In this document: positions 1 to 64,000 of the stretch, piece after piece | Layout of the letters: every line of letters starts with the position of its first letter | Numbering within the stretch: the stretch's first letter is position 1 | Source: Eledone cirrhosa | Taxonomy: Eukaryota | Length of the DNA stretch: 64,000 nucleotides | Assembly: GCA_964016885.1 (NCBI GenBank) | Contig: OZ024742.1 | Coordinates: forward strand, 342,116,001 to 342,180,000 | Direction: 5' to 3' | Program-made: the position numbers and the translations under genes | The notes under the pieces: model-generated | Told to the model about the DNA's origin: nothing | Seen by the model: only the letters and a program-made list of their open reading frames with translations | The model's database searches: none

Positions 1-1157
1 CGTCCCAGGTTTTTTGGGGTCTACCTACTCCGTAACTTCCATCAATTTTGATCGCCCTGCACTTTTTTTATACAACTGTTGTCTTTCATGCGCATCACGT
101 GACCACACCAATGTAGTCTTCTTTCGAGTAAACAGCATCTGATCCTTCTTATTCCTAATTTCTCACTTAGTTCATTTATGCTTTGCCATTCGCATATTAC
201 ACATCCAACGGAGCATGGATGCTTCGTTCCTCTCCAGTCTGCGCAGATCCTCTGCACACAATGCCCACGTCTCACTGCCATGTAGCATTGCTGTTCGTAT
301 ACAGGCATCATACAATCTGCCTTTCATTTTTAGCGAGAAACCTTTAGTGGCCAATAGTGGTATTAGCTCTCTGAACTTTTTCCATCCCGTTCTGACTCTG
401 GCTACTGAACTGTCAGAGCACCCTCCACCACTGCTGATTTTGTCACCCAGGTAACGGAAAGTGTCCACTATTTCTATAGAACCATCTGGGCAATAGAAGG
501 AGATAGTATCCTGTGGGCACTTGCTACTTATTGCACCTGAGCATCGGCCACATATAAAATCTACGTTATTAGATAGCTTACCTGTAATCCCACTACATCT
601 TTTATGTACCCATTGTTTGCATTTGGGACATAAAATGGAATTTCTGCCTACTCCATTCCTACACACTGAGCATGGCCATTTCCCAGAGGGTTCCTGTACC
701 CTATTTTCCTTTCTACATACTAGAACTTTAGTCTTAGACAAGTTAACTTTAAGGCCTTTTGATTCTAGGCCATGCTTCCATGTTTGGAATTTCTTCTCTA
801 GTTCAGTCATCGATTCTATGAGAGTTAGATCATCTGCATATAGAAGTTCCCATGGGCAGCCGGTCTTGAACTCCTCTGTTATAGCCTGAAGGGCAATAAT
901 AAATAGGAGGGAGCTAAGGACAGAGCCTTGATGAACATCAACTATTCATCAACACCTAGTTTTCTAAGAGCCCACCAGATAATGGAGCAGGGGACGCTGT
1001 CAAAGGCTTTCTCCAAGTCAACAAAAGCTAAGTATAGGGGTTTACTTTTAGCTAGGTACTTCTGTAGTTGTCGTACAAGGAAAAGAGCGTCCGTGGTACT
1101 TTTACCTGACACAAACCTAAACTGCATTTCATCTAGATCAATTCGTTCTCTGATTAG
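1..1157 (-). mobile_element. RTE-clade non-LTR retrotransposon fragment (copy A): RT, PHD-like finger and C-terminus; 5'-truncated, decayed, runs off the left edge
   Basis: Minus-strand translations give RT motifs QFRFVSGKSTTDALF, LYLAFVDLEKAFD, HQGSVLS, ELLYADDL, GLKVNLSKTKVL, FRYLG and the RTE C-terminal [16 protein letters not shown] / RRLHWCGHVMRM / GRPQKTW. There are stops and frameshifts, and a ~88-bp internal deletion near 940 relative to copy C. The 5' end abuts a TA run at 1158. Confidence 0.93.
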
Positions 1158-1189
<32 letters not shown>

Positions 1190-1215
1190 ATGTAATAAAC
1201 AACATAAGGCAATTA

Positions 1216-1275
1216 TTCCATTTACCAGTGGTTTCTTAAAAGCAAAAGGTTTTGCTTTCAATCCTCAGAATGAAA
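1216..1275 (-). ncRNA. Type I hammerhead ribozyme motif (HHR-1)
   Basis: Minus strand reads UUUCAUU-CUGAGGA-UUGAAAGCAAAA CC UUUUGCUUUUAA-GAAA-CCACUGG-UA^-AAUGGAA. It has intact CUGANGA/GAAA/UH boxes, a 7-bp stem I, a ~12-bp stem II, a short stem III and a GUA cleavage triplet. Confidence 0.8.
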
Positions 1276-1465
1276 AATCCTGGTTTGTTTATTGAATATG
1301 GATTCTAAAAACAAAAATGCAATCTATATGAAAGTGAGGCTGGAAAAAGGAGAAGGAAAGGAAAAATAAAATAAAATAAAACTACACATGCAAACACACA
1401 CAAAAAAACACAAAAGCATACTAACACATTTATATATCGGACTTTTCTGATGGAATTACTTCATT

Positions 1466-1838
<373 letters not shown>

Positions 1839-4492
1839 ATCATCATCATCATCATTTTACGTCCGCTTTTCCCTGCTTGCAAGGGTGGGACGGGTTTTAT
1901 TCAGCACAGCATCTCTCCACTTGCCACGGTCCTTCGTCATCTCCACCACGAGCTTCAGCGATCTGAAGTCTGTTCTCACCACCTCCACCCATGTTTTTCG
2001 TGGTCTACATCTACCACGTCTTCCTTCAACTGGAATTTCCTGGCACTTCTTTACCCATCGTTCATCCTCCATGCACATCACATGTCCATACCACCGCAGT
2101 CTCTTCTCTTGCACACTACATTCTATCCCTCTCAGACACAGTTTCTCTCTCAACACACCCATGCTGGGTCGCTCACGCACGTTGACATTGCACATCCAAC
2201 GGAGCATGCTTGCCTTATTTCTCTCCAGCCGTCGCATATCCTCTGCAGTTGCTGCTCATGTCTCACTACCATGCAGCATCGCGCTCCTCACACAGGTATC
2301 ATATAACCGGCCTTTCGTACGCAGGGAGAAACGCTTCTTCGTCAGCAGAGGAAGCAGCTCCCTAAACTTCTTCCAACCCGTCCTTATTCTAGATACTATG
2401 GCTTCGGAACACCCCCTCCCATGCTAATCTGATCTCCTAGATACCGGAAGCTATCCACCACTTCTATAGAACCTGCCTGCATTTGAAAAATGTGTCTATC
2501 AATGCGACTTCTACTGTCTAATTTCTCTGTATGCATACGTATTTCTACCTACCTGTTAGTTTGCCTGCTATCCCACTACATCTCTTGTGTACCCAGGATC
2601 TGTATTGTGTGCATTTTATAGAATTTATGCCAGTTCCGTTTCTGCATATTGACGGAATCAGGAATTTTGTCCTCTTTTCTACTCCTCAACACTTTTGTCT
2701 TAGCTAGGTTCACTCTCAGTCCTCTTGCTTCCAACTGCTGTTTCCATAGCCATAATTTATTCTCTAGCTCCTCTACTGATTCTGCTATAAGAACCAGATC
2801 GTCAGCATAGAGAAGTTCCCATGGACAGCCAGTCTTAAACTCCTCTATTTTGGCTTGGAGGACTATTATGAACAAGACCGGGCTGAGGACCGAACGCTGA
2901 TGTACTCCTACTTGTATCTGGAATTCCTCACTAAACTCCATTCCTACCCTGACTTTACTGACAGCACCTCTGTACAAAGTTTGCACTGTCCTCACAAGCC
3001 ATTCCTCAACACCTAGTTTCCTTAGGGACCACCAGATGACAGATTGGGGTACCCTATCAAAGGCCTTCTCTAGGTCAACAAAGGCTAAGTATAGTGGCTT
3101 ATTCTTCTCTAAGAACCTCTCTTGTAATTGTCTCACCAAGAAGAGGGCATCTGTTGTACTTTTCCCAGGCACAAAACCAAACTGCATCTCATCTAGTTTG
3201 ACCCTTTCTCTAATTAGTTGTGCTAATATCCTTTCTGCCACTTTCATAACATGATCCATCAGTTTTATACCCCTATAATTGCTCATCTTCAGGGCATCCC
3301 CTTTACCTTTGTAGCAATTTATGAGAATACTGCTGCACCAGTCTTTGGGTATGGCACCACCATATGTAGCCTTATTGATGATGCGTGCAACCAGTTTAGT
3401 GCCTACGTCCCCTGATGCCTTCAGCATCTCAGCAACTATCCCCGACCGTCCAGCAGCCTTACAATTTTTCATTTCCTTAATGGCCTCTTGGACCCTATAT
3501 TCGTCAATCTCAATAGCTGGTCCCTCTGTCGGATCTACTGAGGGGAATTTTTCTCTCTCCTATTCGTTCTCCACATTCATCAGTCTCTCATAGTGACATT
3601 TCCAGGCCTCCTTTTTCTGATCATTCGTGACACTAAGTACACCGGCATCATTCCGGACACATTTATCTCCAACAACATCCTGATTTGCATTGACACACTG
3701 CCTTGCAATGTGGAACACCGCATGCTCTGATCTTCCCGTCGCAGAACATTGGCACACCTCCTACTCTCAGCCTCCCTGCGTGATAAGTACACCTGACGTC
3801 GAGCTTCTCTCTTAGCGGCTGTATATCCTTCTCTACTCCCACCCTTTTTCCAAGCCTTCCATGCTAGTCTTTTGTCTCTAATGGCTTTATCTACTATGCT
3901 GTTCCACCACCAGGTCACTCTCTGTCTGGCTGGAACTCTGCTCCAGCCACAAGTTTCACCAGTAGCCTGCAGTAAGTTGTCACGTACAAAATTCCAGTTA
4001 TTATCTATGTCATACATCTCTAAATCGTCTTATTTTTCGTCATACACATCTTGAAGAGCTTTCCTAAATTTGTATTTTAGTGAAAGGTCTTTTAGCTTCC
4101 AGACCTTTCTTCTCCACACCTTCCTGTATGTCTCATTCCATCTCTTGCTTACTGAGATATCACTAACGACTAACCTATGCTGTGGGGTAGATTCTTCCCC
4201 AGGGTATGCCTTGGTATTTGACACCACCTGCCTGTCCTGCTGCCTAACTAGTAAGAAGTCAATCTGGCTTATGTGCTCACCAGATTTGTAGGTTACTAGG
4301 TGGTTGGCAGTTTTCTAGAAGTCAATCTACTTGTATCACAAAATTCAAGGAGTCTCACTCCTTCTTCATTTCTTGAGCCGTAACCGTGCCCACCATGTAC
4401 CCCAGTGTAACCATCCTGGAGCTGTCCAACATGACCATTGAAGTTCCCTGTTAGCATAACGATGTCTCCGTCCTCTGTCATTGCAGTTGAGA
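1839..4492 (-). mobile_element. RTE-clade LINE (copy B, different subfamily), 5'-truncated within the APE endonuclease, decayed
   Basis: Minus-strand fragments include the APE C-half (GNFNGHVG, GYGSRNEEGVRLLEFC, QIDFLL, PQHRLVV), TWWWN, RT (NYRGIKL, QFGFVPGKSTTDA, AFVDLEKAFD, LLYADDL) and the C-terminal [17 protein letters not shown]. The 3' (ATG)n tail appears as (CAT)n at about 1839-1855. Multiple frameshifts. Confidence 0.95.
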
Positions 4493-4580
4493 TTTTAAAA
4501 AAAGCCCCTTACACAACTAACATTTTCAAAAATAAAACTTGAGTCGATTTAAGTCTTACTTCAAATCAATATATATATAT

Positions 4581-5165
4581 ATAAAAATTAGAATTGTTGC
4601 TCTGAAATAGCTATATATATATGAATGTATATATAGTGTATTTTGCAATACACTGTATGCTTCATAAAAAGCATTTTGAAGACCTTATGCTATTGTTTTA
4701 AAGTAGTGACAGACTCACTTACTTTAATTTCAGCAAACAGGGGGAGATAAAGCTGACAAGGCCTTGTTTCTGCATTTATTGATGCTTATCAAAGCCAATA
4801 TATACAGCTATATATATAGCCAATATATATAGCCAATATATATAGCTATTTCAGAGCAACAATTCTAATTTTTTATTTCTGCTTGACCGGCAACCGCTCT
4901 GTATAATCAGTTCCTGATTATTTACTAGAATTCTATAAGAACCAAAACATCCAGGTTTTCAGCAAACAGGAGGAGTAGTTGGCTTTGATAAGCATCAATA
5001 AATGCAGAAACAAGGCCTTGTCAGCTTTATCTCCCCCTGTTTGCTGAAATTAAAGTAAGTGAGTCTGTCACTACTCTAAAACAATAGCATAAGGTCTTCA
5101 AAATGCTTTTTATTAAGCATACAGTGTATTGCAAAATACACTATATATACATTCATATATATATA
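4581..5165. repeat. Two interleaved inverted repeats (~40 bp: 4581-4620 / 4836-4876; ~187 bp: 4612-4798 / 4979-5165)
   Basis: Direct reverse-complement comparison: ATGAATGTATATATAGTG...TATCAAAGCCAA matches TTGGCTTTGATA...CACTATATATACATTCAT with very few mismatches, and AATTAGAATTGTTGCTCTGAAATAGCTATA matches TATAGCTATTTCAGAGCAACAATTCTAATT. Confidence 0.9.
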
Positions 5166-6211
5166 TCTATATATATAAAACTGAGGTTGTCTGTCTGTCT
5201 ATCGATTTTTGGCACACATCTCCTCTTAAAATCTCTCACGGAATTGCACCGAAATTGCTATACTTGTACATTGAGCCCTAGCGAAGACATCGGAAAAAAA
5301 AAATTTCAAATTGACCCGCCCTATCTGACGAAATCGAATATAATGTATCGATTTTTGAGCGTAAGTGATCAGTTATTTCCCTTTGTTCTGTTTACATTGA
5401 GCGTCTGCGTGCAAAAATTAAAAAAATTACGCTGGCTTTCTCAGCGTTAGCCTTTTAAAACAATATTTTTACTTGAAAACAAGTCTATTTAAAGACTACG
5501 TAAAACAAGCAAATATTTCGTAAAAAAAAGCAAAAATTATATAAGTTTATTTAAAATATATGTATCTGTAAATTTCGTTAGGCGTGCAGACAGACAGTCG
5601 TGCAGACAGACAGTCGTGCAGAGAGGTGATATAGGCGTGCAGACAGATAGTCGTGCAGAGAGGTGATATAGGCGTGCAGACAGATAGTCGTGCAGAGAGG
5701 TGATATAGGCGTGCAGACAGACAGTCGTGCAGAGAGTTGATATAGGCGTGCAGACAGACAGTCGTGCAGAGAGGTGATATAGGCGTGCAGACAGACAGTC
5801 GTGCAGAGAGGTGATATAGGCGTGCAGACAGACAGTCGTGCAGAGAGGTGATATAGGCGTGCAGACAGATAGTCGTGCAGAGAGGTGATATAGGCGTGCA
5901 GACAGACATAACTGATAATTTGGTTACGCTAATGTTTTTCTCTGCGTTGCAGTGTTTACATTTTCGATCTTTGTTAATAAATAACCAGTGCAGTTTTTAT
6001 CCCCAGCATCCTCTTTTGTTATAACATTCGGGTTATCGTTGTTTTCTTAACTTCATAAGGCATATTGTTGGTTGAGGGAATATTAATCAAAAACACCACA
6101 TGCAAGTCTGCACAGTAGACACTACAGTTTTTAAGCCAAAAAAGAAACTTAACATTGTAACTTTAACACAGCTACTGAGCGACCCCGAGCAACGCCGGGT
6201 TTTACTGCTAG
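5166..6211 (+). mobile_element. Non-autonomous Helitron
   Basis: Starts A|TCTATATATATAAAA followed by a (GTCT)n tract. Ends with a GC-rich hairpin CCCGAGCAACGCCGGG (6184-6199) 8 nt before CTAG|T (6208-6211). Inserted between A and T with no TSD, matching canonical Helitron termini. Confidence 0.85.
5579..5907. repeat. 37-bp minisatellite (~8.5 copies) inside the Helitron
   Basis: Unit TAGGCGTGCAGACAGACAGTCGTGCAGAGAGGTGATA, with GGCG recurring at 5634, 5671, 5708, etc. It is built from a 16-bp CGTGCAGACAGACAGT subunit, present as an extra copy in the first monomer. Confidence 0.95.
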
Positions 6212-6488
6212 TATATATATATAATAATAATAATACTCATCTTGAAGTTCTTGAAGAGATAAGACACACTTGACTCTGAAAGGCTAAAATGAATCACTAG
6301 AACTGCTTAACCACGTTCCAGCCATCCATCCATACAATCTTCCAGGTATCCCCCTATTTCCTAATTGCAAATGTTCCACTCACACAATTATTACTATATT
6401 TATCATCTCACGAGCTTCCACAACATATTTATTTTTACCTTCATTTTCTTTTCCCATGCTGTCCCTCTACGAACTCATCTACTCTCTT

Positions 6489-6570
6489 CCTCTCTCTTAC
6501 ACTATTATTAGTTGTTGTATTTATCATTTCCTCTCTCTTACACTATTATTGGTTGTTGTATTTATCATTT
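6489..6570. repeat. 41-bp tandem duplication (2 copies)
   Basis: CCTCTCTCTTACACTATTATT(A/G)GTTGTTGTATTTATCATTT starts at 6489 and again at 6530. Confidence 0.9.
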
Positions 6571-6844
6571 CGCTGTCTCTACGAAGTCATCTACTCCTAT
6601 CGGTTTATTTTGCCATGAGATGCTACAGGCCATGATGGCTACCTACCTCACAATTTCCCTCCCTCCCGTCCCCTCACACCACCATAGCCTATTCGACCAA
6701 TCAAACCTCAGCATGCCCCCCACCCCCCACAAACCCTGCCATTTCTACTACTACCTAACTCTCTCCTCCCTTGTCCCAGTCCCAACACACCCTGCCATTA
6801 TTACCACTGTTCTTCTAGCCCTGAATTTTCCTACCATTATGTAT

Positions 6845-9800
6845 GGATGAGCTGAGAATAAATGGAGCAACTCTGAATTAATAGATGAAAATTAATATGA
6901 ATCCACGAGCTACCAAGCACCCATGTGAAGCTCCAATTCAGAGACAGGAAGCACACACACACCCCTGCAAAAATCGACCCTCCCCTACGAATGTTGACAA
7001 ATGACCAAAACTCAAAGTTGGTACCATCAATGTAAGCACAATGAAAGGAAGAGCAGGAGAAATCGTAGAAATGCTGGAGCGAAAGGAAATTGATGTATGC
7101 TGTGTGCAAGAGACTAGATGGAGCGGAGAGTCTGCTAGAGTCCTTGTAGGAAAAGGTCAGTGCTACAAATTTTTCTGGGTGGGAAATGACGATGGGATGG
7201 GTGGTGTAGGTATACTACTAGCTGACAAGTGGGTAGATAAAGTAATCTCAGTGTACAGGGTAAATGCAAGAATCATTAAACTCAGACTAGTCCTGAATAA
7301 AACAATTACCACAATAATATCAGCTTACGCACCCCAATCGGGGTTGCCAGACGAACTTAAGGATAGGTTTTACGAGTCCCTAATGCACACTACTGCTCTA
7401 ACAAACGACAATGACTTCCTAATCATTGCAGGAGATTTTAACGGACACGTAGGTAAACACTGTGACGGCTTCAATAGAGTCCATGGAGGCCATGGGGTTG
7501 GCACAAGAAATGAGGAAGGATTCAGACTTCTAGAATTCTGCGACGCCAATGACATGTTGATATGTAACACAAACTTAAAAAACCCGATAACCACCTGATC
7601 ACCTATAGATCAGGGGAACATTCTAGTCAAATAGATTTTATCCTCATCAGAGGATGTGACAGATGGACAGTCGTAAACACAAAAGCCTACCCTAGTGAGG
7701 AATGTACCTCCCAACATAGTTTAGTTGTCAGCGACCTCACGGTCAGGACTAGACGAACCTGGAAGCAGAGGCGAACCTGGAGAAGAAAGATCTGGAAGCT
7801 GAAAGTCCCCTCAGCCAGTAACAGATTTAAAGATATTTTACTCAATGCCTATGACAGTAAAGAAGAACAGATAGAGACATTCAATGTAGAAGAGCACTGG
7901 GAGTTCCTAAAAAATAACTTACTAGAGGCGACGGATGAGATCTGTGGCTGGATTAAGACCACAAGCAGGAGGAGAGTGACTTGGTGGTGGAACAATAAGG
8001 TAGATGAGGCAGTTAAGGCCAAGAGACAGGCATGGAAAGAATGGAAGAATGGGGGAAGCAGGGTACATTACATAGAGACAAAGAGGGAAGCTAGGCGACA
8101 AGTATACTTAGCTAGGAGGGAAGCAGAGGATAGAAAATTCAAGCATGTTTTGCAACGTGAGGACCAGAAACAGGAGGTATTCAAGATTGCGAGGCAGTGT
8201 GTCAGAGAGAATTGTGATGTCATTGGAGAGAAGTCTATCCGGAATGATAAAGGTGAGCTTGCCCTCACAAGTGCTGAGAAGAAAGATGCATGGAAGAGCC
8301 ATTATGATAGATTACTAAATGAGGAGAATGCATGGGAAGAAGAGACCCTACCCCAAGTAGACCCTATAGAGGAGCCAGCAGTATAAGTCAGCAGCAGTGT
8401 ATTAAGTAAGGCAATCAAAGATATGAAGATGGGGAAGGCAACCGGTCCATCGGGTATAGCTGCTGAGATGCTGAAGGCATCTGGGTATGTAGGTCACACT
8501 ATAACCACACGTATTGTTAACCAGGTAATACTAGAAGGTGTCATACCAAAAGATTGGTGCAGTAGCATCATTGTCAACTGCTACAAAGGTAAAGGTGATG
8601 CACTAGATAGAGGAAACTATAGAGGTATAAAGCTGATGGACCAGGTCATGAAAGTAACAGAAAGAGTTATAGCACAGTTGATTAGGGACCGGGTGAAACT
8701 AGATGAGATGCAATTTGGGTTTGTACCAGGAAGAGGCACCACTGATGACCTCTTCCTTGTGAGACAGTTACAGGAAAAGTACCTAGCTAAAAGTAAGCCA
8801 CTCTACCTAGTATTCGTCGATCTCGAGAAAGCCTTTGACAGAGTTCCATGTGCTATAATCTGGTGGGCTCTTAGAAAACTAGGAGTAGATGAATGGCTTG
8901 TGAAAGCTGTACAAGCCATGTATAGGGGAGCAGTCAGCAAAGTTAGGATTAGCAATGAGTATAGCGAGGAATTTAGCTTACAGGTTGGTGTCCACCAGGG
9001 CTCTGTTCTTAGCCCTCTCCTGTTCATCATAGTCCTGCAGGCAATAACGGAGGAGTTTAAGACTGGATGCCCATGGGAACTCCTGTATGCAGATGAGCTC
9101 GCACTTATAGAATATATGGTAGAACTAGAGAAGAAATTCCAAACTTGGAAGCAGGGACTAGAAAGAAAGGGTCTCAAAGTCAACATGACAAAGACTAAGG
9201 TCCTTGTAAGTAGATGAGAAAACAGAACCCAGATCCCCTCAGGGAAATGGCCTTACTCAGTATGTAGGAAAGGTGTAGGTAGGAACTCCATTCTCTGCCC
9301 CAAATGCAAACAATGGGTACACAAGAGATGTAGCAGGATCTCAGGAAGCTTAATTAAGAATGTAGGCTTCACATATAGCAGCTGTGCTGGGACAGCAAGC
9401 AGCAAACAGCCACAGGAAACAAGTACCACCAATCTCTGGGAGGGCTCTGTAGAAACAGTAGACAGCTTCTGCTACCTAGGTGACCGAATTAGCAGCAGAG
9501 GTGGGTGTTCAGAAAGTACAATAACTAGAGTAAGAACGGGATGGAAGAAGTTCAGGGAGCTACTGCCACTGCTAGCTGCAAAAGGCTTCTCCCTCAAAAT
9601 GAAAGGCAGACTGTATGATGCGTGTATCCGAACAGCAATGTTACATAGTAGTGAGACCTGGGCACTGAAGGTGGAAGACTTATGTAGATTAGAAAGAAAC
9701 GAAGCCAGCATGCTCCGATGGATGTGTAATAGTAATTATACACGAATGGCAAAGCATAAATGAATTGAGAGAGAGACTGAGCATCAGAGGAATCAAATGC

Positions 9801-10347
9801 TGTGTGCAGGAGAGGCGGATGCGTTGGTATGGACATGTGATGCGTATGAAGGATGACAGCTGCATAAAAAGGTGCAGAGCACTAGAAGTCAATGGAAGCC
9901 GTGGAGTGGGGAGACCCAAGAAGACCTGGGATGAGGTGATAGGGCCGACCTTACCCAGTTGCACCTCTCAAAGGCGATGACACACGACCGTGACCTCTGG
10001 CGTCATGCAGTAATACAGAGTACCTGCCTTCCCATGGGGACAAGCTGAAGCATATAGACAATATGCCGCCACACCCTCCCACTGCAAAGTGGTTGTGGAG
10101 GTGCCACAGCAAAAAAGCACCCAGCCCACACTGTAAAGTGGACGGGTAGGCGCCACGGAAAAAAGCACCCAGCACTCACTGTAAATGAGGTTGGTGTTAG
10201 GAAGGGCATCCAGCTGTAGAAACCAAGCCAAAATCAGTTCCTGTATGAGCAAGGCATGGTCAGCCGACAAGACACTGCCCACAACAGGACAACCCGTCTA
10301 ACCCATGCTAGCATGGAAGAACGGACGTAAAACGGTGATGATGATGA
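6845..10347 (+). mobile_element. Near full-length RTE-clade LINE (copy C), single APE-RT ORF now disrupted; 5' boundary approximate
   Basis: APE from about 7010 (KVGTINVSTM, DVCCVQETRW, GVGIL, ISAYAPQ, IAGDFNGHVG, SQIDFIL, SQHSLVV), RT at 8423-9217 and C-terminus to about 10000. In-frame stops at 8384 and 9215, frameshifts, and catalytic YADD changed to YADE. The 3' UTR ends in the palindrome CCATGCTAGCATGG (10303-10316) and a (GAT)n tail at about 10336-10347. Confidence 0.95.
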
Positions 10348-10503
10348 CTATTTATAGTTATGTATATACTATAAACAGGAAAGGTCAGTAATTTATTACT
10401 ACCTTATTACCAGTAACAGAAATAGTTCAATGTAAGAACATCAGGTGTTTTACAGAGCAGGAATATAAATTACACAAGTATCAAAGTTATGTTCAAATCA
10501 TTT

Positions 10504-10555
10504 AATCGCTGACAATTGTTTCTTCCAAACTTTAGTTTGGAGTCATCGGAGCATT
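10504..10555 (-). ncRNA. Minimal type I hammerhead ribozyme motif (HHR-2), U4C core variant
   Basis: Minus strand reads AAUGCU-CCGAUGA-CUCCAAAC UAAA GUUUGGAA-GAAA-CAAUUG-UC^-AGCGAUU. It has a palindromic 6-nt stem III and a GUC triplet, with one core change (CUGA to CCGA) and a mismatch at the base of stem II. Confidence 0.65.
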
Positions 10556-10942
10556 ATCAATATTTGTACATATAATTAACCTCCTATTCAACTGAACAAT
10601 CATATAGTTACATATATGTTGATGTTGTGAACAACAGTTTAGTATATATAGGGTGGAATGGATGTGATATATATTATACGAGAATTGTACAATAATTAAA
10701 ATTAAAATTAAAAGCACAGAGTGGAATACATGCGACAGATAATACAAGAGAATAGTCTAATAATTAAAGAGGCATTGAGAAAGTACATATTCAAGCGTGT
10801 AGAGATTGCACATCTGTTAGTCATATATATGGGAAGGAAACAAGCAAAGGTATTAGGTATATATGAATACTGTATGGCAAGGTATTACATACAATTTATT
10901 TGATTTATTTAATTGTGTAATTTATACTTTATATATATATAT

Positions 10943-11180
10943 AGGTGTTAAGGTGCAGGTTAATTGCATCCGTAGGTGGTATGCCAGATGAGCACTCGAT
11001 GCTCTTGGGGAGCAGATATCAATAGTATTAATATATAAGGGAACAAAGGAGCAGTGTTGCATCATATACATATTTAATTACATATTACATATGTTTCACT
11101 GTCGATCAGCTCAAGGAACAATCTATTAATGATCGAACCTGACTCGGAAATCAGAAACTCCTCAGACATGTAGACTCACG
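10943..11180 (-). mobile_element. Short TA-flanked, hammerhead-bearing repeat (Penelope-like pseudo-LTR / retrozyme-like remnant)
   Basis: A ~240-bp unique block bounded on both sides by (TA)n, with HHR-3 near its minus-strand 5' end. The family assignment is inferred only from the known link between minimal hammerheads and Penelope-like elements. Confidence 0.45.
11079..11172 (-). ncRNA. Type I hammerhead ribozyme motif with enlarged, branched stem II (HHR-3)
   Basis: Minus strand reads UACAUGU-CUGAGGA-[~60 nt containing hairpins CUGAUU/AGUCAG and UCGAUCA/UGAUCGA]-GAAA-CAUAUG-UA^-AUAUGUA. It has a 7-bp stem I, a palindromic stem III and a GUA triplet. Confidence 0.7.
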
Positions 11181-11191
11181 TATATATATAT

Positions 11192-11457
11192 AACAATACG
11201 TCGTGCAGCATAGTAATTACAGCATGTGTGTGTATATATATATATATATATACACACACCGATTGAACCTGGGATAAACATATATATATATATATGTGTG
11301 TGTTTATCCCGGGTTCAATCAATGTGTCATCATTTCATCATCATCATCATTTCATTTTACGTCCACTTTTTCCCGACTTGCAAGGGTGGGACACAAGGGT
11401 GGGACATATATATATACACACACATGCTGCAATTACTATGCTGCACGACGTATTGTT
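11192..11457. repeat. Nested inverted repeats (~50 bp: 11192-11242 / 11406-11457; ~27 bp: 11254-11280 / 11301-11327)
   Basis: AACAATACGTCGTGCAGCATAGTAATTACAGCATGTGTGTG matches its reverse complement ending at 11457 with 1 mismatch. GATTGAACCTGGGATAAACA matches TGTTTATCCCGGGTTCAATC across a TA run. Confidence 0.9.
11328..11405 (-). mobile_element. Extremely 5'-truncated RTE 3' end (copy-B subfamily)
   Basis: (CAT)n followed by TTTTACGTCCACTTTTTCCCGACTTGCAAGGGTGGGAC matches 1841-1891. The CAAGGGTGGGAC segment is duplicated at the junction. Confidence 0.85.
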
Positions 11458-11533
11458 TATGGGTGACAAATTATGATATCTAAATAAGATCTACATAGAA
11501 TCCACCACACTACACTGTTCTTCTATAATACAT

Positions 11534-11971
11534 TTAACCCTTTCATTACCATATTTCTAATAAAAAAAATAGCCCAAAATTTCGAAAATAATCAAGAATA
11601 TGGAGGGATTGAGTAACATAGCTAACTTTCTTGTTGTTAAATTGGTTTTTGGAGCATAACTTAACAAAGGTTCTTACATAAAATTATGATGAAAAACTTT
11701 ACATAAATATAAACTTAAAACCATTTTGTTACCATATTTCTAATGCAAAACACTACCTAGGGTTTCAAATAATTTTGAAAATAATCAAGAATTTGGATGG
11801 GTTTAATAAATTTAATTCATTGTTAAGTTGGTTTGGGGAACAGAAATTAACAAAGGTTCTCACATAAAATTATTTTGGAAGGTTTTAACATAAATATGAA
11901 CATTTTAAAATGGGCAGTGTGTATCATAGAAACTGAAACAGTTTCAGGTGGGTTGGTATAAAATTGGTTAA
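11534..11971. mobile_element. Old piggyBac-like MITE with a ~180-bp internal tandem duplication
   Basis: Begins TTAA|CCCTTTCATTACC and ends with degenerate GGTATAAAATTGG|TTAA. The module TTACCATATTTCTAA...GAAAATAATCAAGAAT...TTAACAAAGGTTCT.ACATAAAATTAT...ACATAAATAT occurs twice (from about 11534 and 11715). Confidence 0.5.
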
Positions 11972-12052
11972 TACAGCAAAACATAATGTTCTTTTATAGT
12001 ATATTTCATTCCTGTGTGGGATTCAGCATAATACTCTTCTATAAGACAGATA

Positions 12053-12371
12053 TATATTCATGAAGCCATAACTCCTGATGGATTCATTGGGATGCTGTAG
12101 TGACATATGACATTTTAAACCTTGTGGAGCCCATCCCTTCTCCAGGTCGAACACAGCTGATTCTTCCAGAGAAGGAGAGAGAGAGAGAGGAATAGAGTGG
12201 AAGGAGGAAAGAGATATTGAGAAAGTAAAATCAACCCTTGTACTGGTACTCTTTATTGGCCTCAAAAGAACAAAAGGCAAAATTGACCTCGGCAGGATTT
12301 GGAGAGAGCCGGAACAAATACCGCAAAGCATTCTATCCAACATTCTAATGACTCAGCCAATTCACTGCCTG
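12053..12371 (-). mobile_element. Diverged tRNA-type SINE insertion with 13-bp target-site duplication
   Basis: The minus strand starts GGCAGTGAATTGGCTGAGTCATTAGAATG...GCGGTATTT...AAATCCTGCCGAGGTCAATTTTGCCTTT...AGTACCAGT, resembling abundant octopus SINE heads (recalled, not searched). It is flanked by TATAAGACAGATA at 12040-12052 and 12372-12384. Confidence 0.65.
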
Positions 12372-12777
12372 TATAAGACAGATAATAAAGACAAAATATT
12401 TGTATGTTTACATATTTTATTTTAGTTACAATATAAGTACTGTATGAAATTTAATCGAGTTTTTGTTTTTGATTTTGAGACTGATGCACTGCTTGCTTCA
12501 ATTGAGGAAGGAAGCCTCTGCATAGCCATTCAGTTGCTAGATATAGCAGCGAAATCTCTCTCAAATCACACCCCATCATATAAAAATATAACAAAAAAAA
12601 AAAAAAGAGAAATAAGAAATAAGAAAGACAATAAATGATGTCGTCCATATATCTATGTCTGAATAAATAACATGATGGTCATGTTTGGAATGTCTTTCAT
12701 TTGCTGAATCTAGGGTGACCTTGGGCTAAACAACAACAGTGATACAAAAGTTTTTGTTGTTGAACATTTGTATTTTA

Positions 12778-12830
12778 TGTGTATGTATGTATATATATGC
12801 ATACACACACTTATATATATGCGTGTGTGT

Positions 12831-12873
<43 letters not shown>

Positions 12874-13084
12874 TGTGTGTACGTATATGTGTATGTATGT
12901 ATATGCACACATGTTTATGTATATATGTATGTGTCAGTGTATATATATATATTTGTATATGTATGTATATGCACACATACTTATATATATGTATGTGTGT
13001 GTGTATATATATATGTGTATGTATGTATATGCACACACACCTATATGTATGAGTGTATATATATATATATATAATATGTGTATA
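12778..13084. repeat. Compound (TA)/(TG)/(TATG) microsatellite
   Basis: Low-complexity alternating purine-pyrimidine tract with the recurring motif GTATGTATGTATATGCACACA. Confidence 0.9.
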
Positions 13085-13382
13085 TTTAATGTGGTGTTAA
13101 TCTTCAGTTTCATAAACCAATTTTAAAGAATGGATACACAGCCTGGAATGTTTTTGTAAAATCTTTATATAAATATTTTTATTTTAGTTTTTTTTTTAAC
13201 TATTAAATTCCCCAAATATTTTCAGACACTTTTCCTTCATTAGAAATAGTGGTAATTATATTTTAATTTATTTTATTTCATGCATTTAAATTTGTCTTAT
13301 GATTTTTTTTATTAACTTTTTATTATTATTTAGTTATATTTATTCAATGATTTATTTGTTTATTTTTAATCAAACTTATGCT

Positions 13383-13663
13383 TATATATATATATATAAT
13401 ATATATGATTATATACATACATATATATATATATATATTTATACACATACATAGATACATACATACATACATAGATATATATACATGCATACATAATTAT
13501 ACACATAGATAGATATATACATACATACATACATATACATACATACATACATACATACATACATACATACATACATACATACATACATACAATTGAATGT
13601 GGTGCCCCAGCATAGCTGCAGTTCAACGACTGACAAAAGTTAAAAGAACACACACACACACAC

Positions 13664-13703
<40 letters not shown>
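13383..13703. repeat. (TA)n, (CATA)n and (CA)n microsatellites
   Basis: Visible simple repeats, including a pure (CATA)n at about 13537-13590 and (TA)n at 13667-13703. Confidence 0.9.
13591..13648 (+). mobile_element. Probable SINE 3'-end fragment embedded in microsatellite
   Basis: GGTGCCCCAGCATAGCTGCAGTTCAACGACTGACAAAAGTTAAAAGAA resembles a common octopus SINE tail (recalled, not searched). Confidence 0.45.
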
Positions 13704-13707
<4 letters not shown>

Positions 13708-13950
13708 CATCATCATATATATATTTTCGAGGGGAATACAAAATAATCTTTCTAATTAAAAATTTTGAATATAAACTACTATCACTACTACTACCACTAT
13801 TACTACTACTACAGTTTCCACTATAACATTATTATTATTTTAGTATAGTAATTTTTATGATAATAATAGTAATGAGAAATATGCTAGTAATTTTCATTGT
13901 TGTATTATTATTATTTTTATTATTATTTTTTTAATTATTATTATTAAATT

Positions 13951-14077
13951 AAAATACCAGTAAAGTACTGGGGTCGATATAATCGACTTTCCCCTCCCCC
14001 CAAAATTTCTGGCCTTGTGCCTATAGTAGAAATCATTATTATTATTATTATTATTACTATTATTATTATTACTATTA
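13951..14077 (+). mobile_element. SINE 3'-end fragment with (ATT)n tail
   Basis: TACCAGTAAAGTACTGGGGTCGATATAATCGAC..CCCCTCCCCCCAAAATTTCTGGCCTTGTGCC followed by (ATT)n. It shares the TACCAGT motif with the SINE at about 12240-12250. Confidence 0.6.
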
Positions 14078-14382
14078 AAATTTTTTTCACATATTTTCAT
14101 TCATATGAAAATATGTTTTCCTTCTTTGATTATAGTTTTGTTTTCTGAAATGTAAAAAAAAAATATTTTTTCCAAAAATATAAATAAATTTTGTTCTGTT
14201 TTCTTCATTTCATTTCATCTGACACTTAAAAAAAATAATAATAATAAACAAAACAAAGAAATTTTTTCTTATGTTTTCTGCAATGTTTTTCCGCACTGTT
14301 CTCAATGTTTTCTCTAGAGTTTTCCACACTGTTTTCCACAATGATCAAAATGATCAGAATCTTTCAAAATTACCCCCTCAAG

Positions 14383-14546
14383 CTACCTCTTGTCTTTTTG
14401 CCCATAGAAAGTAAAATATCGTGCATATTCCTGTGACTTCACAGTCGTTGCACTAACTGCACTTCTTGGGTAGAGAATGTCTGCACGAGGAGACCATGTC
14501 CGATTGTAGGGATCGTAGCATTCCACAGTTGATATTACAGTTTGAC
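14383..14546 (-). CDS. Terminal coding exon of a Kelch-repeat (BTB-Kelch, KLHL10-like) gene
   Basis: A polypyrimidine tract and acceptor TTTTATTTCATATTTTATTTTTCAG| precede 14546 (phase 1). The exon encodes (G)QTVISTVECYDPYNRTWSPRADILYPRSAVSATTVKSQEYARYFTFYGQKDKR*, with TAG at 14385-14383. VECYDP...W...RSA is the last Kelch blade, and the RSA(V/L)S end resembles KLHL10. Upstream exons are outside the window. Confidence 0.85.
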
Positions 14547-14672
14547 CTGAAAAATAAAATATGAAATAAAAGAGAATTTTAGTGAGATACATTCTGGAAG
14601 GTTCTATGGTCATATATAAGGGCCCCTTGAGACTATTGTAATAGTGGTAGAAGAGTCAGAGAGAAGATACAG

Positions 14673-17600
14673 GAAATATATGAGCTACAGTGGCGTTAAA
14701 TATATGAGATCCAGTGATATGAAGTATGTCAGCTCCAGTGGTATGAAGTATGTGATCTACAGTGATATGAAGTATGTGATCTCCAGTGGTATGAAGTATG
14801 TGATCTCCAGTGGTATGAAGTATGTCAGCTCCAGTGGTATGAAGTATGTGATCTACAGTGGTATGAAATATGTCAGCTCCAGTGGTATGAAATATGTCAG
14901 CTCCAGTGGTATGAAGTATGTAATCTCCAGTGGTAAGAAGTATGTCAGCTCCAGTGGTATGAAGTATGTGATCTACAGTGGTATGAAGTATGTGATCTCC
15001 AGTGGTATGAAGTATGTGATCTACAGTGGTATGAAGTATGTGATCTACAGTGGTATGAAGTATGTGATCTACAGTGGTATGAAGTATGTGATCTACAGTG
15101 GTATGAAGTATGTCAGCTCCAGTGGTATGAAGTATGTGATCTACAGTGATATGAAGTATGTGATCTCCAGTGGTATGAAGTATGTCAGCTCCAGTGGTAT
15201 GAAGTATGTGATCTCCAGTGGTATGAAGTATGTGATCTACAGTGGTATGAAGTATGTTAGCTCCAGTGGTATGAAGTATGTGATCTACAGTGATATGAAG
15301 TATGTGATCTCCAGTGGTATGAAGTATGTCAGCTCCAGTGGTATGAAGTATGTTAGCTCCAGTGGTATGAAGTATGTGATCTACAGTGGAATGAAGTATG
15401 TCCGCTCCAGTGGTATGAAGTATGTCAGCTCCAGTGGTATGAAGTATGTGATCTACAGTGGTATGAAGTATGTGATCTCCAGTGGTATGAAGTATGTGAT
15501 CTCCAGTGGTATGAAGTATGTGATCTCCAGTGGTATGAAGTATGTGATCTACAGTGGTATGAAGTATGTGATCTACAGTGGTATGAAGTATGTGATCTCC
15601 AGTGGTATGAAGTATGTGATCTCCAGTGGTATGAAGTATGTGATCTACAGTGGTATGAAGTATGTGAGCTCCAGTGGTATGAAGTATGTGATCTACAGTG
15701 GTATGAAGTATGTGATCTACAGTGGTATGAAGTATGTGATCTCCAGTGGTATGAAGTAGGTGATCTCCAGTGGTATGAAGTATGTGATCTACAGTTGTAT
15801 GAAGTATGTGATCTACAGTGGTATGAAGTATGTGATCTCCAGTGGTATGAAGTATGTGATCTCCAGTGGTATGAAGTATGTGATCTCCAGTGGTATGAAG
15901 TATGTGATCTACAGTGGTATGAAGTATGTGATCTACAGTGGTATGAAGTATGTGATCTACAGTGGTATGAAGTATGTGAGCTCCAGTGGTATGAAGTATG
16001 TGATCTACAGTGGTATGAAGTATGTGATCTACAGTGGTATGAAGTATGTGATCTCCAGTGGTATGAAGTATGTGATCTCCAGTGGTATGAAGTATGTGAT
16101 CTACAGTGGTATGAAGTATGTGAGCTCCAGTGGTATGAAGTATGTGATCTCCAGTGGTATGAAGTATGTGATCTCCAGTGGTATGAAGTATATGATATCC
16201 TGTGGTATGAAGTATGTCAGCTCCAGTGGTATGAAGTATGTGATATTCTGTGGTATGAAGTATGTGATCTCCAGTGGTATGAAGTATGTGATATCCTGTG
16301 GTATGAAGTATGTCAGCTCCAGTGGTATGAAGTATGTGATCTACAGTGGTATGAAGTATGTGATCTACAGTGGTATGAAGAATGTGATCTACAGTGGTAT
16401 GAAGTATGTGATCTACAGTGGTATGAAGTATGTGATCTACAGTGGTATGAAGTATGTGATATCCTGTGGTATGAAGTATGTGATCTCCAGTGGTATGAAG
16501 TATGTGATCTACAGTGGTATGAAGTATGTGATCTCCTGTGATATGAAGTATGTCAGCTCCAGTGGTATGAACTATGTGATCTACAGTGGTATGAAGTATG
16601 TGATCTACAGTGGTATGAAATATGTAATCTCCTGTGATATGAAGTATGTCAGCTCCAGTGGTATGAAATATGTGATCTACAGTGGTATGAAGTATGTGAT
16701 CTACAGTGGTATGAAGTATGTGATCTACAGTGGTATGAAGTATGTGATCTACAGTGGTATGAAGTATGTGATCTCCAGTGGTATGAAGTATGTGATCTAC
16801 AGTGGTATGAAGTATGTGATCTACAGTGGTATAAAGTATGTGATCCCCAGTGGTATGAAGTATGTGATATCCTGTGGTATGAAGTATGTGATATCCTGTG
16901 GTATGAAGTATGTGATATCCTGTGGTATGAAGTATGTGATATCCTGTGGTATGAAGTATGTGATCTCCAGTGGTATGAAGTATGTCTGCTCCAGTGGTAT
17001 GAAGTATGTGATCTACAGTGGTATGAAGTATGTGATCTCCAGTGGTATGAAGTATGTGATCTCCAGTGGTATGAAGTATGTCAGCTCCAGTGGTATGAAG
17101 TATGTTAGCTCCTGTGGTATGAAGTATGTGATCTACAGTGGTATGAAGTATGTCAGCTCCAGTGGTATGAAGTATGTCAGCTCCAGTGGTATGAAGTATG
17201 TGATCTCCAGTGGTATGAAGTATGTGATCTCCAGTGGTATGAAGTATGTGATCTCCAGTGGTATGAAGTATGTGATCTCCAGTGGTATGAAGTATGTCAG
17301 CTCCAGTGGTATGAAGTATGTGATCTCCAGTGGTATGAAGTATGTGATCTACAGTGGTATGAAGTATGTGATATCCTGTGGTATGAAGTATGTGATCTCC
17401 AGTGGTATGAAGTATGTGATCTACAGTGGTATGAAGTATGTCAGCTCCAGTGGTATGAAGTATGTGATCTCCAGTGGTATGAAGTATGTGATCTACAGTG
17501 GTATGAAGTATGTGATCTCCAGTAGTATGAAGTATTTGATCTCCAGTGGTATGAAGTATGTCAGCTCCACTGTTTGAAGTATGTGATATCCTGTGGTATG

Positions 17601-20600
17601 AAGTATGTGATCTCCTGTGGTATGAAGTATGTTATCTACAGTGGTATGAAGTATGTCAGCTCCAGTGGTATGAAGTATGTGATCTACAGTGGTATGAAGT
17701 ATGTCAGCTCCAGTGGTATGAAGTATGTGATCTACAGTGGTATGAAGTATGTGATCTCCAGTGGTATGAAGTATGTGATCTACAGTGGTATGAAGTATGT
17801 GATCTACAGTGGTATGAAGTATGTGATCTACAGTGGTATGAAGTATGTGATTTACAGTGGTATGAAGTATGTAATCTCCAGTGGTATGAAGTATGTGATC
17901 TACAGTGGTATGAAGTATGTAATCTCCAGTGGTATGAAGTATGTTAGCTCCAGTGGTATGAAGTATGTGATATCCTGTGGTATGAAGTATGTCATCTACA
18001 GTGGTATGAAGTATGTGATCTCCAGTGGTATGAAGTATGTCATCTCCAGTGGTATGAAGTATGTGATCTACAGTGGTATGAAGTATGTAATCTCCAGTGG
18101 TATGAAGTATGTTAGCTCCAGTGGTATGAAGTATGTGATATCCTGTGGTATGAAGTATGTGATCTACAGTGGTATGAAGTATGTGATCTACAGTGGTATG
18201 AAGTATGTCAGCTCCAGTGGTATGAAGTATGTGATCTACAGTGGTATGAAGTATGTGATCTCCAGTGGTATGAAGTATGTGATCTACAGTGGTATGAAGT
18301 ATGTGATCTCCAGTGGTATGAAGTATGTGATATCCTGTGGTATGAAGAATGTCAGCTCCAGTGGTATGAAGTATTTGATATCCTGTGGTATGAAGTATGT
18401 GATCTCCAGTGGTATGAAGTATGTGATATCCTGTCGTATGAAGTATGTTAGCTCCAGTGGTAGGAAGTATGTGATCTACAGTGGTATGAAGTATGTGATC
18501 TACAGTGGTATGAAGTATGTGATCTACAGTGGTATGAAGTATGTGATCTCCAGTGGTATGACGTATGTGAACTACAGTGGTATGAAGTATGTGATCTCCA
18601 GTGGTATGAAGTATGTGATCTACAGTGGTATGAAGTATGTGATCTACAGTGGTATGAAGTATGTGATATCCTGTGGTATAAAGTATGTGATCTCCTGTGG
18701 TATGAAGTATGTGATCTCCAGTGGTATGAAGTATGTGATCTCCAGTGGTATGAAGTATGTGATATCCTGTGGTATGAAGTATGTCAGCTCCAGTGGTATG
18801 AAGTATGTGATATCCTGTGGTATGAAGTATGTGATCTCCAGTGGTATGAAGTATGTGATATCCTGTGGTATGAAGTATGTGATCTCCAGTGGTATGAAGT
18901 ATGTGATCTACAGTGGTATGAAGTATGTGATCTACAGTGGTATGAAGTATGTGATCTACAGTGGTATGAAGTATGTGATCTACAGTGGTATGAAGTATGT
19001 GATCTACAGTGGTATGAAGTATGTGATATCCTGTGGTATGAAGTATGTGATCTCCAGTGGTATGAAGTATGTGATCTACAGTGGTATGAAGTATGTGATC
19101 TCCTGTGATATGAAGTATGTCAGCTCCAGTGGTATGAACTATGTGTTCTACAGTGGTATGAAGTATGTGATCTACAGTGGTATGAAGTATGTGATCTCCT
19201 GTGATATGAAGTATGTCAGCTCCAGTGATATGAAATATGTGATCTACAGTGGTATGAAGTATGTGATCTACAGTGGTATGAAGTATGTGATCTACAGTGG
19301 TATGAAGTATGTGATCTACAGTGGTATGAAGTATGTGATCTCCAGGGGTATGAAGTATGTGATCTACAGTGGTATGAAGTATGTGATCTACAGTGGTATG
19401 AAGTATGTCAGCTCCAGTGGTATGAAATATGTGATATCCTGTGGTATGAAGTATGTGATCTCCTGTGGTATGAAGTATGTGATCTACAGTGGTATGAAGT
19501 ATGTGATATCCTGTGGTATGAAGTATGTGATATCCTGTGGTATGAAGTATGTGATCTCCAGTGGTATGAAGTATGTCAGCTCCAGTGGTATGAAGTATGT
19601 GATCTCCAGTGGTATGAAGTATGTGATCTCCAGTGGTATGAAGTATGTGATCTCCAGTGGTATGAAGTATGTGATATCCTGTGGTATGAAGTATGTGATC
19701 TACAGTGGTATGAAGTATGTGATCTACAGTGGTATGAAGTATGTGATCTACAGTGGTAAGACGTATGTGATCTCCTGTGGTATAAAGTATGTGATATCCT
19801 GTGGTATGAAGTATGTGATCTACAGTGGTATGAAGTATGTGATCTACAGTGGTATGAAGTATGTGATCTCCAGTGGTAAGACGTATGTGATCTCCTGTGG
19901 TATGAAGTATGTGATATCCTGTGGTATGAAGTATGTGATCTCCAGTGGTATGAAGTATGTGATATCCTGTGGTATGAAGTATGTGATCTCCAGTGGTATG
20001 AAGTATGTGATCTACAGTGGTATGAAGTATGTGATCTCCTGTGATATGAAGTATGTCAGCTCCAGTGGTATGAACTATGTGATCTACAGTGGTATGAAGT
20101 ATGTGATCTACAGTGGTATGAAGTATGTGATCTCCTGTGATATGAAGTATGTCAGCTCCAGTGGTATGAAGTATGTGATCTCCAGTGGTATGAAGTATGT
20201 GATCTCCAGTGGTATGAAGTATGTGATCTACAGTGGTATGAAGTATGTCAGCTCCAGTGGTATGAAGTATGTGATCTCCAGTGGTATGAAGTATGTGATC
20301 TCCAGTGGTATGAAGTATGTGATCTACAGTGGTATGAAGTATGTCAGCTCCAGTGGTATTAAGTATGTGATCTCCAGTGGTATGAAGTATGTGATCTCCA
20401 GCGGTATGAAGTATGTGATCTACAGTGGTATGAAGTATGTGATCTCCAGTGGTATGAAGTATGTGATCTACAGTGGTATGAAGTATGTGATCTACAGTGG
20501 TATGAAGTATGTGATCTACAGTGGTATGAAGTATGTGATCTACAGTGGTATGAAGTATGTGATCTCCAGTGGTATGAAGTATGTGATATCCTGTGGTATG

Positions 20601-23600
20601 AAGTATGTGATCTCCAGTGGTATGAAGTATGTGATCTACAGTGGTATGAAGTATGTCAGCTCCAGTGGTATGAAGTATGTGATCTACAGTGGTATGAAGT
20701 ATGTGATCTACAGTGGTATGAAGTATGTGATCTCCAGTGGTATGAAGTATGTGATCTCCAGTGGTATGAAGTATGTGATCTCCAGTGGTATCAAGTATGT
20801 GATATCCTGTGGTATGAAGTATGTGATATCCTGTGGTATGAAGTATGTGATCTCCTGTGGTATGAAGTATGTGATCTACAGTGGTATGAAGTATGTGATC
20901 TCCAGTGGTATGAAGTATGTGATCTCCAGTGGTATGAAGTATGTGATCTCCAGTGGTATGAAGTATGTGATATCCTGTGGTATGAAGTATGTGATCTCCT
21001 GTGGTATGAAGTATGTGATCTACAGTGGTATGATGTATGTGATCTACAGTGGTATGAAGTATGTGATCTCCTGTGGTATGAAGTATGTGATCTCCTGTGG
21101 TATGAAGTATGTGATCTCCAGTGGTATGAAGTATGTGATATCCTGTGGTATGAAGTATGTGATCTACAGTGGTATGAAGTATGTGATCTCCAGTGGTATG
21201 AAGTATGTGATCTCCTCTGATATGAAGTATGTCAGCTCCAGTGGTATGAAGAATGTGATCTACAGTGGTATGAAGTATGTGATCTACAGTGGTATGAAGT
21301 ATGTGATCTCCAGTGGTATGAAGTATGTGATATCCTGTGGTATGAAGTATGTGATCTCCAGTGGTATGAAGTATGTGATCTACAGTGGTATGAAGTATGT
21401 CAGCTCCAGTGGTATGAAGTATGTGATCTACAGTGGTATGAAGTATGTGATCTACAGTGGTATGAAGTATGTGATCTACAGTGGTATGAAGTATGTGATC
21501 TACAGTGGTATGAAGTATGTGATCTCCAGTGGTATGAAGTATGTGATCTCCAGTGGTATGAAGTATGTGATATCCTGTGGTATGAAGTATGTGATCTCCA
21601 GTGGTATGAAGTATGTGATCTCCAGTGGTATGAAGTATGTGATATCCTGTGGTATGAAGTATGTGATATCCTGTGGTATGAAGTATGTGATCTCCTGTGG
21701 TATGAAGTATGTGATCTACAGTGGTATGAAGTATGTGATCTCCTGTGGTATGAAGTATGGGATCTCCTGTGGTATGAAGTATGTGATCTCCAGTGGTATG
21801 AAGTATGTGATATCCTGTGGTATAAAGTATGTGATCTACAGTGGTATGAAGTATGTGATCTCCAGTGGTATGAAGTATGTGATATCCTGTGGTATGAAGT
21901 ATGTGATCTCCAGTGGTATGAAGTATGTGATCTCCAGTGGTATGAAGTATGTGATCTCCAGTGGTATGAAGTATGTGATATCCTGTGGTATGAAGTATGT
22001 GATCTCCAGTGGTATGAAGTATGTGATCTCCAGTGGTATGAAGTATGTGATATCCTGTGGTATGAAGTATGTGATATCCTGTGGTATGAAGTATGTGATC
22101 TCCTGTGGTATGAATTATGTGATCTACAGTGGTATGAAGTATGTGATCTCCAGTGGTATGAAGTATGTAATCTCCAGTGGTATGAAGTATGTGATCTCCA
22201 GTGGTATGAAGTATGTGATATCCTGTGGTATGAAGTATGTGATCTCCAGTGGTATGATGTATGTGATCTCCAGTGGTATGAAGTATGTGATCTCCAGTGG
22301 TATGAAGTATGTGATCTCCAGTGGTATGAAGTATGTGATCTACAGTGGTATGAAGTATGTGATCTCCAGTGGTATGAAGTATGTGATCTCCAGTGGTATG
22401 AAGTATGTGATCTAAAGTGGTATGAAGTATGTGATCTCCTGTGGTATGAAGTATGTGATATCCTGTGGTATGAAGTATGTGATATCCTGTGGTATGAAGT
22501 ATGTGATCTCCAGTGGTATGAAGTATGTGATATCCTGTGGTATGAAGTATGTGATATCTTGTGGTATGAAGTATGTGATCTACAGTGGTATGAAGTATGT
22601 GATCTACAGTGGTATGAAGTATGTGATCTCCAGTGGTATGAAGTATGTGATCTCCTGTGGTATGAAGTATGTGATCTACAGTGGTATGAAGTATGTCAGC
22701 TCCAGTGGTATGAAGTATTTGATCTCCAGTGGTATGAAGTATGTGATCTCCAGTGGTATGAAGTATGTGATCTACAGTGGTATGAAGTATGTCAGCTCCA
22801 GTGGTATGAAGTATGTGATCTCCAGTGGTATGAAGTATGTGATCTCCAGTGGTATGAACTATGTGAACTCCAGTAGTATGAAGTATGTGATATCCTGTGG
22901 TATGAAGTATGTGATCTCCAGTGGTATGAAGTATGTGATCTACAGTGTTATGAAGTATGTGATCTCCAGTGGTATGAAGTATGTGATCTCCAGTGGTAGG
23001 AAGTATGTGATCTCCAGTGGTATGAAGTATGTGATATCCTGTGGTATGAAGTATGTGATCTCCAGTGTTATGAAGTATGTGATCTACAGTGGTATGAAGT
23101 ATGTGAGCTCCAGTGGTATGAAGTATGTGATCTCCAGTGGTATGAAGTATGTGATTTCCAGTGGTATGAAGTATGTGATCTCCAGTAGTATGAAGTATGT
23201 GTTATCCTGTGGTATGAAGTATGTGATCTCCAGTGGTATGAAGTATGTGATCTCCAGTGGTATGAAGTATGTGATCTCCAGTGGTATGAAGTATGTGATC
23301 TACAGTGGTATGAAGTATGTCAGCTCCAGTGGTATGAAGTATGTGATCTCCAGTTGTATGAAGTATGTGATCTCCAGTGGTATGAAGTATGTGACCTACA
23401 GTGGTATGAAGTATGTGATATCCTGTGGTATGAAGTATGTGATCTCCAGTGGTATGAAGTATGTGATATCCTGTGGTATGAAGTATGTGATATCCTGTGG
23501 TATGAAGTATGTGATCTCCAGTGGTATGAAGTATGTTATATCCTGTGGTATGAAGTATGTGATATCCTGTGGTATGAAGTATGTGATCGCCTGTGGTATG

Positions 23601-26600
23601 AAGTATGTGATCTACAGTGGTATGAAGTATGTGATCTCCAGTGGTATGAAGTATGTGATCTCCAGTGGTATGAAGTATGTGATCTCCAGTGGTATGAAGT
23701 ATGTGATATCCTGTGGTATGAAGTATGTGATATCCTGTGGTATGAAGTATGTGATCTCCTGTGGTATGAAGTATGTGATCTACAGTGATATGAAGTATGT
23801 GATCTCCTGTGGTATGAAGTATGTGATCTCCTGTGGTATGAAGTATGTGATCTCCAGTGGTATCAAGTATGTGATATCCTGTGGTATGAAGTATGTGATC
23901 TCCAGTGGTGTGAAGTATGTGATATCCTGTGGTATGAAGTATGTGATCTACAGTGGTATGGAGTATGTGATCTCCAGTGGTATCAAGTATGTGATATCCT
24001 GTGGTATCAAGTATGTGATCTCCAGTGGTGTGAAGTATGTGATATCCTGTGGTATGAAGTATGTGATCTACAGTGGTATGGAGTATGTGATCTCCAGTGG
24101 TATGAAGTATGTGATCTCCAGTGGTATGAAGTATGTGATCTCCAGTGGTATGAAGTATGTGATCTCCAGTGGTATGAAGTATGTGTTCTACAGTGGTATG
24201 AAGTATGTGATCTCCTGTGGTATGAAGTATGTGATCTCCAGTGGTATGAAGTATGTGTTCTACAGTGGTATGAAGTATGTGATATCCTGTGGTATGAAGT
24301 ATGTGATCTCCAGTGGTATGAAGTATGTGATATCCTGTGGTATGAAGTATGTGATATCTTGTGGTATGAAGTATGTGATCTACAGTGGTATGAAATATGT
24401 GATCTACAGTGGTATGAAGTATGTGATCTCCAGTGGTATGAAGTATGTGATCTCCTGTGGTATGAAGTATGTGATCTCCAGTGGTATGAAGTATGTGATC
24501 TACAGTGGTATGAAGTATGTCAGCTCCAGTGGTATGAAGTATGTGATCTACAGTGGTATGAAGTATGTGATCTAGAGTGGTATGAAGTATGTGATCTACA
24601 GTGGTATGAAGTATGTGATCTACAGTGGTATGAAGTATGTGATCTACAGTGGTATGAAGTATGGGATCTCCAGTGGTATGAAGTATGTGATCTCCAGTGG
24701 TGTGAAGTATGTGATATCCTGTGGTATGAAGTATGTGATCTACAGTGGTATGAAGTATGTGATCTACAGTGGTATGAACTATGTGATCTACAGTGGTATG
24801 ATGTATGTGATCTACAGTGGTATGAAGTATGTGATATCCAGTGGTATGAAGTATGTGATATCCTGTGGTATGAAGTATGTGATCTACAGTGGTATGAAGT
24901 ATGTGATCTCCAGTGGTATGAAGTATGTGATCTCCAGTGGTATGAAGTATGTGATCTACAGTGGGATGAAGTATGTGATCTACAGTGGTATGACGTATGT
25001 GATATCCTGTGGTATGAAGTATGTGATCTCCAGTGGTATGAAGTATGTGATCTATAGTAGTATGAAGTATGTGATCTCCTGTGGTATGAAGTATGTGATA
25101 TCCTGTGGTATGAAGTATGTGATATCCTGTGGTATGAAGTATGTGATCTCCTGTGGTATGAAGTATGTGATCTCCAGTGGTATGAAGTATGCGATATCCT
25201 GTGGTATGAAGTATGTGATCTACAGTGGTATGAAGTATGTGATCTCCAGTGGTATGAAGTATGTGATATCCTGTGGTATGAAGTATGTGATCTACAGTGG
25301 TATGAAGTATGTGATCTCCAGTGGTATGAAGTATGTGATCTCCAGTGGTATGAAGTATGTGATCAACAGTGGTATGAAGTATGTGATCTACAGTGGTATG
25401 AAGTATGTGATATCCTGTGGTATGAAGTATGTGATCTCCAGTGGTATGAAGTATGTGATCTACAGTGGTATGAAGTATGTGATCTCCTGTGGTATGAAGT
25501 ATGTGATCTCCTGTGGTATGAAGTATGTGATATCCTGTGGTATGAAGTATGTGATCTCCAGTGGTATGAAGTATGTGATATCCTGTGGTACGAAGTATGT
25601 GATATCCTGTGGTATGAAGTATGTGATCTCCAGTGGTATGAAGTATGTGATATCCTGTGTTATGAAGTATGTGATATCCTGTGGTATGAAGTATGTGATA
25701 TCCTGTGGTATGAAGTATGTGATCTACAGTGGTATGAAGTAGGTGATCTCCAGTGGTATGAAGTATGTGATATCCTGTGGTATGAAGTATGTGATATCCT
25801 GTGGTATGAAGTATGTGATATCCTGTGGTATGAACTATGTGATCTACAGTGGTATGAAGTATGTGATCTACAGTGGTATGAAGTATGTGATATCCTGTCG
25901 TATGAAGTATGTGATCTCCAGTGGTATGAAGTATGTGATATCCTGTGGTATGAAGTATGTGATATCCTGTGGTATGAAGTATGTGATCTACAGTGGTATG
26001 AAGTATGTGATCTCCAGTGGTATGAAGTATGTGATCTACAGTGGTATGAAGTATGTGATCTACAGTGGTATGAAGTATGTGATCTACAGTGGTATGAAGT
26101 ATGTGATATCCTGTGGTATGAAGTATGTGATCTACAGTGGTATGAAGTATGTGATCTACAGTGGTATGAAGTATGTGATATCCTGTGGTATGAAGTATGT
26201 GATATCCTGTGGTATGAAGTATGTGATATCCTGTGGTATGAAGTATGTGATATCCTGTGGTATGAAGTATGTGATCTCCAGTGGTATGATGTATGTGATA
26301 TCCAGTGGTATGAAGTATGTGATCTACAGTGGTATGAAGTATGTGATCTACAGTGGTATGAAGTATGTGATATCCTGTGGTATGAAGTATGTGATCTCCA
26401 GTGGTATGAAGTATGTGATCTCCAGTGGTATGAAGTATGTGATATTCTGTGGTATGAAGTATGTGATATCCTGTGGTATGAAGTATGTGATCTACAGTGG
26501 TATGAAGTATGTGATCTACAGTGGTATGAAGTATGTGATATCCTGTGGTATGAAGTATGTGATATCCTGTGGTATGAAGTATGTGATCTACAGTGGTATG

Positions 26601-29600
26601 AAGTATGTGATATCCTGTGGTATGAAGTATGTGATATCCTGTGGTATGAAGTATGTGATATCCTGTGGTATGAAGTATGTGATATCCTGTGGTATGAAGT
26701 ATGTGATCTCCAGTGGTATGATGTATGTGATATCCAGTGGTATGAAGTATGTGATCTACAGTGGTATGAAGTATGTGATCTACAGTGGTATGAAGTATGT
26801 GATATCCTGTGGTATGAAGTATGTGATCTCCAGTGGTATGAAGTATGTGATATCCTGTGGTATGAAGTATGTGATATCCTGTGGTATGAAGTATGTGATC
26901 TACAGTGGTATGAAGTATGTGATCTCCAGTGGTATGAAGTATGTGATCTACAGTGGTGTGAAGTATGTGATCTACAGTGGTATGAAGTATGTGATCTACA
27001 GTGGTATGAAGTATGTGATCTACAGTGGTATGAAGTATGTGATCTACAGTGGTATGAAGTATGTGACATCCTGTGGTATGAAGTATGTGATCTCCAGTGG
27101 TATGAAGTATGTGATATCCTGTGGTATGAAGTATGTGATATCCTGTGGTATGAAGTATGTGATCTACAGTGGTATAAAGTATGTGATCTACAGTGGTATG
27201 AAGTATGTGATATCCTGTGGTATGAAGTATGTGATATCCTGTGGTATGAAGTATGGATCTCCAGTGGTATGAAGTATGTGATATCCTGTGGTATGAAGTA
27301 TGTGATCTCCAGTGGTATGAAGTATGTGATATCCAGTGGGATGAAGTATGTGATCTACAGTGGTATGAAGTATGTGATCTACAGTGGTATGAAGTATGTG
27401 ATCTCCAGTGGTATGAAGTATGTGATCTACAGTGGTATGAAGTATGTGATCTACAGTGGTATGAAATATGTGAACTACAGTGGTATGAAGTATGTTATCT
27501 ACAGTGGTATGAAGTATGTGATCTCCAGTGGTATGAAGTATGTGATCTACAGTGGTATGAAGTATGTCATCTATAGTGGTATGAAGTATGTGATATCCTG
27601 TGGTATGAAGTATGTGATCTACAGTGGTATGAAGTATGTGATCTCCAGTGGTATAAAGTATGTGATCTACAGTGGTACGAAGTATGTGATCTACAGTGGT
27701 ATAAAGTATGTGATCTACAGTGGTATGAAGTATGTGATCTACAGTGGTATGAAGTATGTGATCTCCAGTGGTATGAAGTATGTGATCTCCAGTGGTATGA
27801 AGTATGTGATCTCCAGTGGTATGAAGTATGTGATCTCCAGTGGTATGAAGTATGTGATCTCCAGTATTATGAAGTATGTGATATCCTGTGATATGAAGTA
27901 TGTGATCTCCAGTGGTATGAAGTATGTGATCTACAGTGGTATGAAGTATGTGATCTCCAGTGGTATGAAGTATGTGATCTCCAGTGGTATGAAGTATGTG
28001 ATCTCCAGTGGTATGAAGTATGTGATATCCTGTGGTATGAAGTATGTGATCTCCAGTGGTATGAAGTATGTGGTCTACAGTGGTATGAAGTATGTCAGCT
28101 CCAGTGGTATGAAGTATGTGATCTACAGTGGTATGAACTATGTGATCTCCAGTGGTATGAAGTATGTGATCTCCAGTAGTATGAAGTATGTGATATCCTG
28201 TGGTATGAAGTATGTGATCTACAGTGGTATGAAGTATGTGATCTCCAGTGGTATGAAGTATGTGATATCCTGTGGTATGAAGTATATGATCTCCAGTGGT
28301 ATGAAGTATGTGATCTCCAGTGGTATGAAGTATGTGATATCCTGTGGTACGAAGTATGTGATATCCTGTGGTATGAAGTATGTGATCTCCAGTGGTATGA
28401 AGTATGTGATATCCTGTGGTATGAAGTATGTGATATCCTGTGGTATGAAGTATGTGAGCTACAGTGGTATGAAGTAGGTGATCTCCAGTGGTATGAAGTA
28501 TGTGATATCCTGTGGTATGAAGTATGTGATATCCTGTGGTATGAAGTATGTGATATCCTGTGGTATGAACTATGTGATCTACAGTGGTATGAAGTATGTG
28601 ATCTACAGTGGTATGAAGTATGTGATATCCTGTCGTATGAAGTATGTGATCTCCAGTGGTATGAAGTATGTGATATCCTTTGGTATGAAGTATGTGATAT
28701 CCTGTGGTATGAAGTATGTGATCTACAGTGGTATGAAGTATGCGATCTCCAGTGGTATGAAGTATGTGATATCCTGTGGTATGAAGTATGTGATCTCCAG
28801 TGGTATGAAGTATGTGATCTCCAGTGGTATGAAGTATGTGATATCCTGTGGTATGAAGTATGTGATATCCTGTGGTATGAAGTATGTGATCGCCTGTGGT
28901 ATGAAGTATGTGATCTACAGTGGTATGAAGTATGTGATCTCCAGTGGTATGAAGTATGTGATCTCCAGTGGTATGAAGTATGTGATCTCCAGTGGTATGA
29001 AGTATGTGATATCCTGTGGTATGAAGTATGTGATATCCTGTGGTATGAAGTATGTGATCTCCTGTGGTATGAAGTATGTGATCTACAGTGATATGAAGTA
29101 TGTGATCTCCTGTGGTATGAAGTATGTGATCTCCTGTGGTATGAAGTATGTGATCTCCAGTGGTATGAAGTATGTGATATCCTGTGGTATGAAGTATGTG
29201 ATCTACAGTGGTATGAAGTATGTGATCTCCAGTGGTGTGAAGTATGTGATATCCTGTGGTATGAAGTATGTGATCTACAGTGGTATGGAGTATGTGATCT
29301 CCAGTGGTATGAAGTATGTGATCTCCAGTGGTATGAAGTATGTGATCTCCAGTGGTATGAAGTATGTGATCTCCAGTGGTATGAAGTATGTGTTCTACAG
29401 TGGTATGAAGTATGTGATCTCCTGTGGTATGAAGTATGTGATATCCTGTGGTATGAAGTATGTGATATCCTGTGGTATGAAGTATGTGATCTCCAGTGGT
29501 ATGAAGTATGTGATATCCTGTGGTATGAAGTATGTGATATCTTGTGGTATGAAGTATGTGATCTACAGTGGTATGAAATATGTGATCTACAGTGGTATGA

Positions 29601-32600
29601 AGTATGTGATCTCCAGTGGTATGAAGTATGTGATCTCCTGTGGTATGAAGTATGTGATCTCCAGTGGTATGAAGTATGTGATCTACAGTGGTATGAAGTA
29701 TGTCAGCTCCAGTGGTATGAAGTATGTGATCTACAGTGGTATGAAGTATGTGATCTAGAGTGGTATGAAGTATGTGATCTACAGTGGTATGAAGTATGTG
29801 ATCTACAGTGGTATGAAGTATGTGATCTACAGTGGTATGAAGTATGTGATCTCCAGTGGTATGAAGTACGTGATCTCCAGTGGTGTGAAGTATGTGATAT
29901 CCTGTGGTATGAAGTATGTGATCTACAGTGGTATGAAGTATGTGATCTACAGTGGTATGAACTATGTGATCTACAGTGGTATGGTGTATGTGATCTACAG
30001 TGGTATGAAGTATGTGATATCCAGTGGTATGAAGTATGTGATATCCTGTGGTATGAAGTATGTGATCTACAGTGGTATGAAGTATGTGATCTCCAGTGGT
30101 ATGAAGTATGTGATCTCCAGTGGTATGAAGTATGTGATCTACAGTGGGATGAAGTATGTGATCTACAGTGGTATGAAGTATGTGATATCCTGTGGTATGA
30201 AGTATGTGATCTCCAGTGGTATGAAGTATGTGATCTATAGTAGTATGAAGTATGTGATCTCCTGTGGTATGAAGTATGTGATATCCTGTGGTATGAAGTA
30301 TGTGATATCCTGTGGTATGAAGTATGTGATCTCCTGTGTTATGAAGTATGTGATCTCCAGTGGTATGAAGTATGTGATATCCTGTGGTATGAAGTATGTG
30401 ATCTACAGTGGTATGAAGTATGTGATCTCCAGTGGTATGAAGTATGTGATATCCTGTGGTATGAAGTATGTGATCTACAGTGGTATGAATTATGTGATCT
30501 CCAGTGGTATGAAGTATGTGATCTCCAGTGGTATGAAGTATGTGATCAACAGTGGTATGAAGTATGTGATCTACAGTGGTATGAAGTATGTGATATCATG
30601 TGGTATGAAGTATGTGATCTCCAGTGGTATGAAGTATGTGATCTACAGTGGTATGAAGTATGTGATCTCCTGTGGTATGAAGTATGTGATCTCCTGTGGT
30701 ATGAAGTATGTGATATCCTGTGGTATGAAGTATGTGATCTCCAGTGGTATGAAGTATGTGATCTCCAGTGGTATGAAGTATGTGATATCCTGTGGTACGA
30801 AGTATGTGATATCCTGTGGTATGAAGTATGTGATCTCCAGTGGTATGAAGTATGTGATATCCTGTGGTATGAAGTATGTGATATCCTGTGGTATGAAGTA
30901 TGTGATATCCTGTGGTATGAAGTATGTGATCTACAGTGGTATGAAGTAGGTGATCTCCAGTGGTATGAAGTATGTGATATCCTGTGGTATGAAGTATGTG
31001 ATATCCTGTGGTATGAAGTATGTGATATCCTGTGGTATGAACTATGTGATCTACAGTGGTATGAAGTATGTGATCTACAGTGGTATGAAGTATGTGATAT
31101 CCTGTCGTATGAAGTATGTGATCTACAGTGGTATGAAGTATGTGATATCCTGTGGTATGAAGTATGTGATATCCTGTGGTATGAAGTATGTGATCTACAG
31201 TCGTATGAAGTATGTGACCTCCGGTGGTATGAAGTATGTGATCTACAGTGGTATGAAGTATGTGATCTACAGTGGTATGAAGTATGTGATCTACAGTGGT
31301 ATGAAGTATGTGATATCCTGTGGTATGAAGTATGTGATCTACAGTGGTATGAAGTATGTGATCTACAGTGGTATGAAGTATGTGATATCCTGTGGTATGA
31401 AGTATGTGATCTCCAGTGGTATGAAGTATGTGATATTCTGTGGTATGAAGTATGTGATATCCTGTGGTATGAAGTATGTGATCTACAGTGGTATGAAGTA
31501 TGTGATCTACAGTGGTATGAAGTATGTGATATCCTGTGGTATGAAGTATGTGATATCCTGTGGTATGAAGTATGTGATCTCCAGTGGTATGAAGTATGTG
31601 ATAACCAGTGGTATGAATTATGTGATCTACAGTGGTATGAAGTATGTGATCTACAGTGGTATGAAGTATGTGATATCCTGTGGTATGAAGTATGTGATCT
31701 ACAGTGGTATGAAGTATGTGATCTACAGTGGTATGAAGTATGTTATCTCCTGTGGTATGAAGTATGTGATCTACAGTGGTATGAAGTATGTGATCTACAG
31801 TGGTATGAAGTATGTGATCTCCAGTGGTATGAAGTATGTGATCTACAGTGGTATGAAGTATGTGATCTACAGTGGTATGAAGTATGTGATATCCTGTGGT
31901 ATGATGTATGTGATATCCTGTGGTATGAAGTATGTGATATCCTGTGGTATGAAGTATGTGATATCCTGTGGTATGAAGTATGTGATCTCCTGTGGTATGA
32001 TGTATGTGATATCCAGTGGTATGAAGTATGTGATCTACAGTGGTATGAAGTATGTGATCTACAGTGGTATGAAGTATGTGATATCCTGTGTTATGAAGTA
32101 TGTGATCTCCAGTGGTATGAAGTATGTGATATCCTGTGGTATGAAGTATGTGATATCCTGTGGTATGAAGTATGTGATCTACAGTGGTATGAAGTATGTG
32201 ATCTCCAGTGGTATGAAGTATGTGATCTACAGTGGTATGAAGTATGTGATATCCTGTGGTATGAAGTATGTGATCTACAGTGGTATGAAGTATGTGATCT
32301 ACAGTGGTATGAAGTATGTGATATCCTGTGGTATGAAGTATGTGATATCCTGTGGTATGAAGTATGTGATCTCCAGTGGTATGAAGTATGTGATATCCTG
32401 TGGTATGAAGTATGTGATCTCCAGTGGTATGAAGTATGTGATATCCAGTGGGATGAAGTATGTGATCTACAGTGGTATGAAGTATGTGATCTACAGTGGT
32501 ATGAAGTATGTGATCTCCAGTGGTATGAAGTATGTGATCTACAGTGGTATGAAGTATGTGATCTACAGTGGTATGAAATATGTGAACTACAGTGGTATGA

Positions 32601-35600
32601 AGTATGTTATCTACAGTGGTATGAAGTATGTGATCTCCAGTGGTATGAAGTATGTGATCTACAGTGGTATGAAGTATGTCATCTACAGTGGTATGAAGTA
32701 TGTGATATCCTGTGGTATGAAGTATGTGATCTACAGTGGTATGAAGTATGTGATCTCCAGTGGTATGAAGTATGTGATCTACAGTGGTATGAAGTATGTG
32801 ATCTACAGTGGTATAAAGTATGTGATCTACAGTGGTATGAAGTATGTGATCTACAGTGGTATGAAGTATGTGATCTACAGTTGTATGAAGTATGTGATCT
32901 CCAGTGGTATGAAGTATGTGATCTCCAGTGGTATGAAGTATGTGATCTCCAGTGGTATGAAGTATGTGGTCTACAGTGGTATGAAGTATGTCAGCTCCAG
33001 TGGTATGAAGTATGTGATCTACAGTGGTATGAACTATGTGATCTCCAGTGGTATGAAGTATGTGATCTCCAGTAGTATGAAGTATGTGATATCCTGTGGT
33101 ATGAAGTATGTGATCTACAGTGGTATGAAGTATGTGATCTCCAGTGGTATGAAGTATGTGATATCCTGTGGTATGAAGTATATGATCTCCAGTGGTATGA
33201 AGTATGTGATCTCCAGTGGTATGAAGTATGTGATATCCTGTGGTACGAAGTATGTGATATCCTGTGGAATGAAGTATGTGATCTCCAGTGGTATGAAGTA
33301 TGTGATATCCTGTGGTATGAAGTATGTGATATCCTGTGGTATGAAGTATGTGAGCTACAGTGGTATGAAGTAGGTGATCTCCAGTGGTATGAAGTATGTG
33401 ATATCCTGTGGTATGAAGTATGTGATATCCTGTGGTATGAAGTATGTGATATCCTGTGGTATGAATTATGTGATCTACAGTGGTATGAAGTATGTGATCT
33501 ACAGTGGTATGAAGTATGTGATATCCTGTCGTATGAAGTATGTGATCTCCAGTGGTATGAAGTATGTGATATCCTGTGGTATGAAGTATGTGATATCCTG
33601 TGGTATGAAGTATGTGATCTACAGTGGTATGAAGTATGCGATCTCCAGTGGTATGAAGTATGTGATATCCTGTGGTATGAAGTATGTGATCTCCAGTGGT
33701 ATGAAGTATGTGATCTCCAGTGGTATGAAGTATGTGATATCCTGTGGTATGAAGTATGTGATATCCTGTGGTATGAAGTATGTGATCGCCTGTGGTATGA
33801 AGTATGTGATCTCCAGTGGTATGAAGTATGTGATCTCCAGTGGTATGAAGTATGTGATCTCCAGTGGTATGAAGTATGTGATCTCCAGTGGTATGAAGTA
33901 TGTGATATCCTGTGGTATGAAGTATGTGATATCCTGTGGTATGAAGCATGTGATCTCCTGTGGTATGAAGTATGTGATCTACAGTGGTATGAAGTATGTG
34001 ATCTCCAGTGGTATGAAGTATGTGATCTACAGTGGTATGAAGTATGTGATCTACAGTGGTATGAAATATGTGAACTACAGTGGTATGAAGTATGTTATCT
34101 ACAGTGGTATGAAGTATGTGATCTCCAGTGGTATGAAGTATGTGATCTACAGTGGTATGAAGTATGTCATCTACAGTGGTATGAAGTATGTGATATCCTG
34201 TGGTATGAAGTATGTGATCTACAGTGGTATGAAGTATGTGATCTCCAGTGGTATGAAGTATGTGATCTACAGTGGTATGAAGTATGTGATCTACAGTGGT
34301 ATAAAGTATGTGATCTACAGTGGTATGAAGTATGTGATCTACAGTGGTATGAAGTATGTGATCTACAGTGGTATGAAGTATGTGATCTCCAGTGGTATGA
34401 AGTATGTGATCTACAGTGGTATGAAGTATGTGATCTACAGTGGTATGAAATATGTGAACTACAGTGGTATGAAGTATGTTATCTACAGTGGTATGAAGTA
34501 TGTGATCTCCAGTGGTATGAAGTATGTGATCTACAGTGGTATGAAGTATGTCATCTACAGTGGTATGAAGTATGTGATATCCTGTGGTATGAAGTATGTG
34601 ATCTACAGTGGTATGAAGTATGTGATCTCCAGTGGTATGAAGTATGTGATCTACAGTGGTATGAAGTATGTGATCTACAGTGGTATAAAGTATGTGATCT
34701 ACAGTGGTATGAAGTATGTGATCTACAGTGGTATGAAGTATGTGATCTACAGTTGTATGAAGTATGTGATCTCCAGTGGTATGAAGTATGTGATCTCCAG
34801 TGGTATGAAGTATGTGATCTCCAGTGGTATGAAGTATGTGGTCTACAGTGGTATGAAGTATGTCAGCTCCAGTGGTATGAAGTATGTGATCTACAGTGGT
34901 ATGAACTATGTGATCTCCAGTGGTATGAAGTATGTGATCTCCAGTAGTATGAAGTATGTGATATCCTGTGGTATGAAGTATGTGATCTACAGTGGTATGA
35001 AGTATGTGATCTCCAGTGGTATGAAGTATGTGATATCCTGTGGTATGAAGTATATGATCTCCAGTGGTATGAAGTATGTGATCTCCAGTGGTATGAAGTA
35101 TGTGATATCCTGTGGTACGAAGTATGTGATATCCTGTGGAATGAAGTATGTGATCTCCAGTGGTATGAAGTATGTGATATCCTGTGGTATGAAGTATGTG
35201 ATATCCTGTGGTATGAAGTATGTGAGCTACAGTGGTATGAAGTAGGTGATCTCCAGTGGTATGAAGTATGTGATATCCTGTGGTATGAAGTATGTGATAT
35301 CCTGTGGTATGAAGTATGTGATATCCTGTGGTATGAATTATGTGATCTACAGTGGTATGAAGTATGTGATCTACAGTGGTATGAAGTATGTGATATCCTG
35401 TCGTATGAAGTATGTGATCTCCAGTGGTATGAAGTATGTGATATCCTGTGGTATGAAGTATGTGATATCCTGTGGTATGAAGTATGTGATCTACAGTGGT
35501 ATGAAGTATGCGATCTCCAGTGGTATGAAGTATGTGATATCCTGTGGTATGAAGTATGTGATCTCCAGTGGTATGAAGTATGTGATCTCCAGTGGTATGA

Positions 35601-38600
35601 AGTATGTGATATCCTGTGGTATGAAGTATGTGATATCCTGTGGTATGAAGTATGTGATCGCCTGTGGTATGAAGTATGTGATCTCCAGTGGTATGAAGTA
35701 TGTGATCTCCAGTGGTATGAAGTATGTGATCTCCAGTGGTATGAAGTATGTGATCTCCAGTGGTATGAAGTATGTGATATCCTGTGGTATGAAGTATGTG
35801 ATATCCTGTGGTATGAAGTATGTGATCTCCTGTGGTATGAAGTATGTGATCTACAGTGGTATGAAGTATGTGATCTCCAGTGGTATGAAGTATGTGATCT
35901 ACAGTGGTATGAAGTATGTGATCTACAGTGGTATGAAATATGTGAACTACAGTGGTATGAAGTATGTTATCTACAGTGGTATGAAGTATGTGATCTCCAC
36001 TGGTATGAAGTATGTGATCTACAGTGGTATGAAGTATGTCATCTACAGTGGTATGAAGTATGTGATATCCTGTGGTATGAAGTATGTGATCTACAGTGGT
36101 ATGAAGTATGTGATCTCCAGTGGTATGAAGTATGTGATCTACAGTGGTATGAAGTATGTGATCTACAGTGGTATAAAGTATGTGATCTACAGTGGTATGA
36201 AGTATGTGATCTACAGTGGTATGAAGTATGTGATCTACAGTTGTATGAAGTATGTGATATCCTGTGGTATGAAGTATGTGATATCTTGTGGTATGAAGTA
36301 TGTGATCTACAGTGGTATGAAATATGTGATCTACAGTGGTATGAAGTATGTGATCTCCAGTGGTATGAAGTATGTGATCTCCTGTGGTATGAAGTATGTG
36401 ATCTCCAGTGGTATGAAGTATGTGATCTACAGTGGTATGAAGTATGTCAGCTCCAGTGGTATGAAGTATGTGATCTACAGTGGTATGAAGTATGTGATCT
36501 AGAGTGGTATGAAGTATGTGATCTACAGTGGTATGAAGTATGTGATCTACAGTGGTATGAAGTATGTGATCTACAGTGGTATGAAGTAAGTGATCTCCAG
36601 TGGTATGAAGTATGTGATCTCCAGTGGTGTGAAGTATGTGATATCCTGTGGTATGAAGTATGTGATCTACAGTGGTATGAAGTATGTGATCTACAGTGGT
36701 ATGAACTATGTGATCTACAGTGGTATGATGTATGTGATCTACAGTGGTATGAAGTATGTGATATCCTGTGGTATGAAGTATGTGATCTACAGTGGTATGA
36801 AGTAGGTGATCTCCAGTGGTATGAAGTATGTGATATCCTGTGGTATGAAGTATGTGATATCCTGTGGTATGAAGTATGTGATATCCTGTGGTATGAACTA
36901 TGTGATCTACAGTGGTATGAAGTATGTGATCTACAGTGGTATGAAGTATGTGATATCCTGTCGTATGAAGTATGTGATCTACAGTGGTATGAAGTATGTG
37001 ATATCCTGTGGTATGAAGTATGTGATATCCTGTGGTATGAAGTATGCGATCTACAGTGGTATGAAGTATGTGACCTCCGGTGGTATGAAGTATGTGATCT
37101 ACAGTGGTATGAAGTATGTGATCTACAGTGGTATGAAGTATGTGATCTACAGTGGTATGAAGTATGTGATATCCTGTGGTATGAAGTATGTGATCTACAG
37201 TGGTATGAAGTATGTGATCTACAGTGGTATGAAGTATGTGATATCCTGTGGTATGAAGTATGTGATCTCCAGTGGTATGAAGTATGTGATATTCTGTGGT
37301 ATGAAGTATGTGATATCCTGTGGTATGAAGTATGTGATCTACAGTGGTATGAAGTATGTGATCTACAGTGGTATGAAGTATGTGATATCCTGTGGTATGA
37401 AGTATGTGATATCCTGTGGTATGAAGTATGTGATCTCCAGTGGTATGAAGTATGTGATAACCAGTGGTATGAATTATGTGATCTACAGTGGTATGAAGTA
37501 TGTGATCTACAGTGGTATGAAGTATGTGATATCCTGTGGTATGAAGTATGTGATCTACAGTGGTATGAAGTATGTGATCTACAGTGGTATGAAGTATGTT
37601 ATCTCCTGTGGTATGAAGTATGTGATCTACAGTGGTATGAAGTATGTGATCTACAGTGGTATGAAGTATGTGATCTCCAGTGGTATGAAGTATGTGATCT
37701 ACAGTGGTATGAAGTATGTGATCTACAGTGGTATGAAGTATGTGATATCCTGTGGTATGAAGTATGTGATATCCTGTGGTATGAAGTATGTGATATCCTG
37801 TGGTATGAAGTATGTGATATCCTGTGGTATGAAGTATGTGATCTCCTGTGGTATGATGTATGTGATATCCAGTGGTATGAAGTATGTGATCTACAGTGGT
37901 ATGAAGTATGTGATCTACAGTGGTATGAAGTATGTGATATCCTGTGTTATGAAGTATGTGATCTCCAGTGGTATGAAGTATGTGATATCCTGTGGTATGA
38001 AGTATGTGATATCCTGTGGTATGAAGTATGTGATCTACAGTGGTATGAAGTATGTGATCTCCAGTGGTATGAAGTATGTGATCTACAGTGGTATGAAGTA
38101 TGTGATATCCTGTGGTATGAAGTATGTGATCTACAGTGGTATGAAGTATGTGATCTACAGTGGTATGAAGTATGTGATATCCTGTGGTATGAAGTATGTG
38201 ATATCCTGTGGTATAAAGTATGTGATCTCCAGTGGTATGAAGTATGTGATATCCTGTGGTATGAAGTATGTGATCTCCAGTGGTATGAAGTATGTGATAT
38301 CCAGTGGGATGAAGTATGTGATCTACAGTGGTATGAAGTATGTGATCTACAGTGGTATGAAGTATGTGATCTCCAGTGGTATGAAGTATGTGATCTACAG
38401 TGGTATGAAGTATGTGATCTACAGTGGTATGAAATATGTGAACTACAGTGGTATGAAGTATGTTATCTACAGTGGTATGAAGTATGTGATCTCCAGTGGT
38501 ATGAAGTATGTGATCTACAGTGGTATGAAGTATGTCATCTACAGTGGTATGAAGTATGTGATATCCTGTGGTATGAAGTATGTGATCTACAGTGGTATGA

Positions 38601-41600
38601 AGTATGTGATCTCCAGTGGTATGAAGTATGTGATCTACAGTGGTATGAAGTATGTGATCTACAGTGGTATAAAGTATGTGATCTACAGTGGTATGAAGTA
38701 TGTGATCTACAGTGGTATGAAGTATGTGATCTACAGTTGTATGAAGTATGTGATCTCCAGTGGTATGAAGTATGTGATCTCCAGTGGTATGAAGTATGTG
38801 ATCTCCAGTGGTATGAAGTATGTGGTCTACAGTGGTATGAAGTATGTCAGCTCCAGTGGTATGAAGTATGTGATCTACAGTGGTATGAACTATGTGATCT
38901 CCAGTGGTATGAAGTATGTGATCTCCAGTAGTATGAAGTATGTGATATCCTGTGGTATGAAGTATGTGATCTACAGTGGTATGAAGTATGTGATCTCCAG
39001 TGGTATGAAGTATGTGATATCCTGTGGTATGAAGTATATGATCTCCAGTGGTCTGAAGTATGTGATCTCCAGTGGTATGAAGTATGTGATATCCTGTGGT
39101 ACGAAGTATGTGATATCCTGTGGAATGAAGTATGTGATCTCCAGTGGTATGAAGTATGTGATATCCTGTGGTATGAAGTATGTGATATCCTGTGGTATGA
39201 AGTATGTGAGCTACAGTGGTATGAAGTAGGTGATCTCCAGTGGTATGAAGTATGTGATATCCTGTGGTATGAAGTATGTGATATCCTGTGGTATGAAGTA
39301 TGTGATATCCTGTGGTATGAATTATGTGATCTACAGTGGTATGAAGTATGTGATCTACAGTGGTATGAAGTATGTGATATCCTGTCGTATGAAGTATGTG
39401 ATCTCCAGTGGTATGAAGTATGTGATATCCTGTGGTATGAAGTATGTGATATCCTGTGGTATGAAGTATGTGATCTACAGTGGTATGAAGTATGCGATCT
39501 CCAGTGGTATGAAGTATGTGATATCCTGTGGTATGAAGTATGTGATCTCCAGTGGTATGAAGTATGTGATCTCCAGTGGTATGAAGTATGTGATATCCTG
39601 TGGTATGAAGTATGTGATATCCTGTGGTATGAAGTATGTGATCGCCTGTGGTATGAAGTATGTGATCTCCAGTGGTATGAAGTATGTGATCTCCAGTGGT
39701 ATGAAGTATGTGATCTCCAGTGGTATGAAGTATGTGATCTCCAGTGGTATGAAGTATGTGATATCCTGTGGTATGAAGTATGTGATATCCTGTGGTATGA
39801 AGCATGTGATCTCCTGTGGTATGAAGTATGTGATCTACAGTGGTATGAAGTATGTGATCTCCAGTGGTATGAAGTATGTGATCTACAGTGGTATGAAGTA
39901 TGTGATCTACAGTGGTATGAAATATGTGAACTACAGTGGTATGAAGTATGTTATCTACAGTGGTATGAAGTATGTGATCTCCAGTGGTATGAAGTATGTG
40001 ATCTACAGTGGTATGAAGTATGTCATCTACAGTGGTATGAAGTATGTGATATCCTGTGGTATGAAGTATGTGATCTACAGTGGTATGAAGTATGTGATCT
40101 CCAGTGGTATGAAGTATGTGATCTACAGTGGTATGAAGTATGTGATCTACAGTGGTATAAAGTATGTGATCTACAGTGGTATGAAGTATGTGATCTACAG
40201 TGGTATGAAGTATGTGATCTACAGTTGTATGAAGTATGTGATATCCTGTGGTATGAAGTATGTGATATCTTGTGGTATGAAGTATGTGATCTACAGTGGT
40301 ATGAAATATGTGATCTACAGTGGTATGAAGTATGTGATCTCCAGTGGTATGAAGTATGTGATCTCCTGTGGTATGAAGTATGTGATCTCCAGTGGTATGA
40401 AGTATGTGATCTACAGTGGTATGAAGTATGTCAGCTCCAGTGGTATGAAGTATGTGATCTACAGTGGTATGAAGTATGTGATCTAGAGTGGTATGAAGTA
40501 TGTGATCTACAGTGGTATGAAGTATGTGATCTACAGTGGTATGAAGTATGTGATCTACAGTGGTATGAAGTATGTGATCTCCAGTGGTATGAAGTATGTG
40601 ATCTCCAGTGGTGTGAAGTATGTGATATCCTGTGGTATGAAGTATGTGATCTACAGTGGTATGAAGTATGTGATCTACAGTGGTATGAACTATGTGATCT
40701 ACAGTGGTATGATGTATGTGATCTACAGTGGTATGAAGTATGTGATATCCAGTGGTATGAAGTATGTGATATCCTGTGGTATGAAGTATGTGATCTACAT
40801 TGGTATGAAGTATGTGATCTCCAGTGGTATGAAGTATGTGATCTCCAGTGGTATGAAGTATGTGATCTACAGTGGGATGAAGTATGTGATCTACAGTGGT
40901 ATGAAGTATGTGATATCCTGTGGTATGAAGTATGTGATCTCCAGTGGTATGAAGTATGTGATCTATAGTAGTATGAAGTATGTGATCTCCTGTGGTATGA
41001 AGTATGTGATATCCTGTGGTATGAAGTATGTGATATCCTGTGGTATGAAGTATGTGATCTCCTGTGGTATGAAGTATGTGATCTCCAGTGGTATGAAGTA
41101 TGTGATATCCTGTGGTATGAAGTATGTGATCTACAGTGGTATGAAGTATGTGATCTCCAGTGGTATGAAGTATGTGATATCCTGTGGTATGAAGTATGTG
41201 ATCTACAGTGGTATGAAGTATGTGATCTCCAGTGGTATGAAGTATGTGATCTCCAGTGGTATGAAGTATGTGATCAACAGTGGTATGAAGTATGTGATCT
41301 ACAGTGGTATGAAGTATGTGATATCCTGTGGTATGAAGTATGTGATCTCCAGTGGTATGAAGTATGTGATCTACAGTGGTATGAAGTATGTGATCTCCTG
41401 TGGTATGAAGTATGTGATCTCCTGTGGTATGAAGTATGTGATCTCCTGTGGTATGAAGTATGTGATCTCCAGTGGTATGAAGTATGTGATCTCCAGTGGT
41501 ATGAAGTATGTGATATCCTGTGGTACGAAGTATGTGATATCCTGTGGTATGAAGTATGTGATCTCCAGTGGTATGAAGTATGTGATATCCTGTGGTATGA

Positions 41601-44600
41601 AGTATGTGATATCCTGTGGTATGAAGTATGTGATATCCTGTGGTATGAAGTATGTGATCTACAGTGGTATGAAGTAGGTGATCTCCAGTGGTATGAAGTA
41701 TGTGATATCCTGTGGTATGAAGTATGTGATATCCTGTGGTATGAAGTATGTGATCTACAGTGGTATGAAGTATGTGATCTACAGTGGTATGAAGTATGTG
41801 ATATCCTGTCGTATGAAGTATGTGATCTCCAGTGGTATGAAGTATGTGATATCCTGTGGTATGAAGTATGTGATATCCTGTGGTATGAAGTATGTGATCT
41901 ACAGTGGTATGAAGTATGTGATCTCCAGTGGTATGAAGTATGTGATCTACAGTGGTATGAAGTATGTGATCTACAGTGGTATGAAGTATGTGATCTCCAT
42001 TGGTATGAAGTATGTGATCTCCAGTGGTATGAAGTATGTGATCTACAGTGGTATGAAGTATGTGATATCCTGTGGTATGAAGTATGTGATCTCCAGTGGT
42101 ATGAAGTATGTGATATTCTGTGGTATGAAGTATGTGATATCCTGTGGTATGAAGTATGTGATCTACAGTGGTATGAAGTATGTGATCTACAGTGGTATGA
42201 AGTATGTGATATCCTGTGGTATGAAGTATGTGATATCCTGTGGTATGAAGTATGTGATCTCCAGTGGTATGAAGTATGTGATAACCAGTGGTATGAATTA
42301 TGTGATCTACAGTGGTATGAAGTATGTGATCTACAGTGGTATGAAATATGTGATATCCTGTGGTATGAAGTATGTGATCTACAGTGGTATGAAGTATGTG
42401 ATCTACAGTGGTATGAAGTATGTGATCTCCTGTGTTATGAAGTATGTGATCTACAGTGGTATGAAGTATGTGATCTACAGTGGTATGAAGTATGTGATAT
42501 CCTGTGGTATGAAGTATGTGATCTACAGTGGTATGAAGTATGTGATCTACAGTGGTATGAAGTATGTGATCTCCAGTGGTATGAAGTATGTGATCTACAG
42601 TGGTATGAAGTATGTGATCTACAGTGGTATGAAGTTTGTGATATTCTGTGGTATGAAGTATGTGATATCCTGTGGTATGAAGTATGTGATATCCTGTGGT
42701 ATGAAGTATGTGATCTCCAGTGGTATGAAGTATATGATCTACAGTGGTATGACGTATGTGATATCCTGTGGTATGAAGTATGTGATATCCTGTGGTATGA
42801 AGTATGTGATCTCCAGTGGTATGAAGTATGTGATCTACAGTGGTATGAAGTATGTGATATCCTGTGGTATGAAGTATGTGATCTAAAGTGGTATGAAGTA
42901 TGTGATCTACAGTGGTATGAAGTATGTGATCTCCTGTGTTATGAAGTATGTGATCTACAGTGGTATGAAGTATGTGATCTACAGTGGTATGAAGTATGTG
43001 ATATCCTGTGGTATGAAGTATGTGATCTACAGTGGTATGAAGTATGTGATCTACAGTGGTATGAAGTATGTGATCTCCAGTGGTATGAAGTATGTGATCT
43101 ACAGTGGTATGAAGTATGTGATCTACAGTGGTATGAAGTATGTGATATCCTGTGGTATGAAGTATGTGATATGCTGTGGTATGAAGTATGTGATATCCTG
43201 TGGTATGAAGTATGTGATATCCTGTGGCATGAAGTATGTGATCTCCAGTGGTATGATGTATGTGATATCCAGTGGTATGAAGTATGTGATCTACAGTGGT
43301 ATGAAGTATGTGATCTACAGTGGTATGAAGTATGTGATATCCTGTGGTATGAAGTATGTGATCTCCAGTGGTATGAAGTATGTGATATCCTGTGGTATGA
43401 AGTATGTGATCTACAGTGGTATGAAGTATGTGATCTACAGTGGTATGAAGTATGTGATCTCCAGTGGTATGAAGTATGTGATCTACAGTGGTGTGAAGTA
43501 TGTGATCTACAGTGGTATGAAGTATGTGATCTCCAGTGGTATGAAGTATGTGATCTACAGTGGTATGAAGTATGTGATATCCTGTGGTATGAAGTATGTG
43601 ATCTACAGTGGTATGAAGTATGTGATCTACAGTGGTATGAAGTATGTGATATCCTGTGGTATGAAGTATGTGATATCCTGTGGTATAAAGTATGTGATCT
43701 CCAGTGGTATGAAGTATGTGATATCCTGTGGTATGAAGTATGTGATCTCCAGTGGTATGAAGTATGTGATATCCAGTGGGATGAAGTATGTGATCTACAG
43801 TGGTATGAAGTATGTGATCTACAGTGGTATGAAGTATGTGATCTCCAGTGGTATGAAGTATGTGATCTACAGTGGTATGAAGTATGTGATCTACAGTGGT
43901 ATGAAATATGTGAACTACAGTGGTATGAAGTATGTTATCTACAGTGGTATGAAGTATGTGATCTCCAGTGGTATGAAGTATGTGATCTACAGTGGTATGA
44001 AGTATGTCATCTACAGTGGTATGAAGTATGTGATATCCTGTGGTATGAAGTATGTGATCTACAGTGGTATGAAGTATGTGATCTCCAGTGGTATGAAGTA
44101 TGTGATCTACAGTGGTATGAAGTATGTGATCTACAGTGGTATAAAGTATGTGATCTACAGTGGTATGAAGTATGTGATCTACAGTGGTATGAAGTATGTG
44201 ATCTACAGTTGTATGAAGTATGTGATCTCCAGTGGTATGAAGTATGTGATCTCCAGTGGTATGAAGTATGTGATCTCCAGTGGTATGAAGTATGTGGTCT
44301 ACAGTGGTATGAAGTATGTCAGCTCCAGTGGTATGAAGTATGTGATCTACAGTGGTATGAACTATGTGATCTCCAGTGGTATGAAGTATGTGATCTCCAG
44401 TAGTATGAAGTATGTGATATCCTGTGGTATGAAGTATGTGATCTACAGTGGTATGAAGTATGTGATCTCCAGTGGTATGAAGTATGTGATATCCTGTGGT
44501 ATGAAGTATATGATCTCCAGTGGTCTGAAGTATGTGATCTCCAGTGGTATGAAGTATGTGATATCCTGTGGTACGAAGTATGTGATATCCTGTGGAATGA

Positions 44601-47600
44601 AGTATGTGATCTCCAGTGGTATGAAGTATGTGATATCCTGTGGTATGAAGTATGTGATATCCTGTGGTATGAAGTATGTGAGCTACAGTGGTATGAAGTA
44701 GGTGATCTCCAGTGGTATGAAGTATGTGATATCCTGTGGTATGAAGTATGTGATATCCTGTGGTATGAAGTATGTGATATCCTGTGGTATGAATTATGTG
44801 ATCTACAGTGGTATGAAGTATGTGATCTACAGTGGTATGAAGTATGTGATATCCTGTCGTATGAAGTATGTGATCTCCAGTGGTATGAAGTATGTGATAT
44901 CCTGTGGTATGAAGTATGTGATATCCTGTGGTATGAAGTATGTGATCTACAGTGGTATGAAGTATGCGATCTCCAGTGGTATGAAGTATGTGATATCCTG
45001 TGGTATGAAGTATGTGATCTCCAGTGGTATGAAGTATGTGATCTCCAGTGGTATGAAGTATGTGATATCCTGTGGTATGAAGTATGTGATATCCTGTGGT
45101 ATGAAGTATGTGATCGCCTGTGGTATGAAGTATGTGATCTCCAGTGGTATGAAGTATGTGATCTCCAGTGGTATGAAGTATGTGATCTCCAGTGGTATGA
45201 AGTATGTGATCTCCAGTGGTATGAAGTATGTGATATCCTGTGGTATGAAGTATGTGATATCCTGTGGTATGAAGCATGTGATCTCCTGTGGTATGAAGTA
45301 TGTGATCTACAGTGGTATGAAGTATGTGATCTCCAGTGGTATGAAGTATGTGATCTACAGTGGTATGAAGTATGTGATCTACAGTGGTATGAAATATGTG
45401 AACTACAGTGGTATGAAGTATGTTATCTACAGTGGTATGAAGTATGTGATCTCCAGTGGTATGAAGTATGTGATCTACAGTGGTATGAAGTATGTCATCT
45501 ACAGTGGTATGAAGTATGTGATATCCTGTGGTATGAAGTATGTGATCTACAGTGGTATGAAGTATGTGATCTCCAGTGGTATGAAGTATGTGATCTACAG
45601 TGGTATGAAGTATGTGATCTACAGTGGTATAAAGTATGTGATCTACAGTGGTATGAAGTATGTGATCTACAGTGGTATGAAGTATGTGATCTACAGTTGT
45701 ATGAAGTATGTGATATCCTGTGGTATGAAGTATGTGATATCTTGTGGTATGAAGTATGTGATCTACAGTGGTATGAAATATGTGATCTACAGTGGTATGA
45801 AGTATGTGATCTCCAGTGGTATGAAGTATGTGATCTCCTGTGGTATGAAGTATGTGATCTCCAGTGGTATGAAGTATGTGATCTACAGTGGTATGAAGTA
45901 TGTCAGCTCCAGTGGTATGAAGTATGTGATCTACAGTGGTATGAAGTATGTGATCTAGAGTGGTATGAAGTATGTGATCTACAGTGGTATGAAGTATGTG
46001 ATCTACAGTGGTATGAAGTATGTGATCTACAGTGGTATGAAGTATGTGATCTCCAGTGGTATGAAGTATGTGATCTCCAGTGGTGTGAAGTATGTGATAT
46101 CCTGTGGTATGAAGTATGTGATCTACAGTGGTATGAAGTATGTGATCTACAGTGGTATGAACTATGTGATCTACAGTGGTATGATGTATGTGATCTACAG
46201 TGGTATGAAGTATGTGATATCCAGTGGTATGAAGTATGTGATATCCTGTGGTATGAAGTATGTGATCTACATTGGTATGAAGTATGTGATCTCCAGTGGT
46301 ATGAAGTATGTGATCTCCAGTGGTATGAAGTATGTGATCTACAGTGGGATGAAGTATGTGATCTACAGTGGTATGAAGTATGTGATATCCTGTGGTATGA
46401 AGTATGTGATCTCCAGTGGTATGAAGTATGTGATCTATAGTAGTATGAAGTATGTGATCTCCTGTGGTATGAAGTATGTGATATCCTGTGGTATGAAGTA
46501 TGTGATATCCTGTGGTATGAAGTATGTGATCTCCAGTGGTATGAAGTATGTGATATCCTGTGGTATGAAGTATGTGATCTACAGTGGTATGAAGTATGTG
46601 ATCTCCAGTGGTATGAAGTATGTGATATCCTGTGGTATGAAGTATGTGATCTACAGTGGTATGAAGTATGTGATCTCCAGTGGTATGAAGTATGTGATCT
46701 CCAGTGGTATGAAGTATGTGATCAACAGTGGTATGAAGTATGTGATCTACAGTGGTATGAAGTATGTGATATCCTGTGGTATGAAGTATGTGATCTCCAG
46801 TGGTATGAAGTATGTGATCTACAGTGGTATGAAGTATGTGATCTCCTGTGGTATGAAGTATGTGATCTCCTGTGGTATGAAGTATGTGATCTCCTGTGGT
46901 ATGAAGTATGTGATCTCCAGTGGTATGAAGTATGTGATCTCCAGTGGTATGAAGTATGTGATATCCTGTGGTACGAAGTATGTGATATCCTGTGGTATGA
47001 AGTATGTGATCTCCAGTGGTATGAAGTATGTGATATCCTGTGGTATGAAGTATGTGATATCCTGTGGTATGAAGTATGTGATATCCTGTGGTATGAACTA
47101 TGTGATCTACAGTGGTATGAAGTATGTGATCTACAGTGGTATGAAGTATGTGATATCCTGTCGTATGAAGTATGTGATCTCCAGTGGTATGAAGTATGTG
47201 ATATCCTGTGGTATGAAGTATGTGATATCCTGTGGTATGAAGTATGTGATCTACAGTGGTATGAAGTATGTGATCTCCAGTGGTATGAAGTATGTGATCT
47301 ACAGTGGTATGAAGTATGTGATCTACAGTGGTATGAAGTATGTGATCTCCATTGGTATGAAGTATGTGATCTCCAGTGGTATGAAGTATGTGATCTACAG
47401 TGGTATGAAGTATGTGATATCCTGTGGTATGAAGTATGTGATCTCCAGTGGTATGAAGTATGTGATATTCTGTGGTATGAAGTATGTGATATCCTGTGGT
47501 ATGAAGTATGTGATCTACAGTGGTATGAAGTATGTGATCTACAGTGGTATGAAGTATGTGATATCCTGTGGTATGAAGTATGTGATATCCTGTGGTATGA

Positions 47601-50600
47601 AGTATGTGATCTCCAGTGGTATGAAGTATGTGATAACCAGTGGTATGAATTATGTGATCTACAGTGGTATGAAGTATGTGATCTACAGTGGTATGAAATA
47701 TGTGATATCCTGTGGTATGAAGTATGTGATCTACAGTGGTATGAAGTATGTGATCTACAGTGGTATGAAGTATGTGATCTCCTGTGTTATGAAGTATGTG
47801 ATCTACAGTGGTATGAAGTATGTGATCTACAGTGGTATGAAGTATGTGATATCCTGTGGTATGAAGTATGTGATCTACAGTGGTATGAAGTATGTGATCT
47901 ACAGTGGTATGAAGTATGTGATCTCCAGTGGTATGAAGTATGTGATCTACAGTGGTATGAAGTATGTGATCTACAGTGGTATGAAGTTTGTGATATTCTG
48001 TGGTATGAAGTATGTGATATCCTGTGGTATGAAGTATGTGATATCCTGTGGTATGAAGTATGTGATCTCCAGTGGTATGAAGTATATGATCTACAGTGGT
48101 ATGACGTATGTGATATCCTGTGGTATGAAGTATGTGATATCCTGTGGTATGAAGTATGTGATCTCCAGTGGTATGAAGTATGTGATCTACAGTGGTATGA
48201 AGTATGTGATATCCTGTGGTATGAAGTATGTGATCTAAAGTGGTATGAAGTATGTGATCTACAGTGGTATGAAGTATGTGATCTCCTGTGTTATGAAGTA
48301 TGTGATCTACAGTGGTATGAAGTATGTGATCTACAGTGGTATGAAGTATGTGATATCCTGTGGTATGAAGTATGTGATCTACAGTGGTATGAAGTATGTG
48401 ATCTACAGTGGTATGAAGTATGTGATCTCCAGTGGTATGAAGTATGTGATCTACAGTGGTATGAAGTATGTGATCTACAGTGGTATGAAGTATGTGATAT
48501 CCTGTGGTATGAAGTATGTGATATGCTGTGGTATGAAGTATGTGATATCCTGTGGTATGAAGTATGTGATATCCTGTGGCATGAAGTATGTGATCTCCAG
48601 TGGTATGATGTATGTGATATCCAGTGGTATGAAGTATGTGATCTACAGTGGTATGAAGTATGTGATCTACAGTGGTATGAAGTATGTGATATCCTGTGGT
48701 ATGAAGTATGTGATCTCCAGTGGTATGAAGTATGTGATATCCTGTGGTATGAAGTATGTGATCTACAGTGGTATGAAGTATGTGATCTACAGTGGTATGA
48801 AGTATGTGATCTCCAGTGGTATGAAGTATGTGATCTACAGTGGTGTGAAGTATGTGATCTACAGTGGTATGAAGTATGTGATCTACAGTGGTATGAAGTA
48901 TGTGATCTACAGTGGTATGAAATATGTGATATCCTGTGGTATGAAGTATGTGATCTACAGTGGTATGAAGTATGTGATCTACAGTGGTATGAAGTATGTG
49001 ACATCCTGTGGTATGAAGTATGTGATCTCCAGTGGTATGAAGTATGTGATATCCTGTGGTATGAAGTATGTGATATCCTGTGGTATGAAGTATGTGATCT
49101 ACAGTGGTATGAAGTATGTGATCTCCAGTGGTATGAAGTATGTGATATCCAGTGGGATGAAGTATGTGATCTACATTGGTATGAAGTATGTGATCTACAG
49201 TGGTATGAAGTATGTGATCTCCAGTGGTATGAAGTATGTGATCTACAGTGGTATGAAGTATGTGATCTACAGTGGTATGAAATATGTGAACTACAGTGGT
49301 ATGAAGTATGTTATCTACAGTGGTATGAAGTATGTGATCTCCAGTGGTATGAAGTATGTGATCTACAGTGGTATGAAGTATGTCATCTACAGTGGTATGA
49401 AGTATGTGATATCCTGTGGTATGAAGTATGTGATCTACAGTGGTATGAAGTATGTGATCTCCAGTTGTATGAAGTATGTGATCTACAGTGGTATGAAGTA
49501 TGTGATCTACAGTGGTATGAAGTATGTGATCTACAGTGGTATGAAGTATGTGATCTCCAGTGGTATGAAGTATGTGATCTCCAGTGGTATGAAGTATGTG
49601 ATCTCCAGTGGTATGAAGTATGTGATCTCCAGTATTATGAAGTATGTGATATCCTGTGATATGAAGTATGTGATCTCCAGTGGTATGAAGTATGTGATCT
49701 ACAGTGGTATGAAGTATGTGATCTCCAGTGGTATGAAGTATGTGATCTCCAGTGGTATGAAGTATGTGATCTCCAGTGGTATGAAGTATGTGATCTCCAG
49801 TGGTATGAAGTATGTGGTCTACAGTGATATGAAGTATGTCAGCTCCAGTGGTATGAAGTATGTGATCTACAGTGGTATGAAGTATGTGATCTCCAGTGGT
49901 CTGAAGTATGTGATCTCCAGTAGTATGAAGTATGTGATATCCTGTGGTATGAAGTATGTGATCTACAGTGGTGTGAAGTATGTGATCTCCAGTGGTATGA
50001 AGTATGTGATCTCCAGTGGTATGAAGTATGTGATCAACAGTGGTATGAAGTATGTGATCTACAGTGGTATGAAGTATGTGATATCCTGTGGTATGAAGTA
50101 TGTGATCTCCAGTGGTATGAAGTATGTGATCTACAGTGGTATGAAGTATGTGATCTCCTGTGGTATGAAGTATGTGATATCCTGTGGTATGAAGTATGTG
50201 ATATCCTGTGGTATGAAGTATGTGATCTACAGTGGTATGAAGTAGGTGATCTCCAGTGGTATGAAGTATGTGATATCCTGTGGTATGAATTATGTGATAT
50301 CCTGTGGTATGAAGTATGTGATATCCTGTGGTATGAACTATGTGATCTACAGTGGTATGAAGTATGTGATCTACAGTGGTATGAAGTATGTGATATCCTG
50401 TCGTATGAAGTATGTGATCTCCAGTGGTATGAAGTATGTGATATCCTGTGGTATGAAGTATGTGATATCATGTGGTATGAAGTATGTGATCTACAGTGGT
50501 ATGAAGTATGTGATCTCCAGTGGTATGAAGTATGTGATCTACAGTGGTATGAAGTATGTGATCTACAGTGGTATGAAGTATGTGATCTACAGTGGTATGA

Positions 50601-53600
50601 AGTATGTGATATCCTGTGGTATGAAGTATGTGATCTACAGTGGTATGAAGTATGTGATCTACAGTGGTATGAAGTATGTGATATCCTGTGGAATGAAGTA
50701 TGTGATCTCCAGTGGTATGAAGTATGTGATATTCTGTGGTATGAAGTATGTGATATCCTGTGGTATGAAGTATGTGATCTACAGTGGTATGAAGTATGTG
50801 ATCTACAGTGGTATGAAGTATGTGATCTACAGTGGTATGAAGTATGTGATATCCTGTGGTATGAAGTATGTGATATCCTGTCGTATGAAGTATGTGATAT
50901 CCAGTGGTATGATGTATGTGATAACCAGTGGTATGAATTATGTGATCTACAGTGGTATGAAGTATGTGATCTACAGTGGTATGAAGTATGTGATATCCTG
51001 TGGTATGAAGTATGTGATCTACAGTGGTATGAAGTATGTGATCTCCTGTGTTATGAAGTATGTGATCTACAGTGGTATGAAGTATGTGATCTACAGTGGT
51101 ATGAAGTATGTGATATCCTGTGGTATGAAGTATGTGATCTACAGTGGTATGAAGTATGTGATCTCCAGTGGTATGAAGTATGTGATCTCCAGTGGTATGA
51201 AGTATGTGATCTACAGTGGTATGAAGTATGTGATCTACAGTGGTATGAAGTATGTGATATCCTGTGGTATGAAGTATGTGATATCCTGTGGTATGAAGTA
51301 TGTGATATCCTGTGGTATGAAGTATGTGATATCCTGTGGTATGAAGTATGTGATCTCCAGTGGTATGATGTATGTGATATCCAGTGGTATGAAGTATGTG
51401 ATCTACAGTGGTATGAAGTATGTGATCTACAGTGGTATGAAGTATGTGATATCCTGTGGTATGAAGTATGTGATCTCCAGTGGTATGAAGTATGTGATAT
51501 CCTGTGGTATGAAGTATGTGATATCCTGTGGTATGAAGTATGTGATCTACAGTGGTATGAAGTATGTGATCTCCAGTGGTATGAAGTATGTGATCTACAG
51601 TGGTGTGAAGTATGTGATCTACAGTGGTATGAAGTATGTGATCTACAGTGGTATGAAGTATGTGATCTACAGTGGTATGAAATATGTGATCTACAGTGGT
51701 ATGAAATATGTGATATCCTGTGGTATGAAGTATGTGATCTACAGTGGTATGAAGTATGTGACATCCTGTGGTATGAAGTATGTGATCTCCAGTGGTATGA
51801 AGTATGTGATATCCTGTGGTATGAAGTATGTGATATCCTGTGGTATGAAGTATGTGATCTACAGTGGTATGAAGTATGTGATCTCCAGTGGTATGAAGTA
51901 TGTGATATCCTGTGGTATGAAGTATGTGATATCCTGTGGTATGAAGTATGTGATCTCCAGTGGTATGAAGTATGTGATATCCTGTGGTATGAAGTATGTG
52001 ATCTCCAGTGGTATGAAGTATGTGATATCCAGTGGGATGAAGTATGTGATCTACAGTGGTATGAAGTATGTGATCTACAGTGGTATGAAGTATGTGATCT
52101 CCAGTGGTATGAAGTATGTGATCTACAGTGGTATGAAGTATCTGATCTACAGTGGTATGAAATATGTGAACTACAGCGGTATGAAGTATGTTATCTACAG
52201 TGGTATGAAGTATGTGATCTCCGGTGGTATGAAGTATGTGATCTACAGTGGTATGAAATATGTCTTCTACAGTGGTATGAAGTATGTGATATCCTGTGGT
52301 ATGAAGGATGTGATCTACAGTGGTATGAAGTATGTGATCTCCAGTGGTATGAAGTATGTGATCTACAGTGGTATGAAGTATGTGATCTACAGTGGTATAA
52401 AGTATGTGATCTACAGTGGTATGAAGTATGTGATCTCCAGTGGTATGAAGTATGTGATCTCCAGTGGTATGAAGTATGTGATCTCCAGTGGTATGAAGTA
52501 TGTGATCTCCAGTATTATGAAGTATGTGATATCCTGTGATATGAAGTATGTGATCTCCAGTGGTATGAAGTATGTGATCTACAGTGGTATGAAGTATGTG
52601 ATCTCCAGTGGTATGAAGTATGTGATCTCCAGTGGTATGAAGTATGTGATCTCCAGTGGTATGAAGTATGTGATATCCTGTGGTATGAAGTATGTGATCT
52701 CCAGTGGTATGAAGTATGTGGTCTACAGTGGTATGAAGTATGTCAGCTCCAGTGGTATGAAGTATGTGATCTACAGTGGTATGAAGTATGTGATCTCCAG
52801 TGGTATGAAGTATGTGATCTCCAGTAGTATGAAGTATGTGATATCCTGTGGTATGAAGTATGTGATCTACAGTGGTATGAAGTATGTGATCTCCAGTGGT
52901 ATGAAGTATGTGATCTACAGTGGTATGAAGTATGTGATCTCCAGTGGTATGAAGTATGTGATCTACAGTGGTATGAAGTATGTGATCTCCAGTGGTATGA
53001 AATATGTGATCTACAGTGGTATGAAGTATGTGATCTACAGTGGTATGAAGTATAGGATCTACTGTGGTATGAAGTATGTGATCTACAGTGGTATGAAGTA
53101 TGTCAGCTCCAGTGGTATGAAGTATGTGATCTACAGTGGTATGAAGTATGTGATCTCCAGTGGTATGAAGTATGTGATCTACAGTGGTATGAAGTATGTC
53201 AGCTCCAGTGGTATGAAGTATGTGATCTCCAGTGGTATGAAGTATGTGATCTCCAGTGGTATGAAGTATGTGATATCCTGTGGTATGAAGTATGTGATCT
53301 ACAGTGGTATGAAGTATGTGATCTAAAGTGGTATGAAGTATGTGATCTCCTGTGGTATGTAGTATGTGATATCCTGTGGTATGAAGTATGTGATATCCTG
53401 TGGTATGTAGTATGTGATCTCCAGTGGTATGAAGTATGTGATCTCCAGTGGTATGAAGTATGTGATATCCTGTGGTATGAAGTATGTAATATCTGTGGTA
53501 TGAAGTATGTGATCTCCAGTGGTATGAAGTATGTGATATCCTGTGGTATGAAGTATGTGATATCCTGTGGTATGAAGTATGTGATCTACAGTGGTATGAA

Positions 53601-56600
53601 GTATGTGATCTACAGTGGTATGAAGTATGTGATATCCTGTGGTATGAAGTATGTAATCTCCAGTGGTATGAAGTATGTGATATCCTGTGGTATGAAGTAT
53701 GTGATATCCTGTGGTATGAAGTATGTGATATCCTGTAGTATGAAGTATGTGATATCCTGTGGTATGAAGTATGTGATCTACAGTGGTATGAAGTATGTGA
53801 TCTACAGTGGTATGAAGTATGTGATATCCTGTGGTATGAAGTATGTGATCTCCAGTGGTATGAAGTATGTGATATCCTGTGGTATGAAGTATGTGATATC
53901 CTGTGGTATGAAGTATGTGATCTACAGTGGTATGAAGTATGTGATCTACAGTGGTATGAAGTATGTGATATACTGTGGTATTAAGTATGTGATCTCCAGT
54001 GGTATGAAGTATGTGATATCCTGTGGTATGAAGTATGTGATATCCTGTGGTATGAAGTATGTGATCTCCAGTGGTATGAAGTATGTGATATCCTGTGGTA
54101 TGAAGTATGTGATCTACAGTGGTATGAAGTATGTGATCTACAGTGGTATGAAGTATGTGATCTACAGTGGTATGAAGTATGTGATCTACAGTGGTATGAA
54201 GTATGTGATCTCCAGTGGTATGAAGTATGTGATCTACAGTGGTATGAAGTATGTGATCTCCAGTGGTATGAAGTATGTGATCTCCAGTGGTATGAAGTAT
54301 GTGATCTCCAGTGGTATGAATTATGTGATATCCTGTGGTATGAAGTATGTGATCTCCAGTGGTATGAAGTATGTGGTCTACAGTGGTATGAAGTATGTGA
54401 TCTACAGTGGTATGAAGTATGTGATCTCCAGTGGTATGAAGTATGTGATCTCCAGTAGTATGAAGTATGTGATATCCTGTGGTATGAAGTATGTGATCTA
54501 CAGTGGTATGAAGTATGTGATCTCCAGTGGTATGAAGTATGTGATCTACAGTGGTATGAAGTATGTGATCTCCAGTGGTATGAAGTATGTGATCTACAGT
54601 GGTATGAAGTATGTGATCTCCAGAGGTATGAAATATGTGATCTTCAGTGGTATGAAGTATGTGATCTACAGTGGTATGAAGTATGTGATCTACTGTGGTA
54701 TGAAGTATGTGATCTACAGTGGTATGAAGTATGTCAGCTCCAGTGGTATGAAGTATGTGATCTACAGTGGTATGAAGTATGTGATCTCCAGTGGTATGAA
54801 GAATGTGATCTACAGTGGTATGAAGTATGTCAGCTCCAGTGGTATGAAGTATGTGATCTCCAGTCGTATGAAGTATGTGATCTCCAGTGGTATGAAGTAT
54901 GTGATATCCTGTGGTATGAAGTATGTGATCTACAGTGGTATGAAGTATGTGATCTCCTGTGGTATGTAGTATGTGATATCCTGTGGTATGAAGTATGTGA
55001 TATCCTGTGGTATGTAGTATGTGATCTCCAGTGGTATGAAGTATGTGATCTCCAGTGGTATGAAGTATGTGATATCCTGTGGTATGAAGTATGAAATATC
55101 CTGTGGTATGAAGTATGTGATCTCCAGTGGTATGAAGTATGTGATATCCTGTGGTATGAAGTATGTGATAACCTGTGGTATGAAGTATGTGATCTACAGT
55201 GGTATGAAGTATGTGATCTACAGTGGTATGAAGTATGTGATATCCTGTGGTATGAAGTATGTAATCTCCAGTGGTATGAAGTATGTGATATCCTGTGGTA
55301 TGAAGTATGTGATATCCTGTGGTATGAAGTATGTGATATCCTGTGGTATGAAGTATGTGATATCCTGTAGTATGAAGTATGTGATATCCTGTGGTATGAA
55401 GTATGTGATCTACAGTGGTATGAAGTATGTGATCTACAGTGGTATGAAGTATGTGATATCCTGTGGTATGAAGTATGTGATCTCCAGTGGTATGAAGTAT
55501 GTGATATCCTGTGGTATGAAGTATGTGATATCCTGTGGTATGAAGTATGTGATCTACAGTGGTATGAAGTATGTGATCTACAGTGGTATGAAGTATGTGA
55601 TATCCTGTGGTATGAAGTATGTGATCTCCAGTGGTATGAAGTATGTGATATTCTGTGGTATGAAGTATGTGATATCCTGTGGTATGAAGTATGTGATCTC
55701 CAGTGGTATGAAGTATGTGATATCCTGTGGTATGAAGTATGTGATCTACAGTGGTATGAAGTATGTGATCTACAGTGGTATGAAGTATGTGATCTACAGT
55801 GGTATGAAGTATGTGATCTACAGTGGTATGAAGTATGTGATCTCCAGTGGTATGAAGTATGTGATCTCCAGTGGTATGAAGTATGTGATCTACAGTGGTA
55901 TGAAGTATGTGATCTACAGTGGTATGAAGTATGTGATCTACAGTGGTATGAAGTATGTGATCTACAGTGGTATGAAGTATGTGATCTACAGTGGTATGAA
56001 GTATGTGATATCCTGTGGTATGAAGTATGTGATCTACAGTGGTATGAAGTATGCGATCTCCAGTGGTATGAAGTATGTGATCTACAGTGGTATGAAGTAT
56101 GTCATCTACAGTGGTATGAAGTATGTGATATCCTGTGGTATGAAGTATGTGATATCCTGTGGTATGAAGTATGTGATATCCTGTGGTATGAAGTATGTGA
56201 TCTCCAGTGGTATGAAGTATGTGATATCCAGTGGTATGAAGTATGTCAGCTCCAGTGGTATGATGTATGTGATCTCCAGTGGTATGAAGTATGTGATCAA
56301 CAGTGGTATGAAGTATGTGATCTCCTGTGGTATGAAGTATGTGATCTCCTGTGGTATGAAGTATGTGATCTCCAGTGGTATGAAGTATGTGATCTACAGT
56401 GGTATGAAGTATGTGATCTCCAGTGGTATGAAGTATGTGATCTACAGTGGTATGAAGTATGTGATCTACAGTGGTATGAAGTATGTGATCTACAGTGGTA
56501 TGAAGTATGTGATCTACAGTGGTATGAAGTATGTGATCTCCAGTGGTATGAAGTATGTGATCTCCAGTGGTATGAAGTATGTGATCTACAGTGGTATGAA

Positions 56601-59600
56601 GTATGTGATCTACAGTGGTATGAAGTATGTGATCTACAGTGGTATGAAGTATGTGATCTACAGTGGTATGAAGTATGTGATCTACAGTGGTATGAAGTAT
56701 GTGATCTACAGTGGTATGAAGTATGTGATCTACAGTGGTATGAAGTATGTGATATTCTGTGGTATGAAGTATGTGATCTACAGTGGTATGAAGTATGCGA
56801 TCTCCAGTGGTATGAAGTATGTGATCTACAGTGGTATGAAGTATGTCATCTACAGTGGTATGAAGTATGTGATATCCTGTGGTATGAAGTATGTGATATC
56901 CTGTGGTATGAAGTATGTGATATCCTGTGGTATGAAGTATGTGATATCCTGTGGTATGAAGTATGTGATCTCCAGTGGTATGAAGTATGTGATATCCAGT
57001 GGTATGAAGTATGTGATCTTCAGTGGTATGAAGTATGTGATCTACAGTGGTATGAAGTATGTGATCTCCAGTCGTATGAAGTATGTGATCTTCAGTGGTA
57101 TGAAGTATGTGATCTACAGTGGTATGAAGTATGTGATCTACAGTGGTATGAAGTATGTGATCTCCTGTGGTATGAAGTATGTGATCTACAGTGGTATGAA
57201 GTATGTAATCTCCTGTGGTATGAAGTATGTGATCTACAGTGGTATGAAGTATGTGATCTCCAGTGGTATGAAGTATGTGAACTACAGTGGTATGAAGTAT
57301 GTGATCTACAGTGGTATGAAGTATGTGATATCCTGTGGTATGAAGTATGTGATCTCCAGTGGTATGAAGTATGTGATCTAGAGTGGTATGAAGTATGTGA
57401 TCTCCAGTGGTATGAAGTATGTGATCTACAGTGGTATGAAGTATGTGATCTACAGTGGTATGAAGTATGTGATCTACAGTGGTATGAAGTATGTGATCTA
57501 CAGTGGTATGAAGTATGTGATCTCCAGTGGTATGAAGTATGTGATCTCCAGTGGTATGATGTATGTGATCTCCAGTGGTATGAAGTATGTGATCTCCAGT
57601 AGTATGAAGTATGTGATATCCTGTGGTATGAAGTATGTGATCTACAGTGGTATGAAGTATGTGATCTCCAGTGGTATGAAGTATGTGATCTCCAGTAGTA
57701 TGAAGTATGTGATATCCTGTGGTATGAAGTATGTGATCTCCAGTGGTATGAAGTATGTGATCTCCAGTGGTGTTAAGTATGTGATCTATAGTGGTATGAA
57801 GTATGTGATCTCCAGTGGTATGAAGTATGTGATCTCCAGTGGTATGAAGTATGTGATCTCCAGTGGTATGAAGTATGTGATCTCCAGTGGTATGAAGTAT
57901 GTGATCTACAGTGGTATGAAGTATGTGATCTCCAGTGGTATGAAGTATGTGATCTCCAGTGGTATGAAGTATGTGATCTCCAGTGGTATGAAGTATGTGA
58001 TATCCTGTGGTATGAAGTATGTGATCTGCAGTGGTATGAAGTATGTGATCTACAGTGGTATGAAGTATGTCAGCTCCAGTGGTATGAAGTATGTGATCTC
58101 CAGTTGTATGAAGTATGTAATCTGCAGTGGTATGAAGTATGAGATCTCCAGTAGTATGAAATATGTGATATCCTGTGGTATGAAGTATGTGATCTCCAGT
58201 GGTATGAAGTATGTGATCTCCAGTGGTATGAAGTATGTGATCTCCAGTGGTATGAAGTATGTGATCTCCAGTGGTATGAAGTATGTAATCTACAGTGGTA
58301 TGAAGTATGTGTTCTGCAGTGGTATGAAGTATGTGATCTCCAGTGGTATGAAGTATGTGATCTACAGTGGTATGAAGTATGTCAGCTCCAGTGGTATGAA
58401 GTATGTGATCTCCAGTGGTATGAAGTATGTGATCTACAGTGGTATGAAGTATGTGATCTCCAGTAGTATGAAGTATGTGATATCCTGTGGGATGAAGTAT
58501 GTGATCTACAGTGGTATGAAGTATGTGATCTCCAGTGGTATGAAGTATGTGATCTACAATGGTATGAAGTATGTGATCTCCAGTGGTATGAAGTATGTGA
58601 TCTACAGTGGTATGAAGTATGTGATCTCCAGTGGTATGTAGTATGTGATCTACAGTGGTATGAAGTATGTGATCTACAGTGGTATGAAGTATGTGATCTA
58701 CAGTGGTATGAAGTATGTGATCTACAGTGGTATGAAGTATGTGATCTCCAGTGGTATGAAGTATGTGATATCCTGTGGTATGAAGTATGTGATCTCCAGT
58801 GGTATGAAGTATGTGATCTACAGTGGTATGAAGTATGTCAGCTCCAGTGGTATGAAGTATGTGATCTCCAGTGGTATGAAGTATGTGATCTCCAGTGGTA
58901 TGAAGTATGTGATATCCTGTGGTATGAAGTATGTGATCTCCTGTGGTATGAAGTATGTGATCTACAGTGGTATGAAATATGTGATCTACAGTGGTATGAA
59001 GTATGTGATATCCTGTGGTATGAAGTATGTGATCTACAGTGGTATGAAGTATGTGATCTCCAGTGGTATGAAGTATGTGATATCCTGTGGTATGAAGTAT
59101 GTGATCTACAGTGGTATGAAGTATGTGATCTCCAGTGGTATGAAGTATGTGATCTCCAGTGGTATGAAGTATGTGATCTACAGTGGTATGAAGTATGTGA
59201 TCTCCAGTGGTATGAAGTATGGTGTCTACATTGGTATGAAGTATGTGATCTCCTGTGGTATGAAGTATGTGATATCCTGTGGTATGAAGTATGTGTTATC
59301 CTGTGGTATGAAGTATGTGATCTCCAGTGGTATGAAGTATGTGATATCCTGTGGTATGAAGTATGTGATATCCTGTGGTATGAAGTATGTGATCTACAGT
59401 GGTATGAAGTATGTGATCTACAGTGGTATGAAGTATGTGATCTCCAGTGGTATGAAGTATGTGATATCCTGTGGTATGAAGTATGTGATCTCCAGTGGTA
59501 TGAAGTATGTGATCTACAGTGGTATGAAGTATGTCAGCTCCAGTGGTATGAAGTATGTGATCTACAGTGGTATGAAGTATGTGATCTACAGTGGTATGAA

Positions 59601-62600
59601 GTATGTGATCTACAGTGGTATGAAGTATGTGATCTCCAGTGGTATGAAGTATGTGATCTCCAGTGGTATGAAGTATGTGATCTCCAGTGGTATGAAGTAT
59701 GTGATCTACAGTGGTATGAAGTATGTGATCTCCAGTGGTATGAAGTATATGATCTCCTGTGGTATGAAGTATGTGATATCCTGTGGTATGAAGTATGTGA
59801 TCTCCAGTGGTATGAAGTATGTGATCTACAGTGGTATGAAGTATGTGATCTCCAGTGGTATGAAGTATGTCAGCTCCAGTGGTATGAAGTATGTGATCTC
59901 CAGTGGTATGAAGTATGTGATCTACAGTGGTATGAAGTATGTGATCTACAGTGGTATGAAGTATGTGATCTCCAGTGGTATGAAGTATGTGATCTACAGT
60001 GGTATGAAGTATGTGATCTACAGTAGTATGAAGTATGTGATCTACAGTGGTATGAAGTATGTGATCTCCAGTGGTATGAAGTATGTGATCTGCAGTGGTA
60101 TGAAGTATGTGATCTCCAGTGGTATGAAGTATGTGATCTACAGTGGTATGAAGTATGTGATCTCCAGTGGTATGAAGTATGTGATCTCCTGTGGTATGAA
60201 GTATGTGATATCCTGTGGTATGAAGTATGTGATCTCCAGTGGTATGAAGTATGTGATCTCCAGTGGTATGAAGTATGTGATATCCTGTGGTATGAAGTAT
60301 GTGATATCCTGTGGTATGAAGTATGTGATCTCCAGTGGTATGAAGTATGTGATATCCTGGGGTTAGAAGTATGTGATATCCTGTGGTATAAAGTATGTGA
60401 TATATCCTGTGGTATGAAGTATGTAATCTCCAGTGGTATGAAGTATGTGATATCCTGTGGTATGAAGTATGTGATATCCTGTGGTATGAAGTATGTGATA
60501 TCCTGTGGTATGAAGTATGTGATATCCTGTGGTATGAAGTATGTGATCTCCAGTGGTATGAAGTATGTGATCTACAGTGGTATGAAGTATGTGATCTACA
60601 GTGGTATGAAGTATGTGATCTCCAGTGGTATGAAGTATGTGATATCCTGTGGTATGAAGTATGTGATCTCCAGTGGTATGAAGTATGTGATCTACAGTGG
60701 TATGAAGTATGTCAGCTCCAGTGGTATGAAGTATGTGATCTACAGTGGTATGAAGTATGTGATCTACAGTGGTATGAAGTATGTGATCTACAGTGGTATG
60801 AAGTATGTGATCTCCAGTGGTATGAAGTATGTGATCTCCAGTGGTATGAAGTATGTGATCTACAGTGGTATGAAGTATGTGATCTACAGTGGTATGAACT
60901 ATGTGATCTACAGTGGTATGATATATGTGATCTCCAGTGGTATGAAGTATGTCAGCTCCAGTGGTATGAAGTATGTGATCTCCAGTGGTATGAAGTATGT
61001 GATCTCCAGTGGTATGAAGTATGTGATCTCCAGTGGTATGAAGTATGTGATCTACAGTGGTATGAAGTATGTGATCTCCAGTGGTATGAAGTATGTGATC
61101 TCCAGTGGTATGAAGTATGTGATCTCCAGTGGTATGAAGTATGTGATCTCCAGTGGTATGAAGTATGTGATCTACAGTGGTATGAAGTATGTGATTTACA
61201 GTGGTATGAAGTATGTGATCTACAGTGGTATGAAGTATGTGATCTCCAGTGGTATGAAGTAGGTCAGCTCCAGTGGTATGAAGTATGTGATCTCCAGTGG
61301 TATGAATAATGGGATCTCCAGTGGTATGAAGTATGTGATCTCCAGTGGTATGAAGTATGTGATCTACAGTGGTATGAAGTATGTGATCTCCAGTGGGATG
61401 AAGTATGTGATCTCCAGTGGGATGAAGTATGTGATCTACAGTGGTATGAATTATGTGATCTCCAGTGGTATGAAGTATGTGATCTACAGTGGTATGAAGT
61501 ATGTGATCTACAGTAGTATGAAGTATGTGATCTACAGTGGTATGAAGCATGTCATCTACAGTGGTATGAAGTATGTGATCTACAGTGGTATGAAGTATGT
61601 GATCTACAGTGGTATGAAGTATGTGATCTACAGTGGTATGAAGTATGTGATCTCCAGTGGTATGAAGTATGTGATCTCCAGTGGTATGAAGTATGTGATC
61701 TACAGCGGTATGAAGTATGTGATCTACAGTGGTATGAAGTATGTGATCTCCAGTGGTATGAAGTATGTGATCTCCAGTGGTATGAAGTATGTGATCTCCA
61801 GTGGGATGAAGTATGTGATCTCCAGTGGTATGAAGTATGTGATCTACAGTGGTATGAAGTATGTGATCTACAGTGGTATGAAGTATGTGATCTCCAGTGG
61901 TATGAAGTATGTGATCTACAGTGGTATGAAGTATGTGATCTACAGTGGTATGAAGTATGTGATCTACAGTGGTATGAAGTATGTGATCTCCAGTGGTATG
62001 AAGTATGTCAGCTCCAGTGGTATGAAGTATGTGATCTACAGTGGTATGAAGTATGTGATCTCCAGTGGTATGAAGTATGTGATATACTGTGGTATGAAGT
62101 ATGTGATCTCCAGTGGTATGAAGTATGTCAGCTCCAGTGGTATGAAGTATGTGATCTCCAGTGGTATGAAGTATGTGATCTCCAGTGGTATGAAGTATGT
62201 GATCACAGTGGTATGAAGTATGTGATCTACAGTGGTATGAAGTATGTGATCTACAGTGGTATGAAGTATGTGATCTCCAGTGGTATGAAGTATGTCAGCT
62301 CCAGTGGTATGAAGTATGTGATCTCCAGTGGTATGAAGAATGGGATCTCCAGTGGCATGAAGTATGTGATCTCCAGTGGTATGAAGTATGTGATCTACAG
62401 TGGTATGAAGTATGTGATCTCCAGTGGGATGAAGTATGTGATCTCCAGTGGTATGAAGTATGTGATCTACAGTGGTATGAATTATGTGATCTCCAGTGGT
62501 ATGAAGTATGTGATCTACAGTGGTATGAAGTATGTGATCTACAGTAGTATGAAGTATGTGATCTACAGTGGTATGAAGCATGTCATCTACAGTGGTATGA

Positions 62601-64000
62601 AGTATGTGATCTACAGTGGTATGAAGTATGTGATCTACAGTGGTATGAAGTATGTGATCTACAGTGGTATGAAGTATGTGATCTCCAGTGGTATGAAGTA
62701 TGTGATCTCCAGTGGTATGAAGTATGTGATCTACAGCGGTATGAAGTATGTGATCTACAGTGGTATGAAGTATGTGATCTCCAGTGGTATGAAGTATGTG
62801 ATCTCCAGTGGTATGAAGTATGTGATCTCCAGTGGGATGAAGTATGTGATCTCCAGTGGTATGAAGTATGTGATCTACAGTGGTATGAAGTATGTGATCT
62901 ACAGTGGTATGAAGTATGTGATCTCCAGTGGTATGAAGTATGTGATCTACAGTGGTATGAAGTATGTGATCTACAGTGGTATGAAGTATGTGATCTACAG
63001 TGGTATGAAGTATGTGATCTCCAGTGGTATGAAGTATGTCAGCTCCAGTGGTATGAAGTATGTGATCTACAGTGGTATGAAGTATGTGATCTCCAGTGGT
63101 ATGAAGTATGTGATATCCTGTGGTATGAAGTATGTGATCTCCAGTGGTATGAAGTATGTCAGCTCCAGTGGTATGAAGTATGTGATCTCCAGTGGTATGA
63201 AGTATGTGATATACAGTGGTATGAAGTATGTGATCTACAGTAGTATGAAGTATGTGATCTACAGTGGTATGAAGTATGTGATCTCCAGTGGTATGAAGTA
63301 TGTGATCTACAGTGGTATGAAGTATGTGATCTCCAGTGGTATGAAGTATGTGATCTAGAGTGGTATGAAGTATGTGATCTCCAGTGGTATGAAGTATGTG
63401 ATATCCTGTGGTATGAAGTATGTGATCTCCAGTGGTATGAAGTATGTGATCTACAGTGGTATGAAGTATGTCAGCTCCAGTGGTATGAAGTATGTGATCT
63501 ACAGTGGTATGAAGTATGTGATCTACAGTGGTATGAAGTATGTGATCTACAGTGGTATGAAGTCTGTGATCTCCAGTGGTATGAAGTATGTGATCTACAG
63601 TGGTATGAAGTATGTGATCTACAGTGGTATGAAGTATGTGATCTACAGTGGTATGAACTATGTGATCTACAGTGGTATGAAGTATGTGATCTCCAGTGGT
63701 ATGAAGTATGTCAGCTCCAGTGGTATGAAGTATGTGATCTCCAGTGGTATGAAGTATGTGATCTCCAGTGGTATGAAGTATGTGATCTCCAGTGGTATGA
63801 AGTATGTGATCTACAGTGGTATGAAGTATGTGATCTCCAGTGGTATGAAGAATGTGATCTACAGTGGTATGAAGTATGTGATCTCCAGTGGTATGAAGTA
63901 TGTCAGCTCCAGTGGTATGAAGTATGTGATCTCCAGTGGTATGAAGTATGTGATCTCCAGTGGTATGAAGTATGTGATCTCCAGTGGTATGAAGTATGTG
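14673..64000. repeat. 24-bp tandem satellite array, ~2,050 monomers, consensus GTATGAAGTATGTGATCT(A/C)CAGTG; continues beyond the window
   Basis: Uninterrupted 24-bp periodicity. The main variants are ATCTACAG, ATCTCCAG, ATATCCTG, ATCTCCTG and GTCAGCTCC. The first monomers at 14673-14720 are degenerate. Confidence 0.99.

What the first reader, a model, noticed from the sequence alone, without database searches (positions are those of the whole stretch)
1216..1275. Intact hammerhead ribozyme between a LINE and a TA run (HHR-1)
Seen: every catalytic box (CUGAGGA, GAAA, UA) is present with fully pairing stems I and II in the correct type-I order, in DNA the ORF track leaves unexplained. Known: short-stem-III type-I hammerheads mark Penelope-like elements and retrozymes in animals. 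Inference: this is a possibly still active self-cleaving RNA from an unannotated non-autonomous cephalopod retroelement occupying roughly 1190-1465. The stem II closing pair is U-A rather than the usual G-C.
Basis: partly seen in the sequence, partly recalled or inferred. Interest (0 to 1): 0.75.

Follow-up and report, generated by a model that had tools for sequence, protein, structure and literature searches.

The report
Hammerhead end of Hydra-type Penelope element
The hammerhead-ribozyme motif is real, but it is one of about 1,200 identical copies at the end of a young, protein-coding Penelope-like jumping gene that matches the known Hydra group; here it is a short cut-off insertion in a TA repeat, it is predicted to cut RNA mainly in pairs (untested), and longer copies carry a second, likely uncuttable hammerhead.

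Summary
The type-I hammerhead is present on the minus strand (1275-1216): stem I 7 bp, CUGAGGA, stem II 11 bp, GAAA, palindromic stem III, cut predicted after GUA (1223). Shuffles gave none this good. The genome holds 1,193 exact copies. It is not a non-autonomous element. It is the 3' end of an autonomous Penelope-like element with an open 714-codon frame, a telomerase-like RT fold and Hydra-clade motifs. The window copy is a 240-nt arm plus an inverted 30-nt tail in (TA)n; 20 of 20 two-arm insertions in view pair one short with one long end. The U-A closing pair is ordinary for this clade. Cleavage is untested, and copies do not pile up at the cut site. The scan found this kind of element before on other DNA. 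Possibly new: younger elements carry a second hammerhead in the 3' UTR, a self-insertion with GUG at the cut site since its earliest stage. It may be a dead duplicate tolerated because it cannot be cut, or a non-cleavable dimer partner (about 20%). New member of a known kind; low interest.

The parts
1216..1275 (-). Type-I hammerhead motif (HHR-B): stem I 1275-1269/1222-1216, core 1268-1262, stem II 1261-1236, GAAA 1235-1232, palindromic stem III 1232-1224, predicted cut between 1223 and 1222
   Evidence: Sequence; descriptor and shuffles; 1,193 exact genomic copies of 1217-1275
1189..1428 (-). Sense arm: last 240 nt of the Penelope-like element, 5'-truncated, ending at the 'short' terminus 33-37 nt after the cut site
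   Evidence: 99-100% matches to query 43-282 at 39 other places among 40 candidates scored; 2 mismatches to L031:8516-8755; end positions
1429..1438 (.). 10-nt junction between the two arms
1439..1468 (+). Inverted arm: only the last ~30 nt of the 'tail' (element positions about +83 to +112 from the cut site), ending at the 'long' terminus
   Evidence: Matches L031:4364 onward with one substitution before the terminus
1158..1188 (.). (TA)n flank, left part of the likely target
   Evidence: Tandem repeat scan
1475..1840 (.). (TA)n-rich flank, right part of the likely target
   Evidence: Tandem repeat scan

Best explanation
The motif is the hammerhead at the 3' end of a young, protein-coding Penelope-like retroelement with Hydra-clade motifs, and the window holds a short two-arm copy that was likely made when the element's own reverse transcriptase-endonuclease nicked a (TA)n tract and copied only the end of its RNA. 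Shown: full units run hammerhead - tail - 714-codon frame - microsatellite-rich UTR - hammerhead (about 4.4 kb); copies end at one of two fixed points 33-37 and about 105-112 nt after the cut site, each followed by TA; two-arm insertions join one short and one long end head to head. Inferred: the two ends are the two internal start sites of reverse transcription, as shown in vitro for a lizard Poseidon element. The hammerhead is predicted to be weak alone and to fold as a double hammerhead through its palindromic stem III, and would cut tandem transcripts into unit lengths in source elements. The copied template was likely uncut or circular RNA, because copies run through the cut site. The window copy itself is most likely a passenger with no function at this locus.
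For: Copy number: 1,193 exact 59-nt hammerheads, control 0; 3,797 copies of the 33 nt after the cut site. Architecture: L031 has hammerheads at 4236 and 8676 around a frame at 4496-6637, plus an inverted tailed copy. Protein: RWK 41, DKT 118, FDIVDFYPS 254, YRDD 350, CxCx5C 559, VVY 578, YVG 598, CxxC 662, CxH 693; these are the Hydra features in section 11 of PMC8557442. AlphaFold model pLDDT 93.6; top fold matches are telomerase RTs (Foldseek E 1.4e-8; Z 16.1, rmsd 8.9, 330 aligned). Many frames of full length among the 150 best places. Purifying selection between an early and the youngest stage: 40 of 251 four-fold sites changed against 7 of 711 and 13 of 711 first and second positions. Termini: in 40 stretches around the first listed hits plus the window, 62 ends were scored (34 short, 28 long); 20 stretches show both arms and all 20 pair short with long (one is a duplicate of another). 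Contigs of public runs show TA loose ends at the same two places. In the first 100 hits, 25 of 27 neighbour pairs within 12 kb are head to head. Two copies cofold into the double hammerhead as the lowest-energy fold, -31.4 kcal/mol, against -11.7 for the best single-copy fold, which lacks stem III. Across 13 older and younger copies the core never varies except N7, and 95.2% of stem cells pair. A sister family keeps core and stem I with a wholly different stem II.
Against: No cleavage data. Covariation is thin: 1 of 21 pairs changes on both sides, in 2 related sequences. The flank after the cut site is as conserved as the ribozyme, so conservation of the region is not specific to catalysis. 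No excess of copies starting at the cut site: only 99 of 3,797 lack A17, and about 10 of the 53 of these that I read start at the cut, roughly 0.4% of all copies, against about 0.5% per nucleotide in the 100 nt upstream (27 of 57 arms, my count). In PMC11167929 hammerhead mutants did not affect insertion in vitro and no RNA ends were seen at the cut site. Pfam gave no RT or GIY-YIG hit for the protein; the endonuclease rests on motifs only. No tree against published Hydra proteins was built. The unit is 4.4 kb, longer than the <3 kb typical of Hydra.
Confidence: 0.88

Rival explanations
1. The 280-nt unit is an independent non-autonomous retroelement or retrozyme that multiplies through its own short self-cleaved RNA.
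For: Most copies are short and lack the frame: 27 of 57 sampled arms stop within 100 nt upstream of the cut site (my count). Retrozymes are reported to derive from PLE ends (bioRxiv 10.64898/2026.07.22.740005).
Against: 5' ends vary from copy to copy and longer copies run on into the UTR and frame of the autonomous element. Only 1 of 27 close neighbour pairs is a direct repeat, at unit distance 4,289 nt; no short tandem arrays of the kind that define non-LTR retrozymes were seen. The window's junction was not found in the other places scored: they match query 43-282 or less.
Confidence: 0.05
2. The element is as described, but its hammerhead seldom cuts in vivo; the region is conserved mainly as the protein-binding and RT-start signal, and the ribozyme hitch-hikes.
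For: No pile-up of copies at the cut site. Hammerhead mutants insert normally in vitro in PMC11167929; PMC4209133 reports low activity of minimal PLE hammerheads; PMC8557442 raises that hammerheads may parasitise PLEs. In a longer context the lowest-energy fold is not the hammerhead.
Against: Changes fall on positions the ribozyme tolerates (N7 as C, U or G; loop II; G-U to G-C, U-G to U-A). The sister family replaced stem II but kept the core. The internal duplicate is blocked exactly at the cut nucleotide, which is what one expects if cutting matters.
Confidence: 0.2
3. This particular copy has been recruited by the host, or belongs to the neighbouring LINE, as a self-cleaving element.
For: It is intact and lies between two LINE remnants.
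Against: It is intact because it is young: 2 differences in 240 nt from a full unit. It sits in (TA)n like the other copies and the LINE frames end outside it. No partner hammerhead in window 1-14700.
Confidence: 0.02

Closest known systems
Hydra clade of C-terminal-endonuclease Penelope-like elements, including Hydra-1_Obim (Craig et al. 2021, PMC8557442; passages, section 11, Files S1 and S2 and cut protein excerpts seen)
   Same: Single frame with RWK, DKT, CxCx5C, CxxC and CxH; canonical type-I hammerhead near the 3' end; (TA)n insertion; stem III arms ACCA/UGGU around one base as in Hydra-1_oBim; non-G-C first pair of stem II as in 18 of 25 listed families.
   Different: A distinct family: 23 of the first 40 residues match Hydra-1_Obim by eye, and stems I and II differ. 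Unit about 4.4 kb with a microsatellite-filled UTR. Partial tandems are clear here, whereas Hydra-1_Obim is listed with no pLTR. Younger elements carry a second, GUG-bearing hammerhead in the UTR.
Poseidon element PAc of the green anole (Frangieh et al. 2024, PMC11167929; parts 1-2 of 4 read)
   Same: Two RT start sites downstream of the hammerhead delimit the tail; AT-rich targets; both DNA strands cut and extended.
   Different: Here the tail is about 70-75 nt, not 30-40, and hammerhead and tail lie upstream of the start codon, whereas the PAc hammerhead overlaps the start of the frame. No biochemistry exists for this family.
Minimal and short-stem-III hammerheads of metazoan PLEs (Cervera and de la Pena 2014, PMC4209133; parts 1-2 of 4 read)
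   Same: Type I, long stem II, palindromic stem III, proposed dimeric activity, mostly single truncated copies or opposite-strand pairs.
   Different: That paper reports a conserved G10.1-C11.1 pair and a bulged base after A9; neither is present here.
Inverted pLTR insertions of Adineta vaga Penelope elements (Arkhipova et al. 2013, PMC3846280; passages seen)
   Same: Head-to-head inverted copy, tail on one end only, palindromes at the inverted junction.
   Different: Here thousands of very short insertions in (TA)n; target duplications cannot be read.
Animal non-LTR retrozymes (bioRxiv 10.64898/2026.07.22.740005; part 1 of 5 read)
   Same: Type-I hammerhead in a non-coding repeat related to PLE ends.
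   Different: Defined by tandem units each with a hammerhead; this copy is a dispersed truncated end of a coding element.

Membership tests
Type-I hammerhead ribozyme | Core CUGANGA, GAAA, UH in type-I order | tested here: met
   H17 is A
Type-I hammerhead ribozyme | Stems I, II, III can pair | tested here: met
   7, 11 and 3 bp; stem III forms in the dimer fold, not in the single-copy minimum
Type-I hammerhead ribozyme | G10.1-C11.1 first pair of stem II (common, not obligatory) | tested here: not met
   U-A here; also absent in 18 of 25 Hydra hammerheads of File S2, PMC8557442 (my count)
Type-I hammerhead ribozyme | Covariation in the stems | tested here: inconclusive
   13 sequences: 1 of 21 pairs with a two-sided change, 3 with one-sided changes; stem II replaced in a sister family
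Type-I hammerhead ribozyme | Match to an Rfam hammerhead model | tested here: inconclusive
   No hit; whether these models cover long-stem-II PLE variants was not checked
Type-I hammerhead ribozyme | Site-specific self-cleavage | not testable with these tools
   Needs in-vitro transcription
Hydra-clade PLE | Single frame with a telomerase-like RT | tested here: met
   714 codons open; top fold matches telomerase RT, Z 16.1, rmsd 8.9, 330 aligned
Hydra-clade PLE | C-terminal GIY-YIG endonuclease | tested here: inconclusive
   VVY 578 and YVG 598 on two strands of the model; no Pfam hit; the domain folded alone gave pLDDT 36.7 and was not searched
Hydra-clade PLE | RWK motif; DKG changed to DKT | tested here: met
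   RWK 41, DKT 118; RW[KR] in 117 and DK[TS] in 118 of 120 homologues
Hydra-clade PLE | Linker CxCx5C instead of CX2-5CxxC; CxxC and CxH near the C-terminus | tested here: met
   CxCx5C 559, CxxC 662, CxH 693; no CX2-5CxxC
Hydra-clade PLE | CCHH motif absent from the endonuclease | not tested
   Needs alignment to canonical PLE endonucleases, which were not in hand
Hydra-clade PLE | Canonical hammerhead at the element end; insertion into (TA)n | tested here: met
Hydra-clade PLE | Generally shorter than 3 kb (descriptive) | tested here: not met
   Hammerhead-to-hammerhead 4,440 nt in L031 and 4,154 in L032, owing to microsatellite-rich UTR and a self-insertion
Hydra-clade PLE | Phylogenetic placement within the clade | not tested
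   Published proteins were seen only as cut excerpts and compared by eye
Non-LTR retrozyme | Tandem short units, each with a hammerhead | tested here: not met
   Single copy in window 1-14700; 25 of 27 close pairs inverted, 1 direct at 4.3 kb
Non-LTR retrozyme | Family encodes no protein | tested here: not met
Naiad/Chlamys PLE | Endonuclease N-terminal to RT; no canonical hammerhead | tested here: not met
   RT fold spans residues 1-480; canonical hammerhead present

The most novel reading that the evidence does not exclude
The element captured a copy of its own 3' end inside its UTR and kept it as a non-cleavable partner. This internal hammerhead has GUG at the cut site but an intact core, so one unit-length RNA could fold a double hammerhead in which the internal core cuts the terminal site and is itself never cut. 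A milder form: the duplicate survived only because it cannot be cut, which would be genetic evidence that PLE hammerheads do cut in vivo. For: G17 in 63 of 70 early-type hits (6 of the 7 others are terminal copies) and 99 of the first 100 of 281 young hits; core intact in 96 of the first 100 of 331; 3 of 51 structural positions changed against 15.9% at four-fold sites (P 0.03); early duplicate plus terminal copy cofold as a double hammerhead with G17 paired to C3. Against: not significant against its own flanks (P 0.16, or 0.06 with indels); the middle and young versions no longer cofold that way; a core-mutant variant has spread to several places. Not found in paper searches or in earlier-finding look-ups.
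Probability: 0.2. Interest if true: 0.6.

Novelty: new member of a known kind. Interest (0 to 1): 0.25.

Why it matters
As a single motif it matters little: PLE hammerheads, Hydra elements in octopus, tails and inverted truncated copies are all published, and at least a dozen other hammerhead families turned up in the flanks fetched here. The family is a useful test system, though: it is young, has many open frames and two sharply defined ends, and no biochemistry on the Hydra clade came up in my searches. The internal GUG duplicate gives a natural experiment on an open question, whether PLE hammerheads cut in vivo and what for.

Tried and rejected
Rfam: no hammerhead family hit; taken as a limit of the models, not tested further. 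Pfam on the protein: one hit at E 0.11, below cut-off; PDB sequence search: nothing relevant. A Pfam scan of the protein alignment was not obtained. Folding the endonuclease region alone failed (pLDDT 36.7). Expression: no RNA holder listed; the four runs laid are contigs of unknown type, so nothing on transcription, strand or RNA ends. Idea that cleaved linear RNA is the template: rejected, no excess of copies starting at the cut. Naiad: rejected on domain order. Link to the adjacent LINE: rejected. Independent twin priming as the sole source of the two arms: doubtful, since 7 of the 18 two-arm cores that could be halved are near-mirror images meeting at a palindromic centre (L168, L170, L180 and its duplicate L183, L192, L200, L204 at 0.92 or more half-to-half identity) and arms often share private variants; fold-back self-priming was already proposed in PMC3846280. 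Pairing of the tail end with the stem I 3' arm as a switch: seen in this family but not in two sister-family copies, so not pursued. The H17 tally was not used, because it holds duplicate rows and rows chosen for lacking A17; searches replaced it. Look-up of earlier findings by sequence gave nothing.

Full report
Observation. The minus strand of 1216-1275 reads as a type-I hammerhead: stem I 7 bp, CUGAGGA, stem II 11 bp with a four-base loop, GAAA, stem III ACC/GGU and GUA at the cut site, with the cut predicted between 1223 and 1222. A descriptor found only this motif in window 1-14700. In 300 block shuffles the mean was 0.007 hits at the loosest setting and none with stems this long. Rfam did not detect it. 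One copy folds with stems I and II only. The stem III segment is a palindrome around one base, and two copies cofold into the double hammerhead as the lowest-energy structure (-31.4 kcal/mol). That is the dimer arrangement described in PMC4209133 (parts 1-2 of 4 read).

What it belongs to. The 282-nt insertion gave 1,677 candidates in the own genome, of which 40 were scored; the other places match query 43-282 at 98-100%. The 59-nt motif occurs 1,193 times exactly and the 33 nt after the cut site 3,797 times. Longer stretches show the parent. L031 has an inverted tailed copy, then hammerhead (4236), tail (4364), a 714-codon open frame (4496-6637, first Met at residue 5), a microsatellite-rich UTR and a terminal hammerhead (8676). 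The protein has RWK, DKT, RT motifs, CxCx5C, VVY...YVG, CxxC and CxH. These are the features that define the Hydra clade in section 11 of PMC8557442, which lists Hydra-1_Obim from an octopus with (TA)n preference. By eye 23 of the first 40 residues match, so this is a different family. A model from 117 aligned sequences (pLDDT 93.6) matches telomerase RTs best. The endonuclease is supported by motifs only. Many of the 150 best genomic places have full-length open frames. Between an early stage (11 loci given, 10 with frame sequence) and the youngest (10 loci), 40 of 251 four-fold sites changed but only 7 of 711 and 13 of 711 first and second positions. The family is autonomous and recent.

The window copy. 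It is 240 nt of the element's 3' end on the minus strand (2 mismatches to L031), a 10-nt junction, and about 30 nt of the tail on the plus strand, between TA runs. This is the rule in the family. In 40 stretches around the first listed hits, plus the window, 62 ends were scored: 34 short (about +33, three of them with an atypical flank) and 28 long (about +105 to +112). One stretch gave no end. Twenty stretches show both arms and all 20 join a short with a long end head to head; one duplicates another. Contigs of public runs have TA loose ends at the same two places. In the first 100 hits, 25 of 27 close pairs are head to head. PMC11167929 (parts 1-2 of 4 read) shows in vitro that a PLE protein nicks both strands of AT-rich DNA and starts reverse transcription at two internal sites that delimit the tail. 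I infer the same here. Seven of 18 two-arm cores are near-mirror images with palindromic centres, as in PMC3846280 (passages), which suggests fold-back copying for part of them. The LINE frames at 172-945 and 1857-4029 are neighbours.

Is the ribozyme under selection? In 13 terminal hammerheads chosen to span old to young copies, the core is invariant apart from N7, 95.2% of stem cells pair, three pairs change on one side, and one pair changes on both sides in two related sequences. That is weak covariation. A sister family keeps core, stem I and a stem III palindrome but has an unrelated, longer stem II, which is better evidence. Against a simple processing role, copies do not start at the cut site more often than elsewhere. 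Of 3,797, 99 lack A17 (79 G, 16 U, 4 C). I read 53 of these and about 10 begin at the cut, about 0.4% of all copies when scaled, against about 0.5% per nucleotide upstream (27 of 57 arms, my count). The template was likely uncut or circular RNA, in line with PMC11167929. Cleavage was not testable and no RNA run was listed.

A second hammerhead in the element. Of 20 elements at 92.7% or more frame identity to L031, 18 carry an internal hammerhead 318-526 nt after the stop codon (L091 has a single one, L077 none found); all 7 elements at 90.5% or less in which the terminal one was found lack it. It is bounded by TA runs and ends at the short terminus, so it is a self-insertion of about 105 nt, the same kind of object as the window copy. 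It has GUG at the cut site in 63 of 70 early-type hits (one of the 63 is a sister-family copy); six of the seven others are terminal copies and one is an internal copy with GUA. Among young copies 99 of the first 100 of 281 have GUG, and the exception is a terminal copy. NUG sites are non-cleavable (CUG control in PMC11875169, passages; general rule from my own knowledge). The core is intact in 96 of the first 100 of 331 hits. From early to young majority forms (17 and 53 rows), I counted by eye 3 changes in 51 structural positions, all at outer helix ends, and 7 substitutions plus 2 indels in 51 others: P 0.03 against the four-fold rate, but P 0.16 (0.06 with indels) against its own flanks. 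The early form cofolds with the terminal copy as a double hammerhead with one live site; the middle and young forms do not. A core variant, CUGUAGA, is present in several full-length copies including L031 and L032. Two copies with GUA have a broken stem I (L087, L115). The likeliest reading is a duplicate that persisted because it cannot be cut and is slowly decaying. A helper role is not excluded (about 20%). Paper searches and look-ups showed no description of such a case; searches located the known families.

Comparison and verdict. It works like the pLTR hammerhead of a C-terminal-endonuclease PLE and is filed as a new family of the Hydra clade on motifs, fold, hammerhead and target, without a tree. 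It fails the retrozyme tests (no tandem short units, family codes for a protein). Earlier notes of this scan reached the same reading on other DNA; they are unchecked and not counted as support. Type-I hammerheads are common in this genome: 145 distinct motif strings (363 rows, overlapping loci included) in the loci fetched, from at least a dozen families by eye. Interest 0.25.

Noticed in passing
L031:7124-7183 and homologues (3' UTR of the element): Internal second hammerhead with GUG at the cut site, a self-insertion into the element's own (TA)n; see novel case.
   Followed up: yes
L119-L137 versus L120-L146: N7 changes from U to G in both the internal and the terminal hammerhead at about the same stage, while their diagnostic differences persist. 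Short conversion between the two or parallel change; unexplained.
   Followed up: partly
L049, L054-L064, L073-L076: The commonest young form of the internal hammerhead has lost its 5' flank by a deletion that stops at the edge of stem I. Could be microhomology or selection.
   Followed up: no
L207-L226: Sister family with the same stem I, core and post-cut sequence but a different, 39-nt stem II with an internal loop; same short and long ends in (TA)n; 3,058 candidates.
   Followed up: partly
L031:4329-4350; L208 and L222 tails: A small hairpin in the tail, about 15 nt beyond the short terminus, is predicted in this family and in one of two sister copies folded; earlier notes propose such stems as RT-start signals.
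   Followed up: partly
L031:4282-4392: The end of the tail repeats the stem I 5' arm and can pair with the sequence just after the cut site, competing with stem I; not seen in the sister family.
   Followed up: partly
flanks of L012-L223: At least a dozen other type-I hammerhead families, nearly all with palindromic stem III; one occurs seven times in L040, where a ~480-nt tandem repeat lies (about 5450-8750), which looks retrozyme-like.
   Followed up: no
window 14710-64000: 24-bp satellite, about 2,054 copies at 92% match, running to the window end; long stop-free frames arise from the repeat.
   Followed up: no
window 172-1150 (-), 1857-4029 (-), 7005-9763 (+): Three decayed LINE copies with reverse transcriptase frames, the third also with an endonuclease-like frame; the clade was not determined.
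   Followed up: no
window 5599-5908 and 10080-10194: 37-bp minisatellite (8.4 copies) and a 48-49-bp repeat (about 2.3 copies).
   Followed up: no
L168: A 5-kb near-perfect palindromic insertion of the element (99.3% between arms).
   Followed up: no

What the first reader, a model, noticed from the sequence alone, without database searches (positions are those of the whole stretch)
11079..11172. Hammerhead with an unusual ~60-nt branched stem II (HHR-3)
Seen: a perfect core, a 7-bp stem I and a palindromic CAUAUG stem III. Stem II is replaced by a domain of two hairpins (CUGAUU-UCCG-AGUCAG and UCGAUCA...UGAUCGA) closed only by a weak GUU/AGU helix, which suggests a multi-way junction. Standard hammerhead searches with short stem II limits would probably miss this. 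Inference: a structurally novel hammerhead variant carried by a ~240-bp TA-associated element.
Basis: partly seen in the sequence, partly recalled or inferred. Interest (0 to 1): 0.75.

Follow-up and report, generated by a model that had tools for sequence, protein, structure and literature searches.

The report
Long-rod hammerhead in Penelope retrotransposon
This is a decayed tail-end copy of a Penelope-like jumping gene carrying a hammerhead (predicted self-cutting) RNA motif whose second arm is 61 bases long and is predicted to fold as one unbranched rod, not the branched shape first proposed, with a small conserved patch that likely serves as a docking site for the element's own protein.

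Summary
The motif is real: minus strand 11172-11079, intact core, palindromic stem III, GUA site, 61-nt stem II. It lies in a 237-bp, TA-flanked, 5'-truncated copy of a repeat family; a strict pattern gives 604 genomic hits against 0 for the control. Longer copies lead about 2 kb upstream to Hydra-clade Penelope-like endonuclease remnants. The proposed two-hairpin junction is not supported. The branched look comes from six decay mutations in this copy, and its 7-bp stem I from a 10-nt deletion. A GAGUC/YGAGC patch is shared by all six family majorities while the rod's tip is not. Rfam misses the motif. Listed animal Hydra-clade arms are 12-26 nt; spike-moss PLEs reach about 50. Cleavage, dimer dependence and protein docking are untested; no RNA run was listed. 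The scan has already noted other long-armed hammerhead families on other DNA of this and other genomes. Verdict: new variant of a known kind, interest 0.4.

The parts
10944..11180 (-). 5'-truncated 3' end (pseudo-LTR region) of a Hydra-clade Penelope-like element, family A; 237 bp, (TA)n on both sides
   Evidence: 84-92% identical to other copies over ~220-230 bp; colinear with copies that carry the endonuclease remnant upstream
11166..11172 (-). Stem I 5' strand of this copy (UACAUGU), brought next to the core by a 10-nt deletion; the family strand is ACAUAU
11159..11165 (-). Hammerhead core C3-A9, CUGAGGA
   Evidence: majority core of family A
11098..11158 (-). 61-nt stem II arm, predicted unbranched rod: base helix (11158-11150 with 11106-11098), 2-nt bulge, 3-bp helix, conserved inner patch, apical hairpin
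11141..11145 (-). GAGUC, 5' side of the conserved inner patch
   Evidence: Identical in all 6 family majorities; exact in 35 of 52 aligned copies
11109..11113 (-). YGAGC, 3' side of the conserved inner patch
   Evidence: GAGC identical in all 6 family majorities; YGAGC exact in 37 of 52 copies
11114..11140 (-). Apical part of the rod (AGG/CCU helix, U-U loop, 5-bp hairpin, 7-nt loop); sequence of the tip differs between families
   Evidence: 0 of 21 tip columns shared by all families
11087..11097 (-). Core GAAA and palindromic stem III segment ACAUAUGU (2 bp + 4-nt loop as a monomer, 8-bp duplex in a dimer)
   Evidence: self-duplex -7.0 kcal/mol; segment palindromic in 94 of 130 A/B motifs
11085..11086 (-). 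Predicted cleavage site after GUA (between 11086 and 11085)
   Evidence: Hammerhead consensus (established knowledge); not observed in RNA
11079..11085 (-). Stem I 3' strand AUAUGUA
   Evidence: stem I covaries between families (columns 8-94 and 9-93)
10944..11026 (-). Optional ~83-nt 3' tail; most copies stop about 59 nt past the cut site, this copy runs to about 142
   Evidence: 31 of 49 family A copies end at +51 to +64, 11 of 49 at +137 or beyond

Best explanation
This is a 5'-truncated, decayed 3'-end copy of a Hydra-clade Penelope-like retrotransposon with a type I hammerhead motif whose 61-nt stem II is predicted to fold as one unbranched rod; in the active parent RNA the ribozyme likely cut only as a dimer, and the rod's conserved inner patch likely served as a docking site for the element's own reverse transcriptase-endonuclease. 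Shown: core, palindrome, family, link to Hydra-type endonuclease remnants about 2 kb upstream, two 3' end classes, 5' inversions, TA targets, covariation of the rod. Predicted: as a monomer, family A mispairs the stem I 5' strand with its own palindrome (3.5 kcal/mol below the hammerhead fold); pairing of two palindromes would remove this and free the right register. Inferred: the protein binds the rod, helps the ribozyme fold, and starts cDNA at one of two sites about 59 and 142 nt past the cut site, which would give the two end classes. This particular copy is probably inert. My odds: PLE origin 0.93, rod rather than junction 0.9, parent ribozyme active as a dimer or with protein help 0.75, protein docking as the reason for the conserved patch 0.45.
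For: Family and control: 604 vs 0; 2,537 vs 43 for a looser pattern that also takes other families. PLE link: family A endonuclease remnant with CxCX5C, YIG, CxxC and CRH motifs at L184 5232-5780, colinear non-coding DNA, hammerhead at 7606-7725, 88% to the window; same order in L408 and L416; family B likewise; these motifs define the Hydra clade in PMC8557442 section 11 and Fig. S7. End classes and 18 of 49 copies with an inverted copy within 350 nt upstream match PLE structure (PMC8557442; PMC11167929). Rod: columns 30-70 C-G 35/U-A 14, 31-69 A-U 34/G-C 11, 20-77 U-A 17/A-U 15/C-G 7, 24-74 U-A 15/C-G 11; 14 pairs with two-sided change, 14 of 500 shuffles as high. RNAalifold on family majorities gives the rod in 3 of 3 selections; predicted pair probabilities 0.92-0.94 for GAU/AUC and 0.00 for both proposed hairpins in all 8 majorities. 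Energy of A1 majority: rod -17.6, branched -5.5 kcal/mol. Patch conserved in 5 of 5 and 4 of 4 columns while tip 0 of 21. Palindrome kept through different sequences (ACAUAUGU, ACGCGCGU, ACCAUGGU). Protein-assisted cleavage shown for the anole PLE hammerhead (PMC11167929).
Against: No cleavage, expression or binding data. RNAalifold on the 52 raw genomic copies found no consensus fold of the arm at all, so the rod rests on named-structure counts and family majorities. Compensatory changes reflect a handful of lineage events among related families, not independent samples; 'further pair types' did not exceed shuffles (301 of 500). On families A+B alone the two models paired about equally (82.8% vs 86.0%). 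Arm majorities are only modestly stable (z -0.7 to -3.0). The conserved patch may simply be young shared ancestry. No copy was found in which reverse transcriptase, endonuclease and the family A hammerhead are all contiguous; Pfam did not recognise the family B remnant. In the anole element the protein-binding region lay in the first 172 nt of the ORF, hammerhead mutants did not affect insertion, and no RNA-seq ends were seen at the cut site.
Confidence: 0.55

Rival explanations
1. The long arm serves catalysis itself: the mismatch near its base or the inner patch makes the tertiary contact with stem I that the terminal loop of a 4-bp stem II makes in fast hammerheads, with no protein involved.
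For: Fast hammerheads need stem I-stem II contacts (PMC3088659 passages). Families A-E all keep an irregular spot 3-7 pairs from the core.
Against: Stem I is short (3-6 bp near the core) and its sequence differs between families while the patch does not; the patch lies 12-14 pairs from the core, likely too far for so short a stem I (inference).
Confidence: 0.2
2. The arm is a tolerated insert that only has to stay base-paired so as not to disturb the core; its shared letters are common descent, with no specific partner.
For: Stem II tolerates length changes (established knowledge); this genome holds unrelated arms of 49-78 nt; only six related families were compared.
Against: Length held at 59-62 nt and patch identical across majorities only 45-56% alike (A-C, E versus D, F) while neighbouring pairs and the tip turned over; bulge positions kept.
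Confidence: 0.2
3. One reading: stem II opens into a multi-way junction with two hairpins, possibly as an alternative fold of a switch.
For: Both hairpins can form in this copy (predicted probability 0.18 each); hairpin 1 pairs in 81% of cells because GAU and GUC are conserved.
Against: Hairpin 2 58% paired; pairs with two-sided change below the shuffle mean (11 vs 12.1; 435 of 500 as high); 10-16 kcal/mol above the rod in majorities A1, A2, A3, B, C, E; probability 0.00 in all 8 majorities.
Confidence: 0.05
4. In tandem arrays the hammerhead and its arm lie upstream of the next ORF and help cap-independent translation after cleavage.
For: Viral type I hammerheads promote translation initiation (PMC13725137 passages); PLEs occur in tandem with the pLTR upstream of the next ORF.
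Against: No tandem pLTR-ORF junction was seen for these families; 'long' helix II there means 6-8 bp; no test here.
Confidence: 0.07
5. The 237-bp unit is a non-autonomous retrozyme or SINE that replicates as a small circular RNA.
For: Most copies are short and lack an ORF; animal retrozymes derive from PLE pLTRs (bioRxiv 10.64898/2026.07.22.740005).
Against: 5' ends are ragged and extend stepwise to the endonuclease; neighbouring copies seen were mostly inverted, not head-to-tail arrays (Tandem Repeats Finder shows none at the site).
Confidence: 0.05

Closest known systems
Hammerheads of Hydra-clade Penelope-like elements (Craig et al. 2021, PMC8557442, section 11, Files S1, S2, Fig. S7; includes Hydra-1_Obim)
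   Same: Type I order, palindromic stem III, position at the 3' end, (TA)n targets, C-terminal endonuclease with CxCX5C, CxxC and CxH motifs.
   Different: Listed animal arms between A9 and G12 are about 12-26 nt (23 in Hydra-1_oBim; counted by eye from File S2) against 59-62 nt here; listed elements are mostly under 3 kb with the hammerhead close behind the ORF, here about 1.4-2 kb of non-coding DNA separates endonuclease and hammerhead.
Minimal and variant hammerheads in PLE pseudo-LTRs (Cervera and de la Pena 2014, PMC4209133)
   Same: Short palindromic stem III predicting dimer cleavage; many sequence families per genome; mostly single truncated copies; inverted pairs close together.
   Different: [quoted passage not shown]
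PLE-X1 hammerheads of spike mosses (PMC8557442 File S2, marked as deviating from the canonical structure)
   Same: PLE hammerheads with about 54 and 48 nt between the core boxes (counted by eye): a precedent for long arms.
   Different: Plants, endonuclease-less clade; listed as a 4-9 bp stem with a large loop, no covariation analysis, no evident sequence relation.
Poseidon PLE of the green anole, PAc (Frangieh et al. 2024, PMC11167929)
   Same: Hammerhead near the 3' end, optional tail defined by two reverse-transcription start sites, AT-rich targets.
   Different: Different clade; tail 30-40 bp against about 83 nt here; its hammerhead overlaps the ORF start.
Metazoan non-LTR retrozymes (PMC7229834; bioRxiv 10.64898/2026.07.22.740005)
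   Same: Type I hammerhead in short repeats related to PLE pLTRs.
   Different: Retrozymes are head-to-tail tandem units; these copies are ragged 5' truncations of a coding element.

Membership tests
Type I hammerhead ribozyme | Core CUGANGA ... GAAA ... UH in canonical order | tested here: met
   invariant columns (partly fixed by the search patterns)
Type I hammerhead ribozyme | Three helices around the core, stem I open | tested here: met
   Stem I covaries between families; stem II base G-Y, C-G; stem III 2 bp; constrained monomer folds
Type I hammerhead ribozyme | Reaches the Rfam Hammerhead_1 gathering score | tested here: not met
   No hit in the window; 16 bits against 34 in 2 of 5 related loci; the model has 45 positions, so a 61-nt arm is penalised
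Type I hammerhead ribozyme | Self-cleavage at the NUH site | not testable with these tools
   No bench assay; no RNA run listed
Type I hammerhead ribozyme | Canonical loop I-loop II tertiary contact | tested here: inconclusive
   No terminal loop at the canonical distance; an irregular spot near the arm base might substitute
PLE dimer-type hammerhead | Short palindromic stem III | tested here: met
   94 of 130 A/B motifs and 44 of 71 further motifs have a perfect 8-nt palindrome, the rest mostly single CpG-type changes
Hydra-clade Penelope-like element | C-terminal GIY-YIG-type endonuclease with CxCX5C linker, CxxC and CxH motifs upstream of the hammerhead | tested here: met
   Family A: L184, L408, L416; family B: L161, L163; motifs compared by eye with PMC8557442
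Hydra-clade Penelope-like element | Reverse transcriptase in the same ORF (DKT, RWK motifs) and phylogenetic placement | tested here: inconclusive
   No family A copy with contiguous RT found; the family A endonuclease piece is 62% identical to a 627-aa open frame with a Hydra-like RT 3' part (L415); no tree built
Hydra-clade Penelope-like element | Insertion into (TA)n | tested here: met
   Window copy flanked by TA runs; most 3' ends followed by TA-rich sequence
Penelope-like element | 5' truncation, 5'-inverted copies, optional 3' tail | tested here: met
   18 of 49 with upstream inverted copy; end classes 31 and 11 of 49
Non-LTR retrozyme | Head-to-tail tandem units with fixed length and no coding parent | tested here: not met
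   Ragged 5' ends leading to the endonuclease; no tandem array at the site
Loop E / sarcin-ricin or K-turn motif (recalled consensus, no call) | AGUA/GAA strands, or 3-nt bulge followed by tandem G-A pairs | tested here: not met
   Patch reads AGUC/YGAG, by eye; UC/GA can pair by Watson-Crick rules (49 and 37 of 52 cells of the commonest pair)

The most novel reading that the evidence does not exclude
A clade of Hydra-type Penelope elements has grown hammerhead stem II into a ~60-nt rod bearing a sequence-specific recognition patch (GAGUC/YGAGC) for its own reverse transcriptase-endonuclease, coupled to a built-in off state in which the monomer mispairs with its own palindrome; protein binding or dimer formation would switch cleavage on and position cDNA initiation, making this a natural protein-gated hammerhead.
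Probability: 0.2. Interest if true: 0.7.

Novelty: new variant of a known kind. Interest (0 to 1): 0.4.

Why it matters
The role of hammerheads in Penelope-like elements is open: they cut slowly, need dimers or protein, and were dispensable for insertion in the one reconstituted system (PMC11167929). A family whose stem II carries a covarying rod with a conserved patch gives a defined handle: delete or scramble the patch and measure binding, cleavage and cDNA start sites. It also shows that Rfam and short-arm descriptors undercount hammerheads in such genomes (over 2,500 long-spaced motifs here). The host element and the ribozyme class are known, and this copy is probably dead.

Tried and rejected
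Branched two-hairpin model: rejected. A first structure-blind mutual-information test was uninformative because my anchored alignment put families D and F one base out of register; its D and F constrained energies are invalid and were not used. RNAalifold on 52 raw copies found no arm fold, only three pairs over the GAAA box; I read these as lineage coincidence. An open frame through the family A arm is shifted in family B, so coding was dropped (by eye). No RNA holder listed; the three listed runs are contigs of one sample and only show the family as DNA, about 2,000 contigs each. Metagenome scan: 9 matches, none with hammerhead cores. Viral scan: 120 matches examined, 1 with a 4-bp stem I and no palindrome, read as chance. 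Pfam found nothing in two family B frames. The endonuclease frames in L041, L161 (343) and L187 (2392) and the RT piece in L095 belong to other, neighbouring PLE insertions and were not counted as parents. The covariance model R1 was run on window 1-15000 only, not on the genome, so family sizes rest on patterns. The paper on dimer cleavage of PLE hammerheads (Lunse et al., PMC5785218) was not available; it is cited only through a review. Literature searches returned no description of a ~60-nt stem II in animal PLE hammerheads; most subscription papers, the supplements of PMC4209133 and PMC3088659 (descriptor limits; not opened) and bioRxiv supplements were not seen.

Full report
Observation. 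On the minus strand the window reads stem I 5' strand (11172-11166), CUGAGGA (11165-11159), a 61-nt insert (11158-11098), GAAA, the palindrome ACAUAUGU (11094-11087), A17 at 11086 and stem I 3' strand (11085-11079). It sits in a 237-bp stretch, 10944-11180, between TA runs. Folded alone the 94-nt motif is no more stable than shuffles (z 0.04). Rfam reports no hammerhead in the window at E up to 1.

Family. The window lies in a 3.0-Gb animal genome; that it is an octopus is my guess from recalled SINE tails and is untested. The DNA search gave 2,065 first-look candidates, 40 scored. A strict pattern gave 604 exact matches against 0 for the reversed control; a looser pattern that excludes most of those gave 2,537 against 43. 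The matches fall into family A (the window's) and relatives B-F with 59-62 nt arms, whose majority arms are 45-93% identical, plus unrelated long-arm families. Compared with family A, this copy has lost 10 nt just upstream of the core, so its 7-bp stem I is an accident; the family pairs ACAUAU with AUAUGU. Its arm carries six substitutions relative to the A1 majority, three of them CpG decay.

Host element. Walking upstream through longer copies (for A; 28, 35 for B) leads through 1.4-2 kb of non-coding DNA to a broken endonuclease. In L184 the remnant (5232-5780) shows CxCX5C, YIG, CxxC and CRH motifs, the DNA behind it is colinear with other family A copies, and the hammerhead at 7606-7725 is 88% identical to the window. 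L408 and L416 show the same order; family B does too. A and B endonuclease pieces are 45-50% identical. These motifs are those that Craig et al. give for the Hydra clade (PMC8557442 section 11 and Fig. S7 text). Pfam did not recognise two family B frames, and I found no family A copy with contiguous RT; the A piece is 62% identical to a 627-aa frame with a Hydra-like RT end. Of 49 family A copies (duplicate L062 and reference L026 left out), 31 end 51-64 nt past the predicted cut, 11 run to 137 or beyond, 7 end elsewhere; 18 have an inverted copy within 350 nt upstream. Optional tails, 5' inversions and TA targets are PLE hallmarks. The window copy has the long tail and no inversion.

Rod or junction. 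The arm holds four GAUC-like words, so several registers can be drawn. On 103 A and B copies the two models paired about equally (82.8% and 86.0%), but only the rod had a two-sided change in the arm shared by many copies (C-G 43, U-A 45), while the proposed hairpins broke in 45-48 copies at three pairs. I then aligned 52 copies chosen by hand from six families (the 103 and 52 are subsets of about 200 motifs fetched, chosen for full length and balance). The rod's inner helices paired in 87% of cells, with C-G 35/U-A 14 and A-U 34/G-C 11 at adjacent pairs and three pair types at the arm base; 14 pairs changed on both sides, reached by 14 of 500 shuffles. The junction model gave 81% for hairpin 1, 58% for hairpin 2, and 11 two-sided pairs, reached by 435 of 500 shuffles. 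On family majorities RNAalifold returned the rod in all three selections, and predicted probabilities of both proposed hairpins were 0.00 in all eight majorities but 0.18 in the window copy. Constrained energies for A1 were -17.6 (rod) and -5.5 kcal/mol (junction); for the window copy -6.2 (rod-like) and -4.8. The branched look is therefore a product of decay. Against: RNAalifold on the raw copies found no arm fold, the changes stem from few lineage events, one diversity measure did not beat shuffles, and majority arms are only modestly stable (z -0.7 to -3.0).

What is conserved. All six majorities share GAU/AUC, GAGUC and GAGC (5 of 5, 4 of 4 columns), whereas 0 of 21 tip columns and 0 of 4 columns at the bulge and next helix start are shared. 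The patch can be read as two Watson-Crick pairs between a 2x1 purine loop and a bulged pyrimidine; it does not match the loop E or K-turn consensus as I recall them. The stem III segment is a perfect 8-nt palindrome in 94 of 130 A/B motifs and stays palindromic through different sequences in other families, as expected for dimer cleavage (PMC4209133; review PMC6765202). In the family A monomer the predicted best fold pairs the stem I 5' strand with the palindrome instead of the true partner, 3.5 kcal/mol below the hammerhead fold; B, C and D monomers also have folds 4-8 kcal/mol below it, and the window copy 10 below.

Mechanism. Most likely the parent element's RNA carried this motif near its 3' end; two motifs in a tandem transcript, or one helped by the element's protein, would cut after GUA; the protein would start cDNA at one of two downstream sites and insert into TA runs, often stalling early, which gives short copies such as this one. 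The rod keeps 61 nt out of the core's way, and its fixed patch is best explained as a recognition site. The first part follows from the cited PLE work; docking is inference (0.45), with a tertiary-contact role and neutral insert as main rivals. In the anole element cleavage needed the protein but was not needed for insertion, so the ribozyme's role may be minor.

Comparison and novelty. Animal Hydra-clade arms in File S2 of PMC8557442 are about 12-26 nt, spike-moss PLE-X1 arms about 48-54 nt (counted by eye); 'large' or 'long' helix II elsewhere means 6-8 bp. Eight searches gave no description of such an arm in animals. Papers seen: PMC4209133 parts 1-2 of 4 and passages; PMC11167929 parts 1-2 of 4; PMC8557442 passages, section 11, supplement parts 1-2 and search passages; bioRxiv 10.64898/2026.07.22.740005 part 1 of 5 and passages; PMC3088659, PMC6765202, PMC7229834, PMC13725137 passages only. 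Earlier notes of this scan report other long-armed hammerhead families in this and other genomes; none matched this sequence. They pointed me to the Hydra clade and to the docking reading; I tested the clade link here, not the docking. Verdict: real, new variant of a known kind, interest 0.4.

Noticed in passing
window 10502-10559, minus strand: A second hammerhead motif 520 bp away: core CCGAUGA (U4C variant), 7-bp stem II with a 4-nt loop, palindromic stem III, GUC site.
   Followed up: partly
window 1214-1278, minus strand: A third hammerhead motif, CUGAGGA with a 26-nt stem II and GUA site, next to a TA run.
   Followed up: no
family B, e.g. L035 1495-1592: The majority core is CCGACGA (U4C): 12 of 17 copies fetched by upstream sequence alone; CUGA and CCAA forms look like CpG decay. 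U4C lowers activity in vitro but is tolerated in a viroid (PMC3088659 passage).
   Followed up: partly
family B, about 300 nt upstream of the hammerhead (L093, L094, L096, L101, L107): A second core-like pair, CUGAUGA and GAAAC 6 nt apart, conserved in the 3' untranslated region; no palindrome follows.
   Followed up: no
L184 5780-7600; L161; L408: These Hydra-type families have 1.4-2 kb of non-coding DNA between endonuclease and hammerhead, much longer than the published elements imply.
   Followed up: partly
L192, L198, L206, L212, L214, L217, L382, L385, L386: Further hammerhead families with 49-62 nt arms unrelated in sequence to this one, each with its own palindrome.
   Followed up: no
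window about 11191-11235 and 11416-11458; 11260-11322: A ~43-bp inverted repeat pair brackets a TA-centred hairpin directly beside the element's 5' end (by eye); MITE-like.
   Followed up: no
window 14710-64000: A 24-bp satellite of about 2,054 copies with strong GC skew fills three quarters of the window.
   Followed up: no
window about 1-1150 (-), 1860-4310 (-), 6960-10030 (+): Decayed LINE-like coding remnants with CAT-repeat tails, RTE-like by recall (by eye).
   Followed up: no
window about 4570-5160 and 5599-5908: A TA-flanked repeat with an inverted partial copy, and a 37-bp tandem array of 8.4 copies.
   Followed up: no
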